64,000 bases of DNA, from the NCBI RefSeq assembly GCF_000150275.1, contig NW_002060943.1, positions 5,352,008 to 5,416,007 on the forward strand, given 5' to 3'. Both the position numbers and the translations under genes were made by a program. Of this stretch, positions 1 to 64,000 are shown in pieces (the first letter of the stretch is position 1; each line of letters begins with the position of its first letter). The notes beneath the pieces were generated by a model. The model was given only the letters and a program-made list of their open reading frames with translations, ran no database searches and had not been told where the DNA came from. The stretch comes from Trichoplax adhaerens (Eukaryota; Animalia; Placozoa).

Positions 1-929
1 CTACAAAAATTTATATTAGGAATTTATTTATCAACCATCATTAATGTGAACAAGCTAATAGGTAATTACGTGTTTTACTACTACAATTAAAATTATAATT
101 AATTATCATTGGGACTAGCCTAATACTGGGATATTAATTAAGTGTAATTAAGTATCAGCAGTAGATTAAGAATGCAGTACAGTAATGGCTCAAAAGTAGG
201 CTGTGGGGTGGTTTATATCAATTATAACCAAATATGATGCAAAGTTTTGGCTCCATGAATTGATATAGTAATCATTTTAAACGTTATATAGGAGTTTACG
301 TAATAATAACTCAAGAATGAGCCATTAGCTTAAGAGGAGAATTAGACAATCCAAGAATTTATGAATAGTTATACTCTAGGCTTTGTTATAAGTGAAGTTT
401 CTTCGAACTTATTCTGTTGCTAGTAGATAGATTATGCCATAACTTATGAATAGCTTTACACTCAGATAGGACGAGTAGATGATTGCGATTAGTTAACGCT
501 TGCAATCTACTGCTTGATCGTATGATCCGTTTGAAGAATTTGCTTAATGATAGCCTAGTAATGAAAGAAACGACTTTAAGCTAATATTAAAAGCGTTCAG
601 ACTACCCATACTAGAGTCCTAAAATCATGTTCTGCTTCACAGTATAACGAAAAGTCTCCCTGTAATGATGATTACATTGGTAAGGCTCTATAAATATAGC
701 TAATCTATTTTTTCTGACATGAAGATGTAATACCATGATTTAATATAGCTCATAGGCATACATCTATCATGGTATTTCCATTTCAATAGTATCTTCTATC
801 CAGCTAGGCATTCATTGCTCTATCTAATGGAGTTTTAGCATGGTTAGTTGTTTTTGCATGTCGGGAATCATGATTGTTGTATCGTCAAGTTTAATCAAGC
901 TTACTGTTATTGTGATCTACTGTAATAGG

Positions 930-1190
930 ATGATTTATTACAGCATTAAAATAAGAAGTTCACGCTATGAGGTCTACTCTTATTAGGCCGATTTGATGTT
1001 GTCTAGGCTTCAAAATAACGTTAACAATATGCCATTTGGATATAAAGCTTGCTATTATAACAATGTGATAAGGAGATGATTTATTATAGCATTAAAATAA
1101 GAAGAAATTTATACCATGAGGTCTATTTTTATTCCGAAGACTTAAATGTTGTTTATCTTGTCGCTGTTTCGAGAGTAACGTAGATATTAT
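930..1190. repeat. Decayed two-copy tandem duplication (period ~146 bp)
   Basis: atgatttatta(c/t)agcattaaaataagaag...atgaggtcta occurs at ~930 and ~1076. Confidence 0.7.
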
Positions 1191-3491
1191 ATATTTAAAA
1201 AATGATGAATCATATAACTACGTTATTAATAGATTTTAGATTTATTCAGCGACTTATTGAATGTAAATTCCAATGAAATTACCTCTTGCCAGCAGGCAAC
1301 ATTCATGTGGTTTATGGATATTTGTCGGGATCAAGATAAATCAATAACTTATATCGCTCTTTATTAAAGAAATACTAAAATTACGCATAATTGCATGATT
1401 TTGGCTGTTTTTCTATCTGTAAAGATGATATTTTATGTAAAAAGATGTAATTATCTGACTGTATTATGGCATAAATTTAAATAAATGAGTATATGCCCAA
1501 TTAGAATATAGGGTTATAACGGAACAGTATAAAAAAGATCGACACGATTTTTGCTCTGCTCAATAATACTTGCAAGGAACAAATTGTCCAGTCTTTGATC
1601 GGATAACGAGTAAAAAGTAATTCCAAAATTATCGGCGCTTACTTTTGTAAATTATTTGTATCTTGCCTTAGGCTACAAATAGTAAAATTGTGTTATTTAT
1701 ATCTTTACTTTGTATTCAATTCCTACGGATATTTTAAGAATCGCTGCCTTACTCACTCATTAAAAAATAACGACGTGATGGAATGAGAACTTTACATCGT
1801 AATTAACAGAAATATGACAAGGATCCACTTCTGAATCTCTTAAGCTCATGCAAAACCTATTATGCTAGTATAAGTTTTTGGTAGAATACTCGCTTTCTAT
1901 TTTCCATGCCATTATAATTATCTGTTCTAACTAATCAGAGATTAATATTCGTAAAGTAAAGAATGGTTATTGCTAAAACTACTAGATGAATAATATACAA
2001 GAACAAGGCCCAAATTTATATGGGCAATATTCAAGAACCAGATCCTACTTTACAGTTTGAGACACTGTCAGTTTTTGACTGCATTATTTGTACCATAGAT
2101 AGATAGTGTTGCTGATTCTGGCCCATGAATCATTAAATTGTGCTACTGTAAGTGCTATGCAAATATTAGATCGAATTTTAATACAAATTGTTTTAATTCC
2201 AGAGTTATAATCACCTTGATAGTAATCTGACTTAATAGTATTGTAGATATGGCTTACGGTACATAATATGAAGCTTGCCGATGGAATCTTATAAGACTAT
2301 AATAGAATTTACTGCTGTAGAGTAACTTTAAATTAGTAATATTATCCTTAGAAATATGTGCTAACTGTATTTTTTGATGATAAATAGATTATTAATTCGT
2401 TGGGTTATAATAAAAATAACACGCTAAGAAGAATACATAAGGTTATAAACTGTTTTTTGCCTTCAAAATTTGATTTGCATTACTTTTACATAAAATTGAA
2501 ATAATTTAGGGGAATAGGTACGGTACTGTGCTACATCTGATAATTTTCGCAAGTATCGAGCTTGCTCCGACCAATCATTTTTCTCTTATTTATGAATAAT
2601 TCCGTCGCCGATCATGTTAAAAATAAAAGGATACTCAATATGGAATAAAAGAAATATTCTGACTTTATTGATATATTAGGTAGAACAAGTGAATATAAAA
2701 ATAACACATTTACAGCTTGCACATATTACAAGTGGTAAGTTAATGAAATATAGTTTTTAATTACCAATAGACAGTGCATTTAAGTTTATCTGTTAATAAT
2801 TCGTATACCGATTAGCATAATTATATTTATGCATTTATACATATAAATATATTTATAGCGTTAATCCAATAATGCATCAGGATTATGCTACAAAATAAAT
2901 TTTTTAAAAAGTTACAGCATTTTGTGATACAAACAAAGTAAAAAGGGAATTGATAGTAAAAATTAATAAATTGATTACATTTACCATTATTTTCCTTCGT
3001 TAGAAATATAATTTCAATCTCTTGCTATCTGCCTTAAAAATATATTTTAGAAGAAATTATAAACTTTTTTGCTACCATTAATTTCACTTTGAAGCCAAAA
3101 AATATAATGTGAATGTTGACAGTAAGATCGAAAGGAGTATGCTGAGGTACTACAACAGCAATTTAGATAAATTACTGCTCATAGACATCTCTTTATTTTG
3201 GCCGTAGTTAATACAATCGGTAGGCAATCGATTTGGATATGGAAATGTACATCATTGCATAAAATTATAAAACTACGATCTTTTAGCGATATTAACTGGA
3301 AAGTTTCTGTACAATGTTTAAGAACGTTAATCCCTTTAAATTACTACCGTAATAAATGGCATCATTACAGCTAAGATCATGGATACATTAATACAAGTTA
3401 ATTATGTTATAGGAATACCTAACTAGCAATGTACATCAGGTAGAAAGAGTTTTAGACAACATGGGTTCAATCGTAGAATTAATTTTCAGTA

Positions 3492-5295
3492 TTATAAGCA
3501 ACGGCGATTGACTATAGATGGCCCAAATTCTTCATATTCAGCACTAGTTATACACATGCGGCAAAACTTTGGCGAGCTTGCTAATATTGCACCTCCTCGC
3601 CATATTGTATTAATCCTACTACATGGGCTATGTATCCTGATTTTACCACACATTGAAGGTGTTTCAAATTCAATTTCTTCTTTCAGACGCTCTGGTAATC
3701 CCTTAAATTGGCTATTACCACCGGCTAAGACAACATTTTGCATCAATTCTTTCCTAATATCAACATCACATGATGTAATACAACTGGAAATGCTCTTATG
3801 GATGCCGGCCAAATCGAGCCCGACCATAGCTGGACTAAATAAAACTTCTGGACAGCGAAAGCGTTCATTACCAATCTTAATCACCTGGCCATCAGGCAAT
3901 GTATAAGAAGTTTCGACAGATTCTTCGTCAACGGATAAGGTGTCATAATCTAATGTTACAAAGCATAAGTTTTCCTTGATTTCGCGGACTGTTTCCATAT
4001 CAGCATCCGTTGTGAACGAACTTCCCCTATCATTTAATGCCCTTGCCAAAAATTGTGTTAAGTCTTGACCGGCTAAATTTAATCTTTGCACTGCATAATC
4101 TAGGACACAGCCTTCATAGATTGGAACCGAATAGCTCACACCATCGCCACTATCAAAGACCAATCCTAAAAAAATCGAGTTATTAATGGGTGAGTAAATG
4201 TTAGAATGTGAAATCGTCAAGAGTACAAAAATCTATAAATATTGCAAGATATGCTCCCTAGCTAATAAAGCATACATAAATATTGTGATGCTATGACAAA
4301 GTAGGTGCTTAACGAAGATTCTGGCTTATAATCAAGAAATCTATTGCAGCTAGTGTGTGCTAGCCAAATAATTGATACTAAGGAATGTAGCTTATAGATA
4401 TATGCAATATAAATTCTAGACCGATTCCACTAACCTGTTGTCCTTCCACTCTCATATAATGATAATAGCGCTTCAGTTGCAACATAGAGATAGGGCACAT
4501 TAAAATTTTCAAACATGATCTGAGTTATGGTTTCACGGTTTTTCTTAGGGTTCATTGGTGCTTCAGTGATGAGCACTGGATGTTCATTAGCTTCTAATCT
4601 TAATTGGTCTTCAAACATATGCTGCCATAACTAAAATAAAAGGTAGCTGTTACTGTATGCATCTACATATTTATACAAGTAATTAGTCCATAAAATTAAC
4701 ATATTAGGCAAGTAACTTGGGTTGATTGCATTTATACAAGTCTACAGATATCGTCGACGGTAAATAAAAGTACTTACTAATTCCATATCATCCCAGTCTT
4801 TGACAACGCCATGCTCCACGGGATGACTTAAAGTAAGTACATCCCGTTTTTCTTGAGCAGCATCTCCATAATATAACGCACCACCATCATTTGTCAATTG
4901 CTATAATTTTTAATGAAACAATTTTTATCAATATTGATTACTGATAATTAGCACAGCTGATGCAGGAGAATATCATAACTATGGTAACAAAAACGTTTAG
5001 TATCATGATTTTAAGGTCATATTGCGATTCTACCTGCTATTCATTTCAATAATATCGATCGCATACCAATACTAGCTATTTTTTCTCTAATACTTAGCTA
5101 TTTTTCTTTTTCGATTATCATTGTTAAATTTATAATACATGGACAAAACGCCAAATGTATTTATTATACCTTGTATTGAGGCCGGCCAACTATAGAAGGA
5201 AAAATTACGCTGGGATTACTTTCGGTTGCCAAACCAGCTTTTATACTGCTTGAACCATTATCAATAACTATAGGTGTTTTAAAATCATCAAATGT
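3492..5295 (-). CDS. Actin-like domain (4 exons), C-terminal part of the fusion gene
   Basis: Motifs [93 protein letters not shown] and [15 protein letters not shown] cover the whole actin fold. The first actin exon has no Met codon. Confidence 0.92.
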
Positions 5296-8200
5296 CTAAG
5301 ATGTAAAAAGATTTGTATTAAAATTAATTTATGTTTGGGAGAGTAAGGATTCGTGATTTTACCATTTATTCTTGTGGCGAAATTTATATTCACTTACTTC
5401 TGAACTTGGAGACTGAAGAGGTGAGCATTTAACGTGGTCGTCTAAATCCAAACTAAGTTTAGATCTGTTACTAGCTTCATCAGACGTTTCGACAACGGTC
5501 TCGCTTATAGGCTGATCATCTGTTTTAGTAGTGTCTTGATTAGCTGAGGATAGGTTTTCAAGAGTTTCGGCCGTCGTAGATTTAGCAGCCCTTTCGTCTG
5601 CAGTTATTGTTTCGTTGTCGTTGCTTTTAGCTAATTTTGCGGATTCCTGGCTTGTTCTATCATTCACATCTTCTATTGTTGCTGTTTCAGATTGGGCTTG
5701 TGAATTATTTGATCCTTCACTGCTACTACTTCTTGATTTGCTATTTTCTGATGCACTCTCAGGTTTGATATTATTATCTGAGTAGAAGGGTTTATGTCCG
5801 TTATCTTCGCTAGAAGATTCATTACCGGATGCTGTTCCGCTTAAACTTCGCTGCGATGCCGATGATGCTGCTCCGTCTGATGCATCGGTATCCGTGCCAG
5901 TTTGTACTTTTTGATCTACTTCACGAGCATTTTTTGTTGCTGTTTCCATCACTAACTCCTCTGAGCCATTGGTAGCTCTTTTAATGTCTGTTTCCATTTC
6001 GTTTTGCGCCGGATCAGCAGAAATAGATTCCTTACTATTATTGACTACTTCCTTAGATTCGCTAGTAGTAGTTGTATTTTGTTGCGAGTCTGCTACCTTT
6101 ATGACCGCGTTATCATTTTTAGAATTATTCATTACGGTATTTTGATCCTCATATTCGGAAGATATATTTTCTGGGTTTAAAGTAACTTGATCTGAGATTG
6201 ATTTCGATTCGGCCTCGACAGTATCTGATTTTTTAATCGTTATAACTTCCTTATTTACATTTTCAGCATGGAGTGTACGACTATTATCTGTTTTGTCAGT
6301 GCTACTATCTTGTAAGGCTGCATTATCGGTAGATATTTCTTCATTGGACGCTTGGTTCTCTTTTAATTTATCGGAGGACGATTCCACTTCGGCATTAGTA
6401 TCGCTTTGAGGAGTCGATTCCGCATTAGCAACGGATTCAATTGCATTTATCTGTGTATTATTTACTGATTCTTGTTGATGACTTGACGGATCAGTTGCAT
6501 TCTCCCCTTGGCCAGAATCACCGATATTCTCTTGTTCATCCATGGCCATAAGTCTATTTTCTAATTCTTGTGATAATAAAGCAGCTGCTTCTTCTGATTC
6601 ATCAACTGCTGACCGCCTACTTCTTCCTTTAGGTTTGTTGGCTTTAGGAATTTCAATAATTTCTTGATCTGAAGACTCGTCAGCAGGTTCTATATCATTA
6701 GACTGTATGGCATCATCCGTTACTTCTGTACTTGCTTGAGCTAAAGAATTAATTTCAACGGTGTTATTACTACTGCTCTCCTCTGCAACAGATTGCGATT
6801 CACCTTCCTTTCCAGTAAGATGTTGTTCAGATTGATCTTTATTTTCATGATCAGATTGCTTTGCGGTTTCGGGTGTAGAATTATGGACGTCAATACTTGG
6901 AGAGTCTAATTGCTGATCCGCTACCTCTACGGGAGTACTTTTCGATAACGATGAATTACTACTTTCATTTTCATTTGCTATTTGTTTATCAGTTAAGCTT
7001 AACGTTTCACCGGTTATATTCTGCTGTACTTCTGTTATATGAATCTCATTTAAACTACTACTTGCTATATTATCAACCGTTGCGTTTTCAGCGTTTTCAT
7101 CAACTTGATAGTTTTCTTTCACGTTTCTTTTGACTTCTGCTGTTGTTTCTTGCATATTAGAAACAGGCAAAGAGGTGTTGATATTTTCAATTGAGATATC
7201 AGTATTACCATCATTTTGTGTATTAGAATTTGGAAGAAGAGCTACAGCTGATAATTCTATGCTACCAGTGGAGGAAACAGATTCCTTAGTATTTCCTGAC
7301 TGATCATTTATTTGCATTAATTGACCTTGGACAAGGTCTTGATTACTTTTAGCTTGATTGGAAGTAAGTTCTGTAGTTGATTTGATATCAGTGCTAATGC
7401 CACCTTCATGACTGCTTTCATTGGATTTAGATGAGAGTATTCCAGCTTGCTGGAGTTGGTCTGATCTCAGTTGTTCAGCTGATATATTCCTTGGATGCCA
7501 ATTTGTAGACGGTATTGCTGTTGTATTTAAACCAGGGTGTTGTGAAGAGTTGGGCATCATTAATGGGTATCCTGAATATTGCATTTGTCCTGGAAAGTAC
7601 TGTGGAAATGCAGGATTGATATACATGGGATTTTGCCCAGGTGACGGGTAAAAGTTAGCTGGAGGCATCCCTGGCATATAGGTGACATAATTTGGATGTT
7701 GTCCGATCACATTCACTGGCGAAGTGTAAGCAGGATAGCCTCCACCATAGCCTAAAAATTCTGGACTATTAAAATGATGGGGATACATCGCCCGATATTG
7801 GGCATTTGGTATCATTCCTTGCTCAGCAAAATTGGAGTACATCATATTTTGTGGACTGAATTGAGTGAAAATCTCTTGTCCGGCAATGGCACGTCCTACC
7901 GGGGATGATAAATTACTACTGGCAGTTGGAGATACATGTTGTTGTGAATCAAACATCTGAGCATTGGCTCCCATACTTGGGCTTGATATATTGGAAGAAA
8001 TTGTCGAAAAGGAACTTGTTGTAGCGTGTGTACTATTTATTGTTGAGTCATTTGTGGCAACTGCGGTAGTTAAGGAAGCATTTTGAACTACGTGGACTGT
8101 CGAAGTAAGTTCTTCAGGTGTAATTATTTGGCTACTGACTGTAGCACAAACTGCATTGATTGTAGTAGCTGTAGTGGTGACAATTTCATTTTCAACTATC

Positions 8201-11200
8201 TGTATTGATATTTCTTCAGTGTTTTTTTGTTCTGACGGTTTGGCAATGTCATGACTAGTAGTATCGGCTTCTTGATTATCAACATGATCTTTGTTGACAT
8301 GGTGGTCATCATTGGCAGCTCTGCTAATCTCTACCTGAGGTATTTCGATCGATTTATCTTGAATATTCTCTGAAGAAGTATTACCATCTTTTGGGGGATT
8401 CGAATTCTTACTAGAAGTTGCAACAGCTTTATCTTTTACTGGCTCTTCCATCGGAACATTGTTAAAATTGTTGTTTGGGTTAGCATCAATTTTACGAAGA
8501 TTAGCTTCGAAATATAGCCTTTCGTCGGAGGTATCTAGTTGACTAGTTGGTTGATGGCTTACATTATTTCTTGATCGATTCATTCTGTCATCAAGAGTAC
8601 CTGAATAGGCATGATCTGGACTTAATGGACGATTATAAGGTGTCTGAGTTGATCCTTGGTATGGGTACTGAGTATTTTCAGTATAGCTGCTATGGCTGTC
8701 ATGCTTTGGCATTTTAACAATTGGCTTTCGAACAGCTAGTTGGCTAGTTCTATCACTAACGACACTTTTTAGCTCCGCAATATGGTCAGGATTGACCTTA
8801 ACGTTAGAAAATTTACCATAGCGTGAAGCAATGGCTAAATCTGTCGGTGTGGCTTTGAATTGGGATGATGATGCTAGTTGCAGAGATGCAGTTGCAGAAG
8901 AAGCTAATCCCATTTTATCCCTTGTAACATTATTTGTCCTTTGCTGGGTAGATGGAGGTGATGATTGAGAAGTTGTCCTAATTATAACACCTTTAGATGG
9001 TTGCTGATGTAACTGTGTTTGCACGTTAGATGTGCTTTGATTTCTTGGTGGGGATGCTCGCTGAGGAACGGATTTTTGATTCGTTGATGGCGGAGATCTA
9101 TCTTGAGAAACAGGAATGGTGCGAGATTCGTGTACAGCATTTTTTAATATTTCCGTTTCCCGAAAAACTAATGCTCTTTCCTGCATAAGTCTTTTCTCTC
9201 GTTGTTGCTTTAATTGCTCTCGTTTTTGATATAGTTCAGATTCAAGCTTTCGCCGTAATTCATAACATAATTTCTGTTGGTTATTATGTTGTAACTGCTT
9301 AAGATTTTGAGCATCAGCTTGATGTTGTAATGTTTTCAGTCGATTATTTTGTTCTCTCATAATTTGCTGTTCTGTTACTTTAGCCATGCTACGATTCATA
9401 ATTGATCCATTATATCGTGGTGGTATTCCTCCCATAATTGGTAAGGAAGCTGTAGATGATGCATGCCTCAATGACAGTCCAGTATATGGTAATTGTTGAT
9501 AAATAAGACGATTTGATTGCATGCTGCTAGTATCAAATTTACTCATTTTATCCACATTTCCAAATCGGACTGAACTGTATGAAGGAGAATGACGTTGTAA
9601 TAAATCCGGAGTACTTACATACTCGAGGTTTTTCTTCGGTGGTGAATGGCCAACGATCCGCTGTCGAAATCGTTGAGATGATTGACGTAAATTGTTATAA
9701 ATTTTTAGTCCCTTGCCGCTACTTCTATGCTTACGAATATTTGAATCACTGGCAGTCAACTTTTTACCTTGTTTAAGTTTATTATGATGCTTTCGCTTAT
9801 GACCGTGATTGCTCATATCTGCCGGAGGGGATATCGCTTGATCATTGTCTTTGTCATCGAAGTCATCAAATATGTCGATAATACCTTTTTGCTTCATTTT
9901 CTCGCGTACTTCTGACGGAAGTTCAATGGTTGGACTTAAACTTTGTGATTCATCATCAGATTGAGCTGAATTCGACATAAATTTAGGTCTTTTCGTTTCT
10001 TGTGGAGAACGATGGTTTGATGATGAAGAACTATGCTGCTTACTACTAACTTGTGATAAAGGTGATCCTGCCTGGGATATTTTCTGATCTCTTAAAGATC
10101 TGATGGACTTTGAACTACTAACAGTCGGAGTTGGTGATCCTTTCAAGTTTGAATTAGCCGTTGTTGAATTTGGGCCATTCTTAATTCTGCCAATTGGTAA
10201 AGGTCGATATACCATCTGATCATTAACATTTTGCCATCCCCATTCTTCCGCTGCTTTTGGCGATATAACATCAATTGATGAATTTGTGGTAGTATTATCT
10301 TGCGCTGATGGGTTAAGTAGTTGTTCAGTGTCAATCCGATAATCTTTAATGGTATTCAAGGCAGAATTAATAGCCTTCAATTCAGATATAGGATTATCAT
10401 CATGATTAGCTACAAATAAGGTAGAAAACTCATCTTCACTGCTATGTCGATCTGATAATTTGAACTCGTCTTTGGTGGAGGAATAATAACGTTTTTTATC
10501 CATCAAATCTGCTATATTGTGATCAAACCATGACACATTGGATTTATTATTGGGGGATCTAGTTGATTTTCTATTATAAACTTTACTAGCCAAAGGATTG
10601 CCATTTTCGCGATCCTTACGCAAGCGAGATAATCGATGCTGTAATTGTTTAATTTGTTCATCTTGTAAGTGTTGTTTTTGATCTTCTACCTCATGACGTT
10701 GTCTGATATATTTAAGCATTAAATCGTCAGTGTCTGCTGATTCAGTAATATCTGCTTTAGGTATGACATTATCGATAGTAGAGACATGATTAATGACATT
10801 ATGTTGTGATCTCATAATAGAATTTTCATTTGCATCATTAGATTGCCTAAGTGGTGATGAGCTTGCAGGTGGTATTTTTTGGCGATCACCAGAATTTGGG
10901 ATAGAGCGTTGATTTAGATTAGAATTATCCGTAAACCGCTGTCTGTCAGAATGCTGTTGGTTGAAATGTTGTTCATGATCTTCAGTAAATGATGGATATT
11001 CTGTAATATTATCAACAGCGTCATGATATTGATTATTGTGATTGAATTGATTAGGTTGATTATAGATTGGAGGAGGAGAAGGAGAATTGTAATCCATACC
11101 ATTTTGCAAAATTGGGTAATGATTATCTAATTGAGAAGGGCTTGATTGTGTCGAATCAAATATATTAGACATAGAGTCTTCTGGATTAATATCGCTGGTT

Positions 11201-14200
11201 GGACTATACATACGAGAATTGGAATTTTCCATCATTTGTTTTTGAAATTCCATGTGTTGTCGCTGCCTGGGAGATAAGGGTTTATTAACTAGATTATCAA
11301 TGCTGCTTCTATCTGATAAAACTGATCTACTTCGTTGGTCAATATTTCTGAGATCGCGTGCAATAGAGGCGGAATCATCATTTTGGTAAGTTACATAGTC
11401 GAATTTTACCTAAAATTTAACAAAATTAAGTCAAAATATAAAAATATTGGGAATACAGTAATATTTAAGATTAAAGGGTGAATCTAATTTAAGTAACTTA
11501 CATCAAAGTAAGCTGGATTCTTTTGCAATACGCTGGTAGGAATACCTGACGTATATTTAGAGTATAGCTCAATTAATTCTCGAATAGATTGCAATTTATT
11601 AATTAAAACGACGACATCATGTTTGAGTATTGCATCTTGTAGGTAATCAGAACACGCAATGAAGAATTTAAGTTGATCTGGTGACGGTGGAGGTGAACTC
11701 TGAATAAACGATGGGAAACTTGCGTCGAAAGGCAGTACATCAAAGTCGGACTTATTTATTCTCTTAAGATCTGCGGATAACAATGCTGGCGGAATTAACG
11801 ATATTGCTTTCTCATACCACCCTACCAGCTATTTTTCGAAGTAAACAAGATATATCAGTTGATTAGTATAGACTTATTATCTTAATTAATGATTAAGTTA
11901 AATACAATCAATAATCCAATATTTTTATTGATCCTAAACCAATTTCCGTAAGTATGAGATGTAGCTATGAATGGTTGATAATTATTTACAGTATTTAGCT
12001 ATGTTTAAATAATTGATAAATTAAATACATTGTGTTAAGCATTATAAACTACTAACAGATTACTGAAATGATGGCGTAAATTTAGTCTATAAGAGATAAT
12101 TTTAGCTCGTAAAACATGTCGTGAAAGTAAAACATTTCACTCATGAATACTATTTACAGATACTGCCTTAGTTGATGATCCAGTCAAGACGTATTTGGAT
12201 CTAACGATATAACCTGATCTGTAATTGAGAAATATTATTCCTCCAAAATTAGATTCGATAATGATATATCATTTATCGATATTGTATAGTATATCTAGAT
12301 CGTAAATAATTCCTACGCAGTACTCTTTTCAGCTGTCCAGAGTAAGAGTTGTATCATACGATGAACCTTATCGCTAAATCTAATTTGTGCCGGAGGTTAC
12401 ATCTCCTGTGGTATTGTTTTACCGTAATGCAATACGTAGAGAATTAGAAGTGTTAGAATCTGTTTTAACCCATTAGCAGCAGTTGGGTAAATTTTGTAAT
12501 CGTTAATGAAGTAGATTGTATTACAATATGTAAATCCTTATTCCCATTGGTGACGGAAAATAACCTCTACTCAATAGAGTAGTAATTTGATAACATATCG
12601 CAGTGACAGTGAATAAGAACTTACCCGAGTTAATAAATAATAAAAGCTGAATACAGCATTTAAGATCTTTCTTCTGGTGTCTAGTCGGCCTGAAAATTTT
12701 TTAATTACTGAATGGAACTGTTCGCTGAAGTAACCTATATTTTTAGTATCGTAATGTTTATATCCGATCATATCTTCAGCTTCTTGCTGTAGCTTTTCTG
12801 CTTTATCGATTACATTCTATATTATTAGGTAGAAATACGTTAGTGGTGTATAGTCATGAAATCGAATTTAATTAATTAGGCTATATCATTCTTGATGTTA
12901 TCTGATAATTTACCTTAGCGGTAACATAGAATTCGGTTTGAAAATCGTGGCGTAGCTGTTGAGCCATGGACAATGAAGTAGCTACTACTATAGGTGTTTC
13001 GAGGTATGATTCTCCACGGTATTTCAACCAATTCATAATCTGTGGCAGTAAGCATAAATTAAGTAATCTACCGGTAGATTGTAGAGAAGTGAGAGATTAT
13101 ATCGATACACGTATGTTGTATATTACAAAAGACCGAAAAACTTTACTTTACTGTCAATAGTTAAAATTTATCGATATAAAAAAAATTTACATACCTCGTC
13201 AACGCGACTTTGAAAATTTCTTAGATCAAAGCATTGCCTTAACTGCGTTTCTATATCGTTCCATATTGACGTAATCTTTTTGTTAGCATTAACAATTTTA
13301 GTATAACCTTTATCTGCATCTTCTGCTAAATCTTGATAAATAGGTTTAGTTGCGAAAGTCGATAATCCAGGATCAACTTCTGATCTATGAAGCCTCTTTA
13401 AAATGGCGGTTCCATCATTAAGTAGTGATTTTATGTTTATTTCTCTATATAAATTAAAATAAGGAGTAGAAATAAGAGCGTTATTAGAAACGAGCTTGCC
13501 ATCCTTTATTATAAACTAAAATCCAACACTATTCAATGTTGATACTGGGCCATACGTACTTTAAAATGCGAGCGAATTCGGTCCTATATTTCTTAAAGAC
13601 TTCTTCGGCGCCATCCAATGTCGATGGTAGCTCATTTTCTTTCATAGCTTCTAGTTCAGCTATAATTCTAGGTGCTTTACTATTTGTATCTTCACATTGT
13701 TGTATAAATGGTAGAATTATCTAAAGATACACCATGAAGTAGATTAAAGATGTTAATGTAGCGTAAATTGATAGAACTTGATAGATATGATTGACTGCAA
13801 GCTAATTAGATATCTAAAAATAAATAAAATAGCAAGCGAGCCAATGTGGAAATTTACAAATATTGATTAGCTTCGAAATATTGAAGTACTTCGGTAAATT
13901 TTTCATAAATGGAAGAGAACTGACGGTAAAATTATTGATTAATGAAATTGTGTACAATTACTAATGCACCTGCAAGTATCTGACACAAGCTTGATGATCG
14001 TGAACAAGGTATCCACCAAGATCCGAAGTTAACTGACTCGAATCAATTTGAGATTTTAAGTCATGTACTTCGTTCAAGATTTTAATCTACAAGAACAATG
14101 ACAAGTAACAAGGTGATTTTAAATTACAGTAATCAATCTTAAATTAAGGTTTAAAATCCGAAATAGATTTGCCCACTGACTGGTAGAGGTTGTTTAAATT

Positions 14201-15164
14201 TCGATTGTTTGTATCGCGATAGTGCTTTTGATAGACACTTTTGATTCGCTCTACTTCTGGGTTTTATGAGATAAACGACATGGATCAGCCCTGTATATGC
14301 CTGAAAAAATTAGACGGTTGATTTTAACTGTTAGTAATGCAGTGAAATCACAAAATATTTTAAATAATAAAGCGATATTTAAGTCACGGAAAGCTTATTG
14401 TACCTTGATGTTATCGAGAGCATCGAGTGTAAAATTAATGTATTCATATGGAGATGCTGATAAATCTATAATAATAGTATAGCCACGGTGTCGCTGTTCC
14501 ATCCTATATTTAGAAATATCCAAATATATGTTATATGAGTAGGAATTTTAGTTAAACTGATTAAATAGACTAGCGTTAAGTAAGGAGAATTGCTAGTATA
14601 TACGCGTATAATACAATATAATCATCTTATCGATGATTATTTTGAGTTAATGAAATCTCTGATTAATGATGTTTCGAATGAAAACGATAGATAGCTGCAA
14701 TACAGTGCAAATAAATACTGAGAGATAACGATGTTGCATTAAGATTGTGGTAATAACTTTTTACTAAATTAATCTTGTATGAATTACCTAGGTAGACCCA
14801 TCCAGAAGTTAAGTAGTTGGGTCATCTCTAGAGTACTTAAATCGGTTATTCCCGTTCCATGACGTTTAGCAGGCAAGGTAATAATTGGGCCACCTCGTTG
14901 ATCGGTACCACCTTATCGAAAGAATATAGTAGTCAATATATTAGCGTATATATAAACTGTGTTCATTATTCCTTCTACGACCATTTAAAGATACACATAC
15001 CAATTAGCCTGCAATTTATACAGATACTACTACGCTACAGAGCTTGTACCTCCATTAGTCTAATTGTGCAAGAAATTTTTTGCAGTTTACTTATTTTTAC
15101 CTGTTAAGATGGCAGCCTCTGACAGCAACGTATCAGTATTTAGAATGGACGGCTTGGATGGCAT
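3492..15164 (-). CDS. Multi-exon fusion gene: Sec14/CRAL-TRIO domain + spectrin repeats (SESTD1/Trio-like) + ~2000-aa low-complexity region + C-terminal divergent actin domain (~2,903 aa by hand count)
   Basis: Hand-built exons, all GT-AG and phase-consistent: 15164-15101, 14911-14788, 14503-14404, 14300-14181, 14086-13970, 13720-13560, 13444-13195, 13039-12914, 12816-12625, 11828-11502, 11409-5398, 5295-5170, 4900-4778, 4630-4435, 4165-3492. Total 8712 nt with no internal stop. An in-frame TAA (15173-15171) lies just upstream of the ATG. Confidence 0.8.
5398..11409 (-). CDS. Giant 6012-nt exon encoding an S/N/Q/E-rich, largely disordered region with short coiled-coil-like segments
   Basis: Contains ORF 5359..11253 and stays open 52 codons further upstream to the acceptor ttttag at 11410. 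A GAA|GTAAGT donor lies at 5397. Confidence 0.85.
11502..15164 (-). CDS. N-terminal exons of the fusion gene: Sec14-like lipid-binding domain followed by spectrin repeats
   Basis: Translation gives [37 protein letters not shown] and [24 protein letters not shown], hallmarks of the Trio/Kalirin/Dbs/SESTD1 Sec14 domain. It continues with [28 protein letters not shown] and [29 protein letters not shown], which are spectrin-repeat patterns. Confidence 0.85.
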
Positions 15165-18100
15165 GATCACTTATCTACAAACCTAACTGATGGGAAAGTC
15201 TCGGTTAATTACAGGAGCATGTTTTTATTTTTCTATTCAAAAATTCATCTTCTACAATCGTATAAGACATTGCAAACTTTGAGTTTATTTATAAGATCCC
15301 TTAGCTAATGGTAAATGAACTCAAACTACTTGATACTATATGCATAAAGAGCTCTTTTTTACGTATATTCAGTCCTAAGGTTCGTTTATTCTATTTGATT
15401 ATATACTGCGTATAATAAATGTTTTCAGTAATGCGGCGATGGTATCACTATGTCGTCAATTGAAGGCTTGCACATTGCATCGTGCATATTTTGATAATAT
15501 TTTAAGTGCAATCAAAATTAAATCCTACCGACGACATACTGATGTCCAATTAGCCTACTGTAAGATGTAAGCTCAAAAATTCTGGCTCCAGAATACAATT
15601 GTATGCTTTGATGTATCAGTTACATTAAATGTTTTACTAGCTATTTTGGGCGGTTGATGTTAGCATTTAGTACAATAAGAGGCTACTATCAATAATGTTG
15701 TAGATAGTTATAATTTTTTCGTTATAGATTCTAATATCATTGAAATTGAACTATCAGAAGATAAGGAAGATAATATCAATCGCTGTTTTCCAATTTGATA
15801 CAAAGGTCAATAAAAGTAGGAAGTTACGAGAAATGATTATGATTTCGGCGATAACGGTCAAGGGTGATTGTCCACTATAGTACAATAGCCCAGATTATGA
15901 TATTATCGCTAGAAAGTTAATCGTAGTAATTTAATATAATCTTCAGTATAAAATTATTACCAGTAAATTCTGCTAGTTTCTCATTGCCTACAAATAAGTT
16001 AACACAAATTGTTGTTATCTGACGAAATCTTTAATGAAAAGTATGTCGGTAAACGAAGAGGAAGGATGCCACTAGAGCGATAAATTGTCGATACAATAGT
16101 TATTAACGTATCATTGTTGTCCGAAACTAAAGCATTAACTGTAGATGAGGAAATTATTTTGTTCTATTTTGACACAATAGTATACAAACACAATAACAGT
16201 AAGTACCATATTAATATAGAATTGCTAAAGGAATCAGGGAGCGTTAAGTATATCCTAACTAGCGATGGAAAAATTGATTTTACGGAATTAAAAATGATCG
16301 ATTAATATCCTCCTGTGTTGCGTAACGCTGCACTATTTACATATGCTAGATGTAATTAATGTAAACACATCAATAATAAAAAAATACTGCTTGAAATAGA
16401 TTGTTGCTTGGCAGTGCATGATGGTATACAAGTTAAAATCTCTAGATAATTGTATCGTCATCGATCACTCTCTGATATAACAGTAGTCACTACTTTCAAT
16501 TACATTGTAATGTGTCTCAAATTAAATAGAGGATATTATTTGCTATAACTGATTTCACGATGTGGTTGCGTACGATATTATTTACTCCTGAACTTTATAC
16601 AACTCGTGTAAGTAGGGCGAGTACAGTCTTATACATATAAAGACAATAGGTACGCTATATTTACTTGACGGTAGCCAAGCTTCAATGTGTCACAATAATC
16701 GATTTAATTAATTTTTCTAACTGGAAGGAAGGTAGTTTGACTATTGATTGGCAGAAAATATACAGTAGGGTGATGATAATAATAGTGTAATTATAGTGGA
16801 TTGAATATTTGAAAGGCTAGTTATGAAGTAATTCGATTAATTTTATTTAAAAATATTATTTTACTATGTTTATTCTAGTTATGATAATATGTGTTGGGAT
16901 GATCCACGAAAAGATGCAATTTTTAACGATGATAGTCATTATGAATATAAGGATCCTGAACTTTAAAAGTAATAACTACAATGATTCTATGGATAAAGAC
17001 GTCTAAAATAGAAAGAGTAGATTGATTTTTGATGATTATTATGAATAGTAATTAATTTATCATTTCGTAGTGTATTATTGTTATATACCAAACGATAATA
17101 ACGTAAAGCTGATGGAAAATTAATAATGCACTTTAACCTATCACTACATTGGTGTAGCGTTTATTCGATAGTCAAATTACACAGAATATCGATATCATAA
17201 CTATTCCATTAAGAATAAATGAATTCATTCCTCTTAAATAGTATACAAAGTTGCATTAGTATTACATATTTCTATATCCAGTTACTTTGTTACTTATTAC
17301 TGATATTGAATCGATTCTTACTTCTGCATGTTCTATTTTTAGTATGGTGGGACTCAAACGTGTTGTTACTTCGCTTAGAGCTTACTAATTCTTGTTGATT
17401 GGCTAAACACTAACGTACATGTCCATCTGCACATCTAATCTTTTAGATGATAAATAAATAAGGGAAAATGATTTGGACATTTTATTCGGTAATAAAATGG
17501 CAGAGTAATGCTTATTTTACGGTTGATGATGGGTAATTACGATTTTATATGAGCTAAAAATACCCCTCGTATATCATCATGTTCATTAATCGAATAGTGT
17601 AATGTCAGCAGTTGGGGGGGGGGCGGTGGTCGAGGATACACGTACTCTTTAGCAGTGGAGCAAATAGGTGATCGTAGAATGTCTTCGTTGGAGTGTACAT
17701 AAGAAGGAGGAACTGTAACATTTGTAATCTAAAATATGAAAACATTGCCATGTTACCGCCATTCTAATTCGTAAATTGTGTCCGTCTGGATGAGAGTGGT
17801 CTTATCGATGCAAATGATAACCTATATTAATTCATGAATCGGCCGATCTCATTAAAATTGTGGAATATAGGAATTCGTCTTATAAATGCCATATGAAGAA
17901 TTTGAATATTATTCTATACGTAACATTTTTGTCGTTCTGTATATTAATATTTGTTCCTATTGATGATAGTTTTCCGCTTCTTCCTTCCATTAAACTAAGT
18001 AAAACTGTATATTGCAATATTATCGTTGTTAGCGGTATCATTTAACATGTATGAATTGCGGATAGTTGGATGGTGTTATAGATATATTTGAAGCTACCGT

Positions 18101-18939
18101 TGTGGTATCTTCTGATTATAGACATTGCTTTGCCTGAATTTGGTAACGATTAAGGTAATTCAATCTTGGTGCGCTAACGCGTTATAAACTAAGGCTTTGG
18201 TTTCGACTGTTGTCTGCTTAAGTAATTTTTGAATTTTTGAATTCTTTTAACTATCATGACACCGCTAATAGTACAATTATGATCCACTAGAGCGATTTCA
18301 ATAGCATTTTACATGCTCTACGCTTGTATCACTACTGAAAATGTTGGACAATTAAGAAGGTTCTATTGATAAACGATGAAAATTTTATTTACATACATTT
18401 TATAACTGACTGGTTCATTAGTAGCATGATATTGCATGATATTGTCGGCGTTAAAAGGAAGATTAATTTCAATTCCTTGGATGGAAATGAAGATTTACAA
18501 TAGTTCATGATTCTATATGTTTATCATTTTATTCAGAAATGAAAAGGGATCGACCGAGATAAGATCATGATGGTCAATGGCTAGTACAGAATGAAAGTAT
18601 AGAAAAGAAAACAACGTAAGCAATTTAAAACAATTTCTACCATTAGGTACGACAAAGGATAAACTTTATGGAATGGATTTTGATCATCGCCTGAAGACAC
18701 ATATGAAACTGTCGACCGCGAATTCTATCTATGTTTAGCCTGGTAGTGACTTGATCAAGAGTTACCTGATCTTGAGCATCAATAATTGTAGATGATTAAT
18801 TTCCTACAATCTTACGTTGTCGATGGTAGACGTAAGAAAGTAATTGGCGATCTTGATCTACTTGAACAGGGATTAATTGTACGCCAAGTTGAATATTTGG
18901 GTTTGCGTAGCATCTGAATATTATGACCCAATTATAGCT

Positions 18940-19570
18940 GATCAGCATCAACTGGTGATTGGTTGAAGGCTTGGCGAACCGACGCGTAGTTTACTATGGT
19001 GACCGCCGCGATGGAACTTGAATTCTATTGGACGTTTAGTAAGCATGCGCACCGATCGTTTTATTCGAACATCATGCAAGTTCCCTTCGTGTACAGTACA
19101 GTACAGTAGAATTCCTCCGTACTGTACTGTACACTGGTAGGTAGTGCTTTTCATAAGGTAATGGTCTGGGAGCCTGGGGTTGTTAGTAACTTGTTACTAA
19201 AATACGCGACTAAACAAGAAAATACCATTACAGTATACTGTACTGAGTAGTGGAAGGGCTAATTTCTATGATTCTTGTGCAAACACTACAGCAGTGCACT
19301 CGCTGTACTGTGGGTTGTTACTAAAATAAGCGACTAGACAAGAAAATACGATTATACTGTACTGTATTGAGTATGTTCGGGCTAATTTCTATGATTTTGT
19401 GCAAACACGACAGCAGTGCACTCGCTGTAGTGTGTACACTGTATGTACAGTATACTGTACTATACTGTACTGTACAGTTCAGTACCGTACAGTGTACAGT
19501 ACCTTAACGGGTGCATATTGTGACTGTACACTGTACAGTCATGGACTACTCAATTACACTACCGTATGCA
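18940..19570 (-). promoter_or_regulatory. Putative promoter region of the Sec14-spectrin-actin gene (or of a small upstream transcript)
   Basis: GC-richer patch with two minus-strand CCAAT boxes (attgg at ~18958 and ~19027), an ACAGT/ACTGT cluster, and an X-box-like GTTGTTAGTAAC at 19179-19190. Confidence 0.4.
19191..19432. repeat. Two-copy tandem duplication, period ~124 bp
   Basis: ttgttactaaaata...gggctaatttctatgatt...gtgcaaacac..cagcagtgcactcgctgta occurs starting at 19191 and again at 19315. Confidence 0.9.
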
Positions 19571-20808
19571 AACTCTTGACTTTTGCTTTACAGCTACCTG
19601 ACCTACAAAACTGCCTTTCTATTTTGCAGTAAAGGACTCAATTTATACATTCTCGTTCTACTGTAATAAAGGAGTAAGCATGATCTACAAATAGGCAATG
19701 CCATATTTTAAATTTCCACCTGGCAATCTCCTTCGCACAGATTAAATATAAAGCGGAAATGAAATTAAAAATCGCATGCAATCTGAAACTTATCGACGGT
19801 ATATTGTTTTTCCTGCATTCCAAATAAAAGCTTTTCTCTGCTTTATCCAAGCTATTCCTTGAATGCTTTACATCTACTAACGCTTTGGAACGAAATGATA
19901 GGCAGCTCAATTTTGTAAAATAAAGCTTCACTAAACACTTGACGCTCACCTTAGCCGCGAACTAATTTACGAATCACAATGGAATGATTTATGAACTGTT
20001 ATGGCATGTATATCATAAAATAAGGTTAAGAGGGATTGTTTATTGCTGCCTGCAACCAGGTGTTACAATATAATCATCGCTATGCATATAACATATTCGT
20101 ATTTAGCGATAGATACTATTTGATAGTGCTTAACAGTGTATCACTAGCAGATGCATTGTAACTAAGCTACCGAGAAAAACGAAACAAAATTCAATGCTCA
20201 CGTAATGTACAATTATTCATTTTCTAAAAATTAGAGAAGGGATTTTTTTTATAGGATAATTACATTATTCAAAGTCAAATTCGTGAATTCAATACAATGA
20301 GAAAGAGATTAATTTTAATATAGATCCAAGAATTATACTCATACAAATATGTTATCATTAAATTTATGTATTAAATTATATTTGAATCAAGAACTAAAAT
20401 TTATAGTAAGACTAAAAGCTAATCTTTGCTAGACATCGTTCAGATCCAAGTCTAAATATCACTTTGTGCTATTTATTGGCATTATGACGTCTTTTGTTGC
20501 GAATTATATTCGGAAAGATAGTACTTGATTCCGATTACAATCATTGTAAACTATGATACTTGGTAAGACTGATTTTATGGAGTACTTAATTACACTTTAT
20601 AAAGGCACGATTGAATAACGTTCATAAAGTCTTTATTATAATACAGGAAGAGACTATATTATACTCGTATAACATTTACTGAGATCATTCGTTACGGTTT
20701 CCTAATTTATGACGTAAAGGTCAAGTCAATGTTGGTTAGCTACTAATATATCATAGTCGAAGTGACCAAGGATTTTGAAGTCATGTAATCCGATATTTAT
20801 TATTTGGG

Positions 20809-23800
20809 CTAATTTCCTGTTGATCGTTTGCCTCCTAAAGGTTGCAACTTACCATGCCTTGAATTCGGACGATTATTAGATATTGATTCCAATTTTGCCG
20901 GTCGCGATGGCTGCATAGGGTTATGATGAACGGGTGATAATGGTGCATTGCCATTTAACAGTTTATGTGGTGGTTTTCGCTGATCGGGTAGGTCTAAGCC
21001 GCTATTCCCCAAGGTATTACCTCCAAGGAGTTGATTAACACGTTTCGATTTAAAATAATTAGTACTACTATCATTCTTTTTGTTCAACCGTTGAAGGTAT
21101 TTGTCTTCTTCCGGTGTTACTGCTTCATCATTATCAGATGAATAATTAGTACTGCCGTTATTAGCCGCTTGTTGCTGACGCATTTTATTACTCGACGTTG
21201 TCGATGGTTTGCCACCAGGTGGTAATGATAGTTTAGATAAAATTAAATCAGGAATTGTCCATTTCTGATTTTCATCGTCCCATTTGCATTCTATACGTAC
21301 CTTATCGATATTGTAGTAGTTACAGTCGCGACGAATGCATCCCTGTATACGCTCTAGTATTTGCGCATTTAACTTAATTTCTCTTTCTTGCTTTCGTATT
21401 GTATCTAAAAAGTCTTGCCTTTCAGTCTCAAATTCGCTTTGTAAATCACGAATTTCAATTTCGCTTGCTGTCAGCTTTTGTTGCAGGTCATCTACAACTT
21501 TAGTTTTATTCTTGATATCATCATGTAATGAATCATATACTTTAATCATGATGCCATCATCTTCCATCTTTTGTATATTTTTTAATAAAGTTTGTCGTTT
21601 CTTTTCTGCGTGGCGTTTACGTTTTAGTCGCTTTTCTTTTAACGCTTCATCATTGGCTTTTTCACCTCCAATCATTTTGAGTTGTAGTTCTTGAAGTCGC
21701 TGTAGTGCTTGATCATGTTGGAATAGTTGTTTTTCGCTTGGGCTATTCATGATAGCATCTGGACTATTGGAAGGTACCATGGCACGAATATTCATTTCAA
21801 GGTGGTTATCTACTCCTTCCTGAATTTCTGTAGTAACCTATTAATTTATAAATTAAGGTAAATACCAAGTCATAGTAACGAAATATCCAGTTGCTACTTA
21901 GTTTAGTTCAGACTATTGCTGTATTTATTTCTCAGTTCTCATATACTGTACGTTGTGTTAAAACTACGTATCGTTTACTACTGAAAATTTTCATACCGCT
22001 TCCTGTTCAGTTCCTATAAATTCTTTTCTTTCACCTTCAACTATATTTTGTGCAGTTTCTAATAACAATATATGCATAAGGTTAATAATAAAATGATTTT
22101 GGAGACGATCGTTATGAGCCCAAATAATTATAATACACCTAAATATAAATCACTGGAAGTATTTTTATACGGTAAGTGCAGAAAGTTATGTTTATATTAT
22201 GCACATACTATATACAGTAGCTACTATATTATTATTTATCTATTGTCAAGGGATGATAAAGCACTAAGTTTTGTAATTTCTGAAGTTACAAGTAAGTTAA
22301 GACTGGTAATTATTATATGTACAGGAATTGCATATACTGTGTATCCTATGTTCATTCATGTAACTGGGATCAATCTTAATATAGATTTAAATTAAAGGAA
22401 ATCTAATTTGTTTGAGTTATTATAGGATAGTTCTTATTTATGTAGCATAATTACGGTATATTAAAACAGTGTGCATTAACCAAGTATCATCAGAAATATT
22501 CCTCAATTAATGATATGTTATGCTCGCATTTGTACCCTGTGTTACTGTGCTTTGGGCTGGCTTAGGTTTCGTTGCTTCATTCGGTTGTGTATCTGGAGGA
22601 ACTTCTTTTGTCTCTGATTTCTGTTGCTTTTGGGAATTTAACATTTCAAGGCGTAGTTGTTCTAATTTATTTTCGTACTCATCTTTGATATTAGCCACTT
22701 CTGATTCTAACTTTGCTCGATTGGCTTGTTCGCTCTGAAATTTTTGTTCCAGATTTGACATCTGATTTTCATACTGATTTTTAAGTTTTTCTTTTTCTTC
22801 CATTAACTTTAATCGCGCTTGCTCATTTTGCTCGTTTTCTTTTTCAATTTCAGCTTGGTTAGCTTGATCCGGTGTAGGTACCGATGCGTCTATTAGGCAA
22901 TCAGATATGCCATTTAACGCAATGAATTTATGATATAAAATTAGGCGTTATTAGTGAAATACTACTAACATGTTCGCTAAAGAGATATAGCTATCTTACC
23001 CGTAGGTGAAACAGTTAGCATTGATTTAAGTTTTTTAATTTCTTCTTGATATTGTCTGATCAATGCATCTTTTGGATCTTCATTAATACGAGGTTTATTT
23101 TTGATGTTTTTAGCACGATTGGCGTATCGTAAAGTGCTTAAGGTTTCATCATAGTTATTATCGGCAGGACTAATGCAAGCAACCATTAAAGTTTTAGTAT
23201 TGCCACCCAAAGAGTCTTGTAGTAATCTTGTTAATTTTGAATCTCTTTAATGATAATAACCAGAGTATTTCAGTTATAATGTAACTTAAATGATCTTATT
23301 ATTTAATTAAAGTTGTAAAATGGTTATTTTATGATACTAACCTGTATGGAATATGCTTGGATTTGCCATCAACTAATGCTGAAATAACATTACCAAGAGC
23401 GGATAAAGATAAATTGATTTTAGTAGCTTCTTTTAGCCTACTACCTGATGCACCCGTTTTTGATTGACGTTCACTACCAGCTAAATCAACTAAATTTAGT
23501 TTTCCAGCTCGAAGATGTTCATCGCCGTCATCATCTAAATGATGCAATAAAATCCGCAAGTATTGTGATCCTTAGATACGTATCGTGTTGAAAAATCTAT
23601 TTATCGTTAGAAATTTTTAGAATCCAATTTAAACTTTGCGTTATTTTACCTTTAACACACATTTCTAGACTAATAGTAAATATGGAATGAGATCTTGAGG
23701 AATCCGCATTCATTAAGGTAGCACCCACTGAACGATTCTTGCCTCCAATATTCATCAATCGCTCCATATCAATAGTACTGTAAACAGGTATGCTTAATAG

Positions 23801-24678
23801 ATCTTTCACATAAACGCCTTTCTCCGGGTGTTCCTAAATTGTCAAGTAATTGAAAGATAAGATTCTTTCCTTTATTATACCAAACAAGTTATGATATCAT
23901 AAACATTTTTAATGTACGATTATCAAGCTATTTTATGATATAATAGATATTTTAATGGCTGTTTGTTAATTTAATATGTCATATGACATCTAACCTTAAC
24001 TTCTAAATTGTTTTTAACATCTTTGGCTAGTAAATCGCGAATGGTTTCATTATAAATTTCCAGATATGATGCACGTATGAGATATTTTGTTCCTTCAGTA
24101 GTCTGTATTGCTTCGAATATATGATCGAATGCACGTGGTGTAATTCCACGCTGACTCGGGGGATCAGTAACACCTACAAATTTGCGTTATGTAACATAAT
24201 TAATACGTATGCCATTTCATTAAGGTGAGTTGACAAAAAAATTTATTTAACCATAAGCATTAAATGATATTTTATTATAAGATGTAATTTTTTATAGCTA
24301 ACGATGAGTATCGACTAATCAGAATTACAATATTAGACAGGAGTAGACATAAGTTTAAGTTACTGTCAATGTCATACCTTGCATAGTATAAGATTTGCCA
24401 CATCCAGTTTGGCCATAGGCAAAAATCGTTCCGTTATAACCTTCTAAAACACCATCAACAAGTGGATAGGCAATATCATTGTAGATTGTATCAGTAACGG
24501 AATTTATATTATAGACGCCATCGTAAGTAAAACTTTTCGGTGGTTCATCGGCTTTGGGTTTCTTCAGGCGGGCCTGAAAGGTTGATTCGTCCATTTCAAC
24601 TACATTTTCGCAGCGCAAATCAACCTCACGCTGATTAATTGGCCTACATCGAACTATCACTTTAACAGCTTCAGCCAT
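20809..24678 (-). CDS. KIF17: Kinesin-2 family motor KIF17/OSM-3 (8 coding exons, ~848 aa)
   Basis: N-terminus [13 protein letters not shown]; P-loop GQTGCGKS; switch motifs NADSSRSH and DLAGSERQ; [13 protein letters not shown]; neck [11 protein letters not shown]; KIF17-type tail with [12 protein letters not shown] and W..P. Exons 24678-24378, 24173-23995, 23833-23650, 23534-23342, 23244-23000, 22889-22536, 22058-21997, 21837-20809. Confidence 0.93.
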
Positions 24679-26825
24679 GTTTGATTAGTTCTTCTGAAAC
24701 AATTTTTCATTTAAAAAAGAGATCTTATAGCAACTTTATTAAATTTCAGATACGCTAATTAATAATGATTGTAGTTCCATGAAGTTTTAAGTTCAGTGGT
24801 ATTGAAATTCTATAAAAATACTGTAATTGATAACAATTGAATAGTAGCTTTAGTTAGGCCGAATATATTGTAAATCTTTTATGATTTGATAACCTTAGGA
24901 GTCAGTCTAGATTTATTGTCTATATATCATATTTTGCTAAGTTAATAGTCTGCATAGCTCAATAAAGAAATTGTATTAAAGTATAACGTAATTAATAAAT
25001 TGACTATAAGTTAACTCAATACTTTATCACTTTATAGGCTGGTTACAGGCGAGTACCATCAATTTGAGCGCTAATGGATAGAACTGTGTATAATTTACGT
25101 CAAGAATAGTTACAGTGAATTATTCCAAAATTGCTTATCAATTATGGTAACCACAGTTAGATATCTTTGAATACGTAAAGATACCTATTGACTCGTGTAA
25201 AATTACCTATGTAAAAAAAAGACCAGAATGCTAGGTGTATCTGATGAGATTGGATTAGCTCGTGATTATAAAAGAATATTTAAGATCGTATAGTCGTTAG
25301 CGTTATCGTTTAATTTATATTGCTGTAATCAATGTAACATTTACGATTATAGTAATTAAAGTTGAATATTCACAGTATTTGTTACGTTTTCAATTTTATG
25401 ATCAATTGCATAACTTTGTCTGGTTGTAGTCATGATTTATTATAATGACAGTTTTTTACAATAGCAGCGTCACTGAAATTCTTATCAATAGTCTTAGTTT
25501 TACGAATTATTAAAATTGATTGCCAATTGGGGTATCTGCTTAGAGAATAAAATGTCTAAAATCAGTAATAAATTTTGGTATAGACAATTTCTTGAAGCGG
25601 AGTAGTTTTACGATATTCAATAATTTGTTTAATGTATTTAAATCATAATGAATATCTAGAATTGTATTGAGGTGTAAAGGGAAGATTTTTTTTTACAGCT
25701 ATTGAAACAGTTTGTGCAAAACAGTTCTACTATAGATTATCCGTTAGGATGGAGGTTGATATAATACGCGCTTTCTCTCGTGTCAACATACGAGTATCCA
25801 GTACTACCACATAGTAATGTACGTAGGGTTATTTCAATTTTGTTAAACAATATATAACATAATATGGATATGATAACTTAGTGTTCATTTTTTCAAAATC
25901 ATTGACATGGATGTTCAGTATTTCACCTTTTACGGTTTTCGCAGAAAAATTCTTTTTGTACCGGAACGGATGATTATATTAAGCAGACTAACTATTTATA
26001 CAAAAGGTTGAGAGTATATTAGGGTTATATTAAACAACAACGCTTTTTTGAATTAGAAGACAAGCTATCAATTGTTTACTTATAATTAAATGATATGTTT
26101 GTGACCTAGACTAAAATTGTACCATACTGCGTCTTTTATAGCGAAGTTAATGGTCAAATTCATCAAGCGTGGTTTACAATACATGACTGAACGTACGAAT
26201 AAGTTACAGTGTTGTATGATAAGTTATTGGAAGCTCTTTTTTTTGTATATTGCAACTAACAGTGGATGAGTAGAGATCCTTCTTTAACTAATTTGAACGA
26301 ATGAAAATGATAATATATTGTAGAGAAAAGACGATACAGTCTCTTTTTATTTTTTATTTTATGGGGATAAACTGGGCAAGTTGGTATAAACTTCGACAAT
26401 GTATATCGTTGATTGTGTACGTTTCTAGAGTGTAAACACTACAGTGGAAAGAATACTCATATGCGCTACCGTCTAGAAGAAAAAGATGCAATTGAGCATT
26501 ACGTATACCATATTTGATTGAAAACTTTAAGTAAAGACTTACCACATCGATTTAGAATTGGAAATCAAGCTTGAATATTGAGACCAATTCCGTTAAGGAG
26601 TAATATCATCGGTTTGCTATTGATTGAGTGCAATTTTTTGAATGGCTTTGCCAGAAATAAGAAGGAATATCATTTAAATTATCATCGACGTTAATTCAGT
26701 CATTATAGTTTGATAATTATGTTGAGGTGTACATGAATGGGTTGGTATAAATGTAATCATAGTACTATGCGTAGATTATATTACGGTCGTCTTTAGCATG
26801 GATGCAGATAGTGTGGGTAGCTGGC

Positions 26826-26851
26826 GTCTCTATAGAAACCATATGACGTCA
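26826..26851. promoter_or_regulatory. RFX X-box adjacent to a CRE palindrome upstream of KIF17
   Basis: GTCTCTATAGAAAC (26826-26839) fits the consensus GTHNYY-AT-RRNAAC. TGACGTCA lies at 26844-26851. A minus-strand GTAAGT donor at 26542 suggests a nearby 5' UTR exon. Confidence 0.5.
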
Positions 26852-27715
26852 CTGAGTGATTAAAGTGTACGCGTATGCTGTCAAGGCAAGCGAATTTTCT
26901 CTTAGGACAAGTCCTGGATGCTGTTTACCATTGATATTTAATAAGCTACAGATCTCCATTCTATTTTCGGTAATGGAGTAGAGTACTGTACAGTAGAATG
27001 ACAAGGGAAATGAATGGTTCTCCTAATTTTGGCACTAAACGGCCACTGCACACCCCCTTCTCTCTTTGTAATTAGTCCCTGATAGGACCATTATTACAAA
27101 TGAATTGGAGAAAGAATTTCACTGTAGCCCCTTACGTTATAGTTCTATTCTGCTTCCAGCAACCAATTGTACTGATATTGCGCTATAGTGGCAGCTGGTA
27201 GACACAGACTTGTAAAGCTGTTGCTAGTTTGTTATGATTATGTTAAGGAAGGGAGCAATGGAGCCTTGATCAAAAGTGATGCCACCGGTGATGCTATGTC
27301 ATTTTAGTGCATACTTTATTGTACAAAAAGGGATATGAATCATGATTGTATTAACGTAAACGATTTGTGCTACCTCATGAAATTATACGCGGTCTGTACG
27401 CAAACGATACTAGTGTCCGTCACGGAAAAGCGATGGGCTGAGCTATAGCTCGCTCCATCCATTATTTCGGTTCCCTTTTTTACTCTTTAGAATGTAGAGC
27501 AGTACTGTATGTAAATCGCTAGTACAGTGAGAATGATGTCAGCTCAGTCAGCATGATGCGCCTATTTCAAGGTGCACCACACACGTATAACTACTGTAGC
27601 GTAAAAAATTTTTTGCGTATGACGTCTACTGTCGTCCAGTCCAGCCAGTCTAGTGATCGTTGACTGTTGACTACTAGTACACCACTATTGACGGTCAGGG
27701 GCTTACGAGTCCGTG

Positions 27716-27729
27716 GTCTACATGGTAAC
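27716..27729. promoter_or_regulatory. Second X-box-like motif
   Basis: GTCTACATGGTAAC, one mismatch from the X-box consensus, inside a GC-richer ACAGT-containing patch. Confidence 0.4.
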
Positions 27730-27817
27730 ACGATGCGCAGAATCATTTCATACGGTAGCCACCGTACAGTACGTACAGTACAGTACAGGGCTACAGTACT
27801 ATACACTGTACATGTAG

Positions 27818-27962
27818 TGTACTCTAAATCTTACCAGCACCGGTAAGATTTAGTATGTTGTCAGGTCTACAGTATGTGGAGGTGAGCTTACCGTATGGAC
27901 CTGTACTTAATGTACTCTACTGTACTCTAAATCTTACCAGCACCGGTAAGATTTAGTATGTT
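27818..27962. repeat. Duplicated 42-bp element containing a perfect 12-bp inverted repeat
   Basis: tgtactCTAAATCTTACC-agcacc-GGTAAGATTTAGtatgtt at 27818-27859 and 27921-27962. Confidence 0.92.
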
Positions 27963-28060
27963 ATAGCGGTGAGCCTACTGTAGTATGTATAGACCAAAGC
28001 AGTCGTTGTCCCTACTGTAGTATCGTTGTCGTTGCAACCAGCCACAGTGACAGCAGTACC

Positions 28061-29083
28061 TATTACTGGAGACGAGTGACATGCACAGCACGTCACCTGC
28101 TATTGGGGTGACTGTACTGTACAATACACGACTTCACCACAGTGGCTCGACCCACCATTGATTGACCGGCTGATGGAAGTCACAGCAAACCTCAAACTAG
28201 GACTGTAGCATACTGTAGAGGGTAGAGTAGAGAAGAGAGTAGGAAGAATATCCCAGTACGTATTACTGAAGACGAGTGACATGCATGGCACATCACCTGC
28301 TGTTGGGGTGACTGTACTGTACAATACACGACTTCACCACAGTGGCTCGACCCACCATTGATTGACTGGCTGATGGAAGTCACAGCAAACCTCAAACTAG
28401 GACTGTAGCATACTGTAGAGGGTAGAGTAGAGTAGGAAGAATATCTCAGTACGTATTACTGAAGACGAGTGACATGCATGGCACGTCACCTGCTGTTGGG
28501 GTGACTGTACAGTACTGTACTGTACAATACACGACTTCACCACAGTGGCTCGACCCGCCATCGATTGACCGGCTGATGGAAGTCACAGCAAACCTCAAAC
28601 TAGGACTGTAGCATACTGTAGAGGGTAGAGTAGAGAAGAGAGTCGCAAGAATATTTCAGTACGTATTTCTGAAGACGAGTGACATGCACGGTACGTCACC
28701 TACTGTTGGGGTGACTGTACTGTACAGTGTACAATACACGACTTCACCACAGTGGCTCGACCCACCATTGATTGACTGGCTGATGGAAGTCACAGCAAAC
28801 CTTAATTAAACTAGGACTGTAGCATACTGTAGAGGGTAGAGTAGAGAAGAGAGTCGCAAGAATATTTCAGTACGTATTACTGAAGACGAGTGACATGCAC
28901 GGTACGTCACCTACTGTTGGTGACTGTACAGTACTGTACTGTACAATACACGACTTCACCACAGTGGCTCGACCCACCATTGATTGACTGGCTGATGGAA
29001 GTCACAGCAAACCTTAATTAAACTAGGACTGTAGCATACTGTAGAGGGTAGAGTAGAGAAGGGAGTTGCAAGAATATCTCAGT
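28061..29083. repeat. Tandem array of five ~200-bp units
   Basis: The anchor gacgagtgacatgca recurs at 28071, 28271, 28464, 28674 and 28885 (periods 200, 193, 210, 211). Units are nearly identical and differ mainly by ACTGT/GTAGA-type indels. Confidence 0.95.
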
Positions 29084-29356
29084 CGGCGCCTGGCTCTCAC
29101 TCCACCAACAGCGCGAAAGACAGACACACAGTGAGAAAGGACTTGAAAAGTGGAAGCCTTGCGGCAACTCCTGCCAGTCAACGACGAACATATCGACTGC
29201 AAATTGTGGACAAACAAGCGTTACTGAATATCAATCCAGTGAAATTTTCCGCCTTGACTCTATCTTGAATCCGCCATCTTCTTTTTCTTCAGTCAACTTG
29301 ACCATTAGGCAATTCTCTATGTGATAAAATCGCCTAGTTGACATTGTTGTTGTACT

Positions 29357-32300
29357 ATGTCCAACGAACAAAATGAAGAAGTGGTTGAGGTGAGCAAAAT
29401 GACAGTCAGTTACTTTGACCGAAATGCATTCTCATACTGTAGGCTATCCTAGTCGTAAAGTAGACCAATGTATGCTATACTATACAATACTTTTGATGTG
29501 AGGATGGGTGGAGTGCAACCCCCCTCCAAAAATGCATGATGGCGTAGTCGTTAGTAACTTTGCACTGGATGGGCTAAAACCTCTGCAATGAGGATAGCAA
29601 AAAGCAAATGCAATTCATTTTCTTCTTTTACTTGAGATGATACATGACCAATGATGGATTGCTTACTGTAGTCACTGTGTATAGAAAGTAGGCAAAGGAC
29701 GATAGAACGGATTCCTCTCTACTCTACTCTACACTAGTTTCTAGTGACAATGCATTTGACATAAATAAAATGGAGCCGACGGTCATCTCCACTGCATGGC
29801 TTAAACTCTCTCCAATCCAATTGCTATGAATCAGCTTTTCCTCCTTTGGCTCAACCATACCAAGCAATCGATTATTGTATTGGCTGTCAATAGAGATCGA
29901 TTACAAATACATCAAGTTAACCTTTGACTCTAAATTATACCCTAGTTTTTACAATTAGCATGGATCAGAGTAAAAGCATGACTGGATAATGTAGTCATTT
30001 CGACCTTGTAAGCTAATTTTTTTTCCTGCCAAATTGCCATGGCTAGGTCATGAGGCAGTTTTCCTCTTCAACCAAAGTTATACCAATCAATCAATGATTG
30101 TACTTGCTGTCTATAACGATAGATTGCAAATATAAGTTGATATACCATTTGCTGATGTAGAAGTGATCATTATTGGTTATCGTCATCATCATCATAAGAC
30201 GCGTAGAATAGTACGAAGGAGGAAAAGCATTATTTCATCTTGCAATATTTTTTTCTCTTCTCTCTCTCTCTTGGGCGTTCATGCTTTAGTGCCCATTGTG
30301 CATGGAACCATTGGAGGATGATCTAAACTTTTTTCCATGTCAATGTGGCTATCAGGTAACTACAAGTCAATTTTCATACTGATATCATTCATTTCAACTT
30401 GATAATATCACCTTCATTTATCCATAGATTTGCGGTTTTTGTTGGCACCGTATACGTACCCATGAAAATGGATTATGTCCCGCTTGCCGACGTGTAAGTA
30501 AACTAGAAATGAAATCGGTTACCTATCCTAGCCGTAACTATGTATTGCCTGTTTCAAACTGCCATACATGAATACAGAAATGTGCAAAATTTCTCACTAA
30601 CGATACCATACTTGGACAGTCTATTAGCATTCTATCCCTGACATAGATTTCGCTTACAGTACGTCAACACACCACCACATTCAACGTAAACAATTAGTGT
30701 TATTTTGCAATTGCTTTCCTAGATCGATTTCTATCTTGACAAATTCATGTCCAATCTGTATCAACTCATGTCTTTCTACTTACTGTTGACTAACCAAATA
30801 CAAATCAAACCTATACTATGCAGTCTACGTACATGTAAACATAGATAGCTTGGACTATGACTTTCATATTTTCCTGCTACATTAGCACTCCATGACTATC
30901 GATCAGATATCACTTTTTGGGGAACTCTTCAATTTGGGTAATCTATCATCATTCCATGACCAAAAAGATCATTTACATCATCATGTAAAACTTTCGATAA
31001 AGTACCGACATCCAGCGTGCGTGGAATTCAATCTTGCTATTGTTACTAAATATGGGTTAATTAATCCTGAGAGGTTATAAGATTGATAGACGTCATATCG
31101 TGTGAGTAATCTACTCATGTTCTGAACTATATCCCAGAGTGATTCTGTACTCTTCTGATATTCATGAGTATAATCAGCCTTATTCTCCTTTGCTTTCATT
31201 TCTGATCTACAGCTCTACAGGACGGCGGTATATATCTACTATATTTCATCACATCATGTATACGTATCGTCTTTTTCAACCCTATTCGCAATTGTTTTGA
31301 CTTGACGTTGTGAGATTATTGCCCTGCCCGGTTTAGGAAGTGGGATGAGTGACGGAATGACTAGTTACGGTGTTAATGTAGTACTTTAGCAATCGATGGT
31401 GGAGTTAACAGTGGAAAGGAAAACACCTTGACATTTTTTCTTCCTGGATGAAAAATGAGATTTAACGATCAAAAGTTATCGTCTCGAGTGTGTACTGCAC
31501 TCAACCGATATGACTTTACGTAAGCGCATTAGTCCATGGAGCCTTGTCAACTGTTATCATAAAATTGTTCTGGTGTTATTTGTGGTGTATGTACATCGAT
31601 GTAACATCCGTATTATTGAAGGCAACATTTACATTGTACACTATACAGTACTACATTGTATAGTAGTATATTCTTTTATTTTGAACATCATGTACAGTAC
31701 AACGTTAGAGTTTAGTTGATACACTGCGATCGTTCTTGCTGGCTTACATTATTTATTAAAAGAAGTTTCTAACTACTGCCAATCTAGTACTTGTACATAG
31801 CTGTGATGATATTTGCTCAATCATACTCGCAAACTTGCATCAAGACTAGTACAGTACTTCTACATGGATAGGTATTGGTACTTATTCTATCAAGTTTGAA
31901 AAGATTTTTTTTTACTTCTGCCAAAACTAGTATTATGCATTTGTCAATCATGCAGTATTGAAGAACAACTTTCAAAGACTAGTACTTTTACATGATGTGA
32001 TGCTGGTATTGTTTCAATCATAGATACGAATTATAATTTGACTTGGGCAAGACTGCAGGAATCAACATAATACTTTTACTGTACTATCGACGTAAGCGAA
32101 GAGAAGTAACCACGCTCTAAATTTGCGCACTTCTAGACATTGGCATCCATTTAGTTGGCACTCAGTTTTATTTCCATATTTGCAAGAATGACTTTAATGT
32201 AGTATGTAGCTAGAATAAATTGAAATCAAATTTTGACTTTAATGATTATGATGAACCTAGTTTGATAATCATCAGACAATAACGGTTGTTAATCGTAGTT

Positions 32301-35300
32301 GTACAATTAGGGTTACAAATCAAATTCACTATTGTGAGAACTGTATTGTTACAATCGCAAGTATTAGCCTAATTTGTAGACATTGACCATGTCTTTTGCC
32401 AATCATAATTGTATAGTTGGACTTACACAATTCAATCTAGACTGCAAGAACGAATATGAATCAAATGTTGACGTTAATGACAAGGACTTGCCCAATTTTG
32501 TATTATCAATTTTATAATCAACTTTATTTACACTATAGATAGAGAATAATTATAATCGATTCATGATCCAATATCGATCTGTCATCTGTCTATCATTTTT
32601 TACCTTTATGTCATTAATTATAATTATTGATCCGGACATTTACTGACTCTGTCAAATGCACTAACGTTTAAATGGAAGAATCTAACTTCACAGTAATGCC
32701 ATTCTATTGATAAAAGTCTACTCATAAATATATAATTAGAAAGACATTTCCGTTGTACGTCATCTGTATTTCAATATTACATTAAAATTCAAATATGTTG
32801 GCATGAAATCATCAATGCAGTTGCCTATCCGGCTTTAGCGAAAACACAATATCAGCACTGAAAGTGCGTATAGTAGATGGAGTATTAATCACCTGATTTT
32901 AATATGGACTGTGCTGTGTTATCATCCTTGATAAAACTGTAGGAACATTAGTTATAACTTTAATTTTAGCAACGGGCATAACCTGTAAGGATTGCTCAAA
33001 TATTCGATTACCTCTTTATGCGCGTATATCTTCGCCTCTCTCACTACATCAATGGACTGCATTTGTTTTTTATGCAAGCCCGAATTGAGATCCCATATGA
33101 ATATGCTATTCATGTGCCTAAACATATTTTTGCATAACTTATCAGGGGTAGTCTTATTCAATTGAAGTAGTATACTCTGAATTCAATTTATAAATTTAAT
33201 TCTTTCATCATAGATACTAGACTATACTGACAGGAAATATCGATAACTTGCTCAATTAAAGATTGTGAAATTGTAGATGTAATAAATGTTGTGACGTATT
33301 GTCAAAAGTTATTCTTGAAATTCCGGTTGTGTTAATCATCCAACTTTGAATTTTTATTGCAATGTACCTCAATGATTGTAGGCCTGCAGTAAATTTTATT
33401 TAATTCAAGGTGTCATTTCAATAAATGAATAGAGCAATAAAATATTTTGTGCTAAAGTATCATATAGAGAGCTATTTCCATTATAACGTAAATCTTTTAC
33501 TTCCCTGATATTGACAGTAACTTATACGCATATTCTCTCAATTGCTGTAACTCCATTATACAGGATTATGGGTTTGGGTTCCAAAAAGGTTCTGAATTAA
33601 TTATTATCAGTACGGTAATCGCTTTTACGGTGTTTCAAATTTGTACTGCAATTCTCGACTAATTTCATAATTAAATAGATAATAAAACTAGTGATGTTGC
33701 CAATTGTGAACAATTAATAAAGTAACGTATAGCCCACTAAATAAGTCCAGTGTCATATATTAAATATTTAATTCTGACTACATCATATTTACTTGTATGA
33801 CATACTGATAATGTACAATACATTGTTTGCGCCTTTTTACATTGCTATACGCATACTCTTTGGAGATTTGCATCTTTTCTTAGTTATTGTACGATAACAG
33901 GCTTCTCTTGATAATATTTTTGCGATATTTGTCATGGCCTTTACTTCTTTTCTTACAGTAGACTTTATTATAATAATAGCAATGTATGTGAAACCTGAGA
34001 CGATTGAAAAAAATTAATAAATTAGATACATTAATGCGTTATCGTAATTGATTTAATGCTGTTTACTATGCGTCATTACAAGCAGTAAATTAATGCTTGT
34101 AACTTTTCGCTTAAAACTTTATTAGACTTATTCTGAAGATGTGGTCAAGTTTAAGCCGCTGTCTGAAGAACAGTTAAGTGATAAAGGTTTAACATTGTGA
34201 TGTTATTATATGCTGATAATTAATTAATGTGTGTATAGCGATAGAAATATACAGTTGATGTTTAACACTTGCATTCCTACATAAATGTAAATGTGTTGAT
34301 GTGTTACGAGTGGTTTATGATTGCGTTGATTGTTATCTCATGCATTATTGGCTCATTTAATCGGCTATATCTTAGGATTAAATCTATGAAGAAAGATAAA
34401 AAGAAAAAAGATCATCAAAAAAAGCAGAAACAAGATGAATCCAGAAAGCATCTAGAAAAAATGAGGTACTACTATAACGGCAAATGATACACTCTATGAT
34501 ATTTGATTAGCAGAAATCAAATTTGAACTTATACTTATTAGTTGTAATACTAGTTTATTATTTTGCCGATAATTCCCTACATTGTTTACGTATTGATTAC
34601 TGCTTGGCATTGACTGCAATACTGTACGGAATATTCGCTATTATGTACTAATATGTAATCTTATTATATTGATTAGAGTAATACAAAAAAATTTAGTGTT
34701 TGTTGTTGGTCTATCACCACGTATTGCGACCGAGGAGGTAAAATTGAAAGTATATTATAAAGTGATTTTGACAGCTTGTGAATTTAATGGATATTTTTGG
34801 ATAATTATTAATTAATTTATTATCAATTTAATATTATATAAAGGTCTTAAAAAGTAAAGAGTATTTTGGTAAATTTGGTAAAATAACACGTGTTGCTATT
34901 AACAGTAACACGTCTTACGCACAAAGCCAGGTAACAGTAGAATAGGAATGTACAAATTTTTTTCTCTGTACTTTTATAAGGGTAATTTTGATCAAAAAGA
35001 TGTAAATAATTAGATGATATTATCCATTAATGTATTCATTTATGCTTATTTTAATCATATACCGACAGACGCCAAGCTTAAGTGCCTACATAACATATAC
35101 TAGAAATGAGGTAAGATTAAATATCTACGTATAAGAATTTAAACTGTTTTTATGTTGATCGGTTGTAGTAATGCCTCGAAATACTGCCAAATTTCTTACA
35201 GGATGCACTGGAAGCTATTAAAAATACTTCCGGTTTGATTATTCATGGTAGAACAATTAAGTATGTTATCATTCTTTTAATTTACCGTTAAAAAGAATAT

Positions 35301-38300
35301 CACTATACTGTATATGGGTCTATAATATAATGATAGTAAATTTTAAATACTTTACTAACAATGAATACAACAACTTTTCAGAACGTCTCATGGTACTACA
35401 AAATATTGCAATTACTTCTTAAAGAATATTCCTTGCACGAAATCGGTTTGTTCTAAAATTATGGCGTAGCTTTATTATTGAATATGAACTATGAACCAAT
35501 TCCTATTGATATCTTGTAGGATTGTCCTTTTTTGCACGAGCTTGGTGATGAGTCATGTGTTTTTACTAAAGATGATGTTCAACAAAGGTAATAAATAGAA
35601 TTACATATTCTCATGTATATGATAATAACAATTTATCTAAAGAAGCGTTATGACTGATAGGAAACATCTAGAACACTTAGGTATAAGCACGTATCATTCA
35701 AAGCATAGGTTGGTTTTAGAGTTAAATTAAAATTTAGTAAATGTTAGATGGGAAATACAATAATGGTAATATATATAGTTATCTTAATCTGATAGTACGT
35801 TAAGTATTTGTTGTTACGAAATTTGCAGTCAAGTTCGTGAGCGCAAGATTTCAGAAAATTCTGATTGGCCTGATAATAAGGTTTCAATCAATTACCATTT
35901 TTGACTTTTTGCGTCTTTCAGTATGTCTAAATTTTCATTTCCTATCCATAATTAGGAAAAGATAATTACGGGAAAAGCCGTGCAAGGTAATTTTTACTAT
36001 TAGTTATTAATCTATTAATTTATTATACTCGTGCATTAAACAAATAGACGCAATTGCATTTATAAGTGTGTAAATAGTTGGCATCATTTGCTTTATATTT
36101 ATTTCTAGATGACGTGAACACGGAGAATTCACAACCTGAAAATCAGTCTCTAGCGTAAATGACCTTATTTAGTGGTGATAAGGGTGATTCTATACCACGT
36201 TTAGATCTAAAGATTTGATTTCTGTTAGGGTTATTTCGGAACAAATTAGCACGAAGGTTGTCACTGAAGTATCAGAAAATTATGAAGAGGAATTAGAAAT
36301 GAAAAGTGATGTACAAGTAGAAAAACCAACGAAGGGAACAATTTCCCAGAATAGTTATGATAAAGCTGTGGGCAGTGGAGCCCCAAATAAACTTTACAAT
36401 CCTCCTTATATGAATATTCGTGCAACTGACGCAGTTCCATCCCAGTAAGTCATTCTCCTTTATATATAGCACATTTATAAATACGGGTATTTTCTTTATA
36501 ATATTGTGTTAGTCGTGTTATTTGTGTCGATATCACAGTTCTACTTCATAAAGTTAGTAAAGTTACGTAAACAGAATTGACCAGGGTCTTATTCTATGTT
36601 AATCGTCACTTTTTGCCAAATTTATAGTGTAAACTTGTATGCTAATAATACAGATGAGGATTTAGGTATGTAATCAAACTTTTACATGCTATCTAAATAG
36701 ATTTCTTTATTATACAGTATGAATTTTGAAACATTAATAATGAAATACGTAATGATTTTTGGTTAGATTTTGACCCTTGGAATGAATCTAATAAAGGCTT
36801 TGCAGACTTACTCTTACTTGGAAGTAATAATAATGTGAATAACAAACTGCCAGTTACAGTTGAGCACGAAAGAAATGGTAACCTCTATGAAAATGGAACG
36901 ACATCTATGCTTGGTTAGTATCATGCTTTATCGTTGTATATTGTAAGATTAGAGTGTACATGTCTGACTTCTACGAGATAATCCCGTTAAATTGTGTCTA
37001 TGTTAGGTAATACGTATAGTAATATCGTGGATTCATTAGATAATACGAATACAGAAATGGCTTCCGGAAATCCGTACAATAATACAGGATATGCTAATAG
37101 GAAGCAGAATATCTTCCCGCAATCAAACCAGAGTTACTTTCAAAATGCGCAGAATTATGCCCATTTTGGGAATTATTATAATCCTGGTGATGGTTTTAAT
37201 ATGTCAAAATATATAGATAGTAGCAGCAACAATATTGATGCTGGATCTTCGTATTCAAACGTTGGAATTGATACCGAAAGCTTTGGTATAAAAAGCGGTT
37301 TTGAAGGAAACAGTTCATCTGCGAATAACTTTGGAGGGGCAAAGGTTCCTAATACGGCCATCAAGGCAGAGCATAATGATAAGAACACGTCCACACCCTG
37401 TGTTAGCAATAATGGAATGCTACAGGTACGTACGAAGATTAAATTTCTATTTGATTTAATCATTGACACCTATGGTATCGGTATTTCTCGGAATTCAAAT
37501 TTTAGAATGTTCGAGAATGGCAAGCTGGTTTTCGTTCTCTACTGCCTAATGTCAATATTACATTTGGGTTTGGTAAGTTGTTACAGTAACTATGGCTAAT
37601 CAGTTTTGTGGTTGTCGGTGTGATGTGTACTGTGCTATTTCGGATTCGCCAAAATTCGGTTGTTAACTTTCCCCCCGTGAATAGATGAAAGTTTGTCATT
37701 TTAGACTTTCTAGTGATGACTAATTAAGTAACTACAATTTTAAGGTAATACTCTGCAAGGTACCGAAATATCTGGCAAAGATCTATCTCATAAAGAGAAC
37801 GACGACCAGTCAAAACCGCATCATATAATGGAAAGCGACGTGAAACATGGAATTGAATCAAAGAGTAAGTTCAGTTATATATTTTATGAGGAAGCTTCTA
37901 TTGATAAATACGTATGGAATAGGTTACTACGGTCTTAATTTAGTTATTACATGGATAGATAGCATATTTGGAATATTTTAGGTAAAATTCTATTAAACAT
38001 TGGTATTAACGACTGTTTTATGTGTCGTGATGAAATAGGTAATACTGAAAATCCGTCATTTATTAAAACTGAGGTAGATTGATTGCATATCGATAACTTA
38101 TTAATAAACCTTGAGTTAGCTTCATATATCTTTATACTGTAATAGATTTATAAAGTGTTCTTAAACCTTCATGATTGATGGGTCGTAATTTCATTAGGAA
38201 ACCGTCGTTCCTGTTAATAAAATGAAGGAGATGAATATTAAGCATGAAGTAGAGGATATTACAGGGAACAAGTATCGCATACATGCGAATAAGAATGATA

Positions 38301-39073
38301 ATGTAACAAGGACGAATTATTTACCTTCTGTCAATAGTCAGTTGGGAGATAGAAAGCTAGCTCAAAGCTATAAACATAAGCATAAGAATAACGTAAAAAG
38401 TGGCATACGCTCGAATGTATATCCAAATTCACCTGGTCGTGATAGAGCAAGTAATACGTTGCCAGCGAGAAAAGCTGAAAATCGAAACCAATCCTATTCT
38501 ACTAATACAAATTCTACTAAAGCGCCCAAATTGTTACAAACGGAAGCTGACACAAGTGATGATAAATCGTCAAAAGTGCGGATTGTTAAAAAAGATTGGA
38601 AAACAAATGTAGATGTAGCAGGAACTGCTATAAAACCTAAAACAAACGTAATTAACAATAATGTGCCTTCAAAGGCCCATGAAACTAAAGGAAAAGATGA
38701 CAATGATATTGATGAAACCGACAATAAAGTTATAAAGTCGCTTTCGAAGAATAAGAAGAAAAGACAAAGAAAACTTCAATCGAAAAAACCAACCGATGAT
38801 AATGACCTTGCTAAAAGTGAAATTGCTACTTACGTTAAATCAACCACCGAGTCGTTAAATTTAGGGTTTTTACCTGCCAAATTTAGTGAATCTATAGCTG
38901 TCGATTATGATAAAGACACCGATCCAGACACGATAGTTAATCATTTAGAGGTGGAAATTGAGAATACAAAAAAAGAGGTGCAGGATTGTGAAGCTAAATT
39001 GCATGCAGTTATCAGGAAAAATTGTTCCATATCGAATACTAATTATGAAAAATCAATACACAATCAGGAATAG
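29357..39073 (+). CDS. CNOT4: CCR4-NOT subunit 4, E3 ubiquitin ligase (RING + RRM + CCCH zinc finger + low-complexity tail)
   Basis: Exon 29357-29389 gives MSNEQNEEVVE. The C4C4 RING is in 30290-30355 (CPLCMEPLEDDLNFFPCQCGYQ) and 30428-30493 (ICGFCWHRIRTHENGLCPACRR). 34126-34172 and 34376-34465 follow. The RRM includes 34677-34737 (VIQKNLVFVVGL) and 34844-34930 (EYFGKFGKI). The zinc finger is in 35382-35445 (GTTKYCNYFLKNIPC) and 35520-35588 (DCPFLHE). The last exon is 38198-39073; intermediate tail exons are approximate. Confidence 0.92.
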
Positions 39074-40030
39074 CAATAAATTTAGGCAACAATAAATTTG
39101 TAAATTTGAAAGACTTCATTGTGACAAATTCTTGCATACCGAATCGCTTGATTTACAACGTTACGCTGTTGCCAATTTAAGTCAAAGGAAATTTTAATCA
39201 CTGCTACTCAAAGATTATACTAGACTACTACAGTTGCGGTTAATATAGTACCCTTAATTATAATTATCAGAGTTTTATGTGTAAATCAATGATTTGACGA
39301 TGATCATGAGTCATAACCTAGCGCATGAATACAGTTGTATAATAGTTACAGTATGTTTTAGTTTGGTCACAAGTTACCCGATAAATTTTACATCAGTTCA
39401 TAGGATAAAATTGAGATGCCTGTATTTATATTGTATACGTGTACGTCATGGTATAGATCGATTCCATTCGCACACTCGTCGCAAATTAAAACATGGGATC
39501 TTTTGTCACAGCACAGCGTTATTAGCATCCATCATAAAATGTGATAAACAAATCGCTTTCTGTGAATAGGTGTAGCATCTGAATTGTAAGCATGGAAAGG
39601 TTGTGAATAAGGTTTTGACAATAACGACATAATTTTAAAAGCTTTTAATTTATGAAATCACTTTAAAGATTTATCAATGGAGCCAATCCAGTAACTATAG
39701 TAATCACCAATGTTGAACAATTTATTTTCGAGCGATATCGTTTTAATTATAGTATATGTCTATAAATATAATACTGCGGCGCATACGTAAAAATGCCGGG
39801 TTTAGTTAAAATCCTTAAAGAAATCAAAATAGGTTTTTAATATTTCATGATTTTAACTCATTCCAAGATGTGAAGTAATGGTGTTTTATTACTTAACACA
39901 ACACGGTAATTTAAAAAATTCATTATATTAATTACATTAGTACAGTACATGTCTACAAGGGCCTACATTAGCGGTAGACTAAACAAGACTCGTATAGCTA
40001 TTTACAAATTGATCCCAATTATGTGCAGTA

Positions 40031-43000
40031 CTAGTTTACAAGATCTGAAGTTGTTGGCAGTTCTTCCTTTTGAGTCTCTGAGGGCTACAATCAGAAAAAG
40101 TAGTAGCTTATTAATTAGTAAGAAGATATTTACTGCACAAAGCTACCAGAGTAAAGTATGAAAATAGTCTTATTTGAAAACGACTATCGGCAATTAGTCG
40201 GTAAATGCGATAGTTAATAATATACTAACTTGCTTATCACTGGCTAAGGACAATAATTTTTCAGCTTTAGCCAACAAAGTTTCTGTAACCTGTATTATAA
40301 AGTTTAATATAGCAAATAAATGCAAGTAGACTAGCGTAGTTGTGCAGATGACATTATTTTGTAATTCCTTCGAAAATACCTGATTTTCGTCCTCAAATTT
40401 GTCTTTCAGCTCTTTCATTTTTGGTAAAGCTGAAGTGAGATTTGCTTTCTATCAAATTCAGAAACAAGTATATTAAGCATTTGTGGTATTTTGATAGTAA
40501 TTGAATGAATACTATTTCACTAACATTAAAATCTTTCGGTAAGTTAGCCTTTTCATCCGATACATCACCGCTTGTTGTAACTATGTAATGATAGAAGCAT
40601 GCATTAATGATATTTATTTATCACTAATCGACTACAATAGAGCTGAACACTTACATTCTAGTTGATCAACTAGTTCCGAAACAATACCAACTCCTATAAG
40701 ATACGCCTAAAATGTCCGTAATTAAAAGTATTACGATATTTAAATTACTACTGGACTGGAATTATAATAAAGAGTTGATAACTTTAATGACAATTACCTT
40801 CTTTGCTAGGTGGCATCTATCCACATCTTTCATGTACTTCCTGAATTGAATAAATAACACATATTGGAAAATGACTCTTGGAGTGTTAGAAAAGGCCTGA
40901 ATTATTATTATTATCGTCATCCTCTGAGGAGAGAATTGATAACACTTACCGTTTATCTTGTGGCTTTTTGTCCAATATACCAGAAAGGGTAAATATCATG
41001 GAGATATCCTTAACTTCAGCTAGAATTTTAAGCAGAAGTAGCAATGATTTATTGATAGCAGCGCAAAATCCTCCTGCTCTGTTGTACGAAAAGTATAAAC
41101 GTAGAGGGTTAAAAAAGACTTAAGAATAAGCTGAGAAATAAGAGTTATTTATTAACGTAATACAAACTAACCTTTCAAAGTCTTCAACGGGGTTTTTATA
41201 CATGGACTGTACCGAAAATAAGTTAGAAGGATTAGTTGTTAAATCCTTTAATACGTATGCATCGAATAGGCGGCGTATTTGTCACTTTTTGACTTTTATA
41301 AAATTTCAATTATTGCATTGTTACAGCCTTACACTAAAAAAATTCGCCTTATTTAGACAGAAAATGCTATATTTTGGAATATTAAATTGGACATCTGTCT
41401 TTGTTGGGAATGCGCTTGAAGTTGATTTACTCCATCCTAGTAACAGTGAACGACACAGAGTGATATCCTGATAAAGTATACATGTTTCATCAGTTAAGGT
41501 TTAACGTTATGCGTAATAAGAACAAAATTTAAAGTATAAACGTAAGTTTCCAAAGCAAACGCCTTTAAAAAGTTTTCTAAGAAGTATATAAAAAAGTGAT
41601 CTGTTTAGTAAAGCAAATTTACCTTATGAACACTGGAATAGAACAGCGTAGAAGCAAGTCGATATACAGACTTGTAACTAAATGAACACCGATCGAGACA
41701 TATACTAATGCCTTTTAAACATAATTCAATATTCTTTAAGCGACGGAGTTCCACTGTTTCGGACTGCTGAGTAAGGCTTACGGATTCATCTAAGCAATCA
41801 GTATTTGTATCTCCCCTTTGATGTTTAACTATAGACGATTGATTGCCGACAGGTGAAGTAATATTGATTTTCTTATCGATTGATTTTCGCCTAGTAATTG
41901 TAGATCTTCTATTAATGGTAGCACGACATGCGTTCTCTACATAATCATGTTCTCTAAGCACACGAATAGCCGATAGATTCTTATCATTATCTCGGGTATC
42001 GTTAGTATCACTGTCTTCTTCCTTTACTCTTTTTCTCGAATGAATAGGGTTTGACTTTGCTGTCTCGTTTTTTGCACTGGTTATCTTCTCTACACGATCT
42101 TGATCAAGCATATTTTTTTCAGAATCTTTACTAGACTTTTCTTCAGCTAAAATAAACGGTAACTTATAAACTTTTGATACGTATTCATCGATCACTTTAT
42201 GTTGTGATTCAGAGTTATTTTCCAAAGCTTTCAGCATCGATGCAAATAATCGATAGTGTATTTCTACAGCTTCTACTGCTAAAAGTTGGCTTGATTGGGA
42301 GTATGTTACTTTCTTCGGATAGTCTGCTTTTTCGTGATGAAGCCGCGAGGCAGCCTAAAGAACGCACACAACACTTAGCTAAGTAAATTATTTTAATATC
42401 GATAACTAGCAGAGCTGATTTAGTGGCTTAATCACAAACCTTCAAGTATAAATCTAAGCTTTTCTTCGGTGGCATCTTCAACTTTTCGTAACATTTACCA
42501 GTCATGTAATACAAGAACCACTTTTCGTCATTGTCACCTGCTAACGATGTTGCTTTCAGGAAACATTTTAAAGCTAATTCAAGCATTTCTTTGTGTTTCT
42601 TAATCATAAATTCGTCATTCTCCGATGTATTAGATGCATACATAGTTCTATATGGCTGCAACAAGAAAGTGAAAAAAAATATTTTATGTGCTGCAATAAA
42701 ATTACATCCGTACGATGCCTTCGTTTAGATTAATAAATGAACCTTACTTCCTTCATCCGCCTTGAGGTATGAGCCTGCATCATATACGCTAAAGATCCAT
42801 ACTGTAATAACGTAACGCCGGTTAAATTAACTTACAAGTAAGAATCCTTCGTTATATTGCAAAACCAAGAAGACCGCCATTTATGATAAATAAAATTTAC
42901 TTTCTCTGCTAGCATACCTCTGTCCAAACTAAACAGTAGGAATCATCGAGACGTGTAGCCTTTTCAAAGCATCTGAGAGATAAAAATCATTGTAGAGATT

Positions 43001-46000
43001 TTAATCAATCATTGACATGCTTTACCGGTAATTATAACTAGGTCATTATCAAATCATTATTGTTCTTCCTTACTTTAAAGCAAATGAACAATGCTTTAAG
43101 AGAGCCTTATCAAATCGATTTTCACGCTAATATTTAATGGTAGGTATATATATAATGATTAGAACAGAATTTATCTTACTGCTTGAGCTAAGTTATGAAT
43201 TTGTAACCATCCCTACGATAGAGTAGTGCATCTGGGAGGGACAAAGCTATTGCGATATATAGCGCATTGCTACAAAAATCAACTATATCTATTTAAAACA
43301 TACATTATTCAGTTTACTTTCTATTCGATGTTTACATGCTAATGCCATTCCTATCCATGAATCAAAATGATTCCAGTTATAGCAAATGTCGTAGGTGTAA
43401 TATTTGATAGCTTTACTGAGAATAGAAATAGAATATTTTAGAAACAGAAAAAATGAATTTGCCACATAATTGTAATAAATACTGTACTTGTATTCGAAAT
43501 TTTTAAAGAAAGAGTCCGCAAGCACGTAATATAGATTTTTTAAGATTGATCTGGAATATACAATGAAGAACGTCTTTGAAAAATTTTGTTTAATTAATAT
43601 TCAGATAACAGCAGTTCCTGATTTTACTAACGTTGGTTGGTTATTATCTACAAGTGATAAGCCATCAGAAAAGGATTCATTATTACCAGATAGGTATTCA
43701 TTAAACCTGAAGGCTACATCCTCTGCGAACGAGATCAAAAAAATTTAATAGCAACATTATACAGCTTTCATTGTGTTAATAAGGTCGAACTTTAGAAAGT
43801 CTTTAGTGTGACAGGTTTAGTCATCCAACAGTGATAATGTAATTAAAATAATGCAACCTTATACTATATATCGAAACAGTTACCGATTTGATCCGTTGTA
43901 GGGACAGTACTTGAAATCGTGAGTAAAATAGGCAGTGACTGAAAAAATTGGTCATTAGTAAATTCTTAAGAAACCTTTATTTCAAGTGATGGTAACAACA
44001 ATGACATACAACAGTACAGTAATGCAATACCTCTAGGGATATAGATTGTGTCTTAGGACTATTGAAATTTGGTAATGGATTCGGTTTTAGAAAATTGAAT
44101 AAAGCAGAGACATTCTCCCATTTGATTTCGACCTAAGCATAGTTAGCACATTTAATTGCTAATTTCTGATATCATAACAAGCTATTATAAACTGCGACTA
44201 AAATACTGTAAATTAAATCATTTCTGCTAAATATATGGGTATAAGTGCTAGACGAATACAAGAATAATTTCTCTGTAATTTTCATGATATAAAAATCTAC
44301 CTGTGGCGATAAGTGCTGTTCAAAGGCTTTTGCCTAACAGTTCAATTTAAGGGAAGAAATTGTAAAATAATTTGCATAGATTTAACAGTTTCATTGTTTA
44401 ATTGTATAGTATATATATTTAAATATGTGAACTTATACTTTAGACTTTTTTCTAGGATGTCCATACAAGCAATAGTAGCATTGCTCTATTTCCTTTTTGA
44501 TGTAGTCCTAGTCACGATGTAAAAGTCGCATTCACAGAGTCAGATTTACATCTTTAATCAAATTTGAATTTTTTCGATTTGAATAGAACCTTTAAATAGT
44601 CGTATTCGTCTAGGAGTTCTGTAAAGGTTTTTTCCGCAAAAAATAGAAACGCTCCGTCATTGCGACAACACCATGATTTTCTATAAGTTTGTTTAATGAA
44701 TTGCACAAATTTTAGGATATGAGAATGCAGAATGCCACAAAATTTTACATAACTTTAAGAAACTAGCGAGTAACTTACTTTCCTAGATATTGATGACTAC
44801 ATTTTAACAGTTGAAAGATGCAAGGTTCAGTAAAAGAATTAGCACTAGCTGTAGAGTCATTACAGTGAGATGCAGAAGGTTCACCCAATTCAGTTTGGTT
44901 TCCGTTGGCAAGATCTAGATTATTTCCAGCTGTGTCGATGTTACCATTCTTGTTTTCGTTTAAATGCCTTTCGCTTTCCATTCTACATTTAAATACATTT
45001 TAGACCGAAATGATTCACATATAACTGAGTAAAGTAAAGGTAAAAAATATTTTATTTGTAAACTTACTGTCTAACAATTGTATTCAAACAGATCCAAGGT
45101 TGCACGTTAACTTCACTCGTATCAACTGAGTCTGTATTCATTACCAAATCAATCATCTGACGGAGATCATTTAATTAGAAACGGAATAGACAGAAATTAT
45201 TATTGTAAAGTAATAGCTAATCTGGCAATTACTTTGTGGATTAATACTTCTATACGAAAGTACCTGAATAATATTTTGAACAAAGCGAACGGTTTTATCC
45301 CATTCTAAAGTTTTTAAACATTTAGGATGTTGATCTAAACAACTATAAAAGTAGACAAGTTTCGTTATGTTTTAGGATATATCAGAACTTGCTAATTGTT
45401 TTAGAATACTCACTCTTGTATTTCATTAAGCAATTGACCAACGATATTTTTCCAAGCAGCACTTGAATTTAATTTAAGTATGATCTCATGCAGAGTCTTT
45501 TCAGCAATCTTAATGTAGCCCTAGTAAGCCAAAATTATTTTAATTAAAAATAGTTCGATCAGCCTAAGTAGTTTATTATAGTACAGAATAGATTCAATTT
45601 CTTTCTCTATTCGATATTACATGCTAGGTGGACCTACATGATAATCTTTCAGTTTCAAGTAGCTCTCGCACAGTAGCATAAAATGAGCGGGTCTCTCAGG
45701 GATGGTATTATCGTATTTTTCAAGTGACTTTAAAAAAATGTATCCATTAACTAGTATAGAATATGTGATTCGTAAAAAAACGTATCAGTTACGGAGAGGC
45801 ATACTTCCTCTTTATTGCCTTCATCATTTAGTCTTAGTTCAAGGATAGCTATAACTTTCTCAAATTCATCTATTTGAAATAGTTGCTGGACCTGACATAA
45901 CGAATAGATCGCATCGATTTTAATAGTGAGTACAATTAAATCACTCGAATGACTGTGCATCCTACTAAATTATTTAATTCGGAACAAGTACTAAGAGATT

Positions 46001-49000
46001 GCATTTAAAAAATAGTTTCTAATGGCATATAGCTTACTTCATCAAATGATTGACAGCGTAGAAGTGATTTAATTTTTTTCGCAACTGTTTCTGTGATAGA
46101 TGTTATTTTAAATTTGTAAGTTTAAAAAGCAATTTATACGTAACAAGTATTTAAGTATCCACCACCAAACCTTGTGATATTTCCCTATCTAGGGTACAGT
46201 TAGTTAATGTTATGCTCCAAGCTTGCTTCGGTGCATCTGAAATATTTTCTTGGCTGCCATTACTAATTATTTGCTGACACTATCACGTACGACGAATAAC
46301 ATTGAATAATTAGTAATTTAATTATAAAATTAATACATAACTTACTAACCTGTTTTAATATATACAGACTAGTATCTATTTGACCTTCGTGCATCATATA
46401 CCTTGCTTGAGCCCACAACACTAATAATAATTTTGCAAGTTAATCCATACTTTTATAGTGATGTATTGCATTTCTGATTTCTTTCATACCTCGCACTGCA
46501 ATTTCCATTCTGTTGTAAAAGCATAACCGATCCGTGAAAACGCAATTCTTAATGAACGTAATATCATTTTGGATACAATCTCCAACACAGGAACGTGGAA
46601 GAGTGACCGGACATTCTGGCAATTTTCTAAGGATAACGATATTATAAAGTTCTTACGGTGTCAGATTTACAAATTGTCATAACATAGAAAAGGTCGTACC
46701 GGTCTTTACGGTATACTTACAAAGGAGTTACTTTGGAAGGTGAATAGTTGTTAGACTTTGCTTTCATACACAGCCATGTATCAAGCTGAAGTTCCAAAAC
46801 TACGAGACATAACTAACCAGTAAAACAACGCATGAATACAACCAGCAGAAAATTTAGGTACAGTAACTTCTTTATTCAATATTCATATATGAAGACAGTA
46901 AGGCCTCACGCTTAGATATATTGTATAATCTTATCATCATACCGTAACTAGCTCTTGGCAGGCTTGCTCGTCTAATTCATCACTGTAATTACAACAACGC
47001 TTATGTATCTGACTTTTATTGGAATTAATGTACGAAAAATCAAATTACCTGAAGATAGACGGTAGTATGATGTGAGGTCTTAATCTGGCGTAAACTTTTA
47101 GTACGATGTCAGTCAGATTTTCTGGCCTACAGAGGTATTTGAAAGGATACTAATATAAGTAATTAGCAATAAAAGGTCCATAAAAAGAGCTTGAAGACAA
47201 TTAATCTAGGTACCATTTCATCGCCCATTTTGTAGTTAATGATATGATAAAATCTTGAAGAATTTGTATGATATTCCTTGATTATAAAAAATCATAAACA
47301 GTGAAGAACTATTTTACTATGTATACGTCACTTTTTCACATTATTATATATTACCTATGATCATTTTGTTTGTGGATAAATTCACGAACGTCAAATGATT
47401 CATCAATCATTTCTGAGTCACCAAGAGTAGACCAGCTTGAACCTGATTAAGAGAATATTTCGTTAGCAAGCGAGATACTACAACAATTTACAGCTGAGAA
47501 GCCTATTGCATTAAAGAATATCATGTCACGAATAGTTCTCTAAGGCAACCTTTCTGTTCTGCTGCAGCTTGTTTCTGTTCGCTTTGACGATTCAAATAGT
47601 TTATGATATTTCATTAGTATTATCATCAGAGCTACTTTGCAATGAAAGAGTTAATAATTTAACCTTCCAGAATTTGTTTTAAGTTCTGCTTGGCTAGCTC
47701 CTTTTGCATCGTAATTCTTATTAATGTCTCTGCACATGAAATACAACATAGCAACTTGAAGTTGACTTTATCAAATTGAATAGTTACAGTAGAATAGTAA
47801 TAATTTACATCTGGAGTGATTTCGGAATAAGGTTGGTTAATTCTTTTATAAAAGCTTGACTTTTTTGATCATCACTAGCGCTGACCGTTCTGACCTAGAA
47901 TGAGTATTAAGTATACGATGTACTGCAGGTAAGCATAGATAGCGATGTATTTGCAGGCGTCTGAATCTCCTGTTAAGTGTCAACAATGAGTCATTACTCG
48001 TTTAGATCGTCTCTTTGGTTCCGGAGTTGATGGCTCTCGAGCTTTCTCAGAGGCTATCCTTTTTCGTTTTCTACCATCAGTATTTGTTTCTTTCGTGGGG
48101 GATTCATTATTATCTATGTAAAATAAAATCATCAATTCTGTTTTTATTTTTAAGTAAAAATACATAAGTAAAACTTACAATCTAAATGCATCAAATATAT
48201 CGTATAAAATATAATAAAACGCAATCTATATTAATCTTAGCAATAGTGTTGCTCGTCCATGTTATATAATAATGTATATCTAATATTAAAAAATTAAAAC
48301 AATTTTAAACACAGTAATACCTTTGCTATTAGATTTTTTTGGTCGTACCATACTTTGCAGATCGATCAATGTCAGCATTGACTATCAGTTTCATAGATTA
48401 CCGAATAAGATGACTATTTATGAGTCACTTCATAATATTGTTTAATCATTAAACTAAAACTAAACCAGACCAAGAGTAGAATTTCTTTTTAAGTATAAGC
48501 TAGAGTTACCGCATCTGGTAAAGATTGCAGGTCGTCGTAAATTTTTATTAAATGCTGTCCAAGATGGTACCAGCTGTTGCAAAGAATATCATAAAGTTAA
48601 GTCAAGAATAAATGTTATCATTTGAAGCTAAAAACCTATATATAATTAACGAGCAAAGTGAGCAATAAAGAAGATAACTTACGTCAGACTAGCTAGAGGC
48701 TTTTTGAGATGAACCGCTTCCGGGAGGGTCATTTCGACAAGTTTCTTATGCTCATTTCGCATTGACAAAGCTTCTTCTATAATCTATTATCACCAAAAGA
48801 TGGTTAAAAAGGAATTGATATCAATATTATCAGGATACTGAATTGATAAAAGGAAGATGAGATTGTTTACCTGTTGTTTATACTCAGGGTCAATCGCCGT
48901 AGAGCTCTCAGAAATTCCTATCCTACAATACATATAAAATCACATGAGATGGTTAATTCCATGCCTATATGTATATACGGTAAATTAAAATATATATAGA

Positions 49001-50821
49001 ATATCTTCCCTTCTGCTTACTTTTGCAAGATATAATTTTGATTTACGTCGGCCAGATATGGGCATTCCTTAAAAATTTGCTCTTTTAAACACCATGCTAG
49101 TAGTAGTAATTTAATTGTGTTAAAACAGCGATCATTAATGAAATATAATAATGCATGAAATTATTTAATCAATTGAAGGTGTAAAGCACCATACCTCTGC
49201 TGTTTGCACAGCTTAATTCCAATGCAATGAATATAAGATTTAAACAATCTGTAAGGGTTATATATAATATTTGTTGAATATCAATACAAATGCATTAATA
49301 CTGCAAACAATATAATATTAAAAATCAGAAATTGTTCTTTCATTATCATTTTAAGGATATCACTTACTGTGATAGTCACCAACAGCAAATAGGAGAGTCA
49401 TCAATTTATCGATGCAAGGCCTGTATGCGGGATTTCGAATTAGTCCCTACCGGTTGGTTATATCACAGAAATACGATATCATTGAAAACAGTTAATTCTA
49501 GAGCAGTAAACAGTTGTTAAAGTTCAGCTTGCTGTATAAAGTAGTTCTAGTAGTTAGTTTAAAGATTACTTGCTGAAAAGCGGTGCGGGCATCAGCGAAT
49601 TTATTTATTTTAATAAAAAGAGAGCCAACATGAGACCATAAGCTAACATCAGTATCATCGATATCTATGGCCTGTTAGTACATAAAATAGTCATTATTTA
49701 ATAAAGGTATATACAGAGTTAACAGTAAACTATAGATACAAGCATACATTGTTGTAGCAGTCAATTGCTGTACTGAAAAACTCTTGTTTTTCCGCAATGC
49801 TACCGAGATTTTTATGTACAGCATATTTGAGTTGAAATGCTGGGTGGATCATTTTGTTGCTTTCAATTGAATGCTTCAAGATCTAAGCCATATATATAGA
49901 TATTATAAAATGGTATCAAATATAAGAACTTTTATAGTTGCAACCGTACAAAAAATAAAACACACCTACTGTAGAAAAAATACAAAGTTTAGCAAATAAT
50001 CCTTTGGTGTTATCAGCAATAATACATTGGCATGCAAGCTTTACTTACATCTTTTATGAAATCAGAATTTAAGACCTGCGTGTAAAGCTTTTTTGCCTCT
50101 TCATAATTTTCCTGCGAGTGAGATTTTAAAGCATCATAATATTTACCTTTGGCCTCAGCTTCCTAGAAGTAGTGTAAAGATATCAATATTACGTTTTAAA
50201 AAATTATCTTTCTGCCAGTAGTTTGTAATCTTTTATATTCATGTAATTTGCAACGTAGAACATCAGTAATAATTATACCATATTACATTGCGAAAATTTT
50301 AGACTATCTATTTTGATAGGTATTGTATTTTACAAAAGCCTATAGCATGGTGAAAACAATTTGTGTACTACATTTCTAATATTACTATCAACTATTCAGT
50401 AGGCAGGCGAGAATGCTGTATGCCATACTATGTCCGTTATTGAGTGCTGGACTATAAAAGGAAAGTTGATATCAATAAACCCAGTAACTTGAGAAAAAGT
50501 TAACAACGTTGGTATACTGTGCTGTAGGTAAAAGGATTATCGATCTAATGATGTTTAATCTTAATGGGAAAGACTGGATCTTTGAAATGTAGCAATTTAA
50601 TAACTATTGTGTATCTTATACACAACCTGATGATGGCTCTGCAAGGAGTACATAAATTAAGTGGTCAGCGTTTAGTTTCATTAATCTAGTTACTATCTTG
50701 TTTAAGTACAATTTCCTATATTATATAAGATAATACACTGTGTTACCTGGGATTCTTTGGTTGCAATCTCGTCGTCACTAGTACCATCCGATGATGTTTC
50801 TTCGATAGCTCGAAATCTACC
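40031..50821 (-). CDS. CABIN1: Calcineurin-binding protein cabin-1 / HIRA-complex subunit (TPR-like, many small exons)
   Basis: [18 protein letters not shown] near the N-terminus; [25 protein letters not shown]; [15 protein letters not shown]; ADYPKKVTY...[17 protein letters not shown]; [16 protein letters not shown]. All are recognisable CABIN1 blocks. The last exon is 40084-40031. The start ATG lies in an upstream exon (candidate ATG|gtatat at 52555-52553, uncertain). Confidence 0.9.
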
Positions 50822-52599
50822 CTAAAATGATAAAAGTACAAAACACCACAATATTTATTTCACTATTTGACTGCATACAGATAAAACATCGTAGGAATAG
50901 TATGTATTAACTAATCTAATATAACGGTTTTATTAGATCTTTATAACGCATTTACCGAAGATACTATATAAACAGTCAACTTCAATTACTTTGATGAAAG
51001 CACGGTATGATCGATGATAATTTATGTAGCAGGGTTTCAGATAATTAAACCATTGAATGAAATGACTGATAATTAACAAGTAGTAAATAAATAAGGAGAA
51101 AGACTTGGAGAATAGGATTTAGCTATCAGCTTACTACTAATTGAAAAGGAAGTGATTATTAATTCTATTATCTCTACAGTATCTGTGGATTATCAATTAG
51201 CATGAGTATACGGGTATATGGAGATAGTACTGTGTACGTACACGAAAGAGTACGTATCTCAAGACAGTATAGTATTGTACTTGTTCATTTTTTCAAATGT
51301 ACATACTGTATCTCGGGATTCAAGTCTTAGCAATGGATTTTTGAGCATGTATAATAAAATTGACATTCCACAGGATTTTAAGCTATCGTAAGGTGGATAT
51401 AGTTGTGGCATTTCCAATTAAGGCATAAATAATTATAATTCATAATGAACTATAAAAGTATTACTATACAACGAATATCGAATTGGTTGACTATTATTTA
51501 CTACAGAATTCAATATGGCTGTCGCAGATTGCAGAACCATTTAATTTGCATGAAGTAGATCTATACCCATATGCTTCTATATCTCTGTCACTGTGCATTC
51601 ATCAGCATTTTTAAACTCCTTATTGAGAAATATTAATTAATGATGTAATAGAGTTACTATACTGTACTGTATTGACGGTGCAGTTATCATGACACTATAA
51701 ACAGTCTACAGTCAATTTAATTTTTACAATTTTATGCAGCAAAGCATTATCGAAGGCATTTTTCGTTATCACTGTAATACAGTAGTGAATACGTATATAG
51801 TAGATTCATTTAAATTCTGAACATGATTTCAAGTCTATCCATTAACCATCATCTGATTATTTAGCAATAAAACTATAGTATGATGCTACTGTACTGAATA
51901 AATTGACCAAGCGATGCAAATGCTATGGTATGATATAGTCATATCGTGGTAGTGGTACTAACGTCATTCAACAACATTGGATGAGCAGTACAGTACAGTA
52001 TGGATCGTGCGATACGGTATTACGCAAAACTATCATTCCAAGTCATTTCTAGCACTTTACTATTAGTCCATTTCGTCTACTCGATGAATGAGAATTTTGC
52101 TAATGACTTTATATTGGGGATATTCATTTCCAATATATTGCTGTTGGTTGGTAAAATTACGCATTTGTCATACGATATAACTACGGGTGCGTTTGTATTG
52201 TTATCACAGAGATCTATCTAGAAGTAAATTCTTTGCAGCGCAGTTGAAACGATGCTGTAAGAATAATAGGATACAATGCTGGCGTGAAATTGAATTTTAC
52301 TAGAATCATTGACAGAATTAACGAAAACATTACAGATAGTCGATATCAATAGCATTGATTGCAAGATCGGAGAGTGAAGAACATTTGCAGCGTTTGATGT
52401 CAGTCAGATTGTTAGAGAAGTGGTAGTCTTAGCACTGCAGTCACTCTACTATTCATTATCATTTGGTAGGTCTTTTTGAATCAACAGTCTGTATGTAAAA
52501 TAGTATTTATTTATGTATAGTAATGATCATTCAATTACAGTAATAGATATACCATTGCTCTTTGATTGATCTCTCCTTGTTTTAATCCGCTTATTGACA

Positions 52600-53400
52600 A
52601 GGTGGCAAGGTTAATGCACAGTGAACCAATTTTTTTTTTCAGAAAAGGTAATAAATGAAAGAGCTTTTGGAAGTAATGAGCAATATCAGAGTATTGCGCT
52701 GTGAACAATTGACTATTACTGTAGTGTATTTATTACTGGCATCATTTTGGCTGACAGTCGTGCTACAGTACAGTACATTGCTACAGTACAGTACATTGCT
52801 ACAGTACTGTACTGTACAGTACTGTACTGTACTGTACTGTATGACCAGAACAGTCAGTCCCCTCTTGATACTGTAGGCAGCAGACGGCACAGTACAGTAC
52901 ACTAGAAATGATTGTTCTGCTTTAATTACAGGACTAGGACAGGCTGGACAGCTAGCAGGACTCTGGTCAAATTGTGTATTTTTGTCCTACTACAGTACTT
53001 CCTGGTTGACACTAATCTCTTGTACTGTACACTGTACACTGTACAGTATCAATGTTGGGACAGCGGTAGTGTGGTGCTAGGTACTGTACTGTACTGTACA
53101 CTGTACAGTACAGTAATCGTCGACTGGCGCCAAAATTCAAGTCCGCTCTAGACTTGAGCAGTTGGCATTGACTGGTTGGTTCATGCCGTACCTAATCACT
53201 ACAGTACAGTACAGTCGTTCAGTGCACAGTGTATTGTACTGTGTGGAAAGTACTGTAGTTCAGTGCACGGTACAGTACTGTAGTGCATTGTACTGTAAAC
53301 AACAGTGTATTGTACTGTGTGGAAAGTACTGTACTCAGCTCAGCAGTCAGGGCACTACTACAGTATACGGCATAGCTAAAACGAGTTGCCATAGCATGCG
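52600..53400. promoter_or_regulatory. Probable bidirectional promoter (CABIN1 / NUP35) with dense ACAGT/ACTGT microsatellite-like runs
   Basis: The two genes are divergent. Runs such as acagtactgtactgtacagtactgtactgtactgtactgt occur at 52801-52840, with further clusters up to ~53365. Confidence 0.6.
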
Positions 53401-53426
53401 AAAAGGAAGCGAATCATCCGGAAAGG

Positions 53427-56400
53427 ATGGATCTTCAATCGGGCATCGCAAGTGAGTATCCCATGCTATTTTTACACATTTGAAACGGAAATAAGCCATT
53501 CAATCATGATTGAAATCAGTCAGACGTAATATTGTCAATATTCTATCCGCTTATGTATGTTGAAATATCAATAGGGATAACACAATCAGTTGATTTGATC
53601 AAAATACGTACAGTAACAGTATGCACAGCAGAGAGTACTGCATGCGCGTATTGCAGGATGGGCATCACTGCATGCTGCAGCCAATGCCTGCTTAACTACA
53701 TAACAAGTGTAGCCTATCAACTTGACAATGTAGACTCAGAGTAATGGTTTAAACTACATTTTATCAAACTTTGTAAGCATTATTTTATGCCATTGATGCA
53801 GTATCTTGATAATAAGGGTAAATGATAATCTCGTTTTGCCCCTTTATCTACCAATATACACGATATACTTCCATGGACGTCGAATACAGTACTGTAGAAT
53901 AGACGCTATTTTACCGTTACAGTTGTACAAGACTACAAATGCAATACACTACAGCACTACTGTAGGACAACGCCAAATGGATAGCACATGCTGTTACTTC
54001 CTCTATATTATCCCATAAAATACGTGTATTATTACAAATACAACCATAGGAAATAGGTAGCAAGTGCTACTTGTGAAGTGAATCAATCCATTAATGACAT
54101 ATACGTCTATGGCTACGAGTAATTGAATGGAACTAAAAGTCAGACATGCAAACTTGGTCATGACGAGTGCAAGTCATGTATCGTTCTGTTACAAACAGGT
54201 TTTACTCCTACACAAATTACTATATAGTAGCATACAGGACTATCCTTGTGTATTTGACCACCTACAAACCAAAAACGGACACTATGATATTTGTTTTTAC
54301 AGTACAAGGTGAATGGAAAATCGTACCGTTTACTCAATTTTTATTCTAATTGTTACAGTTTCAACTATTCAGCAACACCAACAACAGCAATATACCACTG
54401 ATCAACCATCCATTTCGCCAACTTCCAACAGCAATTACCTACCACGATACTTGCTTGGTGGAGGAACGCCTCAAGGAAATGTATGTGCACTCATTTTACT
54501 TTTAGCGCGTCCGTAGAAGTAAATGCTTGGCACCGGTAACATTTGTTAACATTCTAGTACTGTCTATATTATTACAACTCCATTTCCAGTGCCGGAGTCT
54601 CTTACTTGAAAAATGACATAGTATTATTATTATAACTTTCGTCTCTTTGTCATCAGTTATACTGCACCATACACAACTGTAAGAGACAAGGTACAATAAT
54701 ATCGAAAAAATAGTGTTGCCTGATTTACTTTCATAACATCAAGATGTAACGATCATTACTTTACATGACGGTTGTAGCAGATAAGTATAACATTGTTTCT
54801 GTGGCGATGGGTTTAATAGAGTTCTCTTGTTATAGACACCATCACGGTATCATCAAAATACTGGCCATCCAACACGGAGAAACCTATCGCGTGAGAAAAG
54901 TACATTAACCAACAAAGACTCGTCATCACATAGAAATGCTCCATGGGTTACTGGCAAGGGTAATGGTAGTGGGTCAACTCCTTTTCGTAGCAGGCAAGTT
55001 GATGCTAACCATATCTGCTTTAAATTTACGATGAAAGCGCCGATAAAAAATATAGTACTCCCAATAGCATGTACCAAAATCAGACATCATCTAAAATAAA
55101 TCGATTGGAAGATAGCTTCCTGAATGGCAAACGCGTACGTAACATTTCGTATTCATAACAGCATCGATGTAACAACTATTTTCTTCTATCCGAATTATTT
55201 AATAAATTATTCTCAATGCTAACTGTGATAATATTTGCTGCTAATTTCAGGAGTCATCGTATGGACACCTTATGAGGAGTGACAACTTGAATGAAAGTCA
55301 GACGAGCGAGTTTATGAATGCGACACGAACTTCAATTTACGATTCCAGTAATATTTAATTTATTTATTATTAGTCATTCTTAGCTACGATAAATACTCAT
55401 TATGTATTTTATTGATTGATTTATGATAATCTTATATCCGTATATATTCTAATACTATGCAGCGGGAGTTCTTGGTCAGTCTTTTGCTTCTCAAGTATCT
55501 TCTCCTACTCAGATTGATCCTTTTTATACTCAAGGGTAAGCTTCCGATCACTGAAAAGAAATGTTTCTTTACTTTTTTCCAACGAAGGTTAACCTTGCAA
55601 AAGCAGTCTTAGATTCGTAATTAAAGCATTGATTGTCAAATTTTTCCATTTACAGAGAAGAAATTACTAGCGATGATGTATTTGATGAATGCTGGGTAAC
55701 GATATTTGGGTATGCATTAAGTTAAGATGAAAATACGGAAATGTACCGGGTGTAAAGTTCAGTTTTCTCTTAGCATATTGGAGATATCTTGACTAAAACA
55801 ATTATTTGTTATTTCTAGTTTTCCTCCGTCAGCTGCAACCTATATCCTAGAGCAATTTTCCCATTATGGCGTAATCGTAAAGCATGTGGTGAGTGTCATT
55901 AATGACTTCTGATGTGATAGTGTGAGGCATAAATATACTAAATTAGTGGTTATCCTTTACCAAACAGATGCTGGCAAATAGTAACTGGATGCATATTCAA
56001 TATCAATTTAAGATCCAAGCGAAAAAGGTGTGTAAAACTTATAAATTTTACCAGTTATATTTGGTCCTACCCAGTTGTATCTGATCCCTCCAATGCTAAC
56101 TGTAGGCTATAAGTAAATCAGGAAGGATATTCGGTAACGGAATAATGGTTGGTGTTCGACCGTGCATTGACAAGGTTTTTGTTATTCTATCTTTGAAAAT
56201 GATCCAAAATCGACTTACATTAACGTAGTGACACTATTATGGTTGCTTTATGCTAATACTAAAAATCTGTTTTATTATGCAGATTGCTATAATCGGTAAT
56301 CAAGAAATGTCTTCAACAATTCAAAGTCCGGACCCAGTTAATTCTAATATTTCAACACCAAAATCTGCTGCTGGAATTCGCCCACTGGTTGCAACTTATA

Positions 56401-56587
56401 GCGCAGTTAATAACCAAAATAAGGTTGTATTGATTATAATGTCGTTATGGAATTAGTAATTATATAATAAATTCTTAAATTTTTACTCTTTCCTTGATAA
56501 ATTTTTTAGGTCTCTGCAGAGGTTGATACTCCTCAAAAGAATGATGGTTTAATTGCTAAAGTAATGGAATATATGTTTGGATGGTAG
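53427..56587 (+). CDS. NUP35: Nucleoporin NUP35/Nup53 (MPPN RRM-like domain)
   Basis: [82 protein letters not shown]; C-terminal amphipathic helix LIAKVMEYMFGW* (TAG at 56585-56587). The first exon 53427-53451 is inferred from phase. Confidence 0.93.
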
Positions 56588-58628
56588 TGTGTGTTAAACA
56601 CAAATCAGTTAAACTATTTTATGACAAGTCGTAATGGTAATCGCTATTCAAACAACCAAAGCATTCATGATATACAGTTATGCACTATGCTTCTCTGACG
56701 TCCTGAGATCTTTTTACAATTAACGTAATAGCATATACAGTACTACGGGTACTATTAGCAAAACTAAAGCCTCGCTTAAAAGTGCAGCTATTAAGGCACT
56801 ATTGACTTGTACAAAAATATGAGTATATACTGTATACTTAGTTTCTGGCTTTATTGGTAATTATGTAGGAGAATTCTTAAATAGTGAAAATTAGCTTCTA
56901 AACACTGCGTACTTTCCTTTCTGAATTTTATAATTTTAGAAGGCAATTAAACGTACTAATTTTTCAACTTTCTAGTATGCCATCGAAATAGTCTTGGTGG
57001 CGTATATAAAAATCAATACATAGTAGTTTGGCTAGAATAAAACTGATTTCTTAAAATTACTAATTACAACGACGATATAATATATTGTAATTTATACCGT
57101 GAATTATAATTAACTATATTATTACCGTTAATGCGGTATCAAGATACAATGTATAAAGTAATGGATATACCTACTACTGTGAAATTAGTTCGTCAAGAAG
57201 AATTAATGCAACTCATGTAACTTGTCTTCCAAATTATTTTATATAAAACTAGTAAATTTTAAAACGTTATATGAATATTAACCATTCTGCAAAGTAATAA
57301 AGGAAATTACTATGACGTCATCTTTTTCTGCGTAAGGCTGTTTTTTGTTACAATTGTTGGCTTGCTTGAAGCTGAACTATTAGAATTTGTACTAATACTA
57401 ATCGGAATTTCCGTATTTCTACTATATGATTATACTTTTCGCTTAGTAGTTTCTGTTTTTTTTGGTACTGTACAGATACGTTACTATGCGAGCAATAACG
57501 CATACAAACTTTTGTCATGTCTTATTTCAGCATTTGCGTTGTAGCGATAGAACAAAGTCCTAGTTACCCTCTACTATGATCTAGTAGTCCATGCCTCTAC
57601 ATTGAATGAGGGACTAATAAACACTGCGTACAGTTAGTCTTATGCATAGATGCTACTTTGATACTTTCAACCTAAATATTACTTTAATTTATAAGGAAGT
57701 CTCCCATTTGATAGATTACCATATCTACTCACGTTATAACCATTTGAACACAGCCGTTAATCGTTAACAGATTTATTTATAATTTTCATAGCCTAATCAA
57801 AGTCATGATGAGTCTACAAATGCAAATATTAAGAGCCTTGCTACCGTAATAACCATTCCTGCATGTTTAATACTTTCTATTAGGACAGGTGGCGAGAAAC
57901 ATTTCGATAACACAGCCGCTATTCTTATAAAATGAATTGCAAGTGAGTCGCGGCATTTTTATTACATTTAACGTTGAATACTTGTAGAGCAATATAAAAG
58001 CATCAGATTATATACTCGTATACCCGCATATTCGTATATACGTATATGGTATATAAAACGAAGTAGTCTTAGACTTTTTTGATCAGTTTCAAAGGGCTAG
58101 CCTAACGTTTTAACAGTTCACAAAAACAAGACATTGCACACTAAAGTGCAATGGCAGACTTAATACGTACAGTATAGGGATATAATAGTACACATTTGCT
58201 ACATGGGATACAGTAATCAATTGAAATTATTCATCAGTCGAAGGTCAACTGTGCTATATACTACTGAACATAAGTTATCATTTACTGCAGTATAACATTC
58301 CAAATAGACCATTTTATTAAGTTAAGTTAAAAGGTTTATGCTGTATCAAATTTCATGCTATCCTTAGCATTTAACATAATTCGAAAGAAAAGTAGAATGC
58401 AAAGAATGTAATGGTTGCATCATGTGAGTATGCCAAACAACATCAAAATTGCAACTGTAGCCTTGCTATCATATCGCAGAGGCTAAGTAATGAAATTTGA
58501 CTAGTACAGCAGTTTGCAAATTCAGCTTAGATCGTTTCAATAAGGTGATTTAAAATTGTTATCTAATATTAAAACTTTCAAGTCTGTACAAATCAACGAG
58601 AGTCTCCATCAACGCAAATACGCAAAAA

Positions 58629-61600
58629 TTATTTCTTTCTTCCTCCTCTTTCCTTTAATTGTAACTGGATAACGGTTGCTGGGGTTACATTATAATAAGC
58701 AAGACTGAAGGAATCCTTGATGAAGATAGTCTAAGAATATCGGAAACAATATAGATAATTGTTGTGTTAATTAGATTTAAGTTAAAGGACACAACATCAG
58801 CAAAGCGTGCTGCTACTAACCCCAATTTGCAACTTTTGTTTTCCTGACGGCAATCCAGTTGATTCATGTATTTTCGTCTTAATAGTAGATATCTTCATAT
58901 AGTATTAGTTAAGTTAGCATATCGAATAATAGAGGAATATAATATCAAGTACAAATGTTGATATGAATTAGTCATAACCTGGTCTTTCAGAGGTAAATTG
59001 AATGATATCATCTGGCCATTTAGCTTCCATTCATTCTTTTCAGGTAAGGATGGTACTTGCACTTTGAACGTGACGAACGGCTAAAAAAGGTAATAGTTGT
59101 TACATCAGAAGCTAGTCTGTAGCATTAGACACAGGAAACTATTACGAACCGGATTTCTAGCCAAAAATTCTGCTTCAGGAGTAAGGCCTGTATCTGTGTC
59201 TGCTTTTAATTTCTTTTGTAATGGTTCTGCCTTATCTGGTTCACGAGTAGGTTCTGCTCTTGGACGTAGCATACCACTTGGTGGTCGTGGGGCAAAACCT
59301 CCTTGACCTGGTGGTGGAGGCTGTGGAGCTAACATAAAGCCGTGCCGAGGTGGCATCGGTACTCGTGGCATGTTTCCTGGATTTGCATGCGAAGGAACAC
59401 CGGGCGGTGGTGGGTGACTAAATGGAAGTGAAGTTGGCCTCATAGTATTATTTGATTGCATTGGAGTAATGCCTGGCGCAAAGGATTGCGGAGGAGGAGG
59501 AGGAGGTAGAGAACGAGGTAATGATGGCATAGACATAGGTGGACGTGGTAACGTGTTGGTACTCGATGTAGGTGTTGGATTTGACAAATGGGACAATTCA
59601 GTTGTCTTTGAAGTTACAGTCGGACCGATATTATCCTCTCCTTCCCTAGTAATACCTGCTGCTCTCTTTTCCGCCATTTCTACATCTTCAGTAGTAATAT
59701 TGGCTCGGGCAGCTCGAGTAACTGATCCCATACTTCCACTATGACCATCCCAGATAGCTTTTTGATCTTTTGCTTTAGCAATTTCATCTTCTCCAATCTT
59801 CTTACCGATGATGGTTTCTTCATCGGCCGCACCAAAGATATCGGTACGACGTGAAGCTAAATTCTTCAAATGATCACCTATATCACCACCAACGGCATAA
59901 ACCGCCAATTGTTCCATTCTTTCTTTCATCGACCGATCTCTATCACTACGCCATTCCGGATCAAGAAGACCATATTTCATGTGTTCGTCCATTTTGTCGA
60001 CAGGTACTTTCTCACCAGTCAATGGAGATATAAGGTATTGGGTAGTTGATTCAGATAGCTTTTTAGAAGATTTTGGATCATAATCTTTCTTAACGACAGC
60101 ATTAGCAACAGGAGGTAGTGGAGGTGGCATACTAGCGTTATCCGCTTCGGTGGGTGGAAGTGGGGGTGGTGAACTTTCCTGATCGTCTTCATCAACCTCC
60201 ATTTCAACTTCAGTAGTTCTTTGTTCTTCTTCATAACGTTGCTGTGCTATGATACGAATGCCCAATTCTTCCGGTGTTACAGGAGGTGGAAGATTGTCTG
60301 TGGCCATAAAAATGATAGAAAGAAAATATTTACAACGTTCATTAACGTCGCACAATCTGAAAATTCAATACTACTTGCTGCGTTCAACAATCAAACCTTT
60401 TTCGTCATCTTTAAATGGAACAGTTTCTACAACTACGAAGTCATGCCAATCAACTTGTGCAAATGCAACTAAAAAATATATTAATCATAATCATTTGTCA
60501 TATATGTAGCAGTATTGAAAGAATTCAAAATTAACAAGAGACTAAAAGGATTTATTTACTTCTCTCTCTATCTTGTTCTGCTTCTTCTTTTTGTCGCTGC
60601 TCTTCCTTGTACTTGCCCCAATTTACCGCATACTTTACGCGATCAAGTATCTAAACAGATACCGATATAAAATGCGGTCATTATACTTACGAGACTTTAA
60701 ACTCGGCATGTCAAATGAATCAAGCGAAAATGAATAAAAATAGCTTGTGATAAACATACATTAGACGAATCTCTGCAGTCTTCCTTTAATTTCTGTACAA
60801 TGTCTTTTGGAGGAATCAAAACATTGGTGTACTGCTCTACCAGTTTAGTGAAATATTGAAAGAGTGAATGTTGAGGCTTTAAAAAGTCGAACTGATAATT
60901 ATTGTGCTCGCGGCTCATTAAATTTGTTAAGAATTGGCGACCATTCCTGGCCACAAATAATGCTGTCAGTTTGACGAGATCCCTAAAAGATATACAACGC
61001 GCCAATATTCGATAGTATCATTAATATGAATTTAAGAACGAGAATTCTCGCACAGTCCGAATTTTTATGGTTTTATCTTACAGATCAAAAGCCGATATCG
61101 AAGGTGGTTCAGCTATAAATTGAGGAGCAGGTGGAGGATCTTTGGGTATAAATGTTTCAGTAATTTGCGATTGTATAGATTGTTGCTGTTTCTGCTGCTG
61201 TAGCTGATGCTGTTGTTGCTGTTCTTGCAAGGATAACGGTACAGGAGGTTCGGTGGTTGAGTTTCCTTCCCGAAAGTTTATTAGTTTATGTTGATAGTAC
61301 GCGTGATACGGATCATTTGAATTTAAGAAGTTAAATTTGGGATTATTTGCTTCATTATGACGTATACGAGTTTCAAATTCCAAACCTAGAAGCGACATAC
61401 AAATAAGATTAGAGCATAGCATTTAGTATAAATTCAAATTTAAACCTATCTTACAACAAAGTCGATTTTCACTACAGTACTAATGAACAAGTTGTGCTAT
61501 AGAAAAATTGTGAATGCAACTTTGAGTGTAAGAAAGCAGATTAACCAATATATACGTACCGTTTCGAGCCACAAAACTTGCCGTTTTATCAACGATATCT

Positions 61601-62635
61601 GTTGTTGGTTGGTGTCAAGGATCTAACAATGTTTTTTACGCCTCTAATATCAACTTTATCAATTTTTGCAGTAGTTACAATATAAGATATTACGTAATGG
61701 ACAACAATACGTTGACGTACATGGATAAATTACAAGAAGTATAAGATATATACGTATATCATTCACAACAATAATTTATAATTGCTGTAGAAAGGGTATT
61801 TTTGTGCTGCTTAGGTAGATGCTGTACACGTACATCGAACTACAGAGTGTATTGCTTTCAAATTAGGAATTTCAAAAAATGTTCTGAAATGCTTAAAATT
61901 GCAACGGCTTCTATTTGAAAGGTGCGGGTACTACAGCACTATATGTACAAGGTAAATTAGCTGTCAGTAGAATTTACAATACAAGCCAGTAAAGCGTCCA
62001 TTAACTTCAGATGGATTGATATAGTATACGATGGAGTATGTAGTGAAAATAGCAAGTTTGAATCAATTTGCTGTTATATCAGTTTTTCCAGTAAGGAAAA
62101 TTCAAATAGTATTGAGCTCAAAACAACCTAATTATACCCGTACAATTTATCTATGTCATTCTACTTTCGACACTGAGTCTCAGTGTCCAGCCAATTGTAA
62201 GTATCATTATGAAAATAGGAGATGGTTACATCTTGAACAGTACTGTTACATACACTACTCTACAGTATGATTACGTTAAGAGATTACACAAGATTGGAGT
62301 GAATGAATTTTCTACTACAGTAAAAGTGTTTTTTTAACGTATTATAAAACGTTTTATTCCTATTAAACAGGTAGTAATGGAATAAAAGTGAAACAATCTC
62401 TATACTCTCTAGCACCTACAAGGAGAAGTGGTCTAAGAAAAAGAAAGGAGCATTGGACTGTGTGACTGTCCTATCCATAATCATGTTGAATGTATAATAA
62501 TGAATGGTTGAAGAGGATACTGCGCACTTCTGGAGGCGGATAGATAATTCCAATGACGGGTTTGCTTGGCTCTTCTTCGATATTTTGCTCTCCATTGCCA
62601 TTAGTCTCAATTTGCGAAGCTTCTACACTCGGCAT
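58629..62635 (-). CDS. SF3A1: Splicing factor 3A subunit 1 (two SURP domains, PRP21-like region, Pro-rich region, C-terminal ubiquitin-like domain)
   Basis: IGIIYPPPEVRNIVDKTASFVARNG; KLTALFVARNGRQFLTNLM; AQVDWHDFVVVETV; LASRRTDIFG; C-terminus IKDSFSLAYYN...LKERGGRKK*. Exons 62635-62521, 61598-61560, 61385-61082, 60982-60760, 60650-60560, 60468-60397, 60297-59150, 59080-58979, ~58892-58821, 58730-58629. Confidence 0.96.
61599..62520 (-). other. Probable U12-type (minor spliceosome) GT-AG intron 1 of SF3A1
   Basis: 5' splice site GTATCCTC; branch site TCCTTGAC at 61621-61614, about 15 nt before the AG; no polypyrimidine tract (accaaccaacaacag). Confidence 0.8.
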
Positions 62636-62679
62636 TTTGCCAAACTGAAAAACGAAGCAGCTTCTCTCTCGCTCAGTGT

Positions 62680-63680
62680 ACAGTAGGCTACAGAAGACGT
62701 CAGTAGAGAAGTCGACCACGTTTACCGCGTTGCTGACCTTACAGTAGTATCATCTTCAGTGTGTGTCATTCGCTGGAGTCCGACGTCACAGTCATTATAC
62801 TGTACAGTACTGTATGGTTACAGTACAGTACAGTGTACAGTGTACGGTACGCTAGAAAGAGACGCAACAGAACAGGAAAACCCTTGTTTCTACTACAGTA
62901 CTTTATACTGTAGTATACGAATACTGTACTGTAATGTGGAGGCTGATTCTACAGTACATTTTACTGGTCATTTCAACTCTATCGCATGTTTGTAACAGCA
63001 CCCTACAGTATAACGTCCACGATCGCTATCCAAAATTGGCTGCTATTAGCCTGCTTAGCCTACTAAGCTTGGTTTTAAGCAATATGGTCTACAGTTTCAT
63101 CGCTAGCTTATAGTAGAATGCGTAAAAAAGTGGTAAACCTCTACATTATTTTGCACTGAAGCCGTTTCGTCGCTTCTTTTTAGATAGTAGTCCATAGTGC
63201 TGCCATATCCATTGCGACGTTGGTGACACCGGCATACTGTGCAGTACACTGTGCAAATGTGTACATCACGGCAGTGACGAGTGACTGTTTACGCGTAGTA
63301 CAGTAGTGTCACAACCCAATCGCCACGATCGTCACATTATTGTATCACACATACAGTATGACAGTAAACTGTATTCATGTAGTATTACTACAGTAGTACG
63401 ACGGCATGTTTGAGTATCATGGCACTGCCTACTTGTACAGTGTACAGTACAAATAAGAGGCCTTTCTTTACAGTGAAATACTGTACTGTACTGACTATTG
63501 ACTGAACTGTAGTGCCATTGCTGTTGGTACTGTATAACGTCCGTGTTTACCGTTGCTAGTACTGTTGTAGTCATCAATACTGACGTCTGTACAGTATTGA
63601 GCTGAGTACTCACTTACTGGGCTACTGAGTATAGTGTAGTACGTACATACAGGAGGACGTATGTACTGTACCGTCAACGT
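62680..63680. promoter_or_regulatory. ACAGT/ACTGT-rich promoter-proximal region upstream of SF3A1
   Basis: Dense tacagta/tactgta motifs and higher GC immediately 5' of the SF3A1 ATG. Confidence 0.55.
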
Positions 63681-64000
63681 CAAGGTTTATTTGTCACGGG
63701 AGAAACCTTCCCAACGTTATTCTCCAGCGCTAAGCATTGGCACGCACAACATTTCTTTCTGTGGAATATTGGTAGTTTAATGAATCTCTTCTTTCAAGCA
63801 TAAATCGATCATAACGTTGTAAGCGTCGACGTTAATACATGTCGGAGCAACCTCTTAGTGTTAGAGGATTACAGTATCGATTGGAATCATCGTACGGTGT
63901 CTTATTTTCGTCCTAATCATAACGAGAAATCCTGTGTCAAGATCGGAACAGATTTGGTTTCGCAGCCTTCTTGGTACTTTTTGATTGTAGCGTAAGCTCT

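Follow-up and report, generated by a model that had tools for sequence, protein, structure and literature searches.

The Sec14-spectrin (SecSR) class includes the N-termini of Kalirin and TRIO, for which a Sec14 structure is available (PDB 7ur2), and SESTD1, which belongs to this class but lacks a RhoGEF (PMC9823006). "Connectitin" corresponds to SESTD1, CCDC141 and titin as a single ancestral gene, reported in placozoans and cnidarians; the placozoan proteins in the same study are trio/kalirin, connectitin and MCF2-like, a list from which the Trichoplax gene considered here is absent (PMC12198301). This gene, which occupies part of a 64,000-nucleotide stretch of the Trichoplax adhaerens genome (the window), ends in an actin domain and has counterparts in chordates. 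As in Kalirin and TRIO, a CRAL_TRIO_2-type Sec14 domain leads directly into spectrin-like repeats, and Kalirins rank next after the fused-actin family in sequence searches; the fused family, however, has only about three helical repeats and a C-terminal actin, and Pfam detects no DH-PH RhoGEF, SH3, Ig or kinase domain in either the Trichoplax gene or the chordate family. SESTD1 has an N-terminal part of similar size but stops after the repeats and carries no catalytic domain, and the fused-actin family appears distinct from it, forming separate "LOC..." genes in fishes that NCBI naming sets apart. In connectitin, too, a Sec14-spectrin head is attached to a very long tail, elastic in part, that serves a cytoskeletal role, but this tail consists of Ig/FN3 domains, RhoGEF and kinases, whereas the Trichoplax tail is a disordered linker plus actin. 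C-terminal actin folds joined through the actin N-terminus to a larger protein occur in Dictyostelium filactin and primate POTE-actin, in which the partners are filamin-type Ig repeats and, respectively, POTE/ankyrin with a retroposed beta-actin; both are lineage-restricted and arose separately. Neither filamin-type Ig nor POTE/ankyrin domains were found by Pfam in the Trichoplax gene or the chordate family.

We consider it highly probable that the locus is one 15-exon gene encoding SecSR, linker and actin, that it is orthologous to the chordate family and that the fusion predates the placozoan/chordate split. The exons, checked by script, extend from 15164 to 3492 on the minus strand, and all introns are GT..AG; profile positions below refer to the chordate-family profile.

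15101-15164, minus strand: exon 1; start ATG at 15164-15162, in-frame TAA nine bases upstream; weak match to profile 14-32
14788-14911, minus strand: exon 2; Sec14 (CRAL_TRIO_2-type) domain begins; profile 36-71, E 5e-6
14404-14503, minus strand: exon 3; Sec14 domain; profile 80-108, collinear, alone below significance
14181-14300, minus strand: exon 4; Sec14 domain; profile 115-143, E 3e-5
13970-14086, minus strand: exon 5; end of Sec14 domain, conserved ..QLT.DLGGY..H motif; profile 154-189, E 8e-15
13560-13720, minus strand: exon 6; spectrin-like region, first helix; profile 194-241, E 4e-5
13195-13444, minus strand: exon 7; spectrin-like region; profile 245-321, E 3e-7; blastp E 1e-5
12914-13039, minus strand: exon 8; spectrin-like region; profile 328-369, E 6e-5
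12625-12816, minus strand: exon 9; spectrin-like region; profile 373-434, E 2e-6; weak Pfam Spectrin, E 0.035
11502-11828, minus strand: exon 10; end of helical region; profile 475-526, E 0.013; donor GTAAGT at 11501
5398-11409, minus strand: exon 11; low-complexity linker, 6,012 nt, 2,004 codons, a single exon
5296-5397, minus strand: junction intron; 102 nt, phase 0, donor GTAAGT, acceptor ..cttag
5170-5295, minus strand: actin exon A1; actin residues about 1-41; Pfam Actin 1.4e-8; no Met
4778-4900, minus strand: actin exon A2; actin residues 42-84; Pfam Actin 1.1e-5
4435-4630, minus strand: actin exon A3; actin residues 85-150; Pfam Actin 6e-18
3492-4165, minus strand: actin exon A4; actin residues 150-375; Pfam Actin 5.5e-62; stop TAA at 3494-3492
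2748-3491, minus strand: probable 3' UTR, from RNA contigs; lower end approximate

The original prediction, made from the letters of the window, had proposed a single open 15-exon reading frame, and this is what we find: 8,712 nt, comprising 2,903 sense codons and the terminal stop, uninterrupted by any other stop codon, with GT..AG introns throughout. Its 102-nt phase-0 junction intron is reproduced from the sequence with donor and acceptor as described, its linker of some 2,000 residues between the spectrin-like region and actin measures 2,004 low-complexity codons, its actin assignment agrees with Pfam matches on all four 3' exons, and its Met-less actin exon is confirmed, a TAG lying in frame just ahead of the acceptor. 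Across the junction the peptide reads ..SPSSE followed by [15 protein letters not shown]. The absence of a Met and the upstream TAG apply equally to exon 11, whose frame is open from the 11409 acceptor. Positions 1-3400 contain a single ORF of at least 50 aa, a 58-aa TTG ORF at 3198-3374 of the plus strand.

RNA contigs from three independent studies (X5, X6 and X9), each of which continues into the giant exon 11, contain the 5398/5295 splice that the original prediction had singled out, together with the 5170/4900, 4778/4630 and 4435/4165 joints, all within one contig in each study. The contig from X6 reaches 8,232 nt, the contigs are unbroken over 5398-9299, and all three extend 552 nt past 3300 on the 3' side. 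Run X1, in which introns are covered, the junction intron is unspliced and there are no joints, looks like DNA. These RNA joints cover the 3' part of the gene; exons 1-10 and the 11502/11409 joint are assigned from sequence and homology. The same contigs bear on the idea that two neighboring genes are joined only in an occasional read-through (conjoined) transcript, with actin made from its own promoter and start. Assembled contigs cannot reveal transcript starts or levels, and actin-less homologs exist in echinoderms, both of which leave some room for two genes, and a minor actin-only or linker-actin isoform may arise from an internal promoter. Yet A1 has no Met and a stop directly upstream, 5398 is the sole site joined to 5295 in the three studies, where the contigs run unbroken, and both the architecture and the junction intron recur in amphioxus and a teleost, making separate genes extremely unlikely.

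The Trichoplax N-terminal part, of ~527 aa, consists of a Sec14 domain and, after it, about three helical repeats resembling those of spectrin; by homology, it is of the Kalirin/Trio/SESTD1 SecSR type. All 14 non-linker exons align collinearly to the chordate-family profile. Exon 2 matches residues 38-74 of amphioxus P0044 in blastp (E 1e-5), and exon 5 is 57-60% identical to the shark and amphioxus members (blastp, E 1e-10). Pfam applied to the single short N-terminal exons gave no hits beyond the weak Spectrin match in exon 9, and a six-frame CRAL_TRIO_2 scan of the Trichoplax genome left this locus without a match; the Sec14 call in Trichoplax therefore rests on collinear homology with the family. 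The N-terminal part of the amphioxus member, in turn, matches the Kalirin Sec14 domain 7ur2 both in sequence (E 1.8e-9) and in fold (TM 0.65-0.68), and also matches beta2-spectrin repeats, so that the Sec14-spectrin N-terminus originally predicted is upheld through this family.

S (14.5%), N (9.2%), Q (7.5%) and T are abundant in the linker, in which W and C together make up 0.3%; it has no Pfam domain, no homolog was found, and it shows no detectable similarity to the linkers of the chordate family. Strain variants within it, 11 synonymous and 20 non-synonymous, are close to neutral, and a 6-nt indel polymorphism at 8282 is in frame. The missing homolog and neutral-looking variants are what a decaying or mis-assembled locus with a functionless long frame might display, but the chance of this is practically negligible: an open exon of this length cannot have arisen by chance in AT-rich DNA of ~37% G+C, the indel preserves the frame, spliced RNA comes from three studies, and in the actin exons all five strain variants are synonymous (none non-synonymous). 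Near-neutrality would also suit an expendable spacer in a precursor from which the actin module is cleaved post-translationally as a free divergent actin, the N-terminal part and linker serving delivery or regulation. This reading is very unlikely; neither a protease site nor a processing motif was detected, and a 6-kb exon kept open alongside an N-terminal part conserved from placozoans to fishes argues for a working full-length protein.

A phmmer search with exon A4 retrieves many proteins of 1,000-1,900 aa with actin at the extreme C-terminus, in which Pfam places CRAL_TRIO_2 N-terminally and Actin C-terminally. They occur in Branchiostoma (e.g., XP_078668912.1), Scyliorhinus (XP_072355897.1), Rhinatrema (XP_029451311.1), Polyodon, Erpetoichthys (XP_051781236.1), Amia and teleosts and are all named "uncharacterized" in NCBI and UniProt; those of amphioxus, shark, caecilian and ray-finned fishes are 1,200-1,900 aa long. 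Two Atlas clusters of the family comprise 77 and 62 members. The original prediction suspected an unfamiliar architecture, and this holds in part: we found no paper in the full-text literature describing a Sec14-spectrin-linker-actin family, but a database query for CRAL_TRIO_2 plus Actin is positive in amphioxus, shark, caecilian and many fishes, so predicted proteins of this kind are already recorded well beyond placozoans. The order of parts (Sec14, spectrin-like region, disordered linker, C-terminal actin) is the same, whereas the linker is 2,004 aa in Trichoplax and about 560-900 aa in chordates. Trichoplax shares with amphioxus the junction intron and those at actin 41/42, 84/85 and 150 (phase 1), and with Danionella the junction and 41/42 introns. 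Without constraints, maximum likelihood groups the Trichoplax actin with the chordate fused actins in just 13% of bootstrap trees; when all fused actins are placed together in a single clade, the log-likelihood is 4.4 higher than that of the free tree (p-AU 0.555). On this sequence evidence, the Trichoplax gene is the ortholog of the amphioxus, shark, caecilian and ray-finned-fish CRAL_TRIO_2...Actin family, from which it follows that the fusion is older than the placozoan-chordate split. Echinoderm homologs (Diadema P0177, Anneissia P0197 and Antedon P0198) share the N-terminal part, with Trichoplax exon 5 matching the Diadema locus at E 4e-9, and have a long tail (1,363-1,395 aa) but, unlike Trichoplax, no actin domain; at the Diadema locus no actin exon was found within 10 kb downstream. 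Two codons at most separate the junction intron from the position at which a normal actin starts, and the fusion probably originated when a donor of the upstream SecSR gene was spliced to an acceptor just before the start codon of a downstream actin.

The Trichoplax genome contains four conventional actin loci in addition to the fused one, whose 372-aa actin is divergent (54% identical to the conventional actin of the same genome). H40Y and L110M are shared with the chordate family, H161Y with two chordate members; T303N and E241T are shared with vertebrate members only, while G15S, Q137E, Y169C, P172D, K336I and a D-loop two residues shorter are Trichoplax's own. Q137E and H161Y alter catalytic residues, and the cleft and W-loop are also changed; chordates keep Q137 and mostly H161, but their hydrophobic plug is charged. 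Phosphate and catalytic sites are the same as in conventional actin at 75% of positions in Trichoplax and 94% in the chordate consensus, D-loop positions at 0% and 15%. Together, the altered catalytic residues and shorter D-loop here and the charged plug in chordates make canonical polymerization doubtful.

These changes could mark a pseudo-actin that never enters filaments and acts as a platform or decoy for G-actin binders (profilin, cofilin, WH2 proteins, DNase-I-like partners) or, in a variant of this reading, as a nucleotide-dependent switch, with partners concentrated at the Sec14-spectrin site. The D-loop, plug, cleft and W-loop all point this way, Q137E and H161Y argue against normal polymerization-coupled ATP hydrolysis in Trichoplax, and the altered surfaces are conserved among chordates (the commonest residue is present in 67-83% of rows), suggesting a specific partner. 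We nevertheless regard a pseudo-actin as somewhat unlikely: the core that binds phosphate is retained, as are many residues of the longitudinal contacts, and a free ..KCF-type C-terminus with N-terminal attachment fits the needs of a filament subunit. Contact with conventional actin is also predicted, albeit weakly: when the bichir fused-actin module is paired with conventional fish actin, the predicted complex scores 0.44 (0.42-0.47 over the runs, which agree in at least 96% of contacts) and the best control 0.00, with a partner pLDDT of 85 or more. Of the solved complexes, 51 of 78 reach the mark of this scale, as do 2 of 108 mismatched pairs, and a pass at 0.60 or less counts as weak. This score, obtained with fish rather than Trichoplax proteins, may reflect memory of solved actin-actin structures. 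It is the one hint, and a weak one, for the putative nucleator, cap or decoy role in the original prediction.

As a tentative working model, to which we give well under even confidence, we propose that the protein acts as a tether, anchored to the membrane and docking on actin filaments through its actin module. The Sec14-spectrin end would be bound to a membrane or to a cortical scaffold, with the long disordered linker as a flexible tether, and the actin module, still binding nucleotide, would dock to conventional actin either as a terminal subunit or as an incorporated one. Because the N-terminus of actin is found at the surface of the filament, tethering there is sterically possible. Of all the surfaces the D-loop has changed most, favoring a subunit able to join a filament end but unable to propagate it. 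In this old animal protein family, apparently studied by nobody, the product would be an anchor or a cap, not a free polymer.

The gene reads as one open frame of 15 minus-strand exons, starting with the ATG at 15164 and ending with the TAA at 3494-3492, with introns that are all GT..AG and in fitting phases; the joined frame holds 2,903 codons and, in a script check of length and stops, no internal stop. Independent tracing and the script thus returned the exon count and length of the original prediction, a single 15-exon coding sequence of 2,903 aa, and its key junction intron and Met-less actin exon were both recovered when the sequence was read again. The features concerned are as follows.

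Features of the locus and its surroundings
15164-3492, minus strand: the gene, comprising exons 1-10 (the N-part), exon 11 (the giant linker exon) and A1-A4 (the four 3' actin exons)
11409-5398, minus strand: giant exon, 2,004 codons, open from its acceptor, TAG directly upstream
5397-5296, minus strand: junction intron, 102 nt, phase 0, donor GTAAGT
5295-5170, minus strand: first actin exon, open from its acceptor, TAG directly upstream, without Met
24355-24678, minus strand (same strand as the gene, upstream of it): kinesin motor exon, matching Pfam Kinesin at the beginning of the motor domain (E 2.2e-25)

The kinesin piece is part of the neighbouring upstream gene. On its plus strand the locus has only short ORFs without support, and in 1-3400 the single ORF of at least 50 aa is a TTG ORF of 58 aa at 3198-3374, also on the plus strand.

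RNA evidence came from contigs of sequencing runs compared with positions 3300-9299 of the window. The splice from 5398 to 5295, on which the original prediction hinged, was found in X5, X6 and X9, runs from three different studies (X9 is a recorded RNA-seq library); in each run one contig carries this joint together with 5170/4900, 4778/4630 and 4435/4165, and the part skipped at each of the four joints reads GT..AG on the minus strand. The contigs extend ~740 nt beyond the stop and in all three runs carry on through the giant exon, the X6 contig (8,232 nt) covering 5398-9299 without a break. Contigs cannot reveal where transcripts begin, and a minor transcript with an internal start may exist, but the RNA contigs do not break at 5295. 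Run X1, listed as 'RNA? (a guess)', behaves like genomic DNA: over 3300-9299 it covers all introns, shows none of the joints and has adapter sequence at its contig ends. As this DNA-like run covers the introns without joints, the spliced form does not come from a retrocopy in the genome, and a processed pseudogene, whose spliced form is missing from X1, was rejected; a chance ORF and an assembly artefact were also rejected as accounts of the locus.

All four 3' exons match Pfam Actin (PF00022), at positions 5-39, 45-80, 84-144 and 144-409 of 410 (E 1.4e-8 to 5.5e-62), and together they span the whole actin fold with its four subdomains; A2 alone scores 24.6 bits, slightly below the 27-bit Pfam cut-off. 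The genome holds four conventional actin loci and one divergent locus, the one described here, whose actin is 54% identical to the genome's own conventional actin, carries the changes Q137E, H161Y, G15S, Y169C, P172D and K336I, and has a D-loop two residues shorter. It therefore lacks the very high identity, the Q137 and H161 pair and the canonical D-loop of conventional actins, and trees built from exon A4 alone place it outside the conventional clade. In the alignments behind these residue comparisons the exons were entered as separate fragments. Two of the conventional actins (L001 and L002; G000:C1414:4321700-4323600 and G000:C1404:1826900-1828700 of the source genome) have a single intron, at codon 84/85, which is also the position of one fused-actin intron and agrees with the intron at I85 reported for Trichoplax actin (PMC12146513). 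The strain variants listed for the actin exons, runs against the window, comprise five synonymous and no non-synonymous changes, so strong constraint acts on the actin sequence.

In the linker S, N, Q and T abound and W and C are almost missing; its first half is basic and its second half acidic. No Pfam match or homologue was found for it, and a word-index search with its 1,964-aa ORF, most of the giant exon, gave no match among proteins of 1,080-3,437 aa. Its listed strain variants (11 synonymous, 20 non-synonymous) lie near the neutral expectation of 8.8 synonymous in 31 (P = 0.24), and the only indel seen, a 6-nt insertion CATGAT at 8282 in the X9 contig relative to the window, is in frame, a change of length tolerated with the frame kept. 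Only openness and character seem to be constrained in the linker.

The architecture singled out in the original prediction is not peculiar to Trichoplax; the same design was found in chordates. Searches (phmmer) with exon A4 returned many proteins of 1,000-1,900 aa with the actin match at the extreme C-terminus and, by Pfam, CRAL_TRIO_2 N-terminal and Actin C-terminal; the N-part is common to 29 of the best 150 matches. These proteins, labelled 'uncharacterized protein LOC...', come from Branchiostoma, the shark Scyliorhinus, the caecilian Rhinatrema (in many isoforms), Polyodon, Erpetoichthys, Amia and many teleosts, including Danionella and Myxocyprinus, close relatives of zebrafish. The same domain pair recurs in the ESM Atlas, in two clusters of 77 and 62 members labelled 'hypothetical'. 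A word-index search with the family alignment, in which 8,000 candidates were scored and six matched, is not informative on cnidarians, sponges or protostomes. Matches of 490-660 aa were set aside as conventional actins in mis-joined gene models. Three proteins that lie near the family in a quick tree (P0092, P0107 and P0097; loci L004 3906-6299 and L005 10001-12379 for the first two) were rejected as members, their N-parts being unrelated and each a single ORF on a metagenome contig; at ~800 aa, with an N-extension of ~425 aa without Pfam match followed by a full actin, they represent another class of N-extended actin, probably from microbial eukaryotes. In P0152 (Branchiostoma belcheri KAI8485631.1, 2,969 aa) Sec14...actin is joined to a retrotransposon Pol (RVT_1, RNase H, aspartyl protease), probably an annotation chimera. 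The best phmmer matches to A4, P0001 and P0159 (Entomortierella chlamydospora, 608 and 1,227 aa, labelled 'Actin-1' and 'Centractin'), contain two actin-like stretches per protein, which may mean actin folds in tandem or a gene model produced by merging.

The Sec14 and spectrin N-terminus of the original prediction drew no direct recognition in the Trichoplax exons themselves: Pfam run on nine short N-terminal exons one at a time gave nothing useful (a weak Spectrin match, in exon 9 only, had E 0.035), and a six-frame whole-genome scan with CRAL_TRIO_2 (PF13716) failed to match the locus even at E 10. What sustains it is the family. Exons 2-5 map to positions 36-189 of the family profile, an indirect basis for Sec14, and family members pass Pfam CRAL_TRIO_2 with up to 34.6 bits; exons 6-10 are collinear with the amphioxus helical region on that profile. 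At the sequence level the N-part of the amphioxus member matches the crystallised Sec14 domain of Kalirin (7ur2, E 1.8e-9), and Kalirins are the next sequence matches behind the family. Structure and complex predictions were made on amphioxus and fish members: in the amphioxus AlphaFold model an alpha/beta domain (25-170) is followed by long helices (185-546, pLDDT 80-90), and the chain past them is disordered; Foldseek with the amphioxus N-part ranked 7ur2 first (TM 0.65-0.68) and found beta2- and alpha-spectrin repeats with probability 0.92-1.0. The family N-part is clearly of the SecSR class (Kalirin, TRIO, MCF2, MCF2L, SESTD1), in which a CRAL_TRIO_2-type Sec14 domain without CRAL_TRIO_N precedes spectrin repeats, the Kalirin Sec14 domain binding lysophospholipids weakly via a surface groove (PMC9823006); collinear mapping suggests the same class for the Trichoplax gene. 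Trio, Kalirin and MCF2 continue into a DH-PH RhoGEF after the repeats, whereas the Trichoplax gene and the family do not: the 1,964-aa ORF matches no Pfam family and PF00621 was not found in family members. Filactin and POTE-actin, in turn, carry Ig or POTE/ankyrin repeats ahead of actin, but neither filamin-type Ig nor POTE/ankyrin repeats gave a Pfam match in the window exons or in family members. The placozoan Sec14-spectrin proteins listed in PMC12198301 are trio/kalirin, connectitin and MCF2-like, a list from which the present gene is absent.

Was the fusion made once? On the profile built from eight family proteins, all non-linker exons fall in order, exons 1-10 between 14 and 526 and A1-A4 between 1292 and 1660, with E 8e-15 as the best value for an N-terminal exon, and exon-by-exon blastp against the family gave collinear matches; the Trichoplax gene thus has a collinear N-part and a C-terminal actin in one frame, with the splice seen in RNA. 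The junction exon has 42 codons in Trichoplax, 41 in amphioxus and ~43 in Danionella, is phase 0 in all three and ends in ..GRP.Y(K/E) directly before the intron's gt. Introns 84/85 and G150 (phase 1) are common to the Trichoplax gene and amphioxus, and the 41/42 intron and the junction exon to the Trichoplax gene and Danionella. Derived residues H40Y and L110M are shared between the Trichoplax actin and the chordate modules, T303N and E241T with vertebrate members only. In trees of the A4 region the chordate fused-actin modules form a supported clade (98/83), and the Trichoplax module is a long branch with no settled place in the free tree; a tree holding all fused actins together is 4.4 log-likelihood units better than the free tree and is not rejected (p-AU 0.555). 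From exon mapping, shared introns, shared residues and the tree we conclude that a single ancient fusion, older than the placozoan-chordate split, is indicated. Echinoderm proteins P0177 (the sea urchin Diadema setosum), P0197 and P0198 (the crinoids Anneissia and Antedon), of 1,363-1,395 aa, are N-part homologues without an actin domain, and the 10 kb downstream of the Diadema locus L003 contain no actin exon; the actin was either lost or shifted further away. The fusion would then have been lost or split later in echinoderms and apparently also in amniotes, which are absent from the match lists. Its origin may plausibly have been an upstream SecSR gene spliced into an acceptor just before a downstream actin's ATG; the junction lies within two codons of the normal actin start.

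The module's pattern of change bears on how it may work. Overall equality to conventional actin is 55% for the chordate consensus and 53% for the Trichoplax module; phosphate-binding and catalytic positions reach 94% and 75%, and the D-loop, the most changed surface, 15% and 0%. Chordate modules keep Q137 and mostly H161, but their plug is charged and their adenine pocket altered. In the filament, actin exposes its N-terminus on the surface, while its D-loop reaches into the neighbouring subunit on the pointed-end side; a kept core with a remodelled D-loop suggests that the module could join a filament, not extend it normally. A predicted complex of a fish conventional actin with the bichir (Erpetoichthys) module scored 0.44 against 0.00 for the best control (three runs, 0.42-0.47; partner pLDDT at least 85; contacts agreeing to at least 96%). 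Among solved complexes 51 of 78 attain the mark, among mismatched pairs 2 of 108; this is a weak pass, the rating given to passes up to 0.60, and may reflect memory of solved actin-actin structures. We tentatively posit, while thinking it somewhat less than probable, that the Sec14-spectrin scaffold and linker would hold the actin module at a filament end. The module could instead be a non-polymerising binding platform or decoy, which we consider only slightly less likely. A broader form of the filament-end model, to which we give doubtful standing, is a 'tethered actin protomer' dating from before the placozoan-bilaterian split: an actin connected by a long entropic linker with a Sec14-spectrin scaffold that binds lipid. 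This protomer would seed, cap or anchor one filament end at the membrane; fishes and lancelets would have kept it and amniotes lost it. If true, filaments would attach to membranes without a separate actin-binding domain.

To our knowledge, actin as a domain within a larger protein is almost unheard of, and the few cases are young or confined to single lineages. A full-text literature search, which missed most subscription journals, returned no description of a Sec14-spectrin-actin protein; this falls short of proof, and automatic annotation in public databases already shows the domain pair. Strictly new, therefore, are that the family is recognised, how old it is, the exon structure its members share, and a placozoan member, confirmed by RNA, whose linker is 2,000 aa long. 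No study of the fused family seems to exist; in Danionella and Myxocyprinus it could be approached by knock-out and imaging, and the actin module alone is of a size that suits the usual biochemical assays for actin. The gene adds a fourth early-animal Sec14-spectrin lineage to trio/kalirin, connectitin and MCF2-like proteins. For several hundred million years an actin fold has been kept in one chain with a membrane-scaffold module, its exon structure the same in placozoans as in sharks, fishes and a caecilian; the gene thereby offers a natural experiment in what an actin subunit can do if it is unable to diffuse.
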